Shown here piece after piece: positions 1 through 64,000 of a stretch of 64,000 nucleotides of DNA. Each line of letters begins with the position of its first letter. The stretch's first letter is position 1. Both the position numbers and the translations under genes were made by a program. The notes below the pieces were generated by a model that did no database searches, was not told where the DNA came from, and saw nothing but the letters and a program-made list of their open reading frames with translations. The stretch comes from Patescibacteria group bacterium (GTDB lineage Bacteria; Patescibacteriota; Microgenomatia; UBA12405): contig WARW01000022.1 in NCBI GenBank assembly GCA_013387215.1, positions 238,417 through 302,416 on the forward strand, given 5' to 3'.

Positions 1-1238
1 GCTAATTTAGATTTCATTTGGATAGTATTTTCAGTGGCTTTTTCTTTGGTATTGCCAACAGCAACACTCTTGAAACCTAATTGGGTGAATTTAGCTTTGA
101 TAGTAGCAGCCTGACCATTAATATCAGTTGCATTCAAAACTTGGATTTTAATGGTTTTGCTTGGTTCAACTACAGCAACAGTTGGAGCTGGAGCGACAGT
201 TGGGGTTGGAATATCGGTTGGAGCAGCGTTTTCAGCAGTTTGATTTTGGGAACTTGGGTTTTGAATTTCAGCGTTGTTTTTATTTAAAACGAACCAAATG
301 ATAACAGAGGCGAGGGCTGCGGTGAAAATAAATACCGCAACTATGGGGAGTATATTTTTTTTATGTTCCATAGGTTTTGGAGATAAAGGTAAACTAATAT
401 CAGTAGATTTCTCTACAGGTGCTTCTATTATAACAGCATTAGCTTGGTTGGAAGAAGATAATTCTCCAAGCACCGGCAACGGCAAATTAGCTGCTTTTCC
501 CCTGCTTTGTGAGATTTGAGATTCACTGTATGGAGTTTGTTCAAGTTTTGAGGTGGTTAAAATTTCGATTTCTTTAGATTCTGGCACATAAAGTTTTTTG
601 GCCGGAGTGGAAAAATAAAGATTACTATAGTTAATAATCTTTTGAATATCTAGAGATGGACCTTTAACATTGGCAGTTAAATAAACTAAATTGTTTTTAG
701 ATAAAATTAAAGTGTATTCGTGTTCATTGAGAGGATAAATCAAGAAAAATTCACCAGTATTAACACCTGAAAGGACCTGGGCAATTGAAGTGGAAACCGA
801 ACGAATAGAAGTTATACTAATGTTAAGTTTGGCTAAATTGGATTTAAGGGCATCAATTTTCTTTTTTTCAAAGATTTGAGCACGAATAATAGTTTTATCA
901 GTTTCCTGAGTCAAAGAATATTCAATAGTCCCCGGTTCAATTTTGAAGTGAACAAAACTTTCAGCAAGACCAATCACCTCTTTCTGATCGATTTCAGTGA
1001 TCTTAGTGTCGTAGATAAAAGACTTGGTCAAAACCACATCATCAGGAATCAATATAGAACAAGCATCAATCTTGTTTTGCTTTAAGAAAAACAATAATGG
1101 CTCAAGTTCTTTTTCAGTGTGGTCTTCCCAAAGGTTAATGTCTACCGAAAGATTATTAGAATCTTTTTTATCGATATAGATTTCAACTGCTTTGGCTTTA
1201 GGCCACAGCACAACTTTTGATTTAGAGAAGAGTGGCAT
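1..1238 (-). CDS. Membrane protein with a cytoplasmic N-terminal domain, one TM helix and a C-terminal LytR_C-like domain. Partial: the 3' end runs off the window start.
   Basis: My own reverse-strand translation: ATG is the revcomp of 'cat' at 1236-1238, and the frame stays open to position 1, which is why it is missing from the ORF track. It has a TM segment (ILPIVAVFIFTAALASVIIWFVL). Its C-terminus (KIQVLNATDINGQAATIKAKFTQLGFKSV) fits the LytR_C pattern. Confidence 0.6.
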   Translation of the reverse strand, partial: MPLFSKSKVVLWPKAKAVEIYIDKKDSNNLSVDINLWEDHTEKELEPLLFFLKQNKIDACSILIPDDVVLTKSFIYDTKITEIDQKEVIGLAESFVHFKIEPGTIEYSLTQETDKTIIRAQIFEKKKIDALKSNLAKLNISITSIRSVSTSIAQVLSGVNTGEFFLIYPLNEHEYTLILSKNNLVYLTANVKGPSLDIQKIINYSNLYFSTPAKKLYVPESKEIEILTTSKLEQTPYSESQISQSRGKAANLPLPVLGELSSSNQANAVIIEAPVEKSTDISLPLSPKPMEHKKNILPIVAVFIFTAALASVIIWFVLNKNNAEIQNPSSQNQTAENAAPTDIPTPTVAPAPTVAVVEPSKTIKIQVLNATDINGQAATIKAKFTQLGFKSVAVGNTKEKATENTIQMKSKL

Positions 1239-1263
1239 GCTGTATTAGTATGGACAAAAAAGC

Positions 1264-1746
1264 TTACCAACGCAAGTGGGCAAAGGCTTTATTAGCTTCA
1301 GCCATTCTTTCGACTTCCATTCTTTTAGTAATAGCTGTACCTTCATTGTTGATAGCAGCAATTAATTCTGAGGCAAGTTTTTGGGCAAAAGAATGAAATT
1401 GTTTATTGGCTTTGGCGCGAGAAGCGTTGATTAACCATCTGATAGCTAAAGAATTTTGTCGATGTCCACGGACAGGGGTTGGAACTTGATAAACAGCTCC
1501 ACCAATGCGGCGAGGTCTGACTTCAACTTTTGGTTTGATATTATCAAGAGCTTTTTCAAGAGTAACAACAACGTCATCTTGTGGATATTCTTTTTTAAGA
1601 ATCTCTAAAGCATCATAAACCTGCTTTTCAGCAGCACCACGTTTACCATCTTTCATGGTAGCAGTGATAATTTTAGTGATAATAACTTGATTGTAAAGTG
1701 TATCAGGATTTACTTCTCTGATTTTACTGGTTCCTTTTCTGGACAT
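1264..1746 (-). CDS. rpsG: 30S ribosomal protein S7
   Basis: 160 aa. C-terminal ...KRMEVERMAEANKAFAHLRW and overall S7 conservation. It sits downstream of rpsL. Confidence 0.95.
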   Translation of the reverse strand: MSRKGTSKIREVNPDTLYNQVIITKIITATMKDGKRGAAEKQVYDALEILKKEYPQDDVVVTLEKALDNIKPKVEVRPRRIGGAVYQVPTPVRGHRQNSLAIRWLINASRAKANKQFHSFAQKLASELIAAINNEGTAITKRMEVERMAEANKAFAHLRW

Positions 1747-1775
1747 AGTTTATAGTTTAGTTTAAAAGTTAATGA

Positions 1776-2198
1776 TTAGGCAGTTTTTGCGCTAGGTCTT
1801 TTAGCACCGTATTTACTGCGTGATTGTAATCTGCCTGCAACTGCACCAGCATCATATTTACCACGGATAACGTGATAACGGACACCTGGTAAATCTCGGA
1901 CACGACCTCCACGAATAGAGACGATACTGTGTTCAGCAAGATTGTGGCCAATACCCGGAATATAAGCAGTGACTAAATTGCGGTTACTAAGTTTAACTTT
2001 AGCAACTTTACGTAAAGCTGAATGTGGCTTTTTTGGAGTCATTGTTTTTACAGCAACAACGACACCTTTTTTAACAGGATTAATGGTTCCAATAAGTCTA
2101 TTTTTAATACTATTGAAGTTTTTGCGCAAAGCACCGGTCTTGAGTTTAATGACTCTGGTTTTGCGACCTTTTTTAATTAATTGATTGAATGTTGGCAT
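1776..2198 (-). CDS. rpsL: 30S ribosomal protein S12, with an internal insertion of about 12 aa
   Basis: [13 protein letters not shown]..., [33 protein letters not shown]. It is 140 aa against the usual ~124. Confidence 0.95.
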
Positions 2199-2202
2199 TT
2201 TT

Positions 2203-5200
2203 TTATTTTACAATTTGATTTTTACCCACAGGTATTAATCGTCCGATAATAACATTTTCTTTAAGACCAATCAAGCCGTCTACTTCCGCAAGCAAGGATG
2301 CTTCGGTTAAAACGCTAGTTGTCTGTTGGAATGAAGCAGCAGATAACCATGAGCCAGTGGTTAAAGCAGATTGGATAAGACCCAATAAGACTTTTTTACC
2401 TTTAGCTGGTTTACCACCTTCAGATTTTGCCTTTTCATTGGCTGCATTGTATACAGCAGCAGTGGTGATTTGGCCATATAAGAAGTTGGTGTCACCTGGA
2501 TCTTCAACTTTAATCTTGTCGCTCATTTCTTTAACGATAACTTCAAGATGTTTGTCGTGGATACCGATACCCTGAGATTCGTAAACAGCTTGGATGCTGT
2601 TGATAAGGTATTTTTGAGCAGCTTCGATACTCTTAACATCCATGATTTCTCGAACATCGAGAGAACCTGAACAAAGTTGAGTACCTTGAGCAACTAAATC
2701 ACCATCGGAAACTAAGAGGGTAACGTTGGATGGTAAAAGATAAGTAATAGTTTTGGTGGTATTAGACTCATCTTTACCAGTGAGTTTAATTTCGTAACCA
2801 TCAATAGATTCTTTTACTTTGATCTTTCCACTGATTTCTGCTAATGGAGAAGGTAATTTTGGAGTTCGAATTTCGAATAATTCCTGAACACGTGGTAAAC
2901 CTTGAGTAACGTCGACGCCGACGACACCTCCGGTGTGCTTGGTACGAAGAGTTAACTGGGTACCTGGTTCACCAATAGATTGAGCAGCGATAACACCGAC
3001 TGGAACTCCGATTTCAACTAATTTTCGGGTGGAAAGATCCCAACCGTAACATTGTTGACAAAGACCGGTTTCAGCAGCACAGGTTAAAGCAGATCGGATG
3101 TCTACAGAAGTAATATTGTGAGATTCGATATCAGCAACAACATTGTTGTCTAATAAAGTACCTTTGGCAAATAAAACTTTCTTGGTTTTGGCATCAATAA
3201 TATCGTTAGCTAAAACTCGGCCTAAAATTCGGCGAGAGAAATAGCGTTCTCTTCCCTTTTCATTAGCTTCAACAGTAATGAATTTTTTGGTGCCACAGTC
3301 ATCTTGTCTAATAATAGAAATATGAGCAGCATCAACAAGTCTTCGGGTTAAGTAACCTGCATCAGCGGTTTTCAAAGCGGTATCGGCCAAACCTTTTCTG
3401 GTTCCTCTAGCACCGGTAACGTATTCGAAAACTGACAAACCTTCACGGAAGTTTGATTTGGTTGGAAGTTGAACGATTCGACCAGTTGGATCGACCATTA
3501 AACCTCTCATACCAGAAAGCTGTTTGATTTGATCTTTAGATGCACGCTTGATACCTGCAGCAGAAACGATACGGATTGGAGAATCGATATCGAGAGTTGC
3601 CCAAGTTTTTTCAGCGATTTCTTCGGTTTTTTCCATCCAAACAGATTGACTTAATCTCTTCTTTTCTTCATTGGAAATTAATCCCATTTTGTAGTTATCT
3701 TCAATTTCAGCAACTTGCTTGTTTGCACCAGCAATAATACTGTCTTTTTCTTGTAAGTGACCACAATCTGCCATAGATAAGGAAAGACCAGAAATAGTGA
3801 AACCTTTGAAACCAATGTCTTTTAAGGAATCAATAAGTTTTACAGTCTTAACTCTTCCAGCAATTTCAAGTGATTTAACGACTAAATCGTTAACAGCCTT
3901 GGAACCAGCCATAGATTCGTTAACAAAACTGAATTCTTTTGGAAGGATTTTATTGAACCAAATTCGGCCGTAAGTGGTTTTGATTAATTTACCGTCCATT
4001 CTGACGACAATTAATTCACGTAAACCGATTTTCTTAGCTTCGTAAGCAAGTTCAACTTCTTTAACGTCTGAGAAAATAGATAAACCTTCAAAGCTTTCGG
4101 ATTTTTCTTTTTCAAGATCTTCAGATTGAACAGAAGTGATGTAATAACATCCGACTGCCATTTCTTGGGTAGGAACTGAAACTGGAGAACCGTCAGCAGG
4201 TTTAAGTAAGTTTCGAGAAGGCAACATTAATTTCTTGGCTTCTTTTTGTGAAGCTTCAGATAATGGTAAATGGACACCCATTTGATCTCCGTCGAAATCG
4301 GCGTTGAAACCTTTACAGACACATGGATGTAGTCTGATGGCTAAACCGTCAACCAAAATTGGTTTAAATGCTTGAATTGAGAGTTTGTGAAGGGTTGGAG
4401 CGCGGTTTAATAAGACGTGACTGTCTTTGGTAACCTTTTCCAAAATATCGTAAACCTCGTTAGCTCGGTGATCAATTAAGTTTTTAGCAGATTTGATGTT
4501 TGGAGCAATGCCAGTAGACATTAATTCACGCAAAACAAATGGTCTGTAGATTTCGAGAGCAATTTCTTTTGGTAAACCGACTTGGTTAAGTTTAAGTTCT
4601 GGACCGACAACGATAACAGAACGACCTGAGTAATCGACACGTTTACCTAAAAGATTTCGTCGGAAACGACCTTTCTTACCTCTTAAGAGATCAGAAAGGG
4701 ATCTTGGAGTTCTTTTAGTACTTTTTCTTTTATTCTTAGCACTCTTTTGAGCATCAATTAAAATGTCGACAGATTCCTGCAACATTCTTTTTTCGTTGCG
4801 CAAAATAATTTCTGGAGCACCAAGTTTAAGAAGTTTCTTTAAACGGTTATTACGATTAATTAATCTTCGATATAAATCATTTAAATCAGAAGTGGCAAAT
4901 CGGCCGCCAGTAAGTTGGACCATAGGTCGTAAATCTGGTGGAATAACTGGAACATTGGTCATGATCATCCATTCTGGATGGATTTCATTTTCAATCATTC
5001 CATTCAAAATTCTGATCTTGTACATGATTTTCTTTTTCTTGAGTTTGGAAGTGGTTTTAGCTAATTCTTTCTTAAGATTTTTGACAGTTTCTTTAAGATC
5101 GATTTTCTTTAAAACTTCAACTAAAGCTTCAGCACCCATTTTAGCTTCGAAGAAAAGATCTGCCTTAAATTGGGAAAGATAGAAAGATTCTTCATCAGAA

Positions 5201-5937
5201 ATAGTTGATAAAACTTGGAGAGAAGAAATCTTGTCTTCCAAATATTTAATCAAACTTTCAATTCTATTCTTTTCAGTAGAAGCTTTATTTTCAATCTTTT
5301 GGATATCTTGCTTTAATTTAACATCGCGTTCTTCTTTGGCAATGTTAAGTTGGTCTTTATTTTTGATTTTTTCTTTAAGATCAGCTTTTTCTTTTTCGAT
5401 TTGAGCAGTTTTGCTTTCGATGTTCTTTTTAGAATCGATATCAATTTGTTCTTGTCGTTTTTTAGAATTTTCTCTGAGGTTTTCTAATGCTTCTTTTCTT
5501 TTTTCGTCGTTAACTGAAGTAACTAAATACTTAGTGAAATAAACGACAGATTCCAAATCTTTTTGCGGAACGTCAAGAATGACGCCAACTGGAGATGGAG
5601 TATTTCGCAAATACCAAAGATGAGTTACAGGAGCAGCAAGGGTAATGTGACCCATTCTTTCGCGTCGGACTTTAGAAGTGGTGACTTCAACTCCACAGCG
5701 ATCACAAACTACACCCTTAAATCTGATTTTCTTATATTTTCCACAGTAACATTCATAATCACGAGATGGTCCGAAGATCTTTTCACAGAAAAGACCGTCT
5801 TTTTCTGGTCTCCAGCTTCGATAATTGATAGTTTCTGGTTTAAGAACTTCACCGTGAGACCAAGCTAAGATCTCTTCTGGAGAAGCTAATTTAATTTGCA
5901 AACCGGTAAAATCGATCATGTTTTTGAATTTAAGCAT
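2203..5937 (-). CDS. rpoC: DNA-directed RNA polymerase beta' subunit
   Basis: 1244 aa with the NADFDGDQM catalytic motif and beta' conservation throughout. The good SD AAGGAGG is upstream. Confidence 0.97.
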
Positions 5938-8900
5938 TAATTTTCCTCCTTAACATCTTCTAACGATTCCTCGTCCTGTGAGGATACAGTCATATCTTTA
6001 AGATCAGTTTCTTCAACAACAGACTCCTGATCTGTTATGACGTCTGCAGGAACGATACCTTCACCAGCAGTTACGCCTTCAGTGTCAAAAATTCCTTCTT
6101 TAACACCAACAGGTGAGATATCGAGAGCTAAACCTGCCAATTCTTTGGTTAAAACCTTGAATGATTCTGGAATAGCTGGTTCTGGAATTGCCAACCCTTT
6201 GATGATGGATTGGAAGGCGTGGGTGCGACCTTCAATATCATCGGATTTAATGGTTAACATTTCTTGTAATGTGTGTGCAGCACGATGTGCTTCAAGCGCC
6301 CAAACTTCCATTTCTCCAAGTCTCTGACCTCCCATTCTGGCTTTACCGCCGAGTGGCTGTTGAGTAACTAAAGAGTATGGACCGGTAGAACGAGCATGAA
6401 CTTTATCATCGACCATGTGGACAAGTTTCAAAATGTATCCAATACCGACAACTGATTCTTGATCATAAGCTTCACCGGTTCGACCATCGTAAAGTTGAAC
6501 TTTACCATTAGCTTTGAAACCAGCTTTTTCTAGTTCATCGCCAATCTCTTTTTCAGAATATTTTTCGAAAACTGGAACAGCATATTTTTTATCGAGAACA
6601 TAACCTGCGTGAGCAAGAGTAGTTTCCAAAATCTGGCCCAAATTCATACGGGAAATAACAGAAATTGGAGACATGATTAAGTCCATTGGAGTGCCATCAG
6701 CAAGTCGTGGCATGTCATATTGAGGCATGATTCGGCAGATAACACCCTTGTTTCCGTGGCGTCCGGCGATTTTATCACCTTCTTGAATACGTCGGATTTG
6801 AGCAACATAGACTTTAACAACTTTGTTGACACCTGGATCAAGTTCATCACCTTTATCTTTATCAAGAGTATCGACTTTGATAACGACACCGCCTTCGCCG
6901 TTTGGAATACGAAGTGAAGTATCTTTAACTTCACGAGCTTTTTCACCGAAAATAGCGCGTAAAAGTCTTTCTTCTGCAGATAATTCTTTTTCACCACGAG
7001 GTTCAACTTTACCGACAAGAATATCGTTTGGACCGACAGTGGCGCCGATCATGACAATACCGTCATCAGTAAGTTTAGCTAATTCAGTTTCAGAAACATT
7101 TGGAATATCTTTAGTTAATTCTTCAGAACCAAGTTTGGTTTCGACGACTTGAGCTTGATATTCGTAAATTTGGATATTAGTTAAGATATCTTCTTTTACT
7201 AAACGATCAGAAATTAAGAATGAATCTTCGTAAGTTAAACCGTCAATTGAAGCGTAAGCAACTAAAAGATTTCGACCAATTGAAAGTTCACCACCATCAG
7301 TGGATGGACCATCAATTAATAAATCACCAACTTTTACAACATCACCGACTTTTACAACTGCTTTTTGGTTGTAACAAGTACCGTATGGTGAAGTTCGGAT
7401 GAATTTAGTAATGAAATAGGTTTCAGTTTTATCTTTATTGCTGATTTCACTATTTTCACTAACTTCAGATTCTAATTTTTTATCTAAAGTAACAACGATT
7501 TTAGAACCATCAACATAAGAAACTTTACCAGCATGGTTAGCCAATACAGTTCTGCCCATAGATGAGGCAATAGCTGATTCCATTCCAGTTCCAACATATG
7601 GAGATTCTGGAGCAATTAAAGGAACAGCTTGAGTCTGCATGTGGGAGCCCATCAATGCGCGGGTAGCGTCGTCGTGGTCAACAAAAGGAATCATGGATGC
7701 AGAAGCACCAACGATTTCATTTGGAACTAAATCGATATATTCAACTTGTTCAATTGGACCTTCAATAAATTCACCTTGATAACGAATTGGAACCCATTCT
7801 TGATTAGTGATACCTTTTTCATCAAATTTGATACCTAAATGAGTGATTGGATGGACATATTCATCCTCAGCATCCATATAGAAGAAATCATCAGAAATTT
7901 TGTAGCCACCTTTAACTTTTTCGAGTTTTCGGAAAGGAGCTTCAATGAAGCCGTATTTGTTTACTTTTGCATATAAAGCAAGGTAAGTAACTAAACCGAT
8001 GTTTGGACCTTCTGGAGATCTAACAACGTCGATACGACCGTATTGTGAACCGTGTACGTCGCGGATAGAGAAAGCTGCACGCTCTCTGGTTAAACCGCCG
8101 ACACCGACAACAGTGACTCTTCGTAATAAATCAAGTTCAGCTAATGGATTAGTTTGATCCAAAATAGCGGAAAGTTGGTTAGATCGGAAGAAAGTGTTTA
8201 AAGCAGAAATCAATGGTTGAGGATTGATCATTTGAGACGGAGTTGGTTTTTCTTTGGTAGAAATTAAACTCATTCTTTCTTTGACCATTCTTTCGAATCT
8301 GGCTAAAGCAGGGCGAATAGCGATTTGAGAAACGATTTCGCCGCAGCGTCGTAAACGTCGGTTAGCAAGTGAATCGATATCATCAAGTCTGGTTGCTTCA
8401 CCTTTTTGGAGTTGGATTAAGTATTTAACAGTAGCGATTAAGTCTTCTTTCTTTAAAACCCAATTTTCTTTATTAGCATCATCAAATTTAAAACCGAATT
8501 TTTTATCAATTTTGTAGCGACCAACGTTACCTAATTCGTATGTTCTTAAATCAAAAAATCTTTCATTGAAGAATTTTTCTGCATTTTCAAGAACAACAGG
8601 TTCGCCTGGTCGAAGCTTTCGATAGAATTCGAGCATTGCTTCTTCTGGAGTTTTAGAAATGTCAGCAGCAATGGTGTGATTAAAATAGTCACCGAATTCA
8701 GCAACTAATTGTTTATCACCCATTTGGCAGGCAGCTCTTAAAATAATGGAAGCAGGAAATTTCTTTTTGCGATCAATACGAGCAAAAACAACGTCTTTTT
8801 TACCAACAAAGAATTCGAGCCATGAACCACGGACAGGTCTGATTTCAGCATTATAAAGGGTTTTACCAGTAGAAGGATCATTTTCACCAGTGAAATAAAC

Positions 8901-9311
8901 GCCAGGAGATCGGACTAATTGATTAATAATACCTCTTTCAATACCGTTAACAAGGAAAGTTCCCTGATCGGTCATAGTAGGCAAATTCAAGAAGAAAACA
9001 TCTTCTTCACGGATATCACCAGTTCTTTTGTTGGTTAACTTAGCTTTAATTCTGACCGGAATGGTGTAATTCAACCCTTTTCTTTTGGCAATATCTGGAG
9101 TGACGCTGATCGGATCGAAGGTTAATTCTCCAAGTTTTAATTCCCAGTTATTACCGGTGTAATCACTGATTGGAGAAATTGATTGTATCGTGTCTTTTAG
9201 TTCGCGTTCGAGGAAGTCTTTCCAAGATTCTTTTTGAATTTGTATAAGATCTAATTTAGGAAGGTTAGGGTAAACTTTACCCCATTGTATTCTTTTTGCG
9301 GAACCCATCAA
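5937..9311 (-). CDS. rpoB: DNA-directed RNA polymerase beta subunit
   Basis: 1124 aa with canonical beta-subunit blocks. It overlaps the rpoC start by 1 nt (ATGA). Confidence 0.97.
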   Translation of the reverse strand: MMGSAKRIQWGKVYPNLPKLDLIQIQKESWKDFLERELKDTIQSISPISDYTGNNWELKLGELTFDPISVTPDIAKRKGLNYTIPVRIKAKLTNKRTGDIREEDVFFLNLPTMTDQGTFLVNGIERGIINQLVRSPGVYFTGENDPSTGKTLYNAEIRPVRGSWLEFFVGKKDVVFARIDRKKKFPASIILRAACQMGDKQLVAEFGDYFNHTIAADISKTPEEAMLEFYRKLRPGEPVVLENAEKFFNERFFDLRTYELGNVGRYKIDKKFGFKFDDANKENWVLKKEDLIATVKYLIQLQKGEATRLDDIDSLANRRLRRCGEIVSQIAIRPALARFERMVKERMSLISTKEKPTPSQMINPQPLISALNTFFRSNQLSAILDQTNPLAELDLLRRVTVVGVGGLTRERAAFSIRDVHGSQYGRIDVVRSPEGPNIGLVTYLALYAKVNKYGFIEAPFRKLEKVKGGYKISDDFFYMDAEDEYVHPITHLGIKFDEKGITNQEWVPIRYQGEFIEGPIEQVEYIDLVPNEIVGASASMIPFVDHDDATRALMGSHMQTQAVPLIAPESPYVGTGMESAIASSMGRTVLANHAGKVSYVDGSKIVVTLDKKLESEVSENSEISNKDKTETYFITKFIRTSPYGTCYNQKAVVKVGDVVKVGDLLIDGPSTDGGELSIGRNLLVAYASIDGLTYEDSFLISDRLVKEDILTNIQIYEYQAQVVETKLGSEELTKDIPNVSETELAKLTDDGIVMIGATVGPNDILVGKVEPRGEKELSAEERLLRAIFGEKAREVKDTSLRIPNGEGGVVIKVDTLDKDKGDELDPGVNKVVKVYVAQIRRIQEGDKIAGRHGNKGVICRIMPQYDMPRLADGTPMDLIMSPISVISRMNLGQILETTLAHAGYVLDKKYAVPVFEKYSEKEIGDELEKAGFKANGKVQLYDGRTGEAYDQESVVGIGYILKLVHMVDDKVHARSTGPYSLVTQQPLGGKARMGGQRLGEMEVWALEAHRAAHTLQEMLTIKSDDIEGRTHAFQSIIKGLAIPEPAIPESFKVLTKELAGLALDISPVGVKEGIFDTEGVTAGEGIVPADVITDQESVVEETDLKDMTVSSQDEESLEDVKEEN

Positions 9312-9371
9312 AGTTTTTTAAATTTTTAAAAACACGGACGCAACGAGACCAAAGCGCGCCGAATGTGTTGT

Positions 9372-9400
9372 ATTATAGTATGTTCGTCAAAGCGGGTCAA
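9372..9400 (-). promoter_or_regulatory. Sigma70-type promoter for rpoBC: -35 TTGACC, 17-nt spacer, -10 TATAAT
   Basis: On the minus strand, TTGACC is the revcomp of 9395-9400 and TATAAT is the revcomp of 9372-9377. The spacer is exactly 17 nt, and the start codon lies about 60 nt downstream. The element overlaps the stop of the upstream gene. Confidence 0.4.
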
Positions 9401-10314
9401 TAAGTAGTTTGTGATGAATTTGTTGCCGTATTAGTTGGGGTTAAAGTTTTTGCCGAAGAACTGGCTGTTGGAGTTACAGTTTTAGTAGATTTTGCCGAAA
9501 CTGTGGCTAAACAAGTTCTACTAGTGCAAGTAATACTGCCATTGGTGCAGCTGCAAGCGTTGCAGCCGTCGCTAGCGACAAAATTTTGACCTTCATTATA
9601 GTGTTTATCGTTTAAGTCACAACCGGCCCCAGTTTGAACTGCAGTGGATGGAGTGGAAGTTATCTCTGGAGTACTGGTTTTTGTTAAATTTGTGACTGGC
9701 TTACTGCTAAAATTAGTATAGGCAAGAGCTGAGGCTACGCAGAGAAAAAGAATTAGTGAAAAAATGAAAAATATTTTTGGTATAGGACTTGCTTTTGGTG
9801 TTGGTGGCTCCACAGGAGGAACAAAGTCGGAAATTGGAGGAAGATCTGATTTAAAAGCAGGTTCAGGTTGAGGAGCTGGTGTTGGTTCAATAACTGGCTC
9901 TGGTTCAGGTATGGTTTCAACTGCTGGAGTGGAAATGGGTGCAGATTCAACAACAGGGGCTGGTGCGGCCTCAACTACTGGCGGATTGGTAACTGGAGTC
10001 AACACCTCTGCTTCATTTTCATTTTCATCAACTTCAATATTTTCATTCAAAACTAATTGTGGAGGAGGAGTTTCGAGAGACAAGACAGGCTCTTGAACTT
10101 TTGGCTGTTCAATTGGAGTTATAGGCGTTTCAGATACTGCTGGAGTTCCTTGGGTCACTGGAGAAACTGGATTTTCTGCTGGTTCTGGCGGGGCATTTTT
10201 AATCTCTTGAGCGTATTTATCTAAAATAGCTTGATATTGCTTATTGGCATCAATATTTTGATCTTCTTGATCACCTGGGACAGGATTAATATTATTCATA
10301 AATAAATATCTCAT
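9397..10314 (-). CDS. Proline-rich membrane protein with a C-terminal extracellular Cys-rich domain
   Basis: 305 aa. It has long P/E/V-rich low-complexity stretches, one TM helix (IFFIFSLILFLCVASALAY) and a C-terminal 8-Cys module (GAGCDLN...CNACSCTNGSITCTSRTC). Confidence 0.6.
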   Translation of the reverse strand: MRYLFMNNINPVPGDQEDQNIDANKQYQAILDKYAQEIKNAPPEPAENPVSPVTQGTPAVSETPITPIEQPKVQEPVLSLETPPPQLVLNENIEVDENENEAEVLTPVTNPPVVEAAPAPVVESAPISTPAVETIPEPEPVIEPTPAPQPEPAFKSDLPPISDFVPPVEPPTPKASPIPKIFFIFSLILFLCVASALAYTNFSSKPVTNLTKTSTPEITSTPSTAVQTGAGCDLNDKHYNEGQNFVASDGCNACSCTNGSITCTSRTCLATVSAKSTKTVTPTASSSAKTLTPTNTATNSSQTTY

Positions 10315-10360
10315 TTAATATTTATGCCGTCAATAAATACAAGGGAAATTAGTATAGTTT

Positions 10361-11527
10361 ATGAATGATCTGATAAAATTGGCAATGCAAAAAACCGGTA
10401 GCGTGTTTATTAAAACCTTTGGCTGTATTCAAAATACGGCAGATTCAGAAAGAATCAAAGCTTTCTATTGGGACATCGGATACAAAGAAGTTGATGATTG
10501 GAAAAAGGCCGATTTAGTGGTCATAAATACTTGTATTGTTAGGGAATCGGCTGAAAACAGAGCTTATGGGCTTATTAATGAAATTGATAAGATCAACCGA
10601 AAATCTTCAAAAAAAATCGAAATTATTGTGACCGGGTGTTTGGTCGGCAAGGCTAATTTAGATAAAACCGGTAAAAAGATAAATAAATTGAATCGTGATT
10701 TTCCAGAAGTATCGGAATTTTTACCTATAGAAAAAATTTCTTTCCAAATTAAACCAATTCGAGATTTTAAAAATATTGCCCTGATTCCAATTAGCAGCGG
10801 CTGCAGCAATTTTTGCTCATACTGTATTGTCCCCTATGCCCGCGGACCAGAAATATCAAGAAAATTTGAAGATATTTTGACTGAAGTAGACGAAGCAATT
10901 AAAAATGGTTTTAAGAGTGTTGTATTAATTGGCCAAAACGTTAATTCGTATGGTTCTGATTTAGTCAAAGAAAATGAATATATTCTTTTAGACGGCAAAA
11001 AGATTTTACCAGTGATGGTGAAAAGCATGGGAAAGGCAAGAATACCAACACTTTTCCCATATCTTTTGGAAGAAATTGCAAAGAAAAATTTAGAAAAAAT
11101 AAGTTTTGTCAGCAGTAATCCTTGGGATTTTTCCGATGAACTTATTGAAGTAATCGCTAAGTATCCAAATATTGATAAATTACTGCATTTGCCGATTCAA
11201 TCGGGAGATGATGAAATCCTAAAAAGGATGAACCGAGGTTATACAACTGATGAATATTTAAAATTAGTCGAAAAAATCCGAGGTAAAGTAAAAGATGTTC
11301 AATTCAGCACCGATATTATTATCGGTTTTCCAGGCGAAGATGAAGCGTCATTTAACAGAACTGTGGAAGTATGCAAAAAGGCAAAATTCCAAATCGGATA
11401 TTTAAATAAATATTCCCCAAGAAAAGGAACTCTTTCCGCACAAATATACGAAAATGATGTGCCTCAAAGTGAAAAGAAAAGAAGATGGACTGTGTTAAAC
11501 GATTTAATAAATAAGAAAATTAATTAG
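10361..11527 (+). CDS. MiaB/RimO-family radical-SAM methylthiotransferase. At 388 aa it is short and probably lacks the TRAM domain.
   Basis: The N-terminal MTTase domain shows FGCIQNTADSE. The radical-SAM motif is SSGCSNFCSYCIVPYARG, a CxxxCxxC. Confidence 0.85.
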   Translation: MNDLIKLAMQKTGSVFIKTFGCIQNTADSERIKAFYWDIGYKEVDDWKKADLVVINTCIVRESAENRAYGLINEIDKINRKSSKKIEIIVTGCLVGKANLDKTGKKINKLNRDFPEVSEFLPIEKISFQIKPIRDFKNIALIPISSGCSNFCSYCIVPYARGPEISRKFEDILTEVDEAIKNGFKSVVLIGQNVNSYGSDLVKENEYILLDGKKILPVMVKSMGKARIPTLFPYLLEEIAKKNLEKISFVSSNPWDFSDELIEVIAKYPNIDKLLHLPIQSGDDEILKRMNRGYTTDEYLKLVEKIRGKVKDVQFSTDIIIGFPGEDEASFNRTVEVCKKAKFQIGYLNKYSPRKGTLSAQIYENDVPQSEKKRRWTVLNDLINKKIN

Positions 11528-11531
11528 AGTC

Positions 11532-11596
11532 TTATAGCGGAAAAGTGGCGGGTCCCCCAGAGGGGGGTAATTAATTTATTAAAACAGCACGCAGGT
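11532..11596. repeat. Repeat copy A, left boundary of cassette unit 1. It consists of an outer IR TAGCGGAAAAG, a GC hairpin GGGTCCCCCAGAGGGGGG and an inner IR AAAACAGCACGCAGGT.
   Basis: Seen directly. The outer IR (11535-11545) and inner IR (11581-11596) are exact reverse complements of 11968-11977 and 11945-11960. The GC hairpin followed by TAATT could also terminate the upstream MiaB-like gene. Confidence 0.7.
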
Positions 11597-11603
11597 CTAG
11601 AAG

Positions 11604-11945
11604 TTACAATAGAATGTTACTCCTAAGGTTTATGATCCTTAGTTTCGCGTCAGATGGGTACTCAAGGTTGACACTGTGGTCGCAAAGACTATTCACCGAT
11701 AAGGATACACACTGGTTGACTCTATATTTGTCTTGCATATCGACAATAGGGTCAAGACAGAGACTTTCCGTTCCCACAGACCCGTTGTACACACTCAGTC
11801 CTATTTTCCAACCTCTACTGGACCAATAATTGAATACCCTGCATTCTATTGTTTCCCCCTCGTCATTCTTGTACACCACGGTTGCATCTTTGCCCCCTTC
11901 GATATTAGTGTTCATCAAGTCCATGAGGCTCTCCTTTGCTTGCAA
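11604..11945 (-). CDS. Hypothetical protein, the cargo of IR-bounded unit 1. The region is GC-richer than the flanks.
   Basis: 113-aa ORF with a TTG start overlapping the inner IR; an alternative ATG lies at residue 8. There is no TM helix. Local GC is clearly higher than the genome. Confidence 0.4.
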   Translation of the reverse strand: MQAKESLMDLMNTNIEGGKDATVVYKNDEGETIECRVFNYWSSRGWKIGLSVYNGSVGTESLCLDPIVDMQDKYRVNQCVSLSVNSLCDHSVNLEYPSDAKLRIINLRSNILL

Positions 11946-11977
11946 CCTGCGTGCTGTTTTTTCCGTATTTTCCGCTA
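11945..11977. repeat. Repeat copy A', right boundary of unit 1: the inverted partner of copy A, without the GC hairpin
   Basis: ACCTGCGTGCTGTTTT at 11945-11960 and TTTTCCGCTA at 11968-11977 are the reverse complements of the copy A segments. Confidence 0.7.
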
Positions 11978-12120
11978 TTTAAAAGAACTGTTTGCATATT
12001 CTAGGAATTAAAGGGCAGCTAAAGCCATTATAGAATAATGCAACTATCATTTTATGAATAATTTTTATGATGTATATTACAAACATGTAAGAATACGGTA
12101 AGATAGGGATTTAGTATCAA

Positions 12121-12180
12121 CATAGCGAAAAGAGGGTCCCCAGAAGGGGTGTAATTTAACCTTAAGCACGGCACGCAGAC
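12121..12180. repeat. Repeat copy B, left boundary of unit 2. It consists of an outer IR CATAGCGAAAAG, a GC hairpin GGGTCCCCAGAAGGGG and an inner IR GCACGGCACGCAGAC.
   Basis: It has the same tripartite architecture as copy A and a related sequence. The shared cores are ATAGCG(G)AAAAG, GGGTCCCC-AGA-GGGG-TAATT and GCACGCAG. Confidence 0.7.
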
Positions 12181-12186
12181 AAAAAA

Positions 12187-12669
12187 TCAGTTAAGTCTTT
12201 CAACCAGACAACTTCCTTCCTGAGGATAAGTAAACAAAACAGTCTTATCCTCCATGGATAAGGTGATAACATAGAAATCCACCTTGAAGTCGGATGACGG
12301 GTTGACAACTTTTTTTTGGGTCACAGTTGATTCATCAACAGCATCATAAGAGATAAGCCAGTCGTTTCCAACTGAAGTCTCAGGGAAATTGGCCAGGCCA
12401 ATCATATACTTTCCATTTTTGTCTGATTCGACTTTAGCTTTATAGCCGGGAGGCACTTTGCAAGTACCATTGGTTACAGGGGCTGGCTTAGTGACGATTC
12501 TAGTTGCTTGGATGTAATGCTGCTGAGTTGGAACCGAGGTTGGATTGGATTCATAAACCATGGCTGAAGCGGTGCGGGCTGTTTTAGGGCTTGGGTTCAT
12601 GAGCAGTAAAAATGCTGCAACAACTGCCGTGATAAATACGAAGATGGGAACCAGAAACTTAGCTTTCAT
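12187..12669 (-). CDS. Secreted or membrane-anchored hypothetical protein, the cargo of IR-bounded unit 2
   Basis: 160 aa with an N-terminal signal/TM segment (MKAKFLVPIFVFITAVVAAFLLL). GC is higher than in the flanking genome. Confidence 0.55.
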   Translation of the reverse strand: MKAKFLVPIFVFITAVVAAFLLLMNPSPKTARTASAMVYESNPTSVPTQQHYIQATRIVTKPAPVTNGTCKVPPGYKAKVESDKNGKYMIGLANFPETSVGNDWLISYDAVDESTVTQKKVVNPSSDFKVDFYVITLSMEDKTVLFTYPQEGSCLVERLN

Positions 12670-12712
12670 TAGTCCAGAATCCTTTCTATTTATGGGTTAG
12701 ATTACTTGAATA

Positions 12713-12804
12713 GTCTGCGTGCCGTGCCGGAAGAGAAAACAAAAGATAAGGATTTATCCTCTATTTTCTCTTTCGGAAGGCCGCAAACTGGTCTTTTCGC
12801 TATG
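12713..12804. repeat. Repeat copy B', right boundary of unit 2. It consists of an inner IR GTCTGCGTGCCGTGC, an imperfect hairpin of about 22 bp and an outer IR CTTTTCGCTATG.
   Basis: The inner and outer segments are exact reverse complements of copy B at 12166-12180 and 12121-12132. The internal hairpin is CCGGAAGAGAAAA...TTTTCTCTTTCGG. Confidence 0.7.
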
Positions 12805-12924
12805 TTAAAGAACGGATAATAAGCATGATTTAGGGCATAAAATCCTAAATTGGCTTATATGATATATTGTAACATATATTACAGGATAGTCAATATATAA
12901 ACAGTTGGTTTAAATTCAAAATAA

Positions 12925-12985
12925 TAGCGGAAAGAATGGACTATTTTAGTATATTTGCTGGCGAACGGAAGTCACATTTTTCCGC
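12925..12985. repeat. Solo compact copy of the same repeat family, TAGCGGAAAG...TTTTCCGCC. It may be an empty site or a degenerate element.
   Basis: The outer-IR motif (revcomp match GCGGAAA/TTTCCGC) recurs with only about 40 nt between the arms and no cargo ORF. Confidence 0.5.
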
Positions 12986-13124
12986 CATTTATATTGTTTT
13001 TAGCCTTAAATCCATTTGGTGGCCGCTTGTGACCAGAATGAAGAGGTATCAAACAATTCAGTCTAGAAAGAAAAATATAGGGTTAGATTAAGATTGAGCA
13101 ATAATTCAGTAAGATTAAGTTATC

Positions 13125-14006
13125 TTAGATACTTAAAGAAGATGCAAATGAAAGGCTTGTGTGATCGTTAGGTTTTAGTTGCCTAATAAATATTTTCTCT
13201 GATTTTAAGTTTTTCTTTACTGTTGAATTAGTTACTGTTCCGAATTTTATATGATAATTAATTTTATTGATTTCACAAAATTTGGAAACTATTTCAGCAC
13301 ATTCATTATAAAAATTCTTGTAATCCCTATACTCCGCGACAGCTGAGTTATAATTTAACCTTCCAAAAACAATTTTATCTACAAAGGAAACTTTTTCTAA
13401 TATTTCTAATAAATTTTGTTTAACTAAATTTGGTGTTGGATATGGTTCCATACTTACCCAAGTCTTTAATCCTGACTCATGAAGTCTTTTTAAAGTTTTT
13501 ATTCTTTTTAGAAATGGTGATGCTTTCGGTTCAAATATGGATCTAAATTTTTCATTCAAAGAAACTATTGTGATTCCGTATTCATTTTTATTACTATATT
13601 TTTTTGTATCTATTAAATCTTTTGGATAAACACCTTTTGTTAAAACAGTACATCGGATTTTATCTTTGTTCAGTCTTGCAATTACTTTTAACGTCATTTC
13701 TTCAACCTCTGGCTGTTCATACATAAACGGATCAGTACTAAAACAAAGGTGTACAAATTTAATCTTATCTTTAAGTTTTGGTATTTCTTTATCTAATAAC
13801 TCAATTGCATTTGCAACAATTTTTGGTTTAATCCAATCTTGATAATTTTTAATTACACCACATCTCTTCTTCATCATCATTGCATAGCAAGGATACATAC
13901 ACCCATGAGAACATCCTTCAACATGATTCAAGCAATAATCTGCATATTCGACTCCACTTTTATAAAGTAAAGATTTTCTGTAAATCTTCTGCAATTTCTG
14001 TTTCAC
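13125..14006 (-). CDS. Radical-SAM-fold protein of the SplB/COG1533 type with an atypical three-Cys motif, Cx3Cx3C in place of Cx3Cx2C
   Basis: N-terminal KSLLYKSGVEYADYCLNHVEGCSHGCMYPCYA parallels the COG1533 block ...NPYxGCxHxCxYCYA with one extra residue before the third Cys. The downstream blocks ITIVSLNEKF...EPKASPFLKRIKTLKRLHESGLKTWVSMEPYPTP fit the SPL-family core. The gene is very AT-rich. Confidence 0.65.
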   Translation of the reverse strand: MKQKLQKIYRKSLLYKSGVEYADYCLNHVEGCSHGCMYPCYAMMMKKRCGVIKNYQDWIKPKIVANAIELLDKEIPKLKDKIKFVHLCFSTDPFMYEQPEVEEMTLKVIARLNKDKIRCTVLTKGVYPKDLIDTKKYSNKNEYGITIVSLNEKFRSIFEPKASPFLKRIKTLKRLHESGLKTWVSMEPYPTPNLVKQNLLEILEKVSFVDKIVFGRLNYNSAVAEYRDYKNFYNECAEIVSKFCEINKINYHIKFGTVTNSTVKKNLKSEKIFIRQLKPNDHTSLSFASSLSI

Positions 14007-14085
14007 TAGATTAGTTTAGACAATTTTAATTAAAAGGTCAAAGGTGTAATATATAACTCATTAAATAAGTTATTATTATTACGAC

Positions 14086-15222
14086 ATGACTATAAAGAAA
14101 CCTAAAGATTGGCCTAATGTTTCATATAAAACTTGGAGATATGAAAAACAGACAAAAATGAAACACCAAGTTCTAGATAATTATTTTCCGCAATGGTTAC
14201 AAATTCTTAATAAATATAACAAAAAATTAAATTATATTGATGGTTTTGGAGGATTAGGAGCCTATCACACAAAAAATGATATTGAAAATAATGCCTACAA
14301 CTCAAAATCATTTGGTTCTCCGATTTTAGCAATAAAGACTATTAATAGGCTTATAAGTGAAAATAAAGTTACAAAAGTGAATGTTTTAATTATAGATAAG
14401 GATAAAAATAATATTGCCAACATTCAAAAGATTTTATTCGAGGAAAATATTTCTCCTTTAAATTATGTAAATTTTATTAATGGAGATTTTGATGTAAAAA
14501 TTAATGAGTTTTTAGATAAACTGGACAATATTGCTCCCACCTTCTTTCTTATTGATCCATTTGGTTATTCTCAAATTAAGATTAGTACGATTAAAAGAAT
14601 CATGGAGTTGGAAAAATCGGAGATCTTTTTAAATTTTATGTACAATGCAATACAAAGATGGATTAAAAAACCTGCATTAGAGGCAAGATTTAATGAACTA
14701 TTTGGTTGTGAAGATTGGAAACAATATGCAGATGAACCAACAAAAGCTAAAGAAGAAAAACTTGTAGCTTTGTTTAAAAAGGAATGTGAAACATTCGCTG
14801 AATATGTTACTCCATTTAGGTTGAGAAACCCAAAAAGCGATAGGCCTTATTATTATCTTTTTCATTTATGCAATGATGATACTGGTTGTGTAAAAATGCG
14901 AGCTAGTTTTGCTCGTTTTAACAAAGGGTTTACAGATTATTGCGGATCCGACCAACAAATGTGTTTATTTGATAAAAACTCAACAAAAAAACAAGTCTGT
15001 GTAGAAAAAATTATTAAATATTTTTCCGGACAAAATATAAGTTATAAAGAATTTCGAAAACAAATGTTAAAGCTGTCTGATTATCATACAGAAAGGGATA
15101 TTATTAGGACTTTACAACATTTAGAAAAAAGAAAATCTATTACAATAGCTCCTTCAGATGGAAGAAAAAGAAAAACTGGAATATTAAAAACTGATATTAT
15201 TAAAATTCCACATTTATCTTAA
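14086..15222 (+). CDS. Methyltransferase-fold-like partner protein, resembling the three-Cys-motif partner family TcmP
   Basis: 378 aa. IDGFGGLGAY resembles SAM-binding motif I (FxGxG). FLIDPFGY resembles the D/NPPY/F motif IV of amino-MTases. The C-terminal region is Cys-containing. The gene is divergently paired with the three-Cys rSAM-like gene. Family assignment is from memory of the TcmP description and needs an HMM check. Confidence 0.55.
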   Translation: MTIKKPKDWPNVSYKTWRYEKQTKMKHQVLDNYFPQWLQILNKYNKKLNYIDGFGGLGAYHTKNDIENNAYNSKSFGSPILAIKTINRLISENKVTKVNVLIIDKDKNNIANIQKILFEENISPLNYVNFINGDFDVKINEFLDKLDNIAPTFFLIDPFGYSQIKISTIKRIMELEKSEIFLNFMYNAIQRWIKKPALEARFNELFGCEDWKQYADEPTKAKEEKLVALFKKECETFAEYVTPFRLRNPKSDRPYYYLFHLCNDDTGCVKMRASFARFNKGFTDYCGSDQQMCLFDKNSTKKQVCVEKIIKYFSGQNISYKEFRKQMLKLSDYHTERDIIRTLQHLEKRKSITIAPSDGRKRKTGILKTDIIKIPHLS

Positions 15223-16176
15223 ATATTTTTGGATGTTTTGATTGTGCTCGGCGAGGGTTTTGGCATAATGCATGGTACCGTCGGTGCCAGTGAGATAGAA
15301 AATGTAGTCAGATTTGATTGGATGATAGGCAGCATAGAAGGAGTTATAGCCAGGGTTGCAAATTGGTTTAGGCGGGATACCAGTATTTTTATAGGTGTTG
15401 TAGGGAGAAACTATATCAAGATCGTTTGAAGTTACCTGCTGCCAATAAGTGTTTGGTTTGGTTTTGGAATCACGAGCATATTGAACGGTGGCATCTAGCT
15501 GAAGCGGCATGTTTTTGGAAAGTCGATTTAAAAGAATTCCAGCAATCATTTGTTTAGACTGTAAAGTCTTCCCTTCTCTTTCCAAAAGAGAGGCAAAAAT
15601 AACAATCTGGCGATCATTCAGCTGAGTGTTGGTGGCTTCGCTTTTAGCTTGAGAAATTTTATTGGCAAAATTTTTATTGATGACATCTAAAATTTGACTA
15701 ACATCAAAATATTGAGGCACTAAATAACTGTCAGGATAAAGATAACCTTCAAGAGATTGCGCTTGTTTTGCAAAATCTTTGTAGGTGAAATTGATATCGT
15801 CCGGGAAAAGGTCAGCGAACTCTTCAAGACGGGTGCCGTCTTTGATTTTAAGCCAATAATCGTGACTGCCTCCTTTTATGAGTTTGGCAATGATATCCGG
15901 GGTACTCATAGAAGGAGAGAGGCGATAATTTCCTGACTTTAATTTTTTATTGTCACCTGTATAAAAGGTATAAGCAATAAAAGAATATTTATCACGAATT
16001 AAATTATTTTTTACTAGATTGTCGGTAATGGTTTCAATTTTGTCACCATCTTTTACGACAAATATTTTTGCCTTAGATTCGGTTGATAATGGTTTTAGAT
16101 TTGAGTAAACATACACAAATCCACCAAAAGCTGCCAATACTACTATCAACAAAAATGCTAGTAAAACTTTTTTCAT
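15214..16176 (-). CDS. mltG: Endolytic murein transglycosylase MltG/YceG
   Basis: YceG-like domain. The track ORF (15214..16362) runs upstream through the neighbouring gene. The likely true start is the Met of MKKVLLAFLLIVVLAAFGG, the TM anchor, at 16176. Confidence 0.8.
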   Translation of the reverse strand: MKKVLLAFLLIVVLAAFGGFVYVYSNLKPLSTESKAKIFVVKDGDKIETITDNLVKNNLIRDKYSFIAYTFYTGDNKKLKSGNYRLSPSMSTPDIIAKLIKGGSHDYWLKIKDGTRLEEFADLFPDDINFTYKDFAKQAQSLEGYLYPDSYLVPQYFDVSQILDVINKNFANKISQAKSEATNTQLNDRQIVIFASLLEREGKTLQSKQMIAGILLNRLSKNMPLQLDATVQYARDSKTKPNTYWQQVTSNDLDIVSPYNTYKNTGIPPKPICNPGYNSFYAAYHPIKSDYIFYLTGTDGTMHYAKTLAEHNQNIQKYLR

Positions 16177-16180
16177 CGGT

Positions 16181-16378
16181 TTAAATTTCGTTAAATAAAG
16201 CGCGACGATAAGATTTTTTGGATGGATCGTAAATAAAGATTCGACCACAACGACAAGTGACAGTCGTTTGACCTTTGACTTCTTTGTGGGCACCTCTGGA
16301 TAAAGGAGCATTACAACCAACACAACGACCTTGGGAAAGCAGCCAAGCTTGGATAGGGGCAATTAAGTTTTTGAACAT
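16181..16378 (-). CDS. Small zinc-ribbon protein (4 Cys)
   Basis: 65 aa with CVGC...CRCG, a CxxC-N19-CxC zinc ribbon. It abuts the mltG start. Confidence 0.45.
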   Translation of the reverse strand: MFKNLIAPIQAWLLSQGRCVGCNAPLSRGAHKEVKGQTTVTCRCGRIFIYDPSKKSYRRALFNEI

Positions 16379-16400
16379 GTTTTTTTATTTAATTAATAAT

Positions 16401-16772
16401 TTAACCTATCGCTCTTCTTAAAATTACGGCTGCGGCAACTGAGTCGATCGAAGTTTTATAGTCTTTTTTCTTTTTCTTATTCTTTTTATAAATTTCGTCG
16501 GCCTCTATTGTCGATACAGCTTCCTCGATGGTTTCTACAGATAATTGTAGCATGGTAGAAAGTTTTTCAGCAAACAGTTTTGAGGCTGTTGCCACCTCTC
16601 CTTCCGAGACTCCGACATAGACACCTTTAACGTCATATTCGGCAATAATTCTTTTAAGAACCTCAAAAACCTGCTCATTATTTTTGATGGCGGGAATGGG
16701 TGTAATTATACCGATTATAGACACGGCAAGGCCAATTCTTTTTAAACCGTAATCAATTGCTAAAAAATTCAT
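16401..16772 (-). CDS. ruvX: Holliday-junction-resolvase-like RNase YqgF/RuvX
   Basis: MNFLAIDYGLKRIGLAVS... with RNase H-like fold motifs. Confidence 0.85.
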   Translation of the reverse strand: MNFLAIDYGLKRIGLAVSIIGIITPIPAIKNNEQVFEVLKRIIAEYDVKGVYVGVSEGEVATASKLFAEKLSTMLQLSVETIEEAVSTIEADEIYKKNKKKKKDYKTSIDSVAAAVILRRAIG

Positions 16773-16789
16773 AGTCTATTTTACCAAAA

Positions 16790-17521
16790 CTAATTATCCA
16801 CAATTCTGGCTTTTACCACTAAGCGTCTGAGAATCGTTCCCGGAGGACTGCAAGTAATTATGGTTAAATATTTAGCGTCAAAACGCTGCTCCAAAACCGA
16901 AAGGTCGTTGGCCGAGACTTCAAACATTTCATCAACTTTATATTTGTAATCAACATTGTCGAAATCAACATCAATTTCATCACCAGGTTTCAAGCGATAA
17001 AGGGTGGCAAAAATAGTTAAATATGATTTAGGATTGAAAAATTGAGGCAGGACTGAATGACCAAAAATAACTGGACTGCCAAATTGACCCGGAAGGGCAG
17101 TTTGAGGATATTGAATTAAACTTTTTTTCAAATCCATACTGCCAACTTTAACTACAGCATCCTTAATTTTTAAGGTTGGAATAGAAATTGTATAAGAAGT
17201 GTTTGAACCATCAGTTAAAAACTTAGATCCAGAAGTTTGGGTGCCTGAAGAATTATCCACAAACCAATTGGAAAGCTGAGTATAATCGGTGCTCATGGAA
17301 CCTAGAATACTGCCTGTTCTTTCGTAATATTTTGTAGATAAAGGGTTTATTATCTGTTTAAATTTTAATGAATATTCAATTTGATATTTAACAATAGGAA
17401 AGACAGCTGATAATAAGAAAAATAGACCAAAAGAAAAGAATACCGAAGCTAGGATACGTTTTTTAAACGGATCAAGACGAAATTGTTTAGCTGGAGGTTT
17501 TTTGAAATAAATATAGCTCAC
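16790..17521 (-). CDS. Sortase family transpeptidase
   Basis: N-terminal TM and the catalytic TLxTC motif (YLTIITCSPPGT). It overlaps the upstream gene by 4 nt. Confidence 0.85.
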   Translation of the reverse strand: MSYIYFKKPPAKQFRLDPFKKRILASVFFSFGLFFLLSAVFPIVKYQIEYSLKFKQIINPLSTKYYERTGSILGSMSTDYTQLSNWFVDNSSGTQTSGSKFLTDGSNTSYTISIPTLKIKDAVVKVGSMDLKKSLIQYPQTALPGQFGSPVIFGHSVLPQFFNPKSYLTIFATLYRLKPGDEIDVDFDNVDYKYKVDEMFEVSANDLSVLEQRFDAKYLTIITCSPPGTILRRLVVKARIVDN

Positions 17522-19755
17522 AGAGATTCGGTTTGAACTTTAATGGTAATATTTTGGGAACGGAAAGGCATGAACATGAAACTGAAGTTAGTTTTAATGT
17601 TGAAGTTGTAGGCTCTCAAAACCTCTTTTTTGATTAAAGTGCCAGCAGTAGATTTAGTTTTAGCGACTAAATCTTTTTTAAGTTTGGCAATATCAATTTT
17701 TGGCAAAGCTTTACCGGTGATTGTCATAATTCCTTTGGCAGAGTTGGTGTCGATTTTAGTGAATTTAAAACTAAGATTAAAAGTTGAAGGATCAATTTGA
17801 ATTTGGGCAAAGTCAGGCTCTTTTGACAAGAAACTATTTATAATCTGTTCTTTTATGGCTGGGTCAAGAGTAAAAACGACAACTGAAGCATCAGCAGTAG
17901 CACTGAGCTCATCAGCCTCTTCTCCCACCTCACGGCTGAAATCAACCTTATTTTTCTTGCTTTGAATTGTTTCTTTGATGATTCCTGGAATATTGGATAG
18001 TTCGGTGTTGATTTTGGCATTAATTGATTCTGTGATTGATTGGTCGACTTTTTGACTTAGATCTTTTTGGTCTTGATCACTGACAGCATTAATTTGTTTT
18101 TTGGAACCACCAGTAAAAGTGTCGCTAACTTTAGCAATAAGAGAATTTTCCGAAAAATCTTTGAATTGAAGTTTAGTGTCTTTAGTAGTGTTATATTCAG
18201 GGCCAATATCAGAAGCAACAGCCAAAGCAGTGGTTTGGCCAGGCTTTAAAATTCCAGCATTAATATCAAAAGAGCTGGTGGCCACAGAAACAGAATCGGC
18301 AAGTTCATATTTTTTTCCTGATGGATCGGTTAAAACACTGCCTCTGGGCAAACTTTGGGCTTTGCCAAGAATATTAAAAATCAAGATACTACCTTTGGCC
18401 TTATCACCAACAGTTTTTTGACCAGTAGTTCTTTGGGTGGTGCTGGTGTTAACTGAAAATTCTTTTTTGGCAACAGGAATGACCCCTGTAGAAGTGTTGA
18501 TTGCCTGAGAACCGGTGTCAAGGGTAATTGGAATTTGTTTATCAAAAGAATATGGAGTGACAAAAAGAGTAATGTTGGCGTTTGACAACAATAATGGAAT
18601 CAAAAGCAAAAGCGGAGCTAAAGCAAAAATAAAAAGAAAATAATAATTATTTTTAAATGAAATTTTAGGACGATGGAATTTTCTTGGAAAATCAAAAGGA
18701 ATTTTTAGTTTTGGCGCTTTAAAACTGAATTTAGGAACAGAGGAAACATCGTTAGCAATAGGCTCGCTGACTTCATTTCTCTGGCTAAATAAGGGAAAAT
18801 CTTTAGCATCAATTACAGGCAGTTTTTCAGAATAATCTTTGGGGACAGAAAAGCCAAGATCATCCGGCGGGACTTCGGCTAAATCTAAAGTTTTCTCATC
18901 TTCGAAATCTTCATCACGGGAAAGTGACTCGGGCTGAGAAATAAGTTCTTCTTCAACTTCTTCCGAAACCTCTGGCTCTTCTTCAAGCAAAATCTCTGGT
19001 TCATCGACTGGAATTGAAGCAGTGACTGCCTGAGGATTCATTTGAGAAATTATAATTTTGGAAAAAATATCAACCAGTTCTTCTGGAAGATAATATTTAA
19101 CATCAGGAAAATGCAGGAATGTTTCAATATCTTTTTTCCCTACCCAAGCATAATTTTTTAGACTAATTAAAATGTCATGGTGGACTTGACCAAATACAAT
19201 TATTTGCGGAGGCAATGCCGATTCTGATTTTAGCTCTAACAAAGATGATTCAACATATTGAGGTTTAAATTCACCTTCGAATCGCTTTTTAATCCGTTCT
19301 TTAATATGGCCTAAATATGCCAAAGACAAGGTAAAATCGCTAGGACTTATATGGAGCAAAATAAAACTAGCCGGGAAACCATCATTTTGATTAAATTCCT
19401 CAACAACCGCTTCATCATTGGCAATAAATCCAATCGGTTTAAGATTTAAATTTTTACAAAGATTTTCAATTAGTTTTAATTTATGGGGAACAATTTTTCC
19501 TTCTGAACTAATCCAAAATGGAGGCAGAACAAATGCGGTTTGTACCGGCTCTTGTTCTTCCGGCAAATTGGCGGTGTTACCAGCAATAGATAAGGATTCA
19601 TCAACAGCTATATCGAGAGATTCATTTTCCGTTTCTGACCAATTCTTTTGCGACCCAACTGCAGCTACCCGGAATTGACCACTGATAGACGACAAAAGAG
19701 AGACGCTAGCATACGATTCTTCAATTGATATTAACCAAAAGCTACTTAACTCCAT
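17518..19755 (-). CDS. Large hypothetical membrane protein: a cytoplasmic N-terminal domain, an acidic linker, one TM helix and a large extracytoplasmic C-terminal region
   Basis: 745 aa with TM YYFLFIFALAPLLLLIPLLL and no LPXTG. Its architecture parallels the partial gene at 1..1238. Confidence 0.55.
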   Translation of the reverse strand: MELSSFWLISIEESYASVSLLSSISGQFRVAAVGSQKNWSETENESLDIAVDESLSIAGNTANLPEEQEPVQTAFVLPPFWISSEGKIVPHKLKLIENLCKNLNLKPIGFIANDEAVVEEFNQNDGFPASFILLHISPSDFTLSLAYLGHIKERIKKRFEGEFKPQYVESSLLELKSESALPPQIIVFGQVHHDILISLKNYAWVGKKDIETFLHFPDVKYYLPEELVDIFSKIIISQMNPQAVTASIPVDEPEILLEEEPEVSEEVEEELISQPESLSRDEDFEDEKTLDLAEVPPDDLGFSVPKDYSEKLPVIDAKDFPLFSQRNEVSEPIANDVSSVPKFSFKAPKLKIPFDFPRKFHRPKISFKNNYYFLFIFALAPLLLLIPLLLSNANITLFVTPYSFDKQIPITLDTGSQAINTSTGVIPVAKKEFSVNTSTTQRTTGQKTVGDKAKGSILIFNILGKAQSLPRGSVLTDPSGKKYELADSVSVATSSFDINAGILKPGQTTALAVASDIGPEYNTTKDTKLQFKDFSENSLIAKVSDTFTGGSKKQINAVSDQDQKDLSQKVDQSITESINAKINTELSNIPGIIKETIQSKKNKVDFSREVGEEADELSATADASVVVFTLDPAIKEQIINSFLSKEPDFAQIQIDPSTFNLSFKFTKIDTNSAKGIMTITGKALPKIDIAKLKKDLVAKTKSTAGTLIKKEVLRAYNFNIKTNFSFMFMPFRSQNITIKVQTESL

Positions 19756-19809
19756 GTATTATAAGGATACTATATTTTGAAGCTAAAAAAATTATTTAAT
19801 TAGCATTTG

Positions 19810-20580
19810 CTAATAAAGTTTTTCGTTATATACATCTAAAACTAGATGACCTTCACGGCCTTCATTTGGTTTACCTCGATATATAGTGACTCCAGCATTT
19901 ATAGGTTTCTCTTCTTCATCTAAGCGCTGGAACTCATATTCGTCTAGTCTTTCTAAATTTGCTCGGACAGAAAGAATAGTGAGATGGTGTGTTACTGCTA
20001 AAACTTCTTTTTCATTATAATCGCGAGTAACAGTATTCATCCAAGAATGAGTTCTTTGCCTAACATCAGGAATATTCTCTCCTTGAGGATATCTATATCG
20101 ATAAGAACCTTGTAAATTATACAGTTCACGTTGTTCAGGATGTAAAACATGAAAGACCCGCCAATCATTATATAAAAGTGACAATCCATGGTCTTGTTCA
20201 GTTATTCTTTCTTCTTTGAGTGTTTTTACATTTTTAAGTTCTGGCCAAGCTCTGGTCATGATTTCTAATGTAGATTGAGTTCTCTGATAAGGAGAAACAA
20301 AAATAATATCTGGAAGATTAATTCTTTCTCTTAAATTTTTTGCCATTGTTTCAGCTTGAAAACCAGCACCGTTGGCAAGAGGCGTATTGTGATCTGCACA
20401 TTTAAGAGCAAATTGTTCTTTTACTTCTAAAGCAAGATGACGGGCTCGATCAGAATCGGGTTCGGTTTCATAAGCTTGAATAAATTCTTGATAGAGTGAA
20501 CTTCGAGCTTTTTGAGGCTTCAAAACATTATAAGCTGAACTGTCGTGTCGGATTAAAGTTAATGTTTCTGGCCATTTCAT
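19810..20580 (-). CDS. Histidine phosphatase (phosphoglycerate-mutase-like) family protein
   Basis: LIRHDSSAYN, an RHG-type catalytic motif, in a 256-aa protein. Confidence 0.7.
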   Translation of the reverse strand: MKWPETLTLIRHDSSAYNVLKPQKARSSLYQEFIQAYETEPDSDRARHLALEVKEQFALKCADHNTPLANGAGFQAETMAKNLRERINLPDIIFVSPYQRTQSTLEIMTRAWPELKNVKTLKEERITEQDHGLSLLYNDWRVFHVLHPEQRELYNLQGSYRYRYPQGENIPDVRQRTHSWMNTVTRDYNEKEVLAVTHHLTILSVRANLERLDEYEFQRLDEEEKPINAGVTIYRGKPNEGREGHLVLDVYNEKLY

Positions 20581-20629
20581 GGCGAAAGTATCTCATTCAA
20601 ATATATTGTCGTCAACAATAAGTTGGTGT

Positions 20630-22423
20630 TTATTTTAAAACTGCATAAATTCGGCGCTTGCCACTTCCGGCGGATTCTTCTTTAGTTATTTCAAATGTTC
20701 CCAAAACATTAGTATTTTTAACATGAGGTCCAGTGCAGACTTCTTTAGAAAAATAAGTATCTTTTGAACCTATAGTAAAGACACTGACGGTTTCTGGATA
20801 TTTGCTGCCGAAGAAAGCCAAAGCACCTTGTTTTTGAGCTTCAACGAAAGGCATAGTTTCTTTAAGAACTGGAAGCGATAGCTGAATTTGTTGGTTTACT
20901 ATTTCCTGAACCTGTTTAATTTGTTCTTCAGTTAATTTGTCTGGATGTGAAAAATCAAAACGCAAACGTTCGGAAGTAATATTGGAACCAGATTGTTGGA
21001 CATGATCACCTAATACTTGTCTTAAAGCAGCGTGTAATAAATGGGTGGCGGTGTGATATTTGGTAATGATTTCAGAATTATCAGCTAAACCAGATTTAAA
21101 TTTACCAGCAGATAAAGTTTGAGAGAGTTTGACATGTTCTTCTTGGGATTGATTAAATTCTTCCCTATTTAAGGTTAAATTATTTTTTTGCAGCTCTTCT
21201 TCAATCATCTCGACCGGGAAACCAAAACTTTCATATAAGGTAAAAGCTTCTTTTCCGGACACCTGATGATTACGGGCAATTAATTTATTGATTTCATTTA
21301 GTCCCCGATCAAGGGTTTTTCGAAATTTATTTTCTTCAGCTTCCAAAATAGATAAAATTTTATCCCGGTTATCATTTAATTCGGGATAAGTGCCAGCATA
21401 ATTATCTTGATTGTCTAAAACAGTGCCGGCAATAATGGAACAAAAATTCTTATCAATTCCAATAGCTTTTCCTCGGCGAATTGTGCGGCGAATAAGACGG
21501 CGTAAAACATAGCCGGCTTCTTTATTGGATGGCTCAACTCCATCAGCGATTATAAAAACTGCTGATCGAAGATGGTCGGCGATTATACGAATTGATTTAT
21601 TATCAGGAGAATTTTTGTCTGCACCTGGTTCATAAGTCTTACCAGATAATTCTTCGATTTTTTTTATAATTGGCTGCCAAATTGATGATTGATAGTTATC
21701 AGAAAATCCCGAGAATATGGCAGCATTTCGTTCAACTCCAAGACCGGTATCAACATTTTTTTGAGGCATTTCGACATATTTACCAGTTTCATCTTTGTAA
21801 TATTGCATGAAAACATCATTCCAAACTTCAATAATTCTCCCCTGCTTGCAGCCTGTTTCAAAATCAATTTGACCTTCTTCTGGTTTAGTGTCGACAAACA
21901 TTTCAGAATCTGGACCACATGGGCCAACAGCGCCTGCTGGACCCCACCAATTATCTTTTTTAGGTAAATAATGGATTCTGTCTTCAGGAATGCCAAGCGA
22001 TAACCAGAGGTCGTGTGACTCGGTGTCTTTTGGAGCATCTTCGTCCCCGGCAAAACAAGTGACATGAAGATTCTTTGGATCCAAATTTAAAACTTTGGTT
22101 AAAAACTCATAACTCCATGGGATCATTTCTTTTTTGAAGTAATCACCCAAAGACCAGTTGCCTAACATTTCAAAAAAGGTGTGATGAAAAGTATCACCGA
22201 CATCATCAATATCGCCAGTTCGGACACATTTTTGAACATCGACGAGTCTTTTACCAAGCGGATGTGGCTGACCTAAAAGGAAAGGGACGAGAGGGTGCAT
22301 GCCGGCAGAAATAAAAAGAGTGGTGGGGTCGTTTTCAGGAATTAGACTGGCTGATGGAATTTCTTTATGACCTTTTGACACGAAAAAACTTACATATTTA
22401 TCTTTTAATTCTTTGGCGTTCAT
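20630..22423 (-). CDS. alaS: Alanine--tRNA ligase, a short form lacking the C-terminal C-Ala/oligomerisation region
   Basis: Class II catalytic core (FFVSKGHKEIPSASLIP, FISAGM, GDYFKKE) plus the editing-domain HxxxH (HTATHLLHAAL). It is 597 aa against ~870 for the canonical enzyme. Confidence 0.9.
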   Translation of the reverse strand: MNAKELKDKYVSFFVSKGHKEIPSASLIPENDPTTLFISAGMHPLVPFLLGQPHPLGKRLVDVQKCVRTGDIDDVGDTFHHTFFEMLGNWSLGDYFKKEMIPWSYEFLTKVLNLDPKNLHVTCFAGDEDAPKDTESHDLWLSLGIPEDRIHYLPKKDNWWGPAGAVGPCGPDSEMFVDTKPEEGQIDFETGCKQGRIIEVWNDVFMQYYKDETGKYVEMPQKNVDTGLGVERNAAIFSGFSDNYQSSIWQPIIKKIEELSGKTYEPGADKNSPDNKSIRIIADHLRSAVFIIADGVEPSNKEAGYVLRRLIRRTIRRGKAIGIDKNFCSIIAGTVLDNQDNYAGTYPELNDNRDKILSILEAEENKFRKTLDRGLNEINKLIARNHQVSGKEAFTLYESFGFPVEMIEEELQKNNLTLNREEFNQSQEEHVKLSQTLSAGKFKSGLADNSEIITKYHTATHLLHAALRQVLGDHVQQSGSNITSERLRFDFSHPDKLTEEQIKQVQEIVNQQIQLSLPVLKETMPFVEAQKQGALAFFGSKYPETVSVFTIGSKDTYFSKEVCTGPHVKNTNVLGTFEITKEESAGSGKRRIYAVLK

Positions 22424-22452
22424 AGGGAGATTATAACAATTCAGGATGAAAA

Positions 22453-23067
22453 TTACACTTCAATTAATTTGATTTCTTTATCATTTACAGCAATGGCCTG
22501 ATTATCTTTAATTATTTTAAACGAGTATTTATTTTTATATTTATCAATTATTTTTTGAATAAGAGGAATATATGCTTCATTATTTGCATGCGGCATAATA
22601 ATAAAATCAACTAAATTTAAAGCCTCATAAGATTCTAATTCAACATCATAATCCTTATCATCTTCATCCTTTTCAATTTCAATATTTGGCCCTGCCAGAA
22701 GTGAACCGGCACTTGAACCAATATATATTGTGCCGTTTAAAACTTTTTCTCTAATTAAGCTAAGGCAATTACTTTTTTGCATTTGTTCCAAAAGATATAT
22801 GGTGTTTCCACCTGCGACAAAGATTATATCTATTCCATCAAATTCTGTTTTTAAGTTTTCCAGAGTTTGATTCTTTATATCAACAACTTTTACTTGGAAT
22901 CCAAGTTCTACCAATTTAGATTTATCTCCTTCAATCCAAGGAGTGTCTTTATAGATATCGCCAGCAGTTGGGATAAAAGCAACTTTCATTGAATTGGGAT
23001 TTTTAGGTAGAAATTTAATAAGATTATCAAGAGTTTTAGAGGCAGCAGAAGTTAAATATAAAAACAT
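22453..23067 (-). CDS. Peptidase S51 (dipeptidase E-like)
   Basis: FVAGGNT and GSSAGS motifs in a ~200-aa protein. Confidence 0.75.
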   Translation of the reverse strand: MFLYLTSAASKTLDNLIKFLPKNPNSMKVAFIPTAGDIYKDTPWIEGDKSKLVELGFQVKVVDIKNQTLENLKTEFDGIDIIFVAGGNTIYLLEQMQKSNCLSLIREKVLNGTIYIGSSAGSLLAGPNIEIEKDEDDKDYDVELESYEALNLVDFIIMPHANNEAYIPLIQKIIDKYKNKYSFKIIKDNQAIAVNDKEIKLIEV

Positions 23068-23088
23068 AAATTGATTTTATCAAACAAG

Positions 23089-23499
23089 CTATCGGCGCGG
23101 TTTTACAAACATTTTCGGGGCGGCTTTTTTCTTGATAGGAGTTGGAGCGGCAACTGGTTTATCAACAGGAACTGAAACAATTTTCTTTTCGACGACTTTT
23201 GTAGCTACAGGTGCGGGCTTGGAAGTTATAACAGGTTTTATAATTGAAACTTTTTTGGATTTAATTATCTTTTTAGGCTTAATTACAACAGGAACAGTTT
23301 GAGGTTCAGAACTAGAAAGGTTAATAAAGTTTTTGAAAAAATCTTCTAATTTTTTTTGGAGATTATCAAAGACTTTTCCTTTATTTTTTTTATAAATAAC
23401 AATGGCAATAATAGCTCCAATAATAGCCCCGAGAATTAAACCAAATACAAAACTGGAACTGCGGTTTTCATCATGTTCGCAGCAACAAGCCTTACTCAT
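23089..23499 (-). CDS. Small membrane protein with a lysine/proline-rich tail
   Basis: 136 aa with one TM (FVFGLILGAIIGAIIAIVIY). Confidence 0.45.
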   Translation of the reverse strand: MSKACCCEHDENRSSSFVFGLILGAIIGAIIAIVIYKKNKGKVFDNLQKKLEDFFKNFINLSSSEPQTVPVVIKPKKIIKSKKVSIIKPVITSKPAPVATKVVEKKIVSVPVDKPVAAPTPIKKKAAPKMFVKPRR

Positions 23500-23501
23500 G
23501 T

Positions 23502-23840
23502 TTAGTCTTTCTTTTTAAACAAAGTATTAAATAAGGAAACGCCATTTTTGAATCCAAGAACAAACTCAGATAGAGAGCTGACAGGTTCAGCTACCGATGA
23601 AGTGATGGTTTTGGTGTCGTCAAGAATTCCGTTGGTTTTAACAACAGTAATTTTGAGCTCTTTTAAGATTTTAATAACCCAGATTCCACAGCCAACAATA
23701 ATGGCAGTAATAGAGATAAGACTAACGATAATTACGATTTGTGTAATGTCCATAAAATTAGTATAGACTATTTTCCTATTGATTGCTTTTAATAATTTTT
23801 TCGTCGACAGTGATTTTTCCGGTGGGAGATTTTGATTCAA
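23502..23840 (-). CDS. Small membrane protein. The true start is probably the internal Met near 23753.
   Basis: One TM helix. The track ORF overlaps the upstream gene by 65 nt, and the internal start MDITQIV... removes that overlap. Confidence 0.4.
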   Translation of the reverse strand: MNQNLPPEKSLSTKKLLKAINRKIVYTNFMDITQIVIIVSLISITAIIVGCGIWVIKILKELKITVVKTNGILDDTKTITSSVAEPVSSLSEFVLGFKNGVSLFNTLFKKKD

Positions 23841-24429
23841 TTGTTATTTTATTATCGCCATTAGATAGGTTTATTTTCTTCTCAAAGTTGCCACTAGGAT
23901 CAACTAAAATTAAATCGTTATTTACTTTAATTGTTGCCTCAGGATCGGTAACCCCGGTTAAATCCAAAATACTTCCAAGAGTAATAGTATTGCTCGGCCA
24001 ATTCACTTTTAATTTGGGAGGACGATTGAATTTTATATATTCTGAAACTAAATAAAATGAGAATAATAAAATGGTGATAAAAATAGTGAGAATAAAGGTA
24101 AATTTGGGAGTGAAGGCAAAGAACTTTTCTTGACGGGATTTTGATTTTCTTTTGGTTTCAAAATCGCGGCGAAAAAGCCTCAGAGTTTCCTGGCCATTTA
24201 GACCTAAATAATCTGCATAATCTTTAATCATCAAAGAACAATATGGTTCCTGAGGAAAATTTAGTGTGTCTTCATTTTCCAAAGCTTCTAGATACTTAAT
24301 AGGTATTTTTAATTTCTTAGAAATATCTGCAAGCTCATATTCTTTGTCGAGACGAGTATTTTTAAGTAGTGATGAGGCTCGAAACATATTTTGATTATTC
24401 AGCAGTATCGTCTGAAGTGTTGTGAGCAA
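23776..24429 (-). CDS. RodZ-like HTH-domain membrane protein
   Basis: Architecture of an N-terminal helix-turn-helix (Xre-like), a basic linker, one TM and a C-terminal domain. Confidence 0.6.
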   Translation of the reverse strand: MLTTLQTILLNNQNMFRASSLLKNTRLDKEYELADISKKLKIPIKYLEALENEDTLNFPQEPYCSLMIKDYADYLGLNGQETLRLFRRDFETKRKSKSRQEKFFAFTPKFTFILTIFITILLFSFYLVSEYIKFNRPPKLKVNWPSNTITLGSILDLTGVTDPEATIKVNNDLILVDPSGNFEKKINLSNGDNKITIESKSPTGKITVDEKIIKSNQ

Positions 24430-26518
24430 TTAAAATTTCCCGTGGTTTAGCACCATTGGCTGGGCCAACAATACCCGCTTGTTCAAGCTGGTCTAATACA
24501 CGAGCAGCGCGGGCGTAACCTAATTTAAGACGACGCTGCATTAAGGAAGCAGAAGCTTTACCGGTTTCTTGAACCAGCTTAACCGCATCTTCAAACATCG
24601 CATCCCGATCTTCAACATTACCACTCATAGCAGCATTGCCTTTGCCATTGTGGGCAACTGGCTGACTGATAACTTGATCGTCATACTCGGTGACTTTTTG
24701 AGTTTTTAGATAGTCAATTAAGGCAGTTAATTCTTTATCAGAAACAAAACAGCCTTGAATTCTGACTGGCTTGGCTAAATCCGGTGGAATATAAAGCATG
24801 TCTCCCCTTCCGAGAAGCTTTTCAGCTCCTGGAGAATCCAAAATAACCCGAGAATCAGTAACAGAGGCTACAGCAAAAGAAAGACGAGTTGGGATGTTGG
24901 CTTTGATTAAACCAGTAATGACGTTTACAGAAGGTCTTTGAGTGGCCAAAATTAAATGGATACCGACAGCACGAGCCATTTGAGCTAAACGACAGATATT
25001 GTCTTCAACTTCAGTTGGCGAAAATAACATGATTTCGGCAAGCTCGTCGATAAAAATTAAAATGTAGGGCAAAGATTGAAAACCTGCCAAATTGTTGTAG
25101 GCTTCAATATTTTTGGCACCAACTTCAGTAAAGGTTTTATAGCGTCGTTCCATCTCCCCTACTGCCCATTTTAAGGCAGAAATAACTTTTTCAGGTTCAA
25201 CGATAACTGGAGTTAAAAGATGAGGAATACCGTTATATGGAGTTAATTCGACCCGTTTTGGATCGACCATAATCATTCTGACCTCATCTGGAGAAGCCCG
25301 GAATAAAATGTTGGCAATCCAAGAGTTCACACAAACAGATTTACCTGAACCTGTTTGACCGGCAATAAGCACGTGAGGCATTTTAGCAATATCGCCGACT
25401 TTAGGATTACCAGCCACATCCAAACCAAGCGGAACACAAATCTTATTCTTAGCACTCTTCATGGCTTCAGATTCAAGGATTCGGCGAATAGGCACAACTT
25501 CCAATGAACGATTAGGAACTTCAATACCTACAAGAGAACGGCCTGGAATTGGAGCTTCCACACGGATCATACCGCCTGGAGCAGCTAAAGCCATAGCCAT
25601 ATCGTTGCTTAAGCTTAAAATTTTAGCTAATTTAGTGCCTAGAGCTACTTCAAGAGCATATTGAGTGACTGATGGACTATTATTGACTTCAGTGACACGA
25701 GCAGTAATACCGAAGGAATCAAGAGTTTGTTCAATAATTGAGGCATTTTTGCGGACATCACCTCGGTCAGCCTTGGCTCCGGGAGTGCCGTCAAAAATTG
25801 AAATGGATGGATATTCCCACATTTGATTTCCAGAAGAACTGAGAGCCTTGACTGGTGCAGCTGGATTATTGGAAAGCGGATTATCTTTAAAAATAGGGGC
25901 AATATTGACCACGGCCGGATCTTCTTTGAACTTTTCTTTAGCAGATTCCTTTGAAGAACTAATTTCTGAGTGGTAAATAGCTTCTTTAGAACCTTTCTTG
26001 GTTTTTGCCTTGTTAACACTACCGATAGTGTATTTTTTAAGCATTACAAAGATAGTAGTCAAGAATTTGACCACTTGAGCAACCGAGGTGTCGAAAAGAA
26101 TAACAAAGCCGACAATCATGGCAAAAAAGAAGATAAAAAAGCTTGGAAGTTTTCCAAAAAGAACCAATAGTTGATTCCAAAAGAAAACACCAGCAACACC
26201 CTGCTCAAACAAACTGATCAAAGATACAAACATGATGGTAAAACCCAAAAATACGTTTAATTCTTTTAAAGGGGATTTAATTTTAGCGAACAAAAAAGAA
26301 ATTAAGAGCAATAAAAAAGGGATAAAAACAGAACCGAAACCAAAATATTCGGTTAGGAATTTATTGTATCCCGATGGAATCGGACCAGTCTGTAAAAATG
26401 AAAATACAGAAAGGATCGATAAAATTAAAAAGAAAATGAAGAAGACTGTTTGGACAGTTTCAGGTTTTAGAGTTAAGCGAGGGAATGCCCCCTTTTTTTT
26501 TCGACCACGTTTAGCCAT
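24395..26518 (-). CDS. ftsK: DNA translocase FtsK/SpoIIIE
   Basis: N-terminal multi-TM region, Walker A GQTGSGKSV, the FtsK motor domain and a C-terminal winged helix. Confidence 0.92.
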   Translation of the reverse strand: MAKRGRKKKGAFPRLTLKPETVQTVFFIFFLILSILSVFSFLQTGPIPSGYNKFLTEYFGFGSVFIPFLLLLISFLFAKIKSPLKELNVFLGFTIMFVSLISLFEQGVAGVFFWNQLLVLFGKLPSFFIFFFAMIVGFVILFDTSVAQVVKFLTTIFVMLKKYTIGSVNKAKTKKGSKEAIYHSEISSSKESAKEKFKEDPAVVNIAPIFKDNPLSNNPAAPVKALSSSGNQMWEYPSISIFDGTPGAKADRGDVRKNASIIEQTLDSFGITARVTEVNNSPSVTQYALEVALGTKLAKILSLSNDMAMALAAPGGMIRVEAPIPGRSLVGIEVPNRSLEVVPIRRILESEAMKSAKNKICVPLGLDVAGNPKVGDIAKMPHVLIAGQTGSGKSVCVNSWIANILFRASPDEVRMIMVDPKRVELTPYNGIPHLLTPVIVEPEKVISALKWAVGEMERRYKTFTEVGAKNIEAYNNLAGFQSLPYILIFIDELAEIMLFSPTEVEDNICRLAQMARAVGIHLILATQRPSVNVITGLIKANIPTRLSFAVASVTDSRVILDSPGAEKLLGRGDMLYIPPDLAKPVRIQGCFVSDKELTALIDYLKTQKVTEYDDQVISQPVAHNGKGNAAMSGNVEDRDAMFEDAVKLVQETGKASASLMQRRLKLGYARAARVLDQLEQAGIVGPANGAKPREILIAHNTSDDTAE

Positions 26519-26562
26519 AAAATCAGTATAACAATAAATTTATTGTTTTTATTAGATTGAGA

Positions 26563-28260
26563 TTATTTTAATTCGCCGATAATTTCTTTATCAGAAATTA
26601 TTTTTGATTCTGACTGATCGCGTTTTTTATACTCAATACCGCCTTTTTCAAGACTGCGCTTACTAATAACCAATCTAACAGGAATTCCAATCAAATCGGC
26701 ATCTGCAAATTTAGCGCCAGCAGTGACATCGTCCCGATCGTCATATAAAACATCAATATTATTTTTCTTGAGATTTTCGTACAAAGACTCGGCTTTAGCC
26801 TTGATTGATTCGTCGAATAAATCTAAACCCAACAAATGGACTTGGTATGGTGCAATTGATTCAGGCCAAATAATCCCCTTGTCATCATGATGAGTTTCGA
26901 TGATGGTAGAAATTGCCCGACCAATTCCAATGCCATATGAACCCATATAAAGTTTTTTCAAAGAGCCGTCTTTATCAACAAAGTTGCCATCCATCGGATT
27001 ACTATAAGTGTAGCCAATATTGAAAATATTACCGAATTCTACAGCTTTTATGAATCTTAATTTGCCTTTATGACATTTGGCACAGGTGTCTCCGACTTGG
27101 GCTTCAGCAATATCGCCGAAGAATTGGCACTCAAAATCGCGGCCATAATTTACATTAATTGAGTCAGTATCTTTTTGTTTTTGTCCGCCAATAAAATTAT
27201 GGACAGTTTTTAGCGATAAATCGCCAACGTAAACTGCATCGTGCCCCCAACAATGGACCCAACCAGATTTGGTACCTAATTTTTTTAGATCTTCATCGGT
27301 GGCTGGCTCGAGTTCGCCTTTAGCACCATAAACTTTTGCAAGTTTGGCGGGATTGACAGACAAATCTCCACGAATAACACCAATAACGATAGTGCCATCA
27401 GTATCTTTATAGACAACATTTTTTAAATAATGTTCTTTGGATTTGCCGTAATGTTTAATATTATCTTCCATGGTTTCCACCCATTCAGGTTGAGTAACTA
27501 TTTCCATGTCTTTAATTTCTTCATCAAGATTAATGTCTTTTCGATCAAATTGAGCGGTTTCTAAATTAGCAGCGTATCTGCATTCATCACACAAAGCGAT
27601 AGTATCTTCACCAACATCAGTTTCGACCATAAATTCGTGAGAAACTGCACCGCCAATGGCGCCATTATCGGATTCAACGACAATTACTTTTAGACCCAAT
27701 CTTTTGGCAATATTTTCATAGGCCACCCAATATTTTTGATAAGTTTCTTTTAAACTTTCTTCATTTTCATGAAAAGAATAAGCATCTTTCATGACAAATT
27801 CGCGGGTGCGCAAAAGACCGCCGGTTGGGCGAGCTTCATCGCGGAATTTTTGAGAGAACTGATAAATATTAATTGGCAAATCTTTGTAGGTAGGATTCAT
27901 TTGATTAACCAAATCCATCATGACCACTTCCGCAGTTGCACCCAAAGTAAATTCAGCTTCGTTTCTATCTTTAACCAACATCATTGAAGAACCAAACTTT
28001 TTATCGCGATTAGCTTTTTGCCAAAGTTCTAGAGGTTGAAGAGTTGGAACAATCAGTTCTTGAGCACCAGTTTTTTCGACTTCTTCACGAATTATATCTT
28101 CAACTTTTTTGGATACTTTAAAACCTAGAGGCAAAAAGGTGTAACGGCCAGCAGAAAGCATGCGGATAAAACCGCCTTGCAATAAAAGTTTATGACTAAC
28201 GGCTGTTGCTTGATTGCTAACAGTTTTACTAGTTTTTCCAAATAGTTTTGAATATCGCAT
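26563..28260 (-). CDS. proS: Proline--tRNA ligase, bacterial type with an editing insertion
   Basis: 565 aa with class II motifs and ProRS conservation. Confidence 0.93.
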   Translation of the reverse strand: MRYSKLFGKTSKTVSNQATAVSHKLLLQGGFIRMLSAGRYTFLPLGFKVSKKVEDIIREEVEKTGAQELIVPTLQPLELWQKANRDKKFGSSMMLVKDRNEAEFTLGATAEVVMMDLVNQMNPTYKDLPINIYQFSQKFRDEARPTGGLLRTREFVMKDAYSFHENEESLKETYQKYWVAYENIAKRLGLKVIVVESDNGAIGGAVSHEFMVETDVGEDTIALCDECRYAANLETAQFDRKDINLDEEIKDMEIVTQPEWVETMEDNIKHYGKSKEHYLKNVVYKDTDGTIVIGVIRGDLSVNPAKLAKVYGAKGELEPATDEDLKKLGTKSGWVHCWGHDAVYVGDLSLKTVHNFIGGQKQKDTDSINVNYGRDFECQFFGDIAEAQVGDTCAKCHKGKLRFIKAVEFGNIFNIGYTYSNPMDGNFVDKDGSLKKLYMGSYGIGIGRAISTIIETHHDDKGIIWPESIAPYQVHLLGLDLFDESIKAKAESLYENLKKNNIDVLYDDRDDVTAGAKFADADLIGIPVRLVISKRSLEKGGIEYKKRDQSESKIISDKEIIGELK

Positions 28261-28470
28261 AAGTTATTCTATATTAATTTTTATAACAAAAAAGCTCGTC
28301 ACTGCTCAGAAAATTATTTCTGAACAAGGACGAGCGTTGTCGTGGTACCACCTTGTTTCGATTAAATAAATTTAATCCTTAAAAATTTTACGGTTGTTTC
28401 CGGAACTACTTTCGTAGTCAGCTCCACGGCGGGATACCGTTTCTCAGCTTTGGAAATATTATAGCATGGA
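28261..28470 (-). promoter_or_regulatory. Putative T-box riboswitch leader, with terminator and antiterminator, upstream of proS
   Basis: On the minus strand, AACAAGGUGGUACCACGA (revcomp of 28340-28357) is close to the T-box consensus AAUUAGGGUGGUACCGCG. A terminator hairpin at 28294-28335 is followed by a U-run (A-run 28288-28293 on plus). AACAAGG can pair with CCUUGUU of the terminator 5' arm, which leaves a UGGUACC bulge of the kind that pairs with the tRNA NCCA end. A candidate -10 TATAAT lies at 28458-28463. Confidence 0.5.
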
Positions 28471-28485
28471 GAATTTAGAAAGAAA

Positions 28486-28521
28486 AAAGGTGGTAAAAAC
28501 CATTAAAGATTTGTACCACCT
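28486..28521 (-). terminator. Rho-independent terminator for the gene at 28543..29037
   Basis: Hairpin with arms AAGGTGGTA/TACCACCTT and a 17-nt loop, followed on the minus strand by TTTTTTTC. Confidence 0.5.
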
Positions 28522-28542
28522 TGGCAGAAAATTACAGAAAAG

Positions 28543-29037
28543 TTAAATTTGGCTTAAACAGTCAAAAATGAACTGGACAATGAGTTCTAGAGTTTTTTCC
28601 AGATCAGCGCCAGCAAGGTTTATAAGCCTAAAAGTTTTTGTGATTTCAGCGAATTTAAAAACGACAGTTTCTGAATCGGAATAAATCTTAAGAACTCCTT
28701 TTCCGTAAAGTGATATAGCACCCAAATCGAGACAATAATACCTGCCAAATACATATTCAATAATCTCAAAATTAAAGGTTTTATCTTCGCAAACATATGC
28801 GTCGGTTTTATCGAGTATCTCAGTTCTTTGATCTTTCATTTTGTCAATAAAATACTTCTTACCTGGATCAACATCTTTGGATTCAAGAGGATAACCGCAG
28901 TTGAGGAAGTCAACCATGGTTTCAAGAGCCTCCCGGGCATAGATACATCCAAGTATTTCTTTACCTTTCTGAGCACTTGCCACATTATTCTGATAGCTTT
29001 TTTCTATAAGCATAACTAATTTGCTTATGTCTGACAT
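28543..29037 (-). CDS. Hypothetical protein
   Basis: 164-aa ORF with its own terminator downstream and no recognisable motif. Confidence 0.5.
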   Translation of the reverse strand: MSDISKLVMLIEKSYQNNVASAQKGKEILGCIYAREALETMVDFLNCGYPLESKDVDPGKKYFIDKMKDQRTEILDKTDAYVCEDKTFNFEIIEYVFGRYYCLDLGAISLYGKGVLKIYSDSETVVFKFAEITKTFRLINLAGADLEKTLELIVQFIFDCLSQI

Positions 29038-29140
29038 TTATTTCACAACCTTTCCTGTAATTTAAAGTACGCGAGTATTATATAGGTTATTTTTTTTAAG
29101 TCAATTTAGTGAAATGATTATATGTTTTATATAATATGTA

Positions 29141-29356
29141 GTGACAAATTTCTGCCCAGAATGCAGCCAGACAGGCAAATGCTGGTTTAAAGAAAAAGCT
29201 GATGAAGTTGCAACACAAGAATCAAAACGATCTGATTTAGATCAGGCGATTGATAAACATCAACAAATTACAGAATTAAGAGTCAGAGCTAGAGAAAAAA
29301 TGTGTCCCAACTTAAATGATATTGATCCTGATTATCCTGGAAAAAATTTGTTATAA
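29141..29356 (+). CDS. Small hypothetical protein on the plus strand
   Basis: 71-aa ORF with a CPEC...C motif at the N-terminus. It is followed by a hairpin and is one of the few plus-strand ORFs. Confidence 0.3.
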   Translation: MTNFCPECSQTGKCWFKEKADEVATQESKRSDLDQAIDKHQQITELRVRAREKMCPNLNDIDPDYPGKNLL

Positions 29357-29357
29357 A

Positions 29358-29388
29358 AAAGCCGCCCATTACTGAGCGGCAATTTATG
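29358..29388. terminator. Hairpin terminator downstream of rnj
   Basis: GCCGCCCATTACTGAGCGGC. On the minus strand GCCGCTCAGTAATGGGCGGC is followed by TTTTTT, which sits just 3' of the rnj stop. Confidence 0.45.
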
Positions 29389-29399
29389 AGTTTATATTT

Positions 29400-31184
29400 T
29401 TAGACTTCGATAACTAATGGCAATACCATTGGCTGGCGGCCGGTTTTTTGATAGATTATATCTTCAATATGGGCCTGGACTTCTTCACGAATAAAGTCCA
29501 TGTTGGCTGGAGTGCTAGTAGATTCGTTGAACTTATTAGCAACTTCCTGTTTAAGGAAATTCATCAGTTCAGTGTTTTCTTTCATGAAAACGAAACCTCG
29601 GCTTAAGATAACTGGATCTTTAACTAGAGCACCTGACTCACGATTTATGAGCATGACCACAGAGAACATTCCATCTTCAGCTAATAATTTTCGATCGCGA
29701 AGAACGGTAGCACCAACATCACCGACTCCAAGACCATCAATTAAGACTTTACGAAGAGAAATGTGATAATTTGTGTCGTAGGTGCCGTTATTATAGAAAG
29801 TAGCCGTGCCATCATAATCAGGGAAAATCACCTGATCTTCGGCAAAACCAAGAGTTTTTGCCATGGTTTGGTAGCTTTTCAAATGGCGGAAGTTACCACC
29901 AATCGGCAAAAGGAATTTTGGCTGTAAAAGTTCAATCAAAAGAGCGTGCTCTTTTTGGTAGCCGTGACCAGAAACATGGAGCTCCTCTTTTTCGCCATAA
30001 ACAACTTCAGCGCCCATTTTGGATAAAATATCAATCATATTATTGATATTGGAAGTGGTGCCTGGAATGTAGTCTGGTGAAGAGAAGATCACTTTATCAC
30101 CCGATTTAACTTTGACCCGGTGCTTACCCATAACCATTTTGCTTAAAGCAGAATCTGGTTGTCCAGCAAAACCGGCAACTAAGAATAATAATTTATTATC
30201 TGGGAAGTTTTTGACACGTTCGATCGGAATAATGTCAGAATCATTGAGAGTTAAATATCCCAAATCTTTGGCAATACCGATAGCTCTGTCAACAGAAAAA
30301 CCAACAATAACAATTTTTCGGCCCACACTTTTACCGTAATCGATAGCTTGAGTCCAGCGAACAATGTTGCTGGAAATTGAAGTGACAAAAACCCGGCCTT
30401 TAGCAGAAACTATTTCTTTCTTGAAATTTTCAGCAATAGATCTTTCTGATGGCGAAAAACCTTCGTGATCAGAACCAAGACTGTCAGACATTAAAGCAAT
30501 AACATTTTTCTCGCCAACTCTGGCAATGTGTTGATAATCAACAGGTTTACCATCAAGCGGAAAAACGTCAAATTTAAAATCAGAACCATGGTAGAAAACA
30601 CCAAGCGGAGTGGTAATAGCAAAATGGAAAGTGTCAGGAATTGAGTGTGTGACTCGGACTGGATCAACAGTAAAGACGCCTTTGATTATCGGTTCAGCAC
30701 TATCATAAACATTTATTGAGGCTCTAATATTGGTTTCAGCAAGTTTTGCTTCAATAAAAGCAGCCGCAAGTTTTGGAGCGTAAACAGGGATATTAGTGCC
30801 CAGAATCGGCAAAATAAATCTGATGGCGCCAATGTGATCTTCGTGACCGTGAGTAATAAAAATACCCATAATTCGGTCTTTTTTATCTTGAAGATAATGA
30901 GTGTCTGGAATTTGAAGATCGACACCAAAAGCATCTTCTTCAGGAAAACCAACACCACAATCAACGATAATTATTTGACTTTTTGATTGATCGCCATTGG
31001 GGATGAACTCATAAACAAACATGTTTTGAGTAACATCGCCAAAACCTCCAAGAGAACTGATCCTGACTGCGTCACGACCGTTTTTAAACTCTCTGGGTTT
31101 ATTTTTCATATTAAAATTTTGTGGCATTACAGCGCCATCTACTGGTTTTTTCGTAGTATCTCTACGTTGATTTTTAATCATCAT
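29400..31184 (-). CDS. rnj: Ribonuclease J (metallo-beta-lactamase/beta-CASP)
   Basis: HGHEDHIG motif and beta-CASP and C-terminal domains in a 594-aa protein. Confidence 0.93.
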   Translation of the reverse strand: MMIKNQRRDTTKKPVDGAVMPQNFNMKNKPREFKNGRDAVRISSLGGFGDVTQNMFVYEFIPNGDQSKSQIIIVDCGVGFPEEDAFGVDLQIPDTHYLQDKKDRIMGIFITHGHEDHIGAIRFILPILGTNIPVYAPKLAAAFIEAKLAETNIRASINVYDSAEPIIKGVFTVDPVRVTHSIPDTFHFAITTPLGVFYHGSDFKFDVFPLDGKPVDYQHIARVGEKNVIALMSDSLGSDHEGFSPSERSIAENFKKEIVSAKGRVFVTSISSNIVRWTQAIDYGKSVGRKIVIVGFSVDRAIGIAKDLGYLTLNDSDIIPIERVKNFPDNKLLFLVAGFAGQPDSALSKMVMGKHRVKVKSGDKVIFSSPDYIPGTTSNINNMIDILSKMGAEVVYGEKEELHVSGHGYQKEHALLIELLQPKFLLPIGGNFRHLKSYQTMAKTLGFAEDQVIFPDYDGTATFYNNGTYDTNYHISLRKVLIDGLGVGDVGATVLRDRKLLAEDGMFSVVMLINRESGALVKDPVILSRGFVFMKENTELMNFLKQEVANKFNESTSTPANMDFIREEVQAHIEDIIYQKTGRQPMVLPLVIEV

Positions 31185-31443
31185 ATATATAAATTTTTAT
31201 AATTCCGAACAAGCTCACAACTCCCACAAAGTAATTATGTTGTATCGGAGAACTTTAAAGGTTATTTAATTTTACCCAAGAAATTAATAATTTGGGTAAG
31301 TATTTTGCATATAAGCAAATATCTTTTTTTGGTGAACGATTTTTCAATGCTACGTTGCGGTTAACTAGGTTAAATCGGACCGACTCAAATAAGGTCTAAA
31401 GTTTTGTTTTTGTAGTTTAACAAAAAGTCATTTAAATGGCAAA

Positions 31444-32079
31444 TTACTTGCGAATCAACTGACATTTGCCACTAGCATCTGGATATTTTCCTTGAATTAT
31501 ACATTCATACCCAGCAGGACAGGCTGCATTAGCTATACCACCGCACATTTTTGCGGCAACAGGAGTTGGAGTTGTAGTTAGTTTTGACTTAACTATAACT
31601 ATATAACTTTTAGCGTTTTCTTTTAGACCACTTGGGTTATCGGCTTCAAAAACCAAATACATTGGATTACTCTTGGCAGAATAATTAAGTACCGCTTTAA
31701 AATCAACTTTTCCACCTTGAGTCCATGAACCTGGAGTTACTTCTTTGGCAATGCTTTGGATAATTACCTTTCTATTGGAATCGAGAAGCTTAATATTGAA
31801 AGAGCCTTCAAACATCCAAGAACTGTCGATTTTACCAGTGACCGTTAACGGGCTGCTAATGACTGTGCCATCTTTTATATTCGAAACAATTGGAGCTGGA
31901 GACGGAGTTGGTGCACGAGTGACTTTTGGAGTGACAACAATATTATTTTGAGTTTCAACAACGATACCTTTTGAAATTTCATTGATGTAAACTTCAAACA
32001 GAATAAAAGTGAAAAATGCCGCCATAACTACGGCAAAAAACGTTGTGGAGAATTTTAAATTTTGTTCTTTTTGTGACAT
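31444..32079 (-). CDS. Secreted hypothetical protein with a Cys-rich C-terminus
   Basis: Signal/TM at the N-terminus; C-terminus CGGIANAACPAGYECIIQGKYPDASGKC. Confidence 0.5.
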   Translation of the reverse strand: MSQKEQNLKFSTTFFAVVMAAFFTFILFEVYINEISKGIVVETQNNIVVTPKVTRAPTPSPAPIVSNIKDGTVISSPLTVTGKIDSSWMFEGSFNIKLLDSNRKVIIQSIAKEVTPGSWTQGGKVDFKAVLNYSAKSNPMYLVFEADNPSGLKENAKSYIVIVKSKLTTTPTPVAAKMCGGIANAACPAGYECIIQGKYPDASGKCQLIRK

Positions 32080-32095
32080 ATATAATTAAATAATA

Positions 32096-33157
32096 TCACC
32101 ATTGAGGGATAAATTGTTTAACATTTGTTTCATCAATAATGACCTGTTTTGCTTTTCCATCTAGAATCATTTTGGCTGACTTTCGGCAAAGGCCTTCAAT
32201 GTTGCGCTGAAGAGTACGAACACCAGCATCGAAACCTAATGGACGAACGATTTGAGACCAAACATCGGGAGATATTTTTATTTCTTCATTGCTTAATCCA
32301 CAGTTAGAAATTGCTTTTGGCAAAATATAATCTCTGCCGATAACAATTTTTTCATCATCATTGTAGGAAGGCATTTGGATTACTTCCAAACGGTCCATCA
32401 CAGCGGTAGCAATCCGGGCAGTGTTGTTGCAGGTGGCACAGAAAAAGGCTTGAGACAAATCGATTGGATAATCAATATAATGATCAACAAAATGATTATT
32501 TTGTTCAGGGTCGAGAAGTTCAACAAGAACACCCATGATCGTGTTTAAAGCATCATCGGCAACACGGTCGATTTCATCCAAAAGAATAATCGGATTATTA
32601 CTTTTACAATTAACAAGGCCTTTGATGATTTGTCCTGGTTCGGCTTCAGGATAAATGCGGGAACGGCCTCTTAAATATAAAGGATCACCTAGACCTCCAA
32701 AAGGAATTCTTATTAATTGCCGACCCATAACTTCAGCAATCGATTTGGCCATAGTAGTTTTTCCAGTACCAACCAAGCCAACAAACAATAAAACTGGGGC
32801 ACGCATTGGCTTGTCGGGATTTCGGTTGTTTTGGAGAGCCAAAACGGAAATATATTCCAATAATCTTTCTTTGACACTATCCAAACCAAAATGATTGTCA
32901 TTTAATTTTTCTTGAGCATATTGCAGGTCTAAAATATCTTTGGTTTTGGTGAACCAGGGAATTTTAATTAGCCAGTCAATATAGTTGTTAGCGATTTGAT
33001 AATTTTGCCAAAAAGTTTGATCGTTATGGGAATTAATTGAGAGCTGAGAAAACATTTCTTTAACTTTTTCTTCCAGACCTTCGGGTATTTTTACAGCATC
33101 AATTTTAGCCTTAAGCTTTTCAATTGCCTCGTCTTTTGATAATAAAACTTTATCCAT
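32096..33157 (-). CDS. Lon-like AAA+ ATPase module with no LON N-terminal domain and no protease domain
   Basis: GLVGTGKTTMAKSIAEVMGRQLIRIPFGGLGDPLYLRGRSRIYPEAEPGQIIKG...NPIILLDEIDR...ELLDPEQNNHFVDHY...DAGVRTLQR tracks the Lon ATPase consensus block-for-block. The protein is only 353 aa and there is no Ser-Lys protease domain. Confidence 0.75.
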   Translation of the reverse strand: MDKVLLSKDEAIEKLKAKIDAVKIPEGLEEKVKEMFSQLSINSHNDQTFWQNYQIANNYIDWLIKIPWFTKTKDILDLQYAQEKLNDNHFGLDSVKERLLEYISVLALQNNRNPDKPMRAPVLLFVGLVGTGKTTMAKSIAEVMGRQLIRIPFGGLGDPLYLRGRSRIYPEAEPGQIIKGLVNCKSNNPIILLDEIDRVADDALNTIMGVLVELLDPEQNNHFVDHYIDYPIDLSQAFFCATCNNTARIATAVMDRLEVIQMPSYNDDEKIVIGRDYILPKAISNCGLSNEEIKISPDVWSQIVRPLGFDAGVRTLQRNIEGLCRKSAKMILDGKAKQVIIDETNVKQFIPQW

Positions 33158-33193
33158 GTAAAAAGTATAGATTATTTTGAGAGTAAAGTCAGT

Positions 33194-33514
33194 TCAAAGA
33201 TTAGGATTCTTTTTTTTCTGAAAGTCATGTTCAATTTTTTGAGCCACTGTAAAATCACGAGCGGTGACTTTTCCGCCAACGCTGAAACGAGTTAATTCAA
33301 AGCGAACTTTTTTGAAACTTATGAAAATATCAGGATGATGGTCAAGAGAATTACAAAAATCAACAAGACCGTCAATAAAATGGACAGCATCGGTAAAAGA
33401 AGCAAATTCAAACGTTTTGATAATTTTATTGGATTCGTATTTCCAGTCTGGAAAAGATTTTAATCGAGAAATGATTTCTGTTTCGGATAAGGGAATTAAA
33501 TCTTTATCTGCCAT
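33194..33514 (-). CDS. Pterin-4a-carbinolamine dehydratase (PCD/DCoH)
   Basis: 106 aa with PCD-family conservation (PDW, HHPD). Confidence 0.8.
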   Translation of the reverse strand: MADKDLIPLSETEIISRLKSFPDWKYESNKIIKTFEFASFTDAVHFIDGLVDFCNSLDHHPDIFISFKKVRFELTRFSVGGKVTARDFTVAQKIEHDFQKKKNPNL

Positions 33515-33516
33515 AA

Positions 33517-33828
33517 TTATTCTTTATATATATCGTCAATATAGCAATATTGCCAATCTTCACCAGGTTCGAATGATTTGATAACCGGATGATTGGTGGA
33601 ATGAAAATGCTTGGTGGCATGTTTATTTTTGGATTGGTCGCAGCAACCAACATGACCACAAGTTAAGCAGAGACGTAAATGGACCCAAGTATCACCCATC
33701 TTAAGGCATTCTTCACAGCCTTGAGTGTTGGCTTTAATATTATTATTGGCATTTTTAAGATGCTGGCAAAGTGTTATCATTTTTCTTTTTATAAAATTTA
33801 GGGAAGTATTTTGATGGCACTCATCCAA
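33517..33828 (-). CDS. UBP-type zinc-finger protein
   Basis: 103 aa with the zf-UBP signature WVHLRLCLTCGHVGCCD...HATKHF. Confidence 0.65.
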   Translation of the reverse strand: MDECHQNTSLNFIKRKMITLCQHLKNANNNIKANTQGCEECLKMGDTWVHLRLCLTCGHVGCCDQSKNKHATKHFHSTNHPVIKSFEPGEDWQYCYIDDIYKE

Positions 33829-34424
33829 TTTGTTTCAAGTTTTTCCTGAAGAGACATTTGGATTAGCTGCATTCCTTCCAGATATCTCGCTCTTTTTAGC
33901 GGTCCAACATAAAGACCACGCAATCCTCCATCCCTAGTTAACTTCACAATAGCATCGGCTGCAAGAGTATCATCTGATGCAATATAGATATCCAGCTTCT
34001 TTCCATCAACTTCCCCTGCAAGAAGCGGGCCAGCAAAGACAGTGTTAAATGCTTTTACAAGGTTTGCTCCAGGCGGCAAAAGTTTTTCTATTTCTTCTGC
34101 ACCAGAACTATCTGCTGGCGGAATAAAGTCAAATGTTTGGTAATTAAGAGGATTTGAAATGTCGACAATAATTTTTCCGGCAAGCTGATCTGAATATTTT
34201 TCTACCATTTCCAGAATTACTTGATATGGAAGTGCAAATATAACTACATCGCCAGTAATCGCATCTGTTAACTCCTGGGCTTGAACATCAGCACCAAGGC
34301 TCGAAGCTAATGCTTGAGCATTGCCTAAGTTTCGGTCATATATTGTTAAGGAATGGTTTCCTTTCGCAATTCTTGCGCCAATAGCATTAGCCATGTTTCC
34401 AGAACCAATTATAGATACATTCAT
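33798..34424 (-). CDS. NADP-dependent oxidoreductase of the F420-dependent NADP reductase (NpdG-like) Rossmann family
   Basis: MNVSIIGSGNMANAIG... GxGxxA dinucleotide fold, ~208 aa. Confidence 0.7.
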   Translation of the reverse strand: MNVSIIGSGNMANAIGARIAKGNHSLTIYDRNLGNAQALASSLGADVQAQELTDAITGDVVIFALPYQVILEMVEKYSDQLAGKIIVDISNPLNYQTFDFIPPADSSGAEEIEKLLPPGANLVKAFNTVFAGPLLAGEVDGKKLDIYIASDDTLAADAIVKLTRDGGLRGLYVGPLKRARYLEGMQLIQMSLQEKLETNWMSAIKILP

Positions 34425-34542
34425 AGCGTGAGATTACTCTTACATTATTAAAAAAATGTAAATAACAATACTAAATAATGTAAGTTTGAACGGTCAATTT
34501 TATAGTTCAATTAAAAAAGATTAGTTTTTTGGAAAACGAAAT

Positions 34543-34821
34543 CTATTTCACTAGTCCTCGAATAATTAAGTAAGGTACTAGAGTGATAATAAGTAATACA
34601 ACAAATAAAAATAACCCACCAAATACTGCAGTTAAACCCATTATTAGTGACTGAAAAATAAATACTAAAACAAAACCAATTAAATTACCGTTATGAGCGT
34701 TGATAAATAATTCCACAATCCACCTATAGAAAGCCCATATTCCTGCAAAAAACAATGATATATTCCATAAAATTCCATAATAAGAACCATGTTTTGAAAA
34801 GAAATTTTTAAGTTTATCCAT
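34543..34821 (-). CDS. Small integral membrane protein
   Basis: 92 aa with 2-3 TM helices. Confidence 0.4.
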   Translation of the reverse strand: MDKLKNFFSKHGSYYGILWNISLFFAGIWAFYRWIVELFINAHNGNLIGFVLVFIFQSLIMGLTAVFGGLFLFVVLLIITLVPYLIIRGLVK

Positions 34822-34828
34822 TTATAAA

Positions 34829-35062
34829 TTATTTATATAAGGATTTATAACCTTTCTTTCCTGTATAAGGATTGTAATTACCTTTAGTTGAGTAATTATC
34901 AATTCTAGTTTTATTTGGGCTGCTTCGATAATGTGGCATAACAACTCTGCCCGTACTCGGTTTATAGTAACTTCTTACACGAGTAATAGCTTCAGTTTTA
35001 TTATGAAAAGAAGTAAAGATAGTGATACTTAAAAAGGTTAAAAGAAAAATAAAATATTTCAT
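34829..35062 (-). CDS. Small secreted protein
   Basis: 77 aa with an N-terminal signal peptide. Confidence 0.35.
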   Translation of the reverse strand: MKYFIFLLTFLSITIFTSFHNKTEAITRVRSYYKPSTGRVVMPHYRSSPNKTRIDNYSTKGNYNPYTGKKGYKSLYK

Positions 35063-35151
35063 TGGCTGTATGTTACTCTACAAAAATGAACAGAAAATGA
35101 ATTCAAAAAATACCGGCACTTCTGCCGGTATTAAAATTCAAATAATTTTAT

Positions 35152-37368
35152 TTATCTTCGATTGTCGCGTCGGTCACGATCACCATATCTTGGAGGTCCG
35201 AATTTTCGGAATCCACCACTTTGTCGATTGTCACTGCCGAATTGGGCTCGGTTGCCATCGTCTTGACGAGGTTGACCAGGATGAGCAGCTTTAAATTCTG
35301 GAGAAGACAATTTAATTTGGTGATTGTCGTTAAATCCAGAAATCTGGACATTTAATTTATCGCCAACTTTAATGATGGATGATGGATCAGATAAGAAACC
35401 ACCAGACATTTCAGAAACATGGAGCAATGCTTCACGGCCTGGTAAGAATTCAACAAAAGCACCATAATTTTCAACACGGGTAACAACACCGTTGTATTGT
35501 TCGCCAATTTGAACTTCTTTAATCATGGATTCGATTTCGTAAGCAGCATCAGCAATCTTGATTTGATCTTGAGAGGAAATTGAAGCTTTACCTTCATCAT
35601 CAATATCGATTTGGACACCGTATTTTTCCATTAGGGCTTTGATGGTTTTACCACCGCTACCAATAACTTCACCAATTTTATCTTCAGGAAGTCTGACCAT
35701 TTTAATTTTTGGAGCAGTTGCAGAAAGCTCGGCTCTTGGTTCTGCCAAAGTTTCGGTCATTTTATCAAGGATTTGCAAACGAGCTTTGGTAGAAGCAGTA
35801 AAAGTATCGTGAATCATTGGAAGAGTTAAACCTTGTCTTTTGATATCTAATTGAATGGCAGTAATTCCATTTCTGGTCCCAGTGATTTTGAAATCCATGT
35901 CACCATTGTGGTCTTCGATGCCAGCAATATCGGTTAAAAGAAGATATTTGTCGTCACCTTCAGAGACCATACCAATGGAAATTCCAGCGACTTTGTCTTT
36001 GATTGGAACACCAGCATCCATAAGAGACATGGTGGAACCACAAGTAGAAGCCATTGAAGAAGAACCGTTTTGGGATAAAACTTCAGAGGTTAAAACGATG
36101 GTATATGGGAATTCATCTTCAGTTGGAATGACGGGAATTAAGGCTTTTTCAGCTAATGCACCGTGGCCAATTTCGCGTCGACCAGGTCTTCCGACTCTGC
36201 CTGTTTGACCAGTAGAGTATGGACCAGCAGAATAATAATGAAGATATCTTTTGGTGGTTTCACCACTGGAATCTTCAAGATATTGTTTTTCAGATAATGG
36301 AGCCAAAGTGGTAACAGTGATGGCTTGGGTTAAACCTCTTTGGAAAAGGGCTGAACCGTGAGTCATTGGCAAAACACCAGCTTCAATATTGAGTGGACGG
36401 ATTTCGTCAACAGCTCTTTTATCGTAACGGGTTCCAGCTAAAGTTTGAGCTCTAAAATATTTTTTTATAATCAAATCAACAGCTTGAACGACATGATTTT
36501 CAGAAACTTCTTCAGCTTTGATTTTATCTTCATAAAGTTTTTTAGCTTTATCAACGATAGCTTCTTGACCAGCCATGTGGGCACCATCTACACCCTCTTC
36601 TAAGAATTTATCAACATCAGATTTGATTTCTTTTTCAATTTCAGTAATTAATTCAGCTGAGGCACCAGCAGGTTCAAATGATTTCTTTGGTTTGCCGCAT
36701 TCTTTAGCAAATTCCATAAGTTGTTTGTTGACCTCATCGCCAGTTTCTTTAGCTAAATCAATACCTTTAATAGCAGTTTCGTTATCAACAATGTTAGCGT
36801 CACATTCGATCATGTTGACACCAGCAGCACCAGTACAAACCAAAAGATCCATTTGGGATTTGGTTAGTTCAATGGCAGTTGGATTAATAACTAATTGATT
36901 GTCAATATAACCAACTCGGACAGCTGAAACTGGAGAGTTGAAAGGAATATCGGAAATAGCGAGAGCTGCAGAAGCGCCTAAGAAAGCAGGAATAATAACG
37001 TCGTTTTCTTTATCATTACTGAGAACAGTAACTATAATTTGGACTTCGTTTAAGAAACCTTCTGGAAATAAAGGACGTAATGATCGGTCAATAATACGAC
37101 CGAAGAGAATAGAATTATCGGAAGGGTTGCCATCACGCTTAATCCATTTTCCACCTTTAACAATGCCGCCAGCATAAAGTTTATCGGCAAATTCAACAGA
37201 CAAAGGAAAATAATCCTTACTGTTATCAAGTTTGCCCATCATGACTGTAGCTAAAATAACGGTATTGCCGTATTGAGCCACGACAGAGGCATTGGTTTGA
37301 GGAGCAAGTTTTCCCGTAGAGAGTGTAACTTTTTTATCTCCAATTAAAATGTCTTTTTTATATTCCAT
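35152..37368 (-). CDS. pnp: Polyribonucleotide nucleotidyltransferase (PNPase) with an RG-rich C-terminal tail
   Basis: 738 aa with two RNase PH domains, a KH domain and an S1 domain. Confidence 0.95.
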   Translation of the reverse strand: MEYKKDILIGDKKVTLSTGKLAPQTNASVVAQYGNTVILATVMMGKLDNSKDYFPLSVEFADKLYAGGIVKGGKWIKRDGNPSDNSILFGRIIDRSLRPLFPEGFLNEVQIIVTVLSNDKENDVIIPAFLGASAALAISDIPFNSPVSAVRVGYIDNQLVINPTAIELTKSQMDLLVCTGAAGVNMIECDANIVDNETAIKGIDLAKETGDEVNKQLMEFAKECGKPKKSFEPAGASAELITEIEKEIKSDVDKFLEEGVDGAHMAGQEAIVDKAKKLYEDKIKAEEVSENHVVQAVDLIIKKYFRAQTLAGTRYDKRAVDEIRPLNIEAGVLPMTHGSALFQRGLTQAITVTTLAPLSEKQYLEDSSGETTKRYLHYYSAGPYSTGQTGRVGRPGRREIGHGALAEKALIPVIPTEDEFPYTIVLTSEVLSQNGSSSMASTCGSTMSLMDAGVPIKDKVAGISIGMVSEGDDKYLLLTDIAGIEDHNGDMDFKITGTRNGITAIQLDIKRQGLTLPMIHDTFTASTKARLQILDKMTETLAEPRAELSATAPKIKMVRLPEDKIGEVIGSGGKTIKALMEKYGVQIDIDDEGKASISSQDQIKIADAAYEIESMIKEVQIGEQYNGVVTRVENYGAFVEFLPGREALLHVSEMSGGFLSDPSSIIKVGDKLNVQISGFNDNHQIKLSSPEFKAAHPGQPRQDDGNRAQFGSDNRQSGGFRKFGPPRYGDRDRRDNRR

Positions 37369-37417
37369 ATGTTAATTATAGGTAATCCAAACTAAAGTAG
37401 AAAGAAGCTTTTAGGCT

Positions 37418-37687
37418 TTACTTTTTGAGACCGAGATCTTTGGTGACTTTGACGTATCTTTCTGGATTATGAAGTGAAAGGTATCGAAGTAATCTTCGTC
37501 TTTTAGCAATCTTGCTTAAAATTCCGCGCTTAGCAGGAGAATCGTGTTTATTTTCAGTTAAATGACCTTGGAGTTTTTCAACTTCTTTGGTTAAAATAGC
37601 AATTTGGATTTCTGGAGAACCAGTATCACCTTTTGCTTGAGCGTACTTAACAATAATATCTTGTTTTTCTTCTTTGGTTAATGCCAT
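37418..37687 (-). CDS. rpsO: 30S ribosomal protein S15
   Basis: 89 aa with S15 conservation, sitting upstream of pnp as in the classical arrangement. Confidence 0.93.
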   Translation of the reverse strand: MALTKEEKQDIIVKYAQAKGDTGSPEIQIAILTKEVEKLQGHLTENKHDSPAKRGILSKIAKRRRLLRYLSLHNPERYVKVTKDLGLKK

Positions 37688-37782
37688 AGAGATTTTGGCT
37701 ATTTATCGGTAAATTATAATGTGACAGAATGGCTCCCGTCAGACCGACATAATAGTTATGGGCCTATTATACCACAAAAAAG

Positions 37783-37810
37783 CCGGCAGGAAGCCGGCTT
37801 TTTTTTAGTT
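37783..37810. terminator. Bidirectional rho-independent terminator
   Basis: AAAAAAGCCGGCAGGAAGCCGGCTTTTTTTT: a perfect GC hairpin flanked by an A-run and a T-run. Confidence 0.7.
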
Positions 37811-37820
37811 TATTTTTAAA

Positions 37821-38558
37821 TTAAGCTGTTGGTAAAGTGGCAGCTTGTGGAGCTTGGTTAGCTTCTGGTTGAGTAGCTCTCAAACAAATAGCACCAGCTT
37901 CAAAAGTTTCAGGAGAAACATTGACTGAGAAAGATTGGGTGGCAACACGAAGACCAATTAAAAGATCTTTAGCTGAATCCATATCTAATTTCAAACCTAA
38001 CATAGGAAGCAAGAAGGTAAAAATTTCACTGAATGGTGCATCTTGGTCAATAATAGTAGCTTTAGCCCAAGATTTATTGATATCGGCTGGAGAAATGAAT
38101 ACCCAATTACCTTTATTGACCATGACAGCGTTTGGACCTAAAGAGGTTTCGTCACCTAACATGAAGCCAATGTCGGCAGAAGAAGGTTCGTTATTAATGA
38201 TAATTTGATTATTTTCAATTTTTGGAGCTTGGTCTTTGGTTTTAACAACCAAGTTCAAGTGACCACCGTCATCATTATAGGAAACTTGTTCGATTTGGTC
38301 TAAAGGATAGTTTAAAGAAACGACAAGATCATTTTGACTAAAAACGTCGGTAATTAAATCTAAACCACTAAGTTTGGAATAATTAGCATCAGGTTTTTGA
38401 GGACAATATACTTTAACGTTTAAATTGGATTTCTTTAAAAGTAAAGCTAAGCTTAAAGCTGCGCCAGCACTATCAACAGTAAGTTGAGGGACGGCAATAA
38501 TGGCAGATTTAGCATTTGCTAACAAATTTTTGATTTGATCTACTTTATAGTTTTTCAT
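37821..38558 (-). CDS. Hypothetical protein occupying the rbfA/truB slot of the nusA-infB-rpsO cluster. It may have a degenerate DHH-like fold.
   Basis: 245 aa. The N-terminus AIIAVPQLTVDSAGAALSLALLL loosely resembles the NrnA/DHH N-terminal block but lacks the DHH residues. Confidence 0.45.
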   Translation of the reverse strand: MKNYKVDQIKNLLANAKSAIIAVPQLTVDSAGAALSLALLLKKSNLNVKVYCPQKPDANYSKLSGLDLITDVFSQNDLVVSLNYPLDQIEQVSYNDDGGHLNLVVKTKDQAPKIENNQIIINNEPSSADIGFMLGDETSLGPNAVMVNKGNWVFISPADINKSWAKATIIDQDAPFSEIFTFLLPMLGLKLDMDSAKDLLIGLRVATQSFSVNVSPETFEAGAICLRATQPEANQAPQAATLPTA

Positions 38559-38599
38559 AGCCTGCTTTTACTATTATTTAGACTTTAATATGTATAAAA

Positions 38600-40039
38600 T
38601 TAAGTCTTATAGGATATTATAACATCATTTAGCTTAAAATCAATATAAGGCTTAAAAGTCATGCCACATTCTCCGCCAGATTTGACTTTATCGACAACTT
38701 GCTTGCCAAGTCTGATTCCTTCGACTTTAGTATCTTTTATTATCTTTCCATCACGTTTTATATGGATAAGGTCACCTTTGGAAATTTCACCTTTAGTGCA
38801 TTGGACACCTGCAATTCTGACTTTATCAATTTTGAATTCAGCTTTAATTAGACCTTCACCAAGAACGGTTTCATCGATGGTAGGTTCAAGTAAATGTAAG
38901 ACTTGAGATTGAATATCTTCAATTATTTCGTAGATAATTCGAGATTTAAAGACACGAACCTTGGAGCTTTCGGCTAATTTTTCAATATGAGTGGGAACGT
39001 TAACATTGAAGGCAAATATTTGAGATCTGGTGGTTTCGCCTAAAAATACATCATTGTCAGAAACAGCGCCAATACCTGAGGAGACAACTACCACATCGTC
39101 AGAAAAACTGTGTTCTAGAGCTTCTAAAGTACCCTTAACATCGGCTTTTAAGATAACATTTAGCTTTGGAGTTTCCTCGATACTGGAATTTGTTGGAACA
39201 ACGTCTTTTTTCCGAGTTTCTTCGCAAGCACGCTTGTCTGGAGTAACGACACTGCCTACAGCAGGCACAGTTTCAAAACCAAGAACTTCGACTGGAGTGC
39301 TTGGGACAGCTTCTTTAATAAGCTTGCCAGTATAATCAATCATAGCTTTAACTTTACAAGCAATATCGTCGGCATAAACAATGTCACCCACACGAAGAGT
39401 GCCTTGTTTAACAATCAATGAAGCTACTGGACCACGATTCTTATCCAGCTTGGATTCAATGACAACTGCTTCAACGCAATCGCTTGGGTCGCCGCTTAAA
39501 TCCATAACTTCAGCATTCAATAAGATTTCTTCGAGAAGTTTATCGATTCCTAGGCCAGTTCGAGCGGAAACAGGAATAAGCGGAGTTTGACCACCATATT
39601 CTTCAGGAGTAAAACCAAGTTCAACCAGTTGACCTTTAACTTTGTCAGGCATAGCACCTTCCAAATCCATTTTATTCATGGCGACAATAAAAGGAAGGTC
39701 AGATTTTTTGATAAGTTCCAAACTTTCTTTGGTTTGAGGCATGATGCCTTCAGTGGCAGCAACAACCAAAACCACAATATCGGTTACTTGAGCACCACGA
39801 GCCCGCATGTTGCCAAAAGCAGCGTGTCCAGGAGTATCAATAAAGGTGATTAATTTTTCTTGACCATCAGAAGTTTTGACAGTAGCCTGATATGCACCGA
39901 TATGTTGAGTAATTCCACCAGCTTCTTTTTTGGTAATACTAGTTGATCTGATTCGATCGAGAAGCGAAGTTTTACCATGGTCGATGTGACCCATAACTGC
40001 AACAATAGGTGGTCTGATAGGGGTTTTATTATCGGTCAT
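38600..40039 (-). CDS. infB: Translation initiation factor IF-2, a short form lacking the N-terminal region
   Basis: GTPase G1 AVMGHIDHGKTSLLD, DTPGH, and NKMD. Confidence 0.93.
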   Translation of the reverse strand: MTDNKTPIRPPIVAVMGHIDHGKTSLLDRIRSTSITKKEAGGITQHIGAYQATVKTSDGQEKLITFIDTPGHAAFGNMRARGAQVTDIVVLVVAATEGIMPQTKESLELIKKSDLPFIVAMNKMDLEGAMPDKVKGQLVELGFTPEEYGGQTPLIPVSARTGLGIDKLLEEILLNAEVMDLSGDPSDCVEAVVIESKLDKNRGPVASLIVKQGTLRVGDIVYADDIACKVKAMIDYTGKLIKEAVPSTPVEVLGFETVPAVGSVVTPDKRACEETRKKDVVPTNSSIEETPKLNVILKADVKGTLEALEHSFSDDVVVVSSGIGAVSDNDVFLGETTRSQIFAFNVNVPTHIEKLAESSKVRVFKSRIIYEIIEDIQSQVLHLLEPTIDETVLGEGLIKAEFKIDKVRIAGVQCTKGEISKGDLIHIKRDGKIIKDTKVEGIRLGKQVVDKVKSGGECGMTFKPYIDFKLNDVIISYKT

Positions 40040-40101
40040 ATTTTTTAGGTTGATAGGGGCGCAAGAACGCCTTTCAATAATTAATTATTGGAGATTAAGA
40101 G

Positions 40102-41154
40102 TTACTCTTCCTTAGCAGAAGCTTCTGAACTTTGAGTAATTTTGATCTCTAGACCAACCAATTGGCCAGCAAGACGAACGTTTTCGCCACCGCCACCAAT
40201 AGCCAAAGCTAATTGATTTTCAGGTACAGATACAGTAGCGATTTTGTTGGTAACCGAAATTACCTTAACATTTTGTGCTGGAGATAGTGCTTGAATAATA
40301 AATTGGTTGATATTTTTGGAGAAAAGAACCACATCAACTTTTTCTTCGTTAGGAAGTTCGCTTAAAACAGATTGGATGCGGGAACCTTTTTGACCGATAC
40401 AAGATCCCACTGGATCAACTCCAGCTTGAGTGGAAGATACGGCAATTTTAGTTCTTTCACCAGGTGATCTGGCGATTCTTTCGATTTTTACAGTGTTATT
40501 ACCTACTTCAGGCACTTCGCGAGCGAATAGCTCTTCAACAAAGGCAGAATCTCTTCTGGAAAGAATGATTTCGCTTTTTCCAGTTTCATCACGAAGGATT
40601 CTTTGAAGTAAAAATAATTTTTTAGCGCCAAGAGGAAGGATTTCACCTCGGATTTGTTCTTCTTTAGGACAAATACCTTCAGTTTTACCAACACCGACAA
40701 CAGCTTTGAAAGGATCAGTTTTTAAAACTATGCCGTTAATGAGAGTGCCAACTTTTTTGGCATATTCAGAAACAACAGCTTCTTTTTCTGCTTCGTGGAT
40801 TTTTTGATCGATAACTTGTTTAGCAGTTTGAGCAGCAATACGACCGAAACCTGGAGGGGTGACGTCGGATTTTTTCTTGTCTTCAATTTTGTAAACTCGG
40901 AATGAACCAGTTTCTGGAGACAATTCAACTGTAAATTGGTCTTCTTCATCAATAATGATTCCGTGTTCTTTTTGATCTCTTTTGTAGGCAGAAATTAAAC
41001 CGAATTCAATTGAATCTAAGATTAATTGCACATCAATATTGCGCTCGCCAGCGATCTGGGCTACGGCTACAGCAAATTCTGTTTTTGGTAGTTTTTTTAA
41101 ATCCATATTTTTCTCCTGCAAATTAAAAATGGGGCGATACTTCACCCCATTCAA
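40102..41154 (-). CDS. nusA: Transcription termination/antitermination factor NusA
   Basis: NusA N-terminal domain, S1 domain and two KH domains in a 350-aa protein. Confidence 0.92.
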   Translation of the reverse strand: MNGVKYRPIFNLQEKNMDLKKLPKTEFAVAVAQIAGERNIDVQLILDSIEFGLISAYKRDQKEHGIIIDEEDQFTVELSPETGSFRVYKIEDKKKSDVTPPGFGRIAAQTAKQVIDQKIHEAEKEAVVSEYAKKVGTLINGIVLKTDPFKAVVGVGKTEGICPKEEQIRGEILPLGAKKLFLLQRILRDETGKSEIILSRRDSAFVEELFAREVPEVGNNTVKIERIARSPGERTKIAVSSTQAGVDPVGSCIGQKGSRIQSVLSELPNEEKVDVVLFSKNINQFIIQALSPAQNVKVISVTNKIATVSVPENQLALAIGGGGENVRLAGQLVGLEIKITQSSEASAKEE

Positions 41155-41159
41155 AACTT

Positions 41160-41192
41160 ACTTATATTAAACTGAGTTATTATACCAGAAGA
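41160..41192 (-). terminator. Probable terminator of the hrcA-grpE-dnaK-dnaJ operon
   Basis: Minus strand: AATGGGGTGAAGTATCGCCCCATTTTTAAT, about 35 nt past the dnaJ stop. Confidence 0.4.
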
Positions 41193-41222
41193 GTCGGTCC
41201 TATTACAATTCTTTAGGAAGCA

Positions 41223-42081
41223 TTATAAACCTAGTTCTTTGAGTAATTGTTTTTGATGACTGGTTAAATGAGACGGAACTTCAACTAAAAGTCTGATGTA
41301 AAAATCTCCCTGTCCATAGCCATTAACATCACGAATCCCCTTGCCTCTCAATCGAATTAAAGTGTTTGGCTGTGTGCCAGCTTTGACCCGGACTTTTAAG
41401 GAACCATCAAGTGTAGGCACTTCCAAGTCGGTGCCAAGAGCGGCTTGTGTGAAACTAATATTAATATTTATGAAAACATCATTACCATCGCGCTTGAAAA
41501 CTTTATCAGGTTTGACGTCAATATAAAGAATAAAATCATTAAAACGAATTCGCTGACCATCATCGACACCAGCAGGAATTTTGATTTTTTTGCGTTTGCC
41601 ATCAATTTCAACTTCCTTTTCCACGCCTTTGACGGCTTCTAAAAATGAAATTTCAACCCGATAGGTTTGAAGTCTTTGACTGGTTCGACGAGAGCCGCCG
41701 CCAGTGCCGAAAAATTGTTCAAAAATATCGAAAGGATTGGAAAATCCTCCGAAATCAAAATCAGCGTTACCAAAAGGATTTGAACCAGAGCTGGTATAAG
41801 TGTAATTAAAAGGACCATTTTGCTGAGTATAAGTGTGACCACCAAAACCGCCTGAAGACGGGTCAAAAGCAGCATGTCCAAATTGATCATATGCGGATTT
41901 TTTTTTGATCATTGCTTAAAACCTCATAAGCTTCATTGATCTCTTTGAACTTTTCTTCAGCATCAGGTTCTTTGTTTCTGTCCGGATGAAATTTTAAAGC
42001 CATCTTACGATAGGCCGTTTTAATTTCGTCTTTGGTGGCGTTTTTGGAAACACCCAGTAATTCGTAAAAATCTTTTTTCAT
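41223..42081 (-). pseudogene. dnaJ: dnaJ split into two ORFs, 41887..42081 and 41223..41912, by a single-nucleotide indel in an A9 tract. It is a type II DnaJ with no Zn finger.
   Basis: The J domain (HPD motif) ends SNDQKKIRI*. The next ORF starts [17 protein letters not shown], the canonical post-J-domain block. The two frames meet in a run of nine A (plus-strand T9 at 41898-41906). Removing one A gives a continuous [20 protein letters not shown]. Confidence 0.7.
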
Positions 42082-42092
42082 TTTTGTTCATT

Positions 42093-42116
42093 ATCGGGGC
42101 GCGGAAACCGCGCCCC
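42093..42116 (-). promoter_or_regulatory. Intercistronic GC-rich stem-loop between dnaK and dnaJ
   Basis: GGGGCGCGGAAACCGCGCCCC: a 9-bp G/C stem with no adjacent U-run, in an otherwise AT-rich spacer. Confidence 0.4.
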
Positions 42117-42131
42117 TAGATAACTATCTTT

Positions 42132-44033
42132 TTATTTTACTATTTCGCCTTCTTCTGGTTCAGTATCAGATTTTTTCTGATCGCCTTGACCTTCGGCTGG
42201 ACCACCATTGGCACCTGGCTGAGGTGGTTGTTGCTGCTGATAAATAGCAGCACCAACGGTTTGAAGAATTTGATTTAATTCTTCAGAAGCCTTATCAAAA
42301 TCATCTTTCTTAGCATCAGTTTTAGCTAAAAGATCTTTGGCAGCTTTAACTTTTTCTTCAATTTTAGCCTTATCTTCGGCTTTAACTTTATCGCCGAAAT
42401 CTTTTAAGGTTTTTTCTGCAGAAAAGATTGTACCATCAAGTTTATTTTTAGCTTCGACTAGAAGATGTTTCTCTTCATCTTCGCGAGCGTGGGCTTCCGC
42501 ATCCTTTTTCATTTGTTCAATTTCTTCTTCTTTAAGATTGGTGGCATTTTGAATAGTAATGCGCTGCTCTTTGTTGGTACCTTTATCTTTAGCACTGACA
42601 CTTAAAATGCCGTTGCTATCGATATCGAAAGTAACTTCGATTTGAGGAGTGCCTCGAGGTGCAGGTGGAATACCATCTAAAATGAATCGGCCTAGAGTTT
42701 TATTGTCGGCAGCCATTGGACGTTCACCTTGCAAGACATTGATTTCTACTTGAGGCTGACTGTCAGCATATGTAGTGAATACTTGAGATTTTTTGGTAGG
42801 AACGGTAGTATTTCGTTCAATAAGTGGAGTTCGAACACCACCGGCAGTTTCAATACCAAGGGTTAATGGAGTGACATCCAAAAGAACGACATCTTTGACT
42901 TCTCCAGTTAAAACAGCTCCCTGAACAGCAGCACCAACAGCAACAACTTCATCAGGATTAACGGTATTATTTAAATCTTTACCGAAATAGTTTTTGACTA
43001 CTTCCTGAACTTTTGGCATGCGGGTCATGCCTCCGACCATGATAATTTCTTTGATGTCTGATTTAGAAACACCAGCATCTTTGAGAGCTTTTTCGACAGG
43101 TCCAATAGTTCTTTGAATTAAATCATCAACTAATCTTTCCAATTCAGAGCGGGTTAGCTTAGTAGTTAAGTGCAAAGGCTGTCCGTCTTTTTGAGTGATG
43201 AATGGAAGATTAATTTCAGTTTCTTGAGCTGAAGATAATTCAATTTTAGCTTTTTCAGCAGCTTCACGAACACGCTGTAAAGCTTGCGGATCTTTAGCCA
43301 AATCAACTCCATTTTCTTTTTGGAAGGTTTCCAAAATCCAAGCAATGATTTTTTGATCAAAATCATCACCGCCAAGGAAAGTATCACCGTTAGTGGCTTT
43401 GACTTCAAAAATACCACCACCGATTTCGAGAATGGAAATATCAAAAGTTCCACCTCCTAAATCATAAACAGCAACGAGCTCATTGCCTTTTTTGTCTAAA
43501 CCATAGGCTAAAGCAGCAGCAGTTGGTTCATTGACTATTCTTTGAACATTAAGTCCTGCGATTTCACCAGCTTGTTTAGTAGCTTGTCGTTGAGAATCAT
43601 CGAAATAAGCAGGAACGGTAATAACAGCATCAGTAACTTTTTCACCTAAATATTTTTCAGCATCAGCTTTGGCTTTTTGCAAAATCATAGCTGAAATTTC
43701 TTGAGGAGTATAAGATTTGCCACTGATTTCGACAGATGCAGTATTGTCTTTACCGGCAACAATTTTGTATGGAACAACCGATTGAGTTCTTTTAACTTCA
43801 GGATCATCAATACGGCGACCCATCAAACGTTTAACACTATAAACGGTGTTTTGAGGATTTAACACCATTTGTCTTTTGGCTAAATCGCCAACTAATTTTT
43901 TGACTGGTTCAACAACAGAAGGAATAATATTTCTGCCTTCTGAGGTTAATATAACTTTTGGATTACCACCTTCCATCACTGCAACGCAGGAGTTGGTAGT
44001 TCCTAAATCGATTCCGATTATTTTGTTTGCCAT
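42132..44033 (-). CDS. dnaK: Chaperone DnaK (Hsp70)
   Basis: 633 aa with Hsp70 signatures ([16 protein letters not shown]). Confidence 0.97.
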
Positions 44034-44061
44034 ATTTTTTAATAATTATTAATTGATAAAG

Positions 44062-44544
44062 TTAGTTTTTGCCCACAACTACTTGGGCAGGACGAATAAC
44101 ATGTCCATTTAATTTATAACCATTTTTTTTGACTTCAAGAACTTTATTTTCATCGCCTTGTCTGACTTCAATACATTCCATTAATTCCGGGTCAAAATCC
44201 TCGCCTTCTGCTTTAATTTCTTCCAATCCTTCGGACTTTAATACTTGTAGAAGTTTGTCGATACCCATTTTTAAGCCCATGTCTTTTAAATGATTTTGGG
44301 CTAAATAAAGATCATCTAAAACTTCAACCATTCTCGAAATGATGGCAGTGGTGGCTAAAGTGACAAAAAGCTGTCGTTGAGATTCAATTCTTTTCTCAAG
44401 ATTTGAATAATCAGCAAGAGACCTTTTTAGTTTGTCTTCAAGCTCAGCTGCTTTCTGTTCCATTTTAATTAATTTTTCATCTGCCTCCGTTTGATTTGGA
44501 GTTAAGTTTTGTGCCATATCGGCTTTACGTTTGGTATGTGGCAT
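44062..44544 (-). CDS. grpE: Nucleotide exchange factor GrpE
   Basis: 160 aa with a coiled-coil N-terminus and a GrpE C-terminal domain, between hrcA and dnaK. Confidence 0.9.
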   Translation of the reverse strand: MPHTKRKADMAQNLTPNQTEADEKLIKMEQKAAELEDKLKRSLADYSNLEKRIESQRQLFVTLATTAIISRMVEVLDDLYLAQNHLKDMGLKMGIDKLLQVLKSEGLEEIKAEGEDFDPELMECIEVRQGDENKVLEVKKNGYKLNGHVIRPAQVVVGKN

Positions 44545-44553
44545 ATATAAGGA

Positions 44554-45288
44554 TTAACGACTAATAGTAGAGAGTAATTCAGCGAAATAATCAACAACGG
44601 GAACAACAACCTGGTATCGGAATCGGGCTGGACCAACAATTCCTAGGATACCGCGATGTGGGCCAGCTTCATAAGTTTGGAAAACGAAACCGCACGGCTC
44701 CAGATGTTCCATTCCTAAATCTTCACCGATTAAAAGGTGAATAATTTCTTCGGATCCTTGATGAATTCCAGCCTTATTGACGATATCAAACCAAAAATTG
44801 GTATTATCCATTAAAGATAAAACTGTTTTAGTGACATCAATGTTATAGAACTCCGGTTCTTCCAATAAATTTGAAGCACCACAACAATAAATTGAACCTT
44901 GGTCGGTGGTAGCAATAGCCATGGAACGAGTCTTAACAGCTAGTTCTTTAGTGGTTTCTTTAATTAATTTTTCAAATTCATTTCGATAATTCCAGATTTT
45001 TTCTTTGGCGCCAACTTCTTCGCTGATTGACATGTTTTTAGGTGTCATTAAGTTGCGAACATAATATTTCAGACCCATAGAAGTTGGACAACGGCCAGCT
45101 GACAAATGGCCTTTTTTTAGAAAACCAAGTTGAGTTAAAGAGGACATCTCATTTCTGATCGTTGCAGAGGAGATTCCTAAACTGAATTTTTTTTCTAGAG
45201 TTTCAGAACCAACTGGAGAGGCTGTCTCAATAAATTCTTCTGTAATACATTTTAGAATCTTGATTTGCCGTTGAGTTAAATCTGACAT
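44554..45288 (-). CDS. hrcA: Heat-inducible transcription repressor HrcA
   Basis: N-terminal winged HTH (ILKCITEEFIETASPVGSETL) and the first gene of the dnaK operon. Confidence 0.9.
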   Translation of the reverse strand: MSDLTQRQIKILKCITEEFIETASPVGSETLEKKFSLGISSATIRNEMSSLTQLGFLKKGHLSAGRCPTSMGLKYYVRNLMTPKNMSISEEVGAKEKIWNYRNEFEKLIKETTKELAVKTRSMAIATTDQGSIYCCGASNLLEEPEFYNIDVTKTVLSLMDNTNFWFDIVNKAGIHQGSEEIIHLLIGEDLGMEHLEPCGFVFQTYEAGPHRGILGIVGPARFRYQVVVPVVDYFAELLSTISR

Positions 45289-45289
45289 A

Positions 45290-45326
45290 TTAGCAATATA
45301 ATATGTCGAGTGCTAATGAGTGTCAA
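45290..45326 (-). promoter_or_regulatory. CIRCE operator overlapping a sigma70-type promoter (TTGACA, 17-nt spacer, TATTAT) immediately upstream of the hrcA start
   Basis: On the minus strand, TTAGCACTC-GACATATTA-TATTGCTAA (revcomp of 45290-45316) matches the CIRCE consensus TTAGCACTC-N9-GAGTGCTAA, 9/9 in one arm and 7/9 in the other. -35 TTGACA is the revcomp of 45321-45326 and -10 TATTAT the revcomp of 45298-45303. The operator ends 2 nt before the ATG, so the mRNA would be near-leaderless. Confidence 0.6.
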
Positions 45327-45418
45327 GGGGTAAATTCTTATAATAAAAATGAAAAAGCCGATAGTGTTTTAGTGTGATACTAAAGCATATCGGCTCGGAT
45401 AATCAGGGCTTTTGAAAA

Positions 45419-45682
45419 TTAAAAAATATTTTGAGGGGTAACAATTTTGCCAGTTTCGATTGCTTGACGATATCTTGCCTCATCTGAGGATAAAATCCAC
45501 AGACCGTGAGAAAAGTTTGAACCGTAATACTGTTTGATTCCTTGATCTTCAATCTGTTTCAAAAAATTGGCAATGTCGAGGCGATCTTGGTCGATTCCAC
45601 CAGGATAAAAAGAAAAAATGCAGGTAGTATTTTTGCGTCTGATTTCTTTGAGACTAATACCATTAAGGCAAAACTGATTCAT
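45419..45682 (-). CDS. Hypothetical small protein
   Basis: 87-aa ORF. Confidence 0.4.
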   Translation of the reverse strand: MNQFCLNGISLKEIRRKNTTCIFSFYPGGIDQDRLDIANFLKQIEDQGIKQYYGSNFSHGLWILSSDEARYRQAIETGKIVTPQNIF

Positions 45683-45712
45683 AAGAAAACAACTCCCTTT
45701 CGTTTTTTATTT

Positions 45713-46003
45713 TTATAGATTATTGAGATCGATTTTTTTCAATTTTAGTTGACTATCTTTGGAAACTACCTGAAAAAGTGTATCCGTTAAAGTGACGGTG
45801 TCTTCTTCAAAAATAGAGAAAATCAAGTTGTTGTCTAAATAAAAATCTACAGATGATTCGCCAAAAGCAACATCAATTCGGGTTTTTCCTGCAATATTAG
45901 TACAGATATTTTGACTGCCAGTTAAGGTTAGATTAAAAGGTGTTTCGACAAATCTTTTCAACAATAGGTAGTTTGTGGCCATTAAAGTTGCCCATCGAGA
46001 CAT
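45713..46003 (-). CDS. Hypothetical small protein
   Basis: 96-aa ORF. A strong SD, TAAGGAGGTGA, lies 6-8 nt upstream of clustered ATGs at 46003-46011. Confidence 0.45.
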   Translation of the reverse strand: MSRWATLMATNYLLLKRFVETPFNLTLTGSQNICTNIAGKTRIDVAFGESSVDFYLDNNLIFSIFEEDTVTLTDTLFQVVSKDSQLKLKKIDLNNL

Positions 46004-46203
46004 ACATACTCACCTCCTTAAAACACAAAAGCCTGATTATTAAAGAACAAAAATTGTCTATCTTGCGTATAAAATAGCAATTTGTAAGTAGCAGATCTTA
46101 TCATATTTCCAAAAAAAATGCCGACTGGAGTTTGAATATTAATATTCAAAACCTATCGGCATTGTGATAATTTATCAACTTAAATGGAAAGAAAAATATC
46201 GTA

Positions 46204-46632
46204 TTACGAAAAAAACTGTCGGCCAGCATAAAGAATAGAGTTTTGAATCGCATAATCAATTCCAGCAATCTGTAGCAAAAAACTGCTTTCTAATGCAGGA
46301 AGCTCGACATTGTTGAACTTAAGGACGATTATGGCTGGATAATTAAGTTTCTTTAGATCTACGGGTTTGACGTTTTTCCTGAGGGCTTTTTTGATGCAAT
46401 CAAAATAATCATACGAAACCGAAATTTTGTTTCTTTCGTCCAGATTGTAGTCCTGACCTGCTGAATACAAAAGAGATTTTATTTTTTCCGGATTCAGTTT
46501 GACAGCATCTTTGTTTGGCATTCCTAATACCACTATCTCTAAGAGATTAGGGTTGTTTAGACTGTCTTTGGGAACATTATGACCTGTCATATTAACACCT
46601 CCTTTCATCGATACTGACCGGCTATTAAGCAA
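46204..46632 (-). CDS. Hypothetical protein. The likely true start is MTGHNV... at about 46590.
   Basis: A strong SD, GAAAGGAGGTG, precedes the internal ATG. A long palindromic terminator follows the gene at about 46120-46165. Confidence 0.45.
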   Translation of the reverse strand: MLNSRSVSMKGGVNMTGHNVPKDSLNNPNLLEIVVLGMPNKDAVKLNPEKIKSLLYSAGQDYNLDERNKISVSYDYFDCIKKALRKNVKPVDLKKLNYPAIIVLKFNNVELPALESSFLLQIAGIDYAIQNSILYAGRQFFS

Positions 46633-46718
46633 GCACCATAAATCAAGATTGAGCCTATCAGTAAAAATATCCCAGCGATTAGAAATATTCTCCGTTTCAC
46701 AAGATCAACTCCCTTCAT
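46615..46718 (-). CDS. Tiny hydrophobic peptide of about 34 aa. It is not in the ORF track.
   Basis: My own translation: MKGVDLVKRRIFLIAGIFLLIGSILIYGACLIAGQYR*, a single TM helix. Confidence 0.25.
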
Positions 46719-46839
46719 TTCTCTTTTCCAATGTGACTTTTTCCGGAATATAGGCAAAAAATAATCCGACAGAGTACACTTGAAAACTGGAACACAACAA
46801 AACTAAAACCAACAAACAAGACAAAATCTTTCGATTCAT
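46705..46839 (-). CDS. Tiny hydrophobic peptide of about 44 aa. It is not in the ORF track.
   Basis: My own translation: MNRKILSCLLVLVLLCSSFQVYSVGLFFAYIPEKVTLEKRNEGS*, preceded by the SD AAAGGAGGGG. Confidence 0.3.
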   Translation of the reverse strand: MNRKILSCLLVLVLLCSSFQVYSVGLFFAYIPEKVTLEKRNEGS

Positions 46840-47064
46840 TTTCAAATCCCCTCCTTTTATATTTAGTTGATAGATTTTAAAAGAACGACTAATAAATTAT
46901 TATTCTTTGCAAAATTAAAGAATTGATTTATTTTTGGTTAATTGCCAAAGAAAAAAAGTCAAAAAAACTGCTTTTCTTTTGTAATTAAAATATAAAATCC
47001 GTAAAACTAATGTGTGCCCTAAAAAGGGAGAGAATTGAGCAGAAGCCCAATCCTCTTTTTGTTT

Positions 47065-47565
47065 TCAGTTCAAAAACTGATCAAGGTGGTTTAACAAGTG
47101 GTCAAGCTTCAACAACACTGTAGGAATTTGATCGGAATATTTAAGTTCAAGGCAAAACTCGACAACATAAGCATCAGTAATAATGCGATCGATGTCTTGA
47201 GTCAAAGTCTCATTCATCTTTTGAAGATATTTTTGATCTTCTTTTCCGGTTCGACGACGAAGCCAAGATTCAAAATTTTTGACTTCATCATCCCTTTCAT
47301 ATTGAGGAAATAATTCCCAAGCCGCAGCCGTTCTTCTAGAGAATAATCCCGGATTTCCAGTCATATCCAAAAGAGCATCAATTGTTGATAAACGATAATT
47401 GTTTATTTCTTCCTCTGCCAATGGATTACTCTCGATTTTAACGTAATAATCGGCAAGTATAGCAACTGCTTTATTGAGCATCTCGTCGGTTATTTTAGTA
47501 AAACCTATTCTTTTGGAAAAGAAATCAACCAGATATAAATAAGATTCTGAAATATTTGTCAACAT
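47065..47565 (-). CDS. Hypothetical protein
   Basis: 166-aa ORF with the SD AAGGAG and predicted helical composition. Confidence 0.5.
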   Translation of the reverse strand: MLTNISESYLYLVDFFSKRIGFTKITDEMLNKAVAILADYYVKIESNPLAEEEINNYRLSTIDALLDMTGNPGLFSRRTAAAWELFPQYERDDEVKNFESWLRRRTGKEDQKYLQKMNETLTQDIDRIITDAYVVEFCLELKYSDQIPTVLLKLDHLLNHLDQFLN

Positions 47566-47643
47566 AAAAAAACACTCCTTATAATTTTTATTTTGAAACT
47601 TTCTACTTATATTTTTCTAATGAGTGTTTATGAAGCGTTACCA

Positions 47644-47754
47644 CAATTTATCTAAACCCCAAATCATGAATGTCAAAAACAATGACAAGCCAAATAGGAT
47701 TATTAGCGCAATTTTTTCATTTCGGTTGTATTTTTTAAAATGTTTCATGTTCTC
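47644..47754 (-). CDS. Tiny membrane peptide of 36 aa. It is not in the ORF track.
   Basis: My own translation: MKHFKKYNRNEKIALIILFGLSLFLTFMIWGLDKLW*, preceded by the SD AAGAGGTGA. Confidence 0.3.
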
Positions 47755-47759
47755 ACCTC

Positions 47760-48152
47760 TTAAAATAATGATTTCTGACTCCACTGATTAAAAACAGCAA
47801 GGTCTTCATCACCAAATAAAGCTTGATAACATTCGTTTCTAACCAAAAGAGATTCATCGAGCTCTAAAAAATCCAAAACCCAATAAATCGTTTCGGTTTT
47901 TAGTTTAAAAATAGTGTCTTGAGACTCACGATCATCATAAGTTTTAATGTCGATTCGATGCAGTGTTTTGATTAATGCATCAATTGCTTCGTCCGCTTCT
48001 TGATATTTTTTTAGTCCTAAGTGTTTAGCAAGATATTCCAGCGCGTTTTGATGAGCTTTTGGGAAATAAATTACCTTAAAGTTCTCAGCTCCGCCCATTT
48101 TTTCGATGAGTGTAGAGTAAAACTCCTTTTCGTGATTAGACATATGCAACAC
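47760..48152 (-). CDS. Hypothetical protein
   Basis: 130-aa ORF with the SD GAGAGGTG. Confidence 0.5.
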   Translation of the reverse strand: MLHMSNHEKEFYSTLIEKMGGAENFKVIYFPKAHQNALEYLAKHLGLKKYQEADEAIDALIKTLHRIDIKTYDDRESQDTIFKLKTETIYWVLDFLELDESLLVRNECYQALFGDEDLAVFNQWSQKSLF

Positions 48153-48342
48153 CTCTCTTTTTATTCCAAAAATATTTCTATTTTTGGTATGTACACAAAG
48201 AGTTTTACGGATTTTTAAAGAACAAACCTTTTTTTAAAGCGCTTTGCTTTTAAAAGTTTTTAATTTAATGATAATTAAATTATGTGCCGTATATATACTC
48301 TTAATTACCAATGAAATCAAGATATAGGTTATATTTTTTATA

Positions 48343-48645
48343 TCAGCGGACAAAAACCAGAAGGACTACAAACAACCCAGTTAATAAAATGAAGCTAAGC
48401 AAAGCCAACTGATGAAAGAAGAGAAGCAAAATAAGTCCAAGAATATATATAGATATTATAAAATTTATTTTGAAGCGTTTTAAAAAAATGTATATTGTGG
48501 ATAAAACAGCGGTAAACAAAAGTATAAAAAATATTATTTTTGCAGCCAGAGTGCTAGGAGCAACAGTGCAAAAAAATATAATCCAAGAAAGCCAAATTAC
48601 AGAACAGATGATTGGCCAATAATATAGTTTTTCGGTTTTATTCAT
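48343..48645 (-). CDS. Integral membrane protein
   Basis: 100 aa with 3 TM helices. Confidence 0.45.
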   Translation of the reverse strand: MNKTEKLYYWPIICSVIWLSWIIFFCTVAPSTLAAKIIFFILLFTAVLSTIYIFLKRFKINFIISIYILGLILLLFFHQLALLSFILLTGLFVVLLVFVR

Positions 48646-48648
48646 GCT

Positions 48649-49896
48649 TTAGTCAAATAATTGTTTTGGCTCATCTGAAATTTTTTCGCTAGGTTTTTCT
48701 GAATCGGGCAAAGCTTGTTGAACTTTATTAAGTTTAGTAACAATAGTTCGCGACTTGGAACTGGCATCTTCAATAACATTACTGGCTTCCTGAAGTTTCT
48801 TTTGAGTCTTAGTTAAAAGCTCACCAAAGATTCCAAATTCTTTGCGGACGGTTCCCAAAACCGACCAGACTTCTGAAGATCTCTTTTCGACAATTAAAGT
48901 TCTGAAGCCCATTTGCAAACTATTTAGCAAGGCAGTAATGGTGTTTGGACCAGCAATGGTGACTCGGTATTGACGCTGTAAAGTATCAATTAAGTTCTGT
49001 TTTTGGGCAATTTCGGCATATAAACCTTCGACTGGCAAATATAAAATGGCAAAATCGGTGGTGTGAGGCGGATCAATATATTTATCAAAAATGCATTTGG
49101 CTTCTGATTTAACTCGGTTTTCCAGGGCTTTGGATAATAATTCTATTTGAACTAAATCGACCGATTCTTGGGCTTTAATGAGAGCCTGATAATCTTCAAG
49201 AGGGAATTTGGAATCGATAGGCAACCAGCATTGTTTTTTATCATCATCTTTTCCAGGAAGTTTGATGGCAAATTCAACTCGGTCGGCACTCCCCTGTTTG
49301 ACGGCCACATTTTTATCATACTGATCATTGGTTAAAATTTGTTCCAAAAGACTGTTTAGTTGAACTTCTCCCCAAGTTCCGCGAACTTTGACATTGGAAA
49401 GAACTTTTTTCAAATCACCTACTCCAACTGCTAGTGTCTGCATTTCACCAAGACCTTTGTAGACTGATTCGAGCTGAGTGCTGACTTGTTTGAAGGATTC
49501 ACCAAGACGTTTTTCCAAAGTCGATTGAAGTTTTTCATCAACAGTGGCCCGCATTTTTTCCAATTGGTCGGAATTATCTTTTTGAATTAATTGCAGCCGT
49601 TTTTCAACTGATTCTCTGACTTGATTAAGATTTAAATTGATATGGTTAACTAATTGATCTAGTTTCATGGAGAAATTATTGAAAGAAGACCCTAGTTCTT
49701 GGCGGTTTAAAGAAAATTCTTCTTTAGTTACCTTTTCATTTCTGTCCTGTATTTCGGTTAATTTTTTAATTATTTCATCGGTGCGGTCGGAAGATTTTCG
49801 ATTTATTAATAAAAATAAAACGAGAGCGTTTAAAACTAATGAAATTATCAGTAAAATTGTGACCATAGTTGATTTTACACTAAGGCTTGAACGCAA
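48649..49896 (-). CDS. rmuC: DNA recombination protein RmuC family
   Basis: 415 aa with an N-terminal TM, a long coiled coil and a C-terminal RmuC-like domain. Confidence 0.7.
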   Translation of the reverse strand: MRSSLSVKSTMVTILLIISLVLNALVLFLLINRKSSDRTDEIIKKLTEIQDRNEKVTKEEFSLNRQELGSSFNNFSMKLDQLVNHINLNLNQVRESVEKRLQLIQKDNSDQLEKMRATVDEKLQSTLEKRLGESFKQVSTQLESVYKGLGEMQTLAVGVGDLKKVLSNVKVRGTWGEVQLNSLLEQILTNDQYDKNVAVKQGSADRVEFAIKLPGKDDDKKQCWLPIDSKFPLEDYQALIKAQESVDLVQIELLSKALENRVKSEAKCIFDKYIDPPHTTDFAILYLPVEGLYAEIAQKQNLIDTLQRQYRVTIAGPNTITALLNSLQMGFRTLIVEKRSSEVWSVLGTVRKEFGIFGELLTKTQKKLQEASNVIEDASSKSRTIVTKLNKVQQALPDSEKPSEKISDEPKQLFD

Positions 49897-49957
49897 AGAA
49901 ACGGATTAATTTTTTGTAATTATTGACACATACATATAAATTGGTTTAGTATTAATT

Positions 49958-50611
49958 ATGACAATAAATACTGCTGAATTAAATCAAATACAAAGTGCTG
50001 AAATTACTGGAAATTCCGAAATAGTGGAAAAATCTAAGAAGGGATTGAAGGTATTAAAAGAAAAACTAGAAAAACTGGGCACAATAGAAAATCTAACCCC
50101 ACTAGATTCACGTCCTTTGGATCCATCTGAAGTACCTGCTTTTAATACAATTTGGAAAGATTTTACTTTTAGTGAAATGGAAAAATGGAGAGCATACTCT
50201 CGCATTCCCGATTGGGAAGGACTTTGGTCAGGACAGACTGATGAAAATGGATTAAGCACTGTCTATGAAATTCACGTAAAAAACGGTGGACATTTAGATA
50301 ATGATAAAGATGGAAAAAATAGAATAGATGAGGTTTTCATAATAAAGACTGTGGGCAGAATGGAAGAACTTGAGTTTTCTACAAAAGAGCCAATTACGAT
50401 TGAATCCGAATTTAAAAAACTAAATCATACACCACCGTTAGATATAAATACTGATGGAGGTTATCAGGTCGCAATTAGGTATGACAGTGCAAAAGGGCTT
50501 TCGAGCAGTACGGCTGAAAATATTAGGCTTGATGTGGGAGCTTCAAGGGACCGCTATGGTCTTCCGAGCGAACCAGAAAAACATATTCACAGTTTATATT
50601 ACAAACTGTAG
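49958..50611 (+). CDS. Hypothetical protein on the plus strand
   Basis: 217-aa ORF with no recognisable motifs. Confidence 0.45.
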   Translation: MTINTAELNQIQSAEITGNSEIVEKSKKGLKVLKEKLEKLGTIENLTPLDSRPLDPSEVPAFNTIWKDFTFSEMEKWRAYSRIPDWEGLWSGQTDENGLSTVYEIHVKNGGHLDNDKDGKNRIDEVFIIKTVGRMEELEFSTKEPITIESEFKKLNHTPPLDINTDGGYQVAIRYDSAKGLSSSTAENIRLDVGASRDRYGLPSEPEKHIHSLYYKL

Positions 50612-51159
50612 TTTTTTTTCTGGATTATATTTTTAATCTCTTGCCTAATTGATTCGATTTGGGCGATTCTGTCATTATCTTCAACAATTTGTTCGGCAGT
50701 TCTTGGCTGATTTTCATTTAAATTATACTGATAAATGATACTATCAACACATCCAAATAGAGGTTGATCTAGGCTGGAAATTTGATCAGTAATGGCATGT
50801 TTAACAGTGCCATCATAAAGTGTAACCTCAACTGGAACAAATTTACGCCATCCTCCTACTTCTTCCCAATCTTTTAATTTGGAAAATTCTTCTGGTGTAA
50901 GCTGCCAAAAGATACCAGTAACCAACCCATTGCCAGGAATAATTGTATAAGCTAAAAATTTTTTTCCCCAGACTGTTTTAAGAATACTTTTAGCAGGTTC
51001 CGGTATTTGATTAAGGGTTTGGATAGCTAATTTGGAGTTATAAATCAGACCACCAATTTTTTTCTCCGGCAAGTGACCAATAATTTCCTTAATTCTATTT
51101 GGATTAGCATTAGCTCCATAACCAAAATAGGATATATAGTCCATAAAAAAGTATAACAA
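50599..51159 (-). CDS. Gamma-glutamyl cyclotransferase-like (AIG2/GGCT fold) protein
   Basis: N-terminal YFGYGANANPNRI matches the GGCT YFxYGSNxN motif. Confidence 0.65.
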   Translation of the reverse strand: MLYFFMDYISYFGYGANANPNRIKEIIGHLPEKKIGGLIYNSKLAIQTLNQIPEPAKSILKTVWGKKFLAYTIIPGNGLVTGIFWQLTPEEFSKLKDWEEVGGWRKFVPVEVTLYDGTVKHAITDQISSLDQPLFGCVDSIIYQYNLNENQPRTAEQIVEDNDRIAQIESIRQEIKNIIQKKNYSL

Positions 51160-51201
51160 AGTAATATTAGTTACATGGGAAGATGATATTTAAAATAGAA
51201 A

Positions 51202-51636
51202 TTACTTCTTTCCTGTGGTACCAAAGCCGCCGCGATCGGTTAAGCCAGGCATGGTCTCGACTTCTTCAACCTCAAACGTTTCGCATTTGATTAACAATAA
51301 TTGGGTTAATCTGGTGCCTTTGGTGACTTCGACTGGTTTGTCGGTGAAATTGTAGGCGGCAAATTGGTATTCATCGTTTTCGCCACAATAATCGCGATCA
51401 AAAATTCCAATACTATTCACTGCCATTAAACCAAGTTTATGAGTGGAACTTCTGGGAGCCTGCAAAATAAAATAGTCGTCAGGGATTTTTATAGCTACAT
51501 TCATGGGAATATATTCGATTTGTTTTGGTTGAATAGTAATATCGATTCGGGAGCAGAGATCAACTGCAACGGCGCCTGGAGTTTTATGCAAAGGCAACGG
51601 TAACGATTTATCAAAACGTTTGATTTGAATTTTCAT
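51202..51636 (-). CDS. dut: dUTP diphosphatase
   Basis: 144 aa. The C-terminus RGGFGTTG is dUTPase motif 5, in a ~145-aa beta-barrel-sized protein. Confidence 0.8.
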   Translation of the reverse strand: MKIQIKRFDKSLPLPLHKTPGAVAVDLCSRIDITIQPKQIEYIPMNVAIKIPDDYFILQAPRSSTHKLGLMAVNSIGIFDRDYCGENDEYQFAAYNFTDKPVEVTKGTRLTQLLLIKCETFEVEEVETMPGLTDRGGFGTTGKK

Positions 51637-51640
51637 TGGA

Positions 51641-54600
51641 TTATTTTAACAAGGCATGAAGGTCTTGGTCATCACGACAATCTTCGCCAAGAGAATTAAA
51701 TTCGAGGTTTATAATTTTTTTATAGATATCCTTGATTAGAGTTTCCAATTCTTTTATCTGCTCTTCAGTAATTTTGAAATCTTTTTTGACAAAATTATTT
51801 TTAAGCTTGCTTTTTTGAACAAAATCAATCGACCCTGAGACAACATTATATTTAAAGTTAGGATTATTATCGGCTAAGATTTTATAGAAAACTAATTGGC
51901 GGAAATATTCTCCATTTTCTTTTAGTTCTTTTGATTTAGTATCGGGATTACCAGTTTTGAAATCCACCACATTGGCATCGGGCTTACCATTACTATTCAT
52001 CCCTAGTACTTCAATTTTGTCGATTTTACCAGTTAAAGGAATATCTCCCAGATGAACATGGTCGTGGCTGAAATCGTATTCAGTTACGCAATCGCAATCA
52101 AAAGTGTCTTTGTAATTTTGATAATAAGAGGCCAAAATTTCCTGACCACGGCTTAAACTTTCAGAAAATTCCAAATGGCTTAAATTTTCTCTTAATAAAT
52201 ATTTATTAAATGAATTTAATAAATCAGCTTCGGAAATTAGTTTTTTGGTTTCTTTTAGTTTGTCGAAAAGATAAGATAATGAGTTGTGAACAGCCGTACC
52301 TAGGGCGGAATGTTTATTTTTTAGAGCAGGGATTCTTAAAATAGTTTTATGATAAAAACACCATGGACAACGTAGATAAGAATTGAGATGAGTGACATTA
52401 AATTTGTATTCATTGGTTAAATACCAACGTAAATATTTTTCCAGTTGATTATCGGTGATAAACGGTTTTGGATCCAAAGGCATTGAGGCAAGCAGTGCCA
52501 ACTTTTCAATATTGGGATCGGCCACTACATTTTCAATTGATTCAGGATTAATTTCGGAGGCAAAAAGTGAGGGAATCTGATCGCGGCCAGAATCGCTTTT
52601 GCAGGAGAAAGAGATATAAACTTGGTTTTTAGCCCGAGTCAGAGCCACATAAAATAATCTTCTTTCATCTTCATTTTCGTCGATTGCCTGGCGCAAGAGT
52701 TCAGTTTTTAAGATTCCATATGGCAAACGGATGTTGCTAAATTGAGTATTATTTCCCCACTTTTTATCAACACATTTGATTAAAAATACATGTTCAAATT
52801 CCAAACCTTTAGACCGATGTGTGGTCATAATGTTTATGGCATCTTCATATTCAGAGTTAAGTTCAGGTGCTGACAAGGGAATTTTATTTTCAACTAATAG
52901 GTTTATTCGAGCAATGAATTGAGGCAAATCGTAGTTTTTAGTGAGAGAAAGTCGTTTTAGTTCAGAGTAAAAAACATTTAAATGGTTAATAACAAAAAAG
53001 TCATTTAAGCTTAATATATAACTTAGATAACCGAATTTACGGATAAATTTATTATAAAAAGTATCCAGACTATAGTTATCTAGCCATTTGATGGCTTTGG
53101 CCATTCTGACAGAAAAATTGCTGATTTTAGTAATAGTGCTAGGACGAAGTTTAGGACTAATTAGCAACAATTTTTCTTTGTCGGCAATTAATTCCGAAAG
53201 ACTTATATGTTCATGATAAGCAAAACGTAAAATCTTTAAAAGATCATAAGAATTAATATTGAGGAAATCAAAAGATAGAATATGAAAAAGAACGTTGTCA
53301 TCGGAAGGATTGTTGACATAAGCCAGAAGCTTAATTAATTGCTGAATCCGAACATCTTCCAAAATATTTTCTCCGAAACCAAGATGATATTTAATCCCAA
53401 GATTGGTTAATGTTTCAACAAGATCAATAATATCGCTGTTATTTCTGACCAGAACCGCAATTTCACTGGGCTTAGTTCCTGATTCAATTAATTTTTTAAT
53501 TTTATTAGCAACGTAATAGTTTTCTTCCAAAACACTTTTGGCTTGAAATAAATTTATGGGAGTCGGGTCAAAAGTTTTGCTAGAGACTAGGGATTTGTCG
53601 AGGTTTTCAATAAAATTGGCAATACGATTTTTATTATTATCGATGACGGATTTTGAAGAATCCAAAATTAATTGGTGGCTGCGATAATTATTTTTAAGAA
53701 CAATCAGTTTAATTTGAGCTTTGTATAAAAGATAGAATTCATAAATATTTTCGATAGCGGCACCTTGGAATCGAAAAATTGATTGATCATCATCACCGAC
53801 CACAAAAAGATTAGGATTTTCAAAATAAGAACCAAGAAGATGAATTATTTGGTTTTGAGCCGAATTGGTGTCCTGATATTCGTCGACCAAAATATATTGA
53901 AATCTTTCTTGATAAGAAGCCAAGAGATCTTTGTTTTCTTTGAATTGATTTAAGACAAATAAGATCATGTCATCAAAATCGTAACGGCCACGTTTTTTGA
54001 GCTCAGCTTGATATTCAGTGTATATATTTAATAATTCAAATTGTTTAGGAATATCTTTGGCTAGATTTTCGAAATATTTTATTAAAGCGTTTTTGTAGTT
54101 AACGGCCGGACTTTTAGCAGCACCAATATCGTAAAATCCATTTTTATAGAGTTCTTGATAATAGTTAATTAGGGCAAAAATAGAGGGGAACTTGGAGGCA
54201 ATTTTTTTGGCATTTTCAACAATCGGCAAAAGTTCCGATTCTAGACTTTTACTGGCTTTTAGAGCTTTGATTTGGCAATAAACATCGTTGGTTAAATCTA
54301 AATATTTTTTTTGATCATTAATTAAAGTTTCGAGTTTTGCTGGAATAATATTTTCTCTTTTTAAAGTTTGAATACAAGAAATGATGTCGCGCTGATAATA
54401 AAAATGATCGCCCCAAGGTTTTAAAATTGAACCGTCTTTGAGATTTTCAATTATATTTTGGATTATTTCAATTTTTTCCAGTTCTTCCAGAGAATCAATA
54501 TCTTTTGCAAAGATAAATGATTCCGGATTAGTTTTAATGACTTCGTTGCAAAAAGAATGGAAGGTGTGGATTTTAATACTATAGGCAACTGGACCAATAA

Positions 54601-54847
54601 TATTTAATAGGCGCTGGCGCATAGCAACGGTGCCAGTTTCAGTGAAGGTGAGACACAAAATGCTTTGGGGTGGAGTTTGAGTTTTGAGAAGAATATTGGC
54701 AATTCTTAAGGCAATAGTTTGGGTTTTACCAGTTCCCGCTCCAGCAATAACCATAACTGGACCTTCGATAGTGTCGACAGCCAGTTTTTGTTCGGCGTTA
54801 AGCTTCTGATATTCGGAATTAAATTTTTCTTGGCTAATTTTTTCCAC
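51641..54847 (-). CDS. UvrD/PcrA-family SF1 helicase fused to a C-terminal RecB-like (PD-(D/E)xK, Cas4/AddB-type) nuclease domain
   Basis: Walker A AGAGTGKT, VDEYQDTN, and TTHRSKGLEFEHVFL (motifs V/VI). The C-terminal ~300 aa contain IDKIE...VVDFKTG (D...(D/E)xK) and Cys residues (CPWC...DCDC...C) compatible with an Fe-S nuclease module. Confidence 0.8.
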   Translation of the reverse strand: MEKISQEKFNSEYQKLNAEQKLAVDTIEGPVMVIAGAGTGKTQTIALRIANILLKTQTPPQSILCLTFTETGTVAMRQRLLNIIGPVAYSIKIHTFHSFCNEVIKTNPESFIFAKDIDSLEELEKIEIIQNIIENLKDGSILKPWGDHFYYQRDIISCIQTLKRENIIPAKLETLINDQKKYLDLTNDVYCQIKALKASKSLESELLPIVENAKKIASKFPSIFALINYYQELYKNGFYDIGAAKSPAVNYKNALIKYFENLAKDIPKQFELLNIYTEYQAELKKRGRYDFDDMILFVLNQFKENKDLLASYQERFQYILVDEYQDTNSAQNQIIHLLGSYFENPNLFVVGDDDQSIFRFQGAAIENIYEFYLLYKAQIKLIVLKNNYRSHQLILDSSKSVIDNNKNRIANFIENLDKSLVSSKTFDPTPINLFQAKSVLEENYYVANKIKKLIESGTKPSEIAVLVRNNSDIIDLVETLTNLGIKYHLGFGENILEDVRIQQLIKLLAYVNNPSDDNVLFHILSFDFLNINSYDLLKILRFAYHEHISLSELIADKEKLLLISPKLRPSTITKISNFSVRMAKAIKWLDNYSLDTFYNKFIRKFGYLSYILSLNDFFVINHLNVFYSELKRLSLTKNYDLPQFIARINLLVENKIPLSAPELNSEYEDAINIMTTHRSKGLEFEHVFLIKCVDKKWGNNTQFSNIRLPYGILKTELLRQAIDENEDERRLFYVALTRAKNQVYISFSCKSDSGRDQIPSLFASEINPESIENVVADPNIEKLALLASMPLDPKPFITDNQLEKYLRWYLTNEYKFNVTHLNSYLRCPWCFYHKTILRIPALKNKHSALGTAVHNSLSYLFDKLKETKKLISEADLLNSFNKYLLRENLSHLEFSESLSRGQEILASYYQNYKDTFDCDCVTEYDFSHDHVHLGDIPLTGKIDKIEVLGMNSNGKPDANVVDFKTGNPDTKSKELKENGEYFRQLVFYKILADNNPNFKYNVVSGSIDFVQKSKLKNNFVKKDFKITEEQIKELETLIKDIYKKIINLEFNSLGEDCRDDQDLHALLK

Positions 54848-55084
54848 TACCCTATTTTACCAAGCGGAGCTGTATTAGCGCGAATACAATTTGATGACAG
54901 TAACGGCAATGATGACAAAGGAACAAAGCACAATAAGAAAAAATTGATTATTCTCGTCTACTTTCTTTTTATTTTTTTTGGGCATAAATAATTGTAAACA
55001 AACGATTGGTAAAAAACAATGTAAGCAAAAAAAATACCCGCCAAGTTGTTTTTATAAAAAAACAATTGGCAGGTTTGCCTCAAT

Positions 55085-55453
55085 TTATTGGATGATGCGT
55101 TCTATGGTGAATTTGGAAAAATTTGGTTCATTACCCAATAAGGGTTTATAACCTAGAGACATCAAAAGCGGCGCAGAGAGATTGATAATATACCAACGGG
55201 TTTCGGATTGAATAAGGTTGATACCATTGAAAATTTGATCAGCATCGACTTCTATAGTTTCGATTTCGCCCTTTTTTTCAAATACACGATTTTGTATTTG
55301 ACTTATTAAGGCTTTAATTATCTTTTGTGCTTTCTGACAAGTCCCCTGTTCAGTGATCAGCTTGTTGATCTGCTGTTCCCGACTTGTAATTTGGTTTTCA
55401 AAGTAAGAAACGATTTTATTGTCGGAGCTTTCATTTTGGTCCATAAAAACCAC
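55085..55453 (-). CDS. Hypothetical small protein
   Basis: 122-aa ORF with the SD GAAAGGTGG and its own TTGACA-16-TAAAAT promoter. Confidence 0.5.
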   Translation of the reverse strand: MVFMDQNESSDNKIVSYFENQITSREQQINKLITEQGTCQKAQKIIKALISQIQNRVFEKKGEIETIEVDADQIFNGINLIQSETRWYIINLSAPLLMSLGYKPLLGNEPNFSKFTIERIIQ

Positions 55454-55493
55454 CTTTCACATTTTATTAAATTGAGATTTAAGGTACAGCGGG

Positions 55494-55521
55494 ATTTTAC
55501 CTTATTTTAGGAAAATGTCAA
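55494..55521 (-). promoter_or_regulatory. Promoter TTGACA-N16-TAAAAT for the gene at 55085..55453
   Basis: On the minus strand, TTGACA is the revcomp of 55516-55521 and TAAAAT the revcomp of 55494-55499. Confidence 0.45.
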
Positions 55522-55525
55522 AAAT

Positions 55526-56257
55526 TTAATAAATTAATTTGATGTGCGTAGGTAATATTTTGGAAAGGCGATCGATTTCTGTTTGGCTTATTGAAGAACT
55601 TCTAACGTCGAGTTCCTCTAGTGCAGCCATGTTTTTAATTCCATCGGGCAGAACCGCAATTTGAGTTCCTAAAATTGATAATTTTTTAAGTTTTTTTAGT
55701 TTTAGAATGCTTTGAGGAAAATCGGTTAAAGGATTAAAAGACAAATCTAGTTCTTCAAGATTTTGCAAATCTCCAAGTGAATCAGCAACAGTGCTAATTC
55801 GATTTGAACTTAAGGACAAATACTTGAGATTATCTAAACTGCCAAGCGGAGCTGGGATGGAAGTTAAGGAACCGTCAATATTGTGAAGATACTCAAGTTT
55901 TTTCAAACTAGAAATCTGGGGAGGGATTGTATGAATTGAAATGCGGCAAAGCTCTAAATATTTCAAATTAGTATACTGAGAAATTTCTTTTAATAAAAGA
56001 AAATCATCGCCTTGAAAAGCATAATGACCGGTACATAAATCTATTTTTATTACTTTAGCCGGATCTTTTAGAGCTTCTTCGCGATTCGAATCAGGGGTCG
56101 CGTCAACAATTTCCTGAATCGTTTTGACTGAATTAGAAACTGGTTTTTTAGGACTGACAATAATCGGTGTTGAGGAGTTAATAAAATAAATTGCAAAAAA
56201 CATAAAAACACAAAAGCCAGATAAAAGTAAAATAAATCCGTTTTTATGGTTTCGCAT
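55526..56257 (-). CDS. Leucine-rich-repeat (LRR) protein with an N-terminal membrane anchor
   Basis: N-terminal TM, then tandem LxxLxLxxN repeats (LEELDLSFNPLTDFP, LKKLSILGTQIAVLP...). Confidence 0.75.
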   Translation of the reverse strand: MRNHKNGFILLLSGFCVFMFFAIYFINSSTPIIVSPKKPVSNSVKTIQEIVDATPDSNREEALKDPAKVIKIDLCTGHYAFQGDDFLLLKEISQYTNLKYLELCRISIHTIPPQISSLKKLEYLHNIDGSLTSIPAPLGSLDNLKYLSLSSNRISTVADSLGDLQNLEELDLSFNPLTDFPQSILKLKKLKKLSILGTQIAVLPDGIKNMAALEELDVRSSSISQTEIDRLSKILPTHIKLIY

Positions 56258-56357
56258 AAATTAATTATGCAATAAATTTAAAATAAAAACACTTTTTGAT
56301 AAAAAAACCCGCTAAAAGCAAAATGTTTAGCGGGTTTGGCCCAGATCCATATAGTTT

Positions 56358-56675
56358 TTAGTAATTACTTATAGTAATAACTTTTTCTTCAAACATTTTA
56401 TGGGGTGTCTGGTAGGGTAAAGAAAGTTGATAATACTTTTTTAAATAATCCTTAATAATAGGAACCACCAGATCATGAAAATTGTCTATTGTCATGTCAC
56501 TTTTAATAAACTGAGAAATTTTAATTTCAACTTTTTTCTTTTCTTCTGTTTTAAAGTTTTCCAGAATAGTTGGAATTATTTCTTTGGCTATGCCAATGAC
56601 ATAGACTTCTCTTTGATGGTCGTTTAAATGAAGGTTAAGGTTATCAAAATAAGTATCCGAATTAGATTTTTCCAA
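56358..56675 (-). CDS. Hypothetical small protein with a TTG start
   Basis: 105-aa ORF with the SD AAAGGAGG 8 nt before TTG, and its own promoter and terminator. Confidence 0.45.
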   Translation of the reverse strand: MEKSNSDTYFDNLNLHLNDHQREVYVIGIAKEIIPTILENFKTEEKKKVEIKISQFIKSDMTIDNFHDLVVPIIKDYLKKYYQLSLPYQTPHKMFEEKVITISNY

Positions 56676-56744
56676 GATACTCGCCTCCTTTCTTTTGTTT
56701 AGTTTAATGTGCCTTATTTAAGCGCTTTTGCTTAAAGTATGGGG

Positions 56745-56772
56745 ATTTTACAGGAATATTTTAGAAAGTCAA
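56745..56772 (-). promoter_or_regulatory. Promoter TTGACT-N16-TAAAAT for the gene at 56358..56675
   Basis: On the minus strand, TTGACT is the revcomp of 56767-56772 and TAAAAT the revcomp of 56745-56750. Confidence 0.45.
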
Positions 56773-56819
56773 AAAAAACCCGCTAAATTTTTTATTTTTA
56801 GCGAGTAAGGACTCAAAAA

Positions 56820-57188
56820 CTAAGATTGGGGTAGATTAAAATTTATGTAACCATTATAGAATTCGGTTTTTACTTCGATACCAAATTTTGGTTTTAAGAT
56901 TTCTTCGAATTTCAATTTCAAACTTTTTACCGATTCTTGGTCGTAATGGACGTGGGCTATTTTAAAAGCCTCCATCAAATCGACTCGAACTCTTTTGGAA
57001 CCTTTTTTGATTTGTTTCTTGTGAACCAAATCTTCAATGAATGTCGTTAAAAGCCAAATTTGAGAAAGAGACTTATCGGTTTTGCCGTTTTTTTCGCATT
57101 CATCAAGGATTTGTTTTTTTACTTGAGTAATTACGAGTTTGAATTCATTGGGATGAGACAACTTTATTATATTGTCCATATATATCAC
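56820..57188 (-). CDS. Hypothetical small protein, a paralog of 57343..57717
   Basis: 122 aa. Shared block: RVRVDLMEAFKIAHVHYD against FVQVDLAKAFELSGIIYS. The 5' UTR and promoter are also duplicated. Confidence 0.5.
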   Translation of the reverse strand: MIYMDNIIKLSHPNEFKLVITQVKKQILDECEKNGKTDKSLSQIWLLTTFIEDLVHKKQIKKGSKRVRVDLMEAFKIAHVHYDQESVKSLKLKFEEILKPKFGIEVKTEFYNGYINFNLPQS

Positions 57189-57262
57189 CTTTCTTTCTTC
57201 TACCTTTATATATTAGTTGTTGAGTTAAAGAGCAATTTTTTGGCGCATTTGCCAGGTGCGTT

Positions 57263-57290
57263 ATTTTAGCCTATTTTTTGGTAATGTCAA
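57263..57290 (-). promoter_or_regulatory. Promoter TTGACA-N16-TAAAAT for the gene at 56820..57188
   Basis: On the minus strand, TTGACA is the revcomp of 57285-57290 and TAAAAT the revcomp of 57263-57268. Confidence 0.45.
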
Positions 57291-57342
57291 AAAAATACCC
57301 CCAAAAGATTTTTATACTTTTAGAGGTCAAGATCTCAACGCG

Positions 57343-57717
57343 TTAAATAAAAGTAAATTCAAGAATTTTTTTGGGATAATTGATGGTGATTAACATGTCA
57401 TATTTTTGGCAAAGCATGGCTTCAATTTTGTCTTTACATTTTATAGCTAGGGTTGTACTGTAAATTATTCCGGATAGTTCAAAAGCTTTTGCAAGATCGA
57501 CTTGGACAAAATATTGATGTCTAAATAATTTTTTGTGTCTTAACTGAAATTCAATACCATTTATTATCATCCAAATCTTTTCCAATTCTTGAATCGATTC
57601 AACTGATTCTTTTGAGTCGTTTTTCTTTTGTTGATATTCCTTTTGTATATCTGTACAAATATTTAAAAATATTTGTTTCAACTCGACGGCTGAAAATATT
57701 TTTTCAAGTTGTTCCAT
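57343..57717 (-). CDS. Hypothetical small protein, a paralog of 56820..57188
   Basis: 124 aa. See the paralog entry above. Confidence 0.5.
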   Translation of the reverse strand: MEQLEKIFSAVELKQIFLNICTDIQKEYQQKKNDSKESVESIQELEKIWMIINGIEFQLRHKKLFRHQYFVQVDLAKAFELSGIIYSTTLAIKCKDKIEAMLCQKYDMLITINYPKKILEFTFI

Positions 57718-57784
57718 AAAACACCTACTTTCTTTTTGGGCGTTGAGTTAAAGAGCGATTTGGCGCGTTTACCAAAGTTGAATG

Positions 57785-57812
57785 ATTTTACATTAGTTCT
57801 GGCCAAAGTCAA
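57785..57812 (-). promoter_or_regulatory. Promoter TTGACT-N16-TAAAAT for the gene at 57343..57717
   Basis: On the minus strand, TTGACT is the revcomp of 57807-57812 and TAAAAT the revcomp of 57785-57790. Confidence 0.45.
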
Positions 57813-57818
57813 AAAAAT

Positions 57819-57843
57819 ACCCGTCAAAGATTTTATGACGGGT
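57819..57843 (-). terminator. Hairpin terminator after the gene at 57870..58274
   Basis: ACCCGTCAAAGATTTTATGACGGGT. On the minus strand the hairpin is followed by ATTTTTTTGACTTT. The same hairpin-plus-tail module recurs at about 56776-56805 and about 56296-56338. Confidence 0.5.
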
Positions 57844-57869
57844 TAGACCCAAAAAAATTAGAGAAAAAA

Positions 57870-58274
57870 TTAGGTTAACCTAATTCGTATAGTATCTTTT
57901 TCTTTATCAATCGTAATCCAATTACATTTTTCAGTTAAAGTTTCGTCTATCGATGGATAACTTGGACCAGATGCCCGCCTGATCCGACGACAGATATTTT
58001 CCCAGTGAGGTATTTCTACTTCATTCTCACTAATTCTTCTTTTATTAATACGGTTGTCTGACAAGACAGGGATTATAAATCCTAAAAAGAACGCGGCCCA
58101 ACCAGCACTGCAGCATTCTAACTTTAATCTTTCTAAAATAACGGCTTTTTCTTGTCTCTCTTTTTCTAGGGCATCTTTTGAATTTTCAACTTTAGCAGAA
58201 AACAAATCATTAGTCATATTCACACCTCCCAATTCTCTAATTTTAAAAATGTGCAATTTTGGAGCTATTTCCAA
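57870..58274 (-). CDS. Hypothetical small protein. The likely true start is MTNDLF at about 58215.
   Basis: The SD GGGAGGTG is 5 nt before the internal ATG, and the upstream extension overlaps the promoter. Confidence 0.45.
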   Translation of the reverse strand: MEIAPKLHIFKIRELGGVNMTNDLFSAKVENSKDALEKERQEKAVILERLKLECCSAGWAAFFLGFIIPVLSDNRINKRRISENEVEIPHWENICRRIRRASGPSYPSIDETLTEKCNWITIDKEKDTIRIRLT

Positions 58275-58281
58275 TTTAGTG

Positions 58282-58309
58282 ATTTTAGCCTAAAATCGGG
58301 AAAAGTCAA
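58282..58309 (-). promoter_or_regulatory. Promoter TTGACT-N16-TAAAAT for the gene at 57870..58274
   Basis: On the minus strand, TTGACT is the revcomp of 58304-58309 and TAAAAT the revcomp of 58282-58287. Confidence 0.45.
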
Positions 58310-58314
58310 AAGAA

Positions 58315-58770
58315 CTAAAGACTCAGTTCAAAAAATATACTACTGTCTCCATCAATTCGATCGTTTTTAATTTCTTTAGTTTGGATAAAATTTAGTGAAT
58401 TAAAAATTTTTCGTGATCCTAAATTATTGCCCCAAGTTCTAGTTTCTATTGTTTTATAATTATTTAGTTTTGCCCAAGTAATTACAAACTCAACCTGCTT
58501 TTGGCCGTAACCTTTACCTCTGTAATTTTTTAATATAAACATAGGACCGATATCCAGGAAATTGTTTTCAGGATCTAATATTAATGAAATATACCCGATG
58601 ATTTGATTATTAATTTGTGTAGAAAAAAGTTTTAAGATTTTTTTTGCTTCAAATTTTTGACAAAACTTATATGCATCAAAAAAACCATCTTTACGTGTAG
58701 GAAGAAAAAACGAACTAGATGCAACAATCAAATCCTTTATTGAATCTATTTTAATTTCTTCAATTTCCAT
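58315..58770 (-). CDS. GNAT-family N-acetyltransferase
   Basis: RGKGYG acetyl-CoA binding motif in a 151-aa protein. It overlaps the gatB end by 11 nt. Confidence 0.75.
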   Translation of the reverse strand: MEIEEIKIDSIKDLIVASSSFFLPTRKDGFFDAYKFCQKFEAKKILKLFSTQINNQIIGYISLILDPENNFLDIGPMFILKNYRGKGYGQKQVEFVITWAKLNNYKTIETRTWGNNLGSRKIFNSLNFIQTKEIKNDRIDGDSSIFFELSL

Positions 58771-60226
58771 TTAATATTTTTTCCAATATTTCTTTTGCCA
58801 TTTGGGGATTGGCGGAGCCTTTGGATAGGCGCATCAACTGGCCAATTAAAAAGCCAATGGACATCGGATTTTTCTTGTAATCTTCAACGGCTTTTGGATT
58901 GGCAGTAATCACCTCTTGAGCCATTTTTTCGAGCGCGCCAGTGTCAGATACCTGAATTAATCCCTTATCTTTGGCTATTTCGACTGGGTTAGTTCCAGTT
59001 TGATAAGACTCAACAATTACTTGTTTGGCAGCAGAACTTGATATTTCCGATTTCTGAACTGAGTCAAAAAGATTTAAGAAATACTCAGGATTAATTTTGG
59101 ATTGATTTAGTTCCTCTCCTGTTTCATTGAGGTGAGTTTTAATGGCACCTAAGAATAAATTAGCGACAAACTTGGCAAACTCTTTGATTTTATCGTTCCT
59201 ATTTTGAGGAGTAACGACAGTTTCATAAATATCAGCAAAATTTTGATCAGTGGCAATTACAGAAGAATCGTAATCATTTAGACTATAAACCGATTTATAT
59301 TTTTCAATTTTTTGATCTGGAAGTTCGGGAATAGAAATTCTTATTTCTTCAATTTGAGCTGGAGTAAATTCCATATGAGGAATGTCTGGTTCTGGGAAAT
59401 AACGGTAATCAGCTGAACCTTCTTTCTCTCTTTGCAAAAAAGTTTGTGCTTTTTCAGCATTCCAACCACGGGTAGTTTTATTTTTGGAATTTTTTACTTC
59501 ACGGGTTTTTTCAAACTCTTCAGTTTGTCTTTTGATTTCAAATTCAATCGCATTTTGAACGCCAGTTAAAGAGGCCACGTTTTTGATTTCGGCAAGTGGA
59601 GTATAAAAGACTTCTCCATTATCTTCTATTTTTAAGTTAACTGTTGGCTCACAACGCATGCTTCCTTTTTCAATATCTGCATCAGAAATCCCTAAATACC
59701 GGATAATTTGCTGCATCTTCAAAAGGTAGTCTTTAGCCATGGTGGCGGAAGTAATATCCGGTTCAGACACGATTTCAACTAATGGCACACCACAACGGTT
59801 GTAATCAATTAAAGTCAAATCTTGGCCATACTCAGAGATATGAACTGATTTACCAGTGTCTTCTTCCATATGAGCGCGATTAATTCTGACTTCTTGATCC
59901 CCGACTTTAACCTTGCCATTTATTACAAATGGTTTTTCGTATTGAGTTAATTGATAGCCTTTGGCTAAATCTGGATAAAAATAATTTTTGCGTTCAAAGA
60001 AACTAGTCTCATTTGGGGTGCAGCCTAGAGCTAAACCCAATTTAACACACCATTCGCAAGCAGTTATGTTTGGCACTGGAAGGGCACCAGGAAGACCTAG
60101 GCAAACAGGACAAGTGTGAGTATTAGGTTCAACATGAAAATGTTCGGCAGAACAATTACAAAACATTTTTGATTTAGTTTTAAGTTCAACATGAACTTCG
60201 AGACCGATAATTGGTGTTATTTTCAT
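58760..60226 (-). CDS. gatB: Asp-tRNA(Asn)/Glu-tRNA(Gln) amidotransferase subunit B
   Basis: MKITPIIGLEVHVELKT... with GatB conservation. Confidence 0.93.
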   Translation of the reverse strand: MKITPIIGLEVHVELKTKSKMFCNCSAEHFHVEPNTHTCPVCLGLPGALPVPNITACEWCVKLGLALGCTPNETSFFERKNYFYPDLAKGYQLTQYEKPFVINGKVKVGDQEVRINRAHMEEDTGKSVHISEYGQDLTLIDYNRCGVPLVEIVSEPDITSATMAKDYLLKMQQIIRYLGISDADIEKGSMRCEPTVNLKIEDNGEVFYTPLAEIKNVASLTGVQNAIEFEIKRQTEEFEKTREVKNSKNKTTRGWNAEKAQTFLQREKEGSADYRYFPEPDIPHMEFTPAQIEEIRISIPELPDQKIEKYKSVYSLNDYDSSVIATDQNFADIYETVVTPQNRNDKIKEFAKFVANLFLGAIKTHLNETGEELNQSKINPEYFLNLFDSVQKSEISSSAAKQVIVESYQTGTNPVEIAKDKGLIQVSDTGALEKMAQEVITANPKAVEDYKKNPMSIGFLIGQLMRLSKGSANPQMAKEILEKILNGN

Positions 60227-61686
60227 AGCTGTGGCCTTTTTTGATGATAATCAGTAAATTGCTGGAATTGGTGTCCGAGAGAAAATAATTTTTCTTCTTC
60301 AAAGAAATTACCAATAAGCTGGAAACCAATTGGAAGGTTTTGATTGTTGAAACCGCATGGTAGAGCTAAACCTGGTACTCCAGCAACGTTAATACAAACC
60401 GTATAAACATCAGCCAAATACATTTGCAATGGATCGTTGACTTTAGCCCCAATTTTCCAGGCTGGAGTCGGAGAACAGGGAGCCAAAATGACATCGACAT
60501 TTTTGAAAGCTTCAACAAATTCATTTTTAATTAGAGTTCTGACTTTGGCTGCTTTAGTGTAGTAAGCATCATAATAGCCTGAAGATAGGGCATATGTTCC
60601 GATTAAAATGCGGCGTTTAACTTCAGGTTCCATATATTTGCCGCGAGTCTGCATGTAGTATGAAACAATATCAGGTGCACCATCAACACTTTGACCAAAA
60701 CGAATACCGTCATAACGAGCCATGTTGGCAGAAATTTCAGAAGGAATCAAAATATAGTAAACAGCAATTCCAAGATCAGTACTTGGCAAAGAAATATCGA
60801 CCAAAATGGCACCTTGTTTTTCAAATTCCTTGGCAGCATTAAGAACTTTTTCTTTAACTTCAGGATCAATAGAACCAGTAAAATATTCTTTAGGTAAACC
60901 AATTTTCAGACCTTTAATATTTATTTTTTTAAGATTTTCAGTATATTTAGGAACTTCAATATCACAAGTTGTGGCGTCATGAGGATCAAGCCCCGCTGTT
61001 ATTTCAGTGACCAAAGCAATATCCTCAACATCGCGGGCAAAAACACCAGGACAATCAAAAGATGAAGCCATGGCAGTAATACCGTAACGAGAATTGCGAC
61101 CATATGTTGTTTTTATTCCAGAAACTCCGCATAAAGATGAGGGCTGACGGATTGATCCGCCGGTGTCAGTGCCAAGCGCAAAGTGACATAAATCAGCAGC
61201 AACTGCGGCAGCGGAACCACCTGATGAACCACCAGGAACCATTTCTATGTTCCAAGGATTTTTAGTGGTAAAGTAGCCAGAGTTTTCAGTTGAAGCACCA
61301 AAAGCAAATGGATCAGTGTTGGTTTTACCGATAATCATGACATCTTCATCAATTAATTTTTGATAAATACTTGATGAATATTGAGGAATATAACCATTTA
61401 AGACTTGGGAGCTAGAAGTTGTTTGAATGCCTTTAGTTAAGAAAATATCTTTTACAGCCATAACTGCACCAGCTAATTTGCCTAGTTTCTCCCCTTTTTT
61501 GATTTTTTCATCAATTCTTTGAGCTTGGTCTATGATTTCTTTTTCAGTAATTGTAATAAAAGCTTTAATTTTTGGATCAATTTCTTTTGTGCGAGCCAAA
61601 AAATAATTAGCAATTTCAACAGCAGTAATCTGTTTATCCAAAAGCAGATGACGGGTTTGTTTGAATGAAAGGTTTTGAAGATCCAT
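60223..61686 (-). CDS. gatA: Asp-tRNA(Asn)/Glu-tRNA(Gln) amidotransferase subunit A
   Basis: Amidase signature (GGSSGGSAAAVAA) in a 487-aa protein. Confidence 0.93.
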   Translation of the reverse strand: MDLQNLSFKQTRHLLLDKQITAVEIANYFLARTKEIDPKIKAFITITEKEIIDQAQRIDEKIKKGEKLGKLAGAVMAVKDIFLTKGIQTTSSSQVLNGYIPQYSSSIYQKLIDEDVMIIGKTNTDPFAFGASTENSGYFTTKNPWNIEMVPGGSSGGSAAAVAADLCHFALGTDTGGSIRQPSSLCGVSGIKTTYGRNSRYGITAMASSFDCPGVFARDVEDIALVTEITAGLDPHDATTCDIEVPKYTENLKKINIKGLKIGLPKEYFTGSIDPEVKEKVLNAAKEFEKQGAILVDISLPSTDLGIAVYYILIPSEISANMARYDGIRFGQSVDGAPDIVSYYMQTRGKYMEPEVKRRILIGTYALSSGYYDAYYTKAAKVRTLIKNEFVEAFKNVDVILAPCSPTPAWKIGAKVNDPLQMYLADVYTVCINVAGVPGLALPCGFNNQNLPIGFQLIGNFFEEEKLFSLGHQFQQFTDYHQKRPQL

Positions 61687-61688
61687 AG

Positions 61689-61991
61689 TTATTTTTTAAT
61701 TGTTGCCACGACTTCAAAATAACCATCTTTAGTTTTAGTGGCAGTTGATAAAGCGTCTTTTTGAGAAAATGATTCCTTTACCTCGTCTTGATGAAAAACG
61801 TTTTTTTGCTCATTAACTCTAAAGGTAGGCTTGATATTTGTAGTATCAGCTTTATTCAGAATATCTAAGTATTCTAGAACTGATTCTAGTTGAGGCAAAT
61901 AAGTTTTCTTTTCGTCATCTGTCAAATCGATTCTAGCCAATTTGGCAATATGATCCAGTTCTTCTGGGGTAATTTTATTGCTTGCAGACAT
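61689..61991 (-). CDS. gatC: Asp-tRNA(Asn)/Glu-tRNA(Gln) amidotransferase subunit C
   Basis: 100 aa, first gene in the gatCAB order. Confidence 0.85.
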   Translation of the reverse strand: MSASNKITPEELDHIAKLARIDLTDDEKKTYLPQLESVLEYLDILNKADTTNIKPTFRVNEQKNVFHQDEVKESFSQKDALSTATKTKDGYFEVVATIKK

Positions 61992-62181
61992 AGGTGTATT
62001 TTAGAACATAAGCTCAAAAGACTCCACTTTTAGTTTCAAATTGATCCTTTGTAATTGAAATAAAGGTATGGTTATAATGAATACTAGTCTTATTAAAATG
62101 AGTGCTTAAAAAGCTTGAGCATTAGGTTTAATAGTACCTTAAAAAATTTAATTTTATCTGATAAGAAAGGAATATCAGGTT

Positions 62182-62772
62182 ATGGGGAGAGGCACTAAAT
62201 ATCTTATTTTGATGGTGGTGATAGCTTTACTATTCTCACCAATCAAAGTTCTAGCAGAAAATAAAAAAGGAGGTGAAAGCAAAACATTAGTTGAATACTT
62301 GGAATTGAAAACCCCCAATGATTGTGGAAAATTAAATGCCAAAAGATCGGCCGAATTAGTTAATGGTATTGAAATTAATCCTGGCGACACTTTTTCATTT
62401 AATCAAATTGTTGGACAAATCAGCAAAAAACGTGGATTTAGGTGTGGTTTTATAACAATTATTCAAGGAGGAAAGAAAAAAACCTATTATGATGATGGGT
62501 CCAGTATTTGGAGAACGAGCACGGCGATATATCAAGCTGCTTTAGATTTGGGATTGGAAATTACCGAAAGGCATAAAACCTATAAACCTTGTGCATATGC
62601 CAAAATATGCGACAGTGCAGTTGCTGTTTGGGGAGAAGGGCCAGATTCGGATACCTACTTAGACATGAAAATCAAAAATAACAAAGACAAACAAATAAAG
62701 TTTGAAACCTCAGTGGATGATAATGCTCAAATAATAGTAAAGATATTCGAAACTGAATCAGAAAAAAATTGA
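62182..62772 (+). CDS. Secreted VanW-domain protein, paralog 1
   Basis: Signal peptide, NGIEINPGDTFSFNQIVG, TSTAIYQAALDLGLEITERH and AVAVWGEGPDSD. These match VanW blocks PGETFSFN, STTLYNAAL..ERHNHS and GxDATV. Confidence 0.75.
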   Translation: MGRGTKYLILMVVIALLFSPIKVLAENKKGGESKTLVEYLELKTPNDCGKLNAKRSAELVNGIEINPGDTFSFNQIVGQISKKRGFRCGFITIIQGGKKKTYYDDGSSIWRTSTAIYQAALDLGLEITERHKTYKPCAYAKICDSAVAVWGEGPDSDTYLDMKIKNNKDKQIKFETSVDDNAQIIVKIFETESEKN

Positions 62773-62895
62773 ATTTTATCAAAAGGGTATTTTGTCGACT
62801 TAATTATCAAGTCTACTTAATGCCCTTTATTTTTTCCCTAAATTTACATCTTGTGTATTGTGGCGTATAATCTCGCCTGTATTAAACATGAAAGG

Positions 62896-62912
62896 AGCGT
62901 TTGCAGCAAACG
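62896..62912 (+). promoter_or_regulatory. Perfect 7-1-7 palindrome CGTTTGCAGCAAACG in the 5' UTR of VanW paralog 2
   Basis: Seen directly. It lies between a candidate promoter (TTACAT-16-TATAAT, about 62845-62872) and the SD GGGGAG. Confidence 0.4.
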
Positions 62913-62939
62913 AAAACCTGTACATTAAAATCAAATTAG

Positions 62940-63551
62940 TTGAAGTCGAAAGGGGAGTTTTGTATGAAAAAACCTTTGGTTCTGCTGATTATTTTTACAT
63001 TCAGTCTGATTTTTAGTTTTTCAGTGGTTTTGGCTGAAGACAAGAAATATACGAACGAACTTGTTTTTACCCATACCCTGCAATTATCAAAAAGCATTAA
63101 TAATGTTAATGCCGCAAAAGCTGCAGAATATGTAAATGGTTATATATTGGAACCAGGTGCAATCTTTTCCTATAATTTGGTTGTTGGAAAAAGAACTTGG
63201 GCAAGAGGCTTTAGATATGGATATATGCCGATTACCGATAAAAAGGGCCACATAATAAAAGAGATTAAAGTTGTTGGTTCAGGAGTATGTCGATTTTCTA
63301 CTGCCATGTTTCAAGCTGCGAGAGCATTTGATTTAGAAATCATTGAAAATCATTCTCATAGTTTTGGAGTTGATTATGCCAAGAAGGGCGATGATGCCAC
63401 AGTTAATTGGGGAAATGGCCCAGGGTCAAAAGGATGGCTGGATAATGTTTTTAAAAACACCAAAGATTATTCAATTCTGATCAAATGTTCAGTTAACAAA
63501 AAAAATCTTGTAACAGTTCAGTTCTACAAGATAAATGAATCAGAAAAATAA
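62940..63551 (+). CDS. Secreted VanW-domain protein, paralog 2
   Basis: Signal peptide, NGYILEPGAIFSYNLVVG, GVCRFSTAMFQAARAFDLEIIENHSHS and GDDATVNWG. Confidence 0.75.
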   Translation: MKSKGEFCMKKPLVLLIIFTFSLIFSFSVVLAEDKKYTNELVFTHTLQLSKSINNVNAAKAAEYVNGYILEPGAIFSYNLVVGKRTWARGFRYGYMPITDKKGHIIKEIKVVGSGVCRFSTAMFQAARAFDLEIIENHSHSFGVDYAKKGDDATVNWGNGPGSKGWLDNVFKNTKDYSILIKCSVNKKNLVTVQFYKINESEK

Positions 63552-63553
63552 TT

Positions 63554-63736
63554 ATGAAAGGTGGTTTTATTATGGAAAACAAGATTCCTTATGATTACAT
63601 GAGAGGAAATATTTCAAGTTATGGTGAATTAAGCGAAGAAACCGCAGGATCAATTTCTCCAAGTTCTTCCGAGACTAATGATGATGACAGAAATAAAGAT
63701 TTTTACCATGACCGTTATACTGGCGGCTGCTGGTAA
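63554..63736 (+). CDS. Small acidic Ser-rich peptide (60 aa) directly downstream of the VanW pair
   Basis: Its ATG follows the VanW stop codon with a 2-nt gap. It ends ...YTGGCW. Confidence 0.3.
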   Translation: MKGGFIMENKIPYDYMRGNISSYGELSEETAGSISPSSSETNDDDRNKDFYHDRYTGGCW

Positions 63737-63781
63737 TATCTTTTTAGCACTTAGGGTGTTTTATTAACTTTTTTAAAGTTT

Positions 63782-63982
63782 TTAAGACGCCCTTTTTTTA
63801 TTTAATGATACTAATTCTCTAAATGCACCTATTGCCGAACCTTCAGGAATTGATAGCGTTTCTTTAATTTTTTTATGGCCGTCTGAGGTTGGTGGAAAAA
63901 AGCGTGAAGCTACTATTGGATCATGTTTATATTCTTTCCCCACTCTCCAATTTGTTTTTTGACAATATTCTTCAACTGTCAT
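63782..63982 (-). CDS. Hypothetical protein that may extend upstream beyond the window end
   Basis: 66-aa ORF. The frame stays open upstream of the ATG to the window end. Confidence 0.35.
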   Translation of the reverse strand: MTVEEYCQKTNWRVGKEYKHDPIVASRFFPPTSDGHKKIKETLSIPEGSAIGAFRELVSLNKKRAS

Positions 63983-64000
63983 GTTGTTGGTTGCTAGAGC

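Follow-up and report, generated by a model that had tools for sequence, protein, structure and literature searches.

Five small genes, all on the minus strand, lie close together in a 64-kb window (the whole stretch of DNA analysed, 64,000 nt). What kind of element do they form, and what do their shared signals do? The host is a candidate-phyla-radiation (CPR) bacterium with a tiny genome, probably Candidatus Shapirobacteria. The first-pass annotation had described an array of individually transcribed paralogs and had likened it to immunity, antitoxin, anti-defence or secreted-effector repertoires.

A slot that changes faster than its flanks

The array occupies an accessory slot with fast-changing content, bounded by two housekeeping genes, gatB (or gatB with a GNAT gene) and a gene for a UvrD/PcrA-like helicase. 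Synteny delimits it as a 3.7-kb islet. The GNAT acetyltransferase gene (58315..58770, minus strand; Pfam Acetyltransf_1, E 6.6e-12) overlaps the gatB stop codon by 11 nt, and folding of the sequence downstream of it revealed no hairpin followed by a T-run. Its occurrence in the slot varies: the relative L082 has it (L082_608, 68% identity), whereas L081 and L140 lack it. A gene for a membrane-anchored leucine-rich repeat (LRR) protein of 243 aa (55526..56257, minus strand; Pfam LRR_14, E 4e-22; N-terminal Kyte-Doolittle score 2.61) had been placed at the array edge; it is actually embedded in the array, with g56358 on one side and g55085 on the other. No terminator was found 3′ of this gene. 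Its upstream region resembles, by eye, that of a Germane-domain gene at the equivalent position in L081 and L082, and its product matches a PHROG of unknown function. The GC content of the slot is slightly lower than the window mean (29-33% vs 35.6%). No integrase, toxin, defence, phage or mobile-element gene was found in the slot or adjoining it, nor were capsid, tail, terminase or repressor genes, a tRNA or att-like repeats found at the slot.

The gene g57870 (57870..58217, minus strand; 115 aa, family B) starts at ATG 58217 after the Shine-Dalgarno sequence GGGAGGTG. It is followed by g57343 (57343..57717, minus strand; 124 aa, family A, subfamily A1), g56820 (56820..57179, minus strand; 119 aa, subfamily A2, start ATG 57179) and two orphans, g56358 (56358..56675, minus strand; 105 aa, with a TTG start 8 nt past GGAGG) and g55085 (55085..55444, minus strand; 119 aa, start ATG 55444). 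The starts at 58217, 57179 and 55444, each placed after a Shine-Dalgarno sequence, make these ORFs shorter than first listed. The codon-usage score was highest in the annotated frame for all five ORFs, and their codon usage is host-like. The paralogy of the adjacent g57343 and g56820 was confirmed (BLASTP E 5e-5; local alignment score 8.6 sd over shuffles, reached in 0 of 500). The 'clear paralogy' claimed for the array was overstated, as the other three proteins are unrelated to any array protein by every test run; profile comparisons of g57870, g56358 and g55085 gave E values of 0.16-0.47. Common descent of all five ORFs, judged from their sequences, is unproven.

As had been noted, none of the five proteins has a recognisable domain, with no match above threshold in Pfam, PADLOC, PHROGs or NCBIfam. 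Known immunity and antitoxin families gave no match either, the best, MazE, scoring 17.6 bits where the cut-off is 65. Signal peptides were predicted in none of them, and only g57870 has a hydrophobic stretch (a central 19-mer, Kyte-Doolittle score 1.83); this gives no support to secreted effectors. Family A is lineage-restricted, with six known members; an exhaustive HMMER search of 1.84 billion representative proteins found only three further representatives. For g56358, a singleton cluster, no homolog was found, and nothing related is present in L081, L082 or L140; g55085 matched only itself in 5.8 billion proteins. The structure prediction suggested earlier gave a confident AlphaFold2 model of family A (g57343; pLDDT 92.3, pTM 0.86) but no significant structural match in Foldseek (best E 0.35 in PDB and 0.07 in BFVD). 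The predicted order of secondary-structure elements is H-H-E-H-H-E-E, a helical hairpin followed by an alpha/beta unit that, by topology alone, would be winged-helix-like. The family A paralogs therefore probably bind a nucleic acid or protein partner.

The check proposed for copy-number variation showed that slot content differs in each relative examined, the number of genes ranging from one to seven and the genes being unrelated or fast-diverged. The order is gatB-HAD-helicase in L001 and gatB-HIT-helicase in L003, and L002 has one small gene and HAD. The L081 slot has seven genes, among them orthologs of g57870, g57343 and g56820; L082 has GNAT and three genes, and L140, whose GatB is 80% identical to that of the window, has two genes, both from other families. 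Slot proteins of L081 and L082 show weak similarity to a macro domain (PARP14 macro domain, E 0.009); the macro-like gene is absent from the window, and one of those in the relatives is translationally coupled to the A2 gene. Family B g57870 is 25% identical over the full length to its positional ortholog L081_1554, g57343 is 48% and 39% identical to P0009 and L082_1157, and g56820 is 34% and 31% identical to P0010 and P0011. The array orthologs are thus 25-48% identical, whereas GatB, GNAT and the helicase reach 68-76% when the same pairs of genomes are compared. Both the gene content of the slot and the sequences of its proteins evolve far faster than the genes on either side. Variable content, fast divergence and the lack of a known family thus speak against a housekeeping family and against a perfectly conserved gene set.

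Promoters, terminators and leaders of the units

All promoters, transcription starts and terminators given here are predictions from consensus and folding. The consensus TTGACW-N16-TAAAAT has exactly five matches in the window (at 58309, 57812, 57290, 56772 and 55521), all on the minus strand and one 5′ of each small gene, compared with 0.08 expected; five or more were reached in 0 of 100 shuffles. The looser TTGAC-N17-19-TAnAAT has just three other sites within the window. The near-identical promoters described earlier were therefore found again as exact matches: TTGACT-N16-TAAAAT at 58282..58309, 57785..57812 and 56745..56772, and TTGACA-N16-TAAAAT at 57263..57290 and 55494..55521 (all minus strand), the last starting 5 nt past the LRR stop codon. 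Their spacers are 67-78% alike over 36 nt. The fixed distance to the gene did not hold, since the -10 box lies 49-83 nt from the start codon; the constant distance in the array is that from the -10 box to a leader hairpin (7-8 nt).

Terminators had been noted after four of the genes. A strong stem-loop with a T-run was predicted 3′ of each of these, and g55085 has one too. On the minus strand they lie at 57811..57843 (ACCCGTCA...TGACGGGT and T7), 57291..57326 (CCTCTAAAAG...CTTTTGGGGG and a T-run), 56771..56806 (ACTCGCTAAA...TTTAGCGGGT and T8), 56301..56335 (ACCCGCTAAA...TTTAGCGGGT and T7) and 55027..55074 (ACCTGCCAATTGTT...AACAACTTGGCGGGT and T8). The 78-nt segments that hold them fold at -14.6 to -24.6 kcal/mol, that of g55085 being the most stable of seven segments folded (-24.6 kcal/mol). 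All four copies of the tail GGGTWTTTTTT in the window belong to the array. The claim that this tail merges into the next promoter was borne out at three of four junctions, where the T-tract continues directly into the next -35 TTGAC (after g57870, the T-run supplies the TT of that box). It failed after g56358, where the tail reads TTTTTTTATCAAAAAG and the terminator is followed by ATCAAAAAG and by no TTGAC promoter. With five predicted promoters and five predicted terminators, the genes look like separate transcription units, as proposed. Matches to the terminator-promoter junction GGGTATTTTTTTGACWTT abound in metagenomes, with one in each of at least 120 contigs.

The duplicated 5′ UTR reported for g57343 and g56820 proved to be one 20-nt stretch with 95% identity, and the conserved cis element suspected there can be described as a leader hairpin and a box. 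Four array leaders have a common hairpin with compensatory stem changes: TTGGA-AATAGC-TCCAA (58259..58274), starting 7 nt past the -10 box, with a covariance-model score of 22.5 bits; TTTGGT-AAACGC-GCCAAA (57759..57776) and TGGC-AAATGC-GCCA (57241..57254), both from folding, alignment and the covariance model; and TTTAAGC-AAAAGC-GCTTAAA (56717..56736), with 26.1 bits. The same leaders have the box GCWC(A)TT..AA after the hairpin, as GCACATTTTTAAA (58242..58254), GCTCTTTAACTCAAC (57742..57756 and 57219..57233) and GCACATTAAA (56703..56712), all on the minus strand. The leader of g55085 has neither hairpin nor box, and no structure was predicted in it.

All 12 units, drawn from five genomes, have the hairpin, which starts 5-11 nt past the -10 box in 11 of them and 19 nt past it in L002. 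Single hairpins are weak (-4 to -9 kcal/mol, individual p 0.002-0.33); the shuffle tests of the 12 units combined gave a Fisher p of 1.6e-9, a value to be read with caution, since homology among the units makes them non-independent samples. In an alignment anchored by hand on the stems, 85.7% of the cells were paired, compared with 55.8% in shuffles, and the observed value was reached in 0 of 500; slid controls gave 25-46%. All seven stem pairs vary on both sides. A covariance model of the hairpin alone did not significantly recover copies outside its training set (L081_2070: E 0.87). The composite of promoter and box is confined to slot units (four in the window, three in L081, two in L082 and one in L140/L188), and the rest of the window and 2.2 Mb of other loci contain none. 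Among 130 contigs with the junction motif, the box is also present in only L140 and L188, which represent the same slot from a close relative. The leader of g57870 is closest to that of a different gene, L081_2611, as reassortment of modules would produce. The modules are real and mutually homologous, they are slot-specific in four related genomes, and they flank ORFs of unrelated families.

Origin and role of the array

We prefer, with a probability of about 0.6, to read the locus as a lineage-specific accessory slot with fast turnover, holding autonomous, moron-like, strongly expressed units that share one regulatory module. That the genes are unrelated to one another and have the organism's ordinary signals by chance is scarcely credible: the junction motif is widespread in metagenomes, but the array contains every copy of the exact promoter and of the terminator tail in the 64 kb, the box is rare among contigs with the junction, and spacers, hairpin and box are conserved beyond functional need. 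We also regard a prophage or mobile-element remnant, with true phage morons or early genes left in the chromosome, as very unlikely. Promoter-ORF-terminator units between genes nearly adjacent in relatives do satisfy the definition of a moron, and the lower GC and the PHROG match of the LRR protein point the same way. Against this stand the missing phage and mobility genes, tRNA and att-like repeats, the host-like codon usage and the lack of any family A (A1) homolog in IMG/VR or GenBank phages; moreover, the same slot is filled in several species, and its orthologs keep the order B then A1, a sign of vertical descent.

The array proteins may act in immunity or anti-defence. A whole repertoire of small abundant inhibitors, each neutralising a toxin or a defence or attack effector and diversified by an arms race, seems to us rather doubtful. 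The proteins are small, fast-evolving, lineage-restricted and, by prediction, individually expressed, their content varies between relatives, a surface LRR protein is embedded among them, and macro domains, weakly indicated in the L081 and L082 slots, are frequent in conflict systems. The classes named in the first-pass annotation nevertheless gained no support from the neighbourhood, which has no toxin, defence, phage or integrase gene, nor from PADLOC, PHROGs or the sub-threshold MazE match; only two of five proteins are paralogs, no family A (A1) homolog was found in phage collections, and the macro-like gene is missing from the window. It is less probable still that the array encodes winged-helix DNA-binding regulators, a family A dimer repressing the slot's very strong promoters via an operator, namely an inverted repeat at +1 to +20 with 5-bp half-sites about 11 bp apart centre to centre. 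The model order alpha1-beta1-alpha2-alpha3-beta2-beta3 would suit such a role, as would low-scoring Foldseek hits, mostly winged-helix (kleisin C-terminal domains, Stn1, p45C, ESCRT-II and the nucleic-acid-binding SCCmec LP1413), and a palindrome located where repressors act, with a TTGG...CCAA core in 8 of 12 copies. However, none of these hits is significant, and other units have quite different palindromes (AAAAGCT/AGCTTTT, AGCAT/ATGCT, TACGC/GCGTA), which fits a conserved structure and not one operator sequence. The inner stem has four wobble pairs (U-G or G-U) against one C-A, which favours sense-strand RNA pairing, and the L140 slot has the module but no family A gene.

The unit architecture of terminator, promoter and leader hairpin is real and unusual. 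In the accessory-slot reading, a unit would begin with the terminator of the preceding one, its T-tract also forming the 5′ border of a near-consensus sigma-70 promoter. Next would come a stem-loop from about the transcription start, the box, a strong Shine-Dalgarno sequence and an ORF encoding a soluble protein of 105-124 aa, and the unit would close with its own terminator. Each gene would be transcribed separately, at a high level and probably constitutively. The 5′-end hairpin may work at the RNA level, most simply by stabilising the mRNA 5′ end, and the conserved loop and box could be a common regulatory handle. The products would be small binding proteins, not enzymes, with conflict, host interaction and regulation as candidate roles, and the array may have grown and been reshuffled as copies of the regulatory module duplicated or underwent homologous recombination.

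Comparison with known systems

Genomic islands of Patescibacteria are variable, accessory-gene-rich regions in streamlined CPR genomes (PMC12455944). The slot shares these traits with them; it differs as a 3.7-kb islet with a reiterated module and without mobility genes or a clear compositional signature. Like orphan-immunity and polymorphic-toxin immunity arrays, it has tandem small, fast-diverging genes that vary in copy number and include one or more pairs of paralogs, but it lacks a toxin gene and a match to known immunity families, and most members are non-paralogous and, by prediction, monocistronic. Integron cassette arrays resemble it in the fixed chromosomal site, the variable series of small, mostly orphan, co-oriented ORFs and the structured repeats between them, in which the stem sequence varies and pairing is kept. 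In contrast to integrons, no RYYYAAC...GTTRRRY attC pair was found at the slot and no integrase among the scanned neighbouring genes; the cassettes have their own promoters, and the hairpins between ORFs are terminators followed by T-tracts.

Phage morons are reportedly (Hendrix and colleagues) autonomous promoter-ORF-terminator units set between conserved genes. The array genes likewise each have a predicted sigma-70-type promoter and a factor-independent terminator, and lie between genes adjacent or nearly adjacent in relatives, with variable content and GC slightly below that of the flanks. Unlike morons, the slot is chromosomal without surrounding phage genes, and its five units stand in series and share a homologous regulatory module including the 5′ leader hairpin and box, to our knowledge not a described property of morons. 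Stabilising stem-loops at the mRNA 5′ end occur in the E. coli ompA and B. subtilis aprE leaders. The slot leaders resemble these in a short hairpin predicted a few nt from the transcript 5′ end and in strong promoters and Shine-Dalgarno sequences. They differ in that both the A-rich loop (AAAnGC) and a box 3′ of the hairpin are conserved, and in that the hairpin, with its predicted start and putative stabilising role, is repeated before unrelated genes at one locus.

Gene layout and expression signals of the slot

Six genes on the minus strand occupy positions 55027-58309 of the window, downstream of gatC-gatA-gatB and a GNAT gene. They are g57870 (115 aa, ATG at 58217), g57343 (124 aa), g56820 (119 aa, ATG at 57179), g56358 (105 aa, TTG start), a gene for a membrane-anchored leucine-rich-repeat (LRR) protein of 243 aa, and g55085 (119 aa, ATG at 55444), the LRR gene lying between g56358 and g55085. 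The next gene after the array, at 54847, codes for a UvrD/PcrA-like helicase of 1068 aa, and we refer to the interval from gatB (or gatB-GNAT) to this gene as the slot. Its GC content is 29-33%, compared with a window mean of 35.6%, and its surroundings comprise gatCAB, GNAT, helicase, dUTPase, RmuC, and hrcA-grpE-dnaK. Almost all genes from about 12 kb to about 62 kb of the window are on the minus strand. Three of the small ORFs had been annotated too long in the first-pass annotation, and the revised starts lie 5-9 nt after good Shine-Dalgarno sequences. The codon usage of the annotated frame was by far the best in all five small ORFs (+0.06 to +0.10 log-likelihood per codon, compared with -0.18 to -0.70 for the other five frames), with scores close to that of the GNAT gene. 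The GNAT gene overlaps the gatB stop codon by 11 nt both in the window (58760-58770) and in the related locus L082 (608-618), so it appears to be part of the gatCAB operon; it is missing from the related loci L081, L140, and L001-L003. Between the last terminator and the helicase gene, a 36-aa ORF (MPKKNKKKVDENNQFFLIVLCSFVIIAVTVIKLYSR) with one hydrophobic helix was noted at 54875-54985 on the minus strand. A similar mini-ORF, with a lysine-rich N-terminus and a membrane helix, is found at the equivalent place of L002 (11973-12101), and the two may represent a conserved unannotated small membrane protein.

The promoter TTGACW-N16-TAAAAT, previously reported upstream of each small gene, was confirmed: five copies are present in 64 kb, each before one small gene, where 0.08 are expected. 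A looser pattern revealed just three additional strong promoters within the window. The 16-nt spacers of the five promoters are 67-78% alike, which exceeds the needs of promoter function and points to common ancestry. The promoter-to-gene distance, described earlier as fixed, varies from 49 to 83 nt between the -10 box and the start codon. A sigma-54 promoter reading of a TTGG...GC motif was rejected by eye, as the spacing is wrong.

A G+C-rich stem-loop followed by a T-run is predicted from the sequence after each of the five small genes, which agrees with the terminators proposed earlier for four of them. The 78-nt folds that hold them have energies of -14.6 to -24.6 kcal/mol, and all four copies of the tail GGGTWTTTTTT in the window lie inside the array. 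The T-tail was said to merge into the next promoter. This holds for g57870, g57343, and g56820, where the -35 box of the next promoter begins with the final two T's of the T-tract, but not for g56358, where ATCAAAAAG and then the LRR gene come after the T-tract. No terminator was found after the GNAT or LRR gene, so read-through transcription may reach g57870 and g55085 as well. The junction motif GGGTATTTTTTTGACWTT proved too generic as a probe for further arrays (more than 120 single matches), and only L140 and L188 were relevant among the contigs that contain it.

Leader hairpin and box

Four of the five leaders contain a hairpin between the -10 box and the Shine-Dalgarno sequence, with a stem of 4-7 bp and a 6-nt loop AAAnGC. 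It begins 7-8 nt past the -10 box, approximately at the transcription start as placed from the -10 distance only. The same four leaders share a second feature, the box GCWC(A)TT..AA(C), which is extended to ...CTCAAC in the leaders of g57343 and g56820; the g55085 leader has neither. The same layout precedes eight more slot genes in L081, L082, L140, and L002. The best hairpin with a 5-6-nt loop was located at the expected position in all 12 segments, and shuffle tests gave a combined Fisher p of 1.6e-9, a value that combines non-independent samples because the 12 copies are homologous. In an ungapped alignment of eight copies, anchored by hand on the stems, 85.7% of cells were paired, compared with 55.8% after shuffling, and this level was reached in 0 of 500 shuffles. 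Partner columns slid as a control were 25-46% paired. Both-sided changes were observed in all seven hairpin pairs of this alignment. The inner stem shows four wobble pairs (U-G or G-U) and one C-A, an excess that mildly favours pairing in the sense-strand RNA.

Single hairpins are weak when folded individually. A hairpin-only covariance model recovered its own training copies, gave weak matches outside the slots, and did not detect at a significant level the non-training copies with 5-nt loops, which indicates that the hairpin carries too little information alone. The evidence for it is therefore position and covariation, not stability. The composite of promoter and box, a pattern fixed before L140 was seen, matched slot units only (four in the window, three in L081, two in L082, and one in L140/L188), and nothing else in the window or in 2.2 Mb from other loci. 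No Rfam family, tRNA included, reached its gathering score anywhere in the 64 kb, and the best match in 54800-58800 (E 0.41) was far under the threshold. The box was also considered as a partner of the Shine-Dalgarno sequence and rejected in this role; such pairing is seen in the leader of g57870 but is inconsistent among the remaining leaders.

Proteins and turnover of the slot content

The paralogy claimed for the array is demonstrable only for g57343 and g56820 (shuffle z-score 8.6), which we call A1 and A2 of family A. For g57870 (family B), g56358, and g55085, hhalign with 2- and 6-sequence profiles and shuffles gave non-significant results, and common descent of all five was not supported. 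When 1.84 billion representative proteins were searched exhaustively with HMMER, the joint g57343/g56820 profile returned three credible additional members (P0009, P0010, and P0011), all encoded in the related contigs L081-L083, and one marginal match. With L082_1157 included, family A has six known sequences. A word-indexed search for more members gave the query itself or known members only, the A1 profile found no new member in metagenome and viral contigs, and no member was present in GenBank phages. One full-length positional ortholog of g57870 (25% identity) was found, and this protein contains a hydrophobic 19-mer. No homolog of g56358 or g55085 was obtained in any search run. As stated in the first-pass annotation, the five proteins have no recognisable domain, with no match above the cut-off in Pfam, PHROGs, PADLOC, NCBIfam, or PDB sequences. 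The AlphaFold2 model of family A, built from five aligned sequences only, is confident (pLDDT 92.3, pTM 0.86). It consists of two long antiparallel helices followed by beta-alpha-alpha-beta-beta (H39-61, E70-74, H75-82, H88-102, E108-113, and E118-123). From the second helix on, the model has the canonical winged-helix order alpha1-beta1-alpha2-alpha3-beta2-beta3. The single-sequence AlphaFold2 model of g55085 was unusable (pLDDT 42), with the H-H-E-H-H-E-E order repeated.

The nearest GatB relatives carry the label Candidatus Shapirobacteria and are 72% and 66% identical to the window protein, and GatB of a JGI metagenome contig is 80% identical. The gene content had been expected to vary among relatives, and the gatB-helicase interval was indeed different in every relative compared. 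It holds one HAD-like gene in L001 and one HIT-like gene in L003. The interval of L002 has one small orphan gene, whose leader and terminator are of the same style, then a tiny membrane ORF and HAD, and that of L140 a 213-aa protein, one unrelated small gene with the module, and HAD. In L082, we found GNAT, A1, a 188-aa protein, A2, and a Germane-domain membrane protein, and in L081 a 231-aa membrane protein, a 72-aa ORF, B, A1, a 196-aa protein, a frameshifted copy of the 188-aa type, A2, and Germane. The window proteins share 25% (B), 39-48% (A1), and 31-34% (A2) identity with their L081/L082 orthologs, whereas in the same genome pairs the flanks share 72-76% (GatB C-terminus), 68% (GNAT), and 68-84% (helicase N-terminus). 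Turnover of the slot is thus fast, for its gene content as well as for the sequences. Both the B-A1 gene order and the A1/A2 duplication are older than the split of the window, L081, and L082 genomes. At the strain level, two Logan contigs were 100% identical to the window and hence gave no dN/dS information; a 100% identical strain occurs in SRR19769803 and SRR19769811.

The 188-aa protein of the relatives has a weak macro-domain signal (PARP14, E 0.009) and is absent from the window, where A2 (g56820) has its own module. In L081 (3695-3917) and L082 (2214-2218), A2 lacks its own promoter and lies directly behind the macro-like gene, with a 4-nt gap in L082, so the pair is probably co-translated there. 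The L081 ortholog of this gene (3351-3905) is broken by a frameshift, and the motif SGYSSIAIPTIKSG carries on in a different frame, which reflects either a pseudogene or a misassembly of the Logan contig. By eye, the region upstream of the LRR gene (55526-56357; TTTTTTTATCAAAA...AATTTATTGNA..ATTAATT..ATG) resembles that of the Germane gene at the same position in L081 (4268-4420) and L082 (2557-2700). Both proteins have an N-terminal membrane anchor, and the likeness suggests that an extracellular domain was replaced behind a conserved 5' end. L001 (CAYUUU010000001.1) and several other TPA records are titled 'uncultured Gammaproteobacteria'. However, L001 has a GatB 73% identical to that of the window, a GC content of 30%, and the gatB-HAD-helicase synteny of the Shapirobacteria-like loci; the label is probably wrong.

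Other variable spots were noted in the window. A second islet at 45440-48340 (minus strand) contains five or six small domain-less genes (81-166 aa) and two tiny membrane peptides, bordered by hrcA (45288) and a 100-aa membrane protein (48343-48645), whose L003 counterpart directly adjoins hrcA. A similar hairpin, AAAGC-AAAGC-GCTTT (covariance-model E 0.4), and a GTTCTTTAAA box are present in the leader of the gene at 48143. At 49958-51159, between dUTPase and rmuC, two domain-less ORFs of 186 aa (minus) and 217 aa (plus) converge with a 13-nt overlap, and a different gene is present there in L002. The 186-aa ORF (50599-51159) is the one with a Tox-ART-HYE1 match (E 0.004). A link to ADP-ribosyltransferase toxins was rejected, as this match is below the cut-off and the PDB sequence search gave no support.

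Interpretation and comparison with known systems

The data fit a slot filled with autonomous expression units that have one homologous regulatory module in common, i.e., the terminator of the preceding unit, the promoter, the leader hairpin, and the box. Its carriers belong to unrelated ORF families (B, A1, A2, g56358, the macro-like proteins, and the L140 and L002 orphans), and the g57870 leader is closest to the leader of a different L081 gene. We infer from this that the module spreads and is reshuffled by duplication or homologous recombination. The near-consensus promoters, 5' hairpin, strong Shine-Dalgarno sequences, and tight terminators would be predicted to give high, insulated expression of each gene, and the conserved loop and box suggest an additional common regulator. 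A further step is unlikely, and we put it at roughly one chance in eight: the module would be a portable expression-and-recombination cassette, in which recombination between module copies captures, duplicates, swaps, and discards small ORFs while the leader puts the repertoire under one trans-acting regulator. If this were true, the slot would be an integrase-free functional analogue of the integron at a fixed chromosomal site of reduced-genome symbionts, and its shared leader would be the hairpin with the AAAnGC loop and the GCWC-TTTAA box.

The earlier interpretation of the array was partly supported as a whole. As to the function of the proteins, the immunity, antitoxin, anti-defence, or effector repertoire that it named is not directly supported: the evolutionary pattern is compatible with a possible immunity or anti-defence role, but no toxin domain, known family, or PADLOC model was matched. 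Alternatively, family A may be a DNA-binding regulator. The weak PDB matches of its model are mostly winged-helix (kleisin C-terminal domains, Stn1, p45C, ESCRT-II, and SCCmec LP1413); Foldseek gave no significant neighbour, with the best E of 0.35 in PDB (TraM anti-activator) and 0.07 in BFVD.

Apart from small corrections, the earlier observation was confirmed. The architecture is real and somewhat unusual, and the locus adds a candidate leader motif and a small, new family of proteins. CPR bacteria, which are obligate symbionts, have very small genomes in which orphan-rich islets are common, and much of the gene content specific to their lineages is uncharacterised. The locus is a concrete example of how such genomes keep and renew accessory genes, in which unrelated small ORFs at a fixed slot among housekeeping genes all carry the same strong expression module. 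It provides a candidate cis-regulatory leader motif that is not in Rfam, a compact terminator-promoter design as a possible genetic part for CPR bacteria or their hosts, and a very small new protein family with a confident predicted fold and no significant Foldseek match in PDB or BFVD. Should these proteins turn out to act in host interaction or conflict, the slot would mark where such functions evolve in Shapirobacteria.

Several known systems were compared with the slot. In an integron array the cassettes are promoterless and served by a common promoter Pc, whereas each slot cassette has its own promoter; no attC pair (RYYYAAC ... GTTRRRY) was found on either strand of 54850-58400, and no IntI or recombinase among the slot genes and scanned neighbour genes. 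With regard to a polymorphic-toxin immunity array, no toxin domain was detected in the slot, with nothing above the cut-off in Pfam and NCBIfam. Unlike type II toxin-antitoxin modules, the slot units are predicted to be monocistronic, each with a terminator; g55085 scored 17.6 bits against MazE (cut-off 65). PADLOC defence models gave no match except coiled-coil noise for g55085 (E at least 0.0046). The leaders of ompA and aprE have a 5' hairpin that protects the mRNA 5' end. By analogy, the same protection would be the simplest role of the slot hairpin, which resembles such stabilising stem-loops in its conservation and apparent compensatory changes. In phage biology, a moron is a unit of promoter, ORF, and terminator flanked by genes that are direct neighbours in related genomes. 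No phage structural or integration genes (PHROGs) and no tRNA (Rfam) were found around the slot, which, unlike a moron, is located in a CPR chromosome and not in a phage or prophage. The slot units resemble morons in having a predicted promoter and intrinsic terminator for each ORF and in their insertion point, as gatB and the helicase gene are parted by one unrelated gene in L001 and L003. They differ from them in that five units stand in series and a conserved leader forms part of the module.
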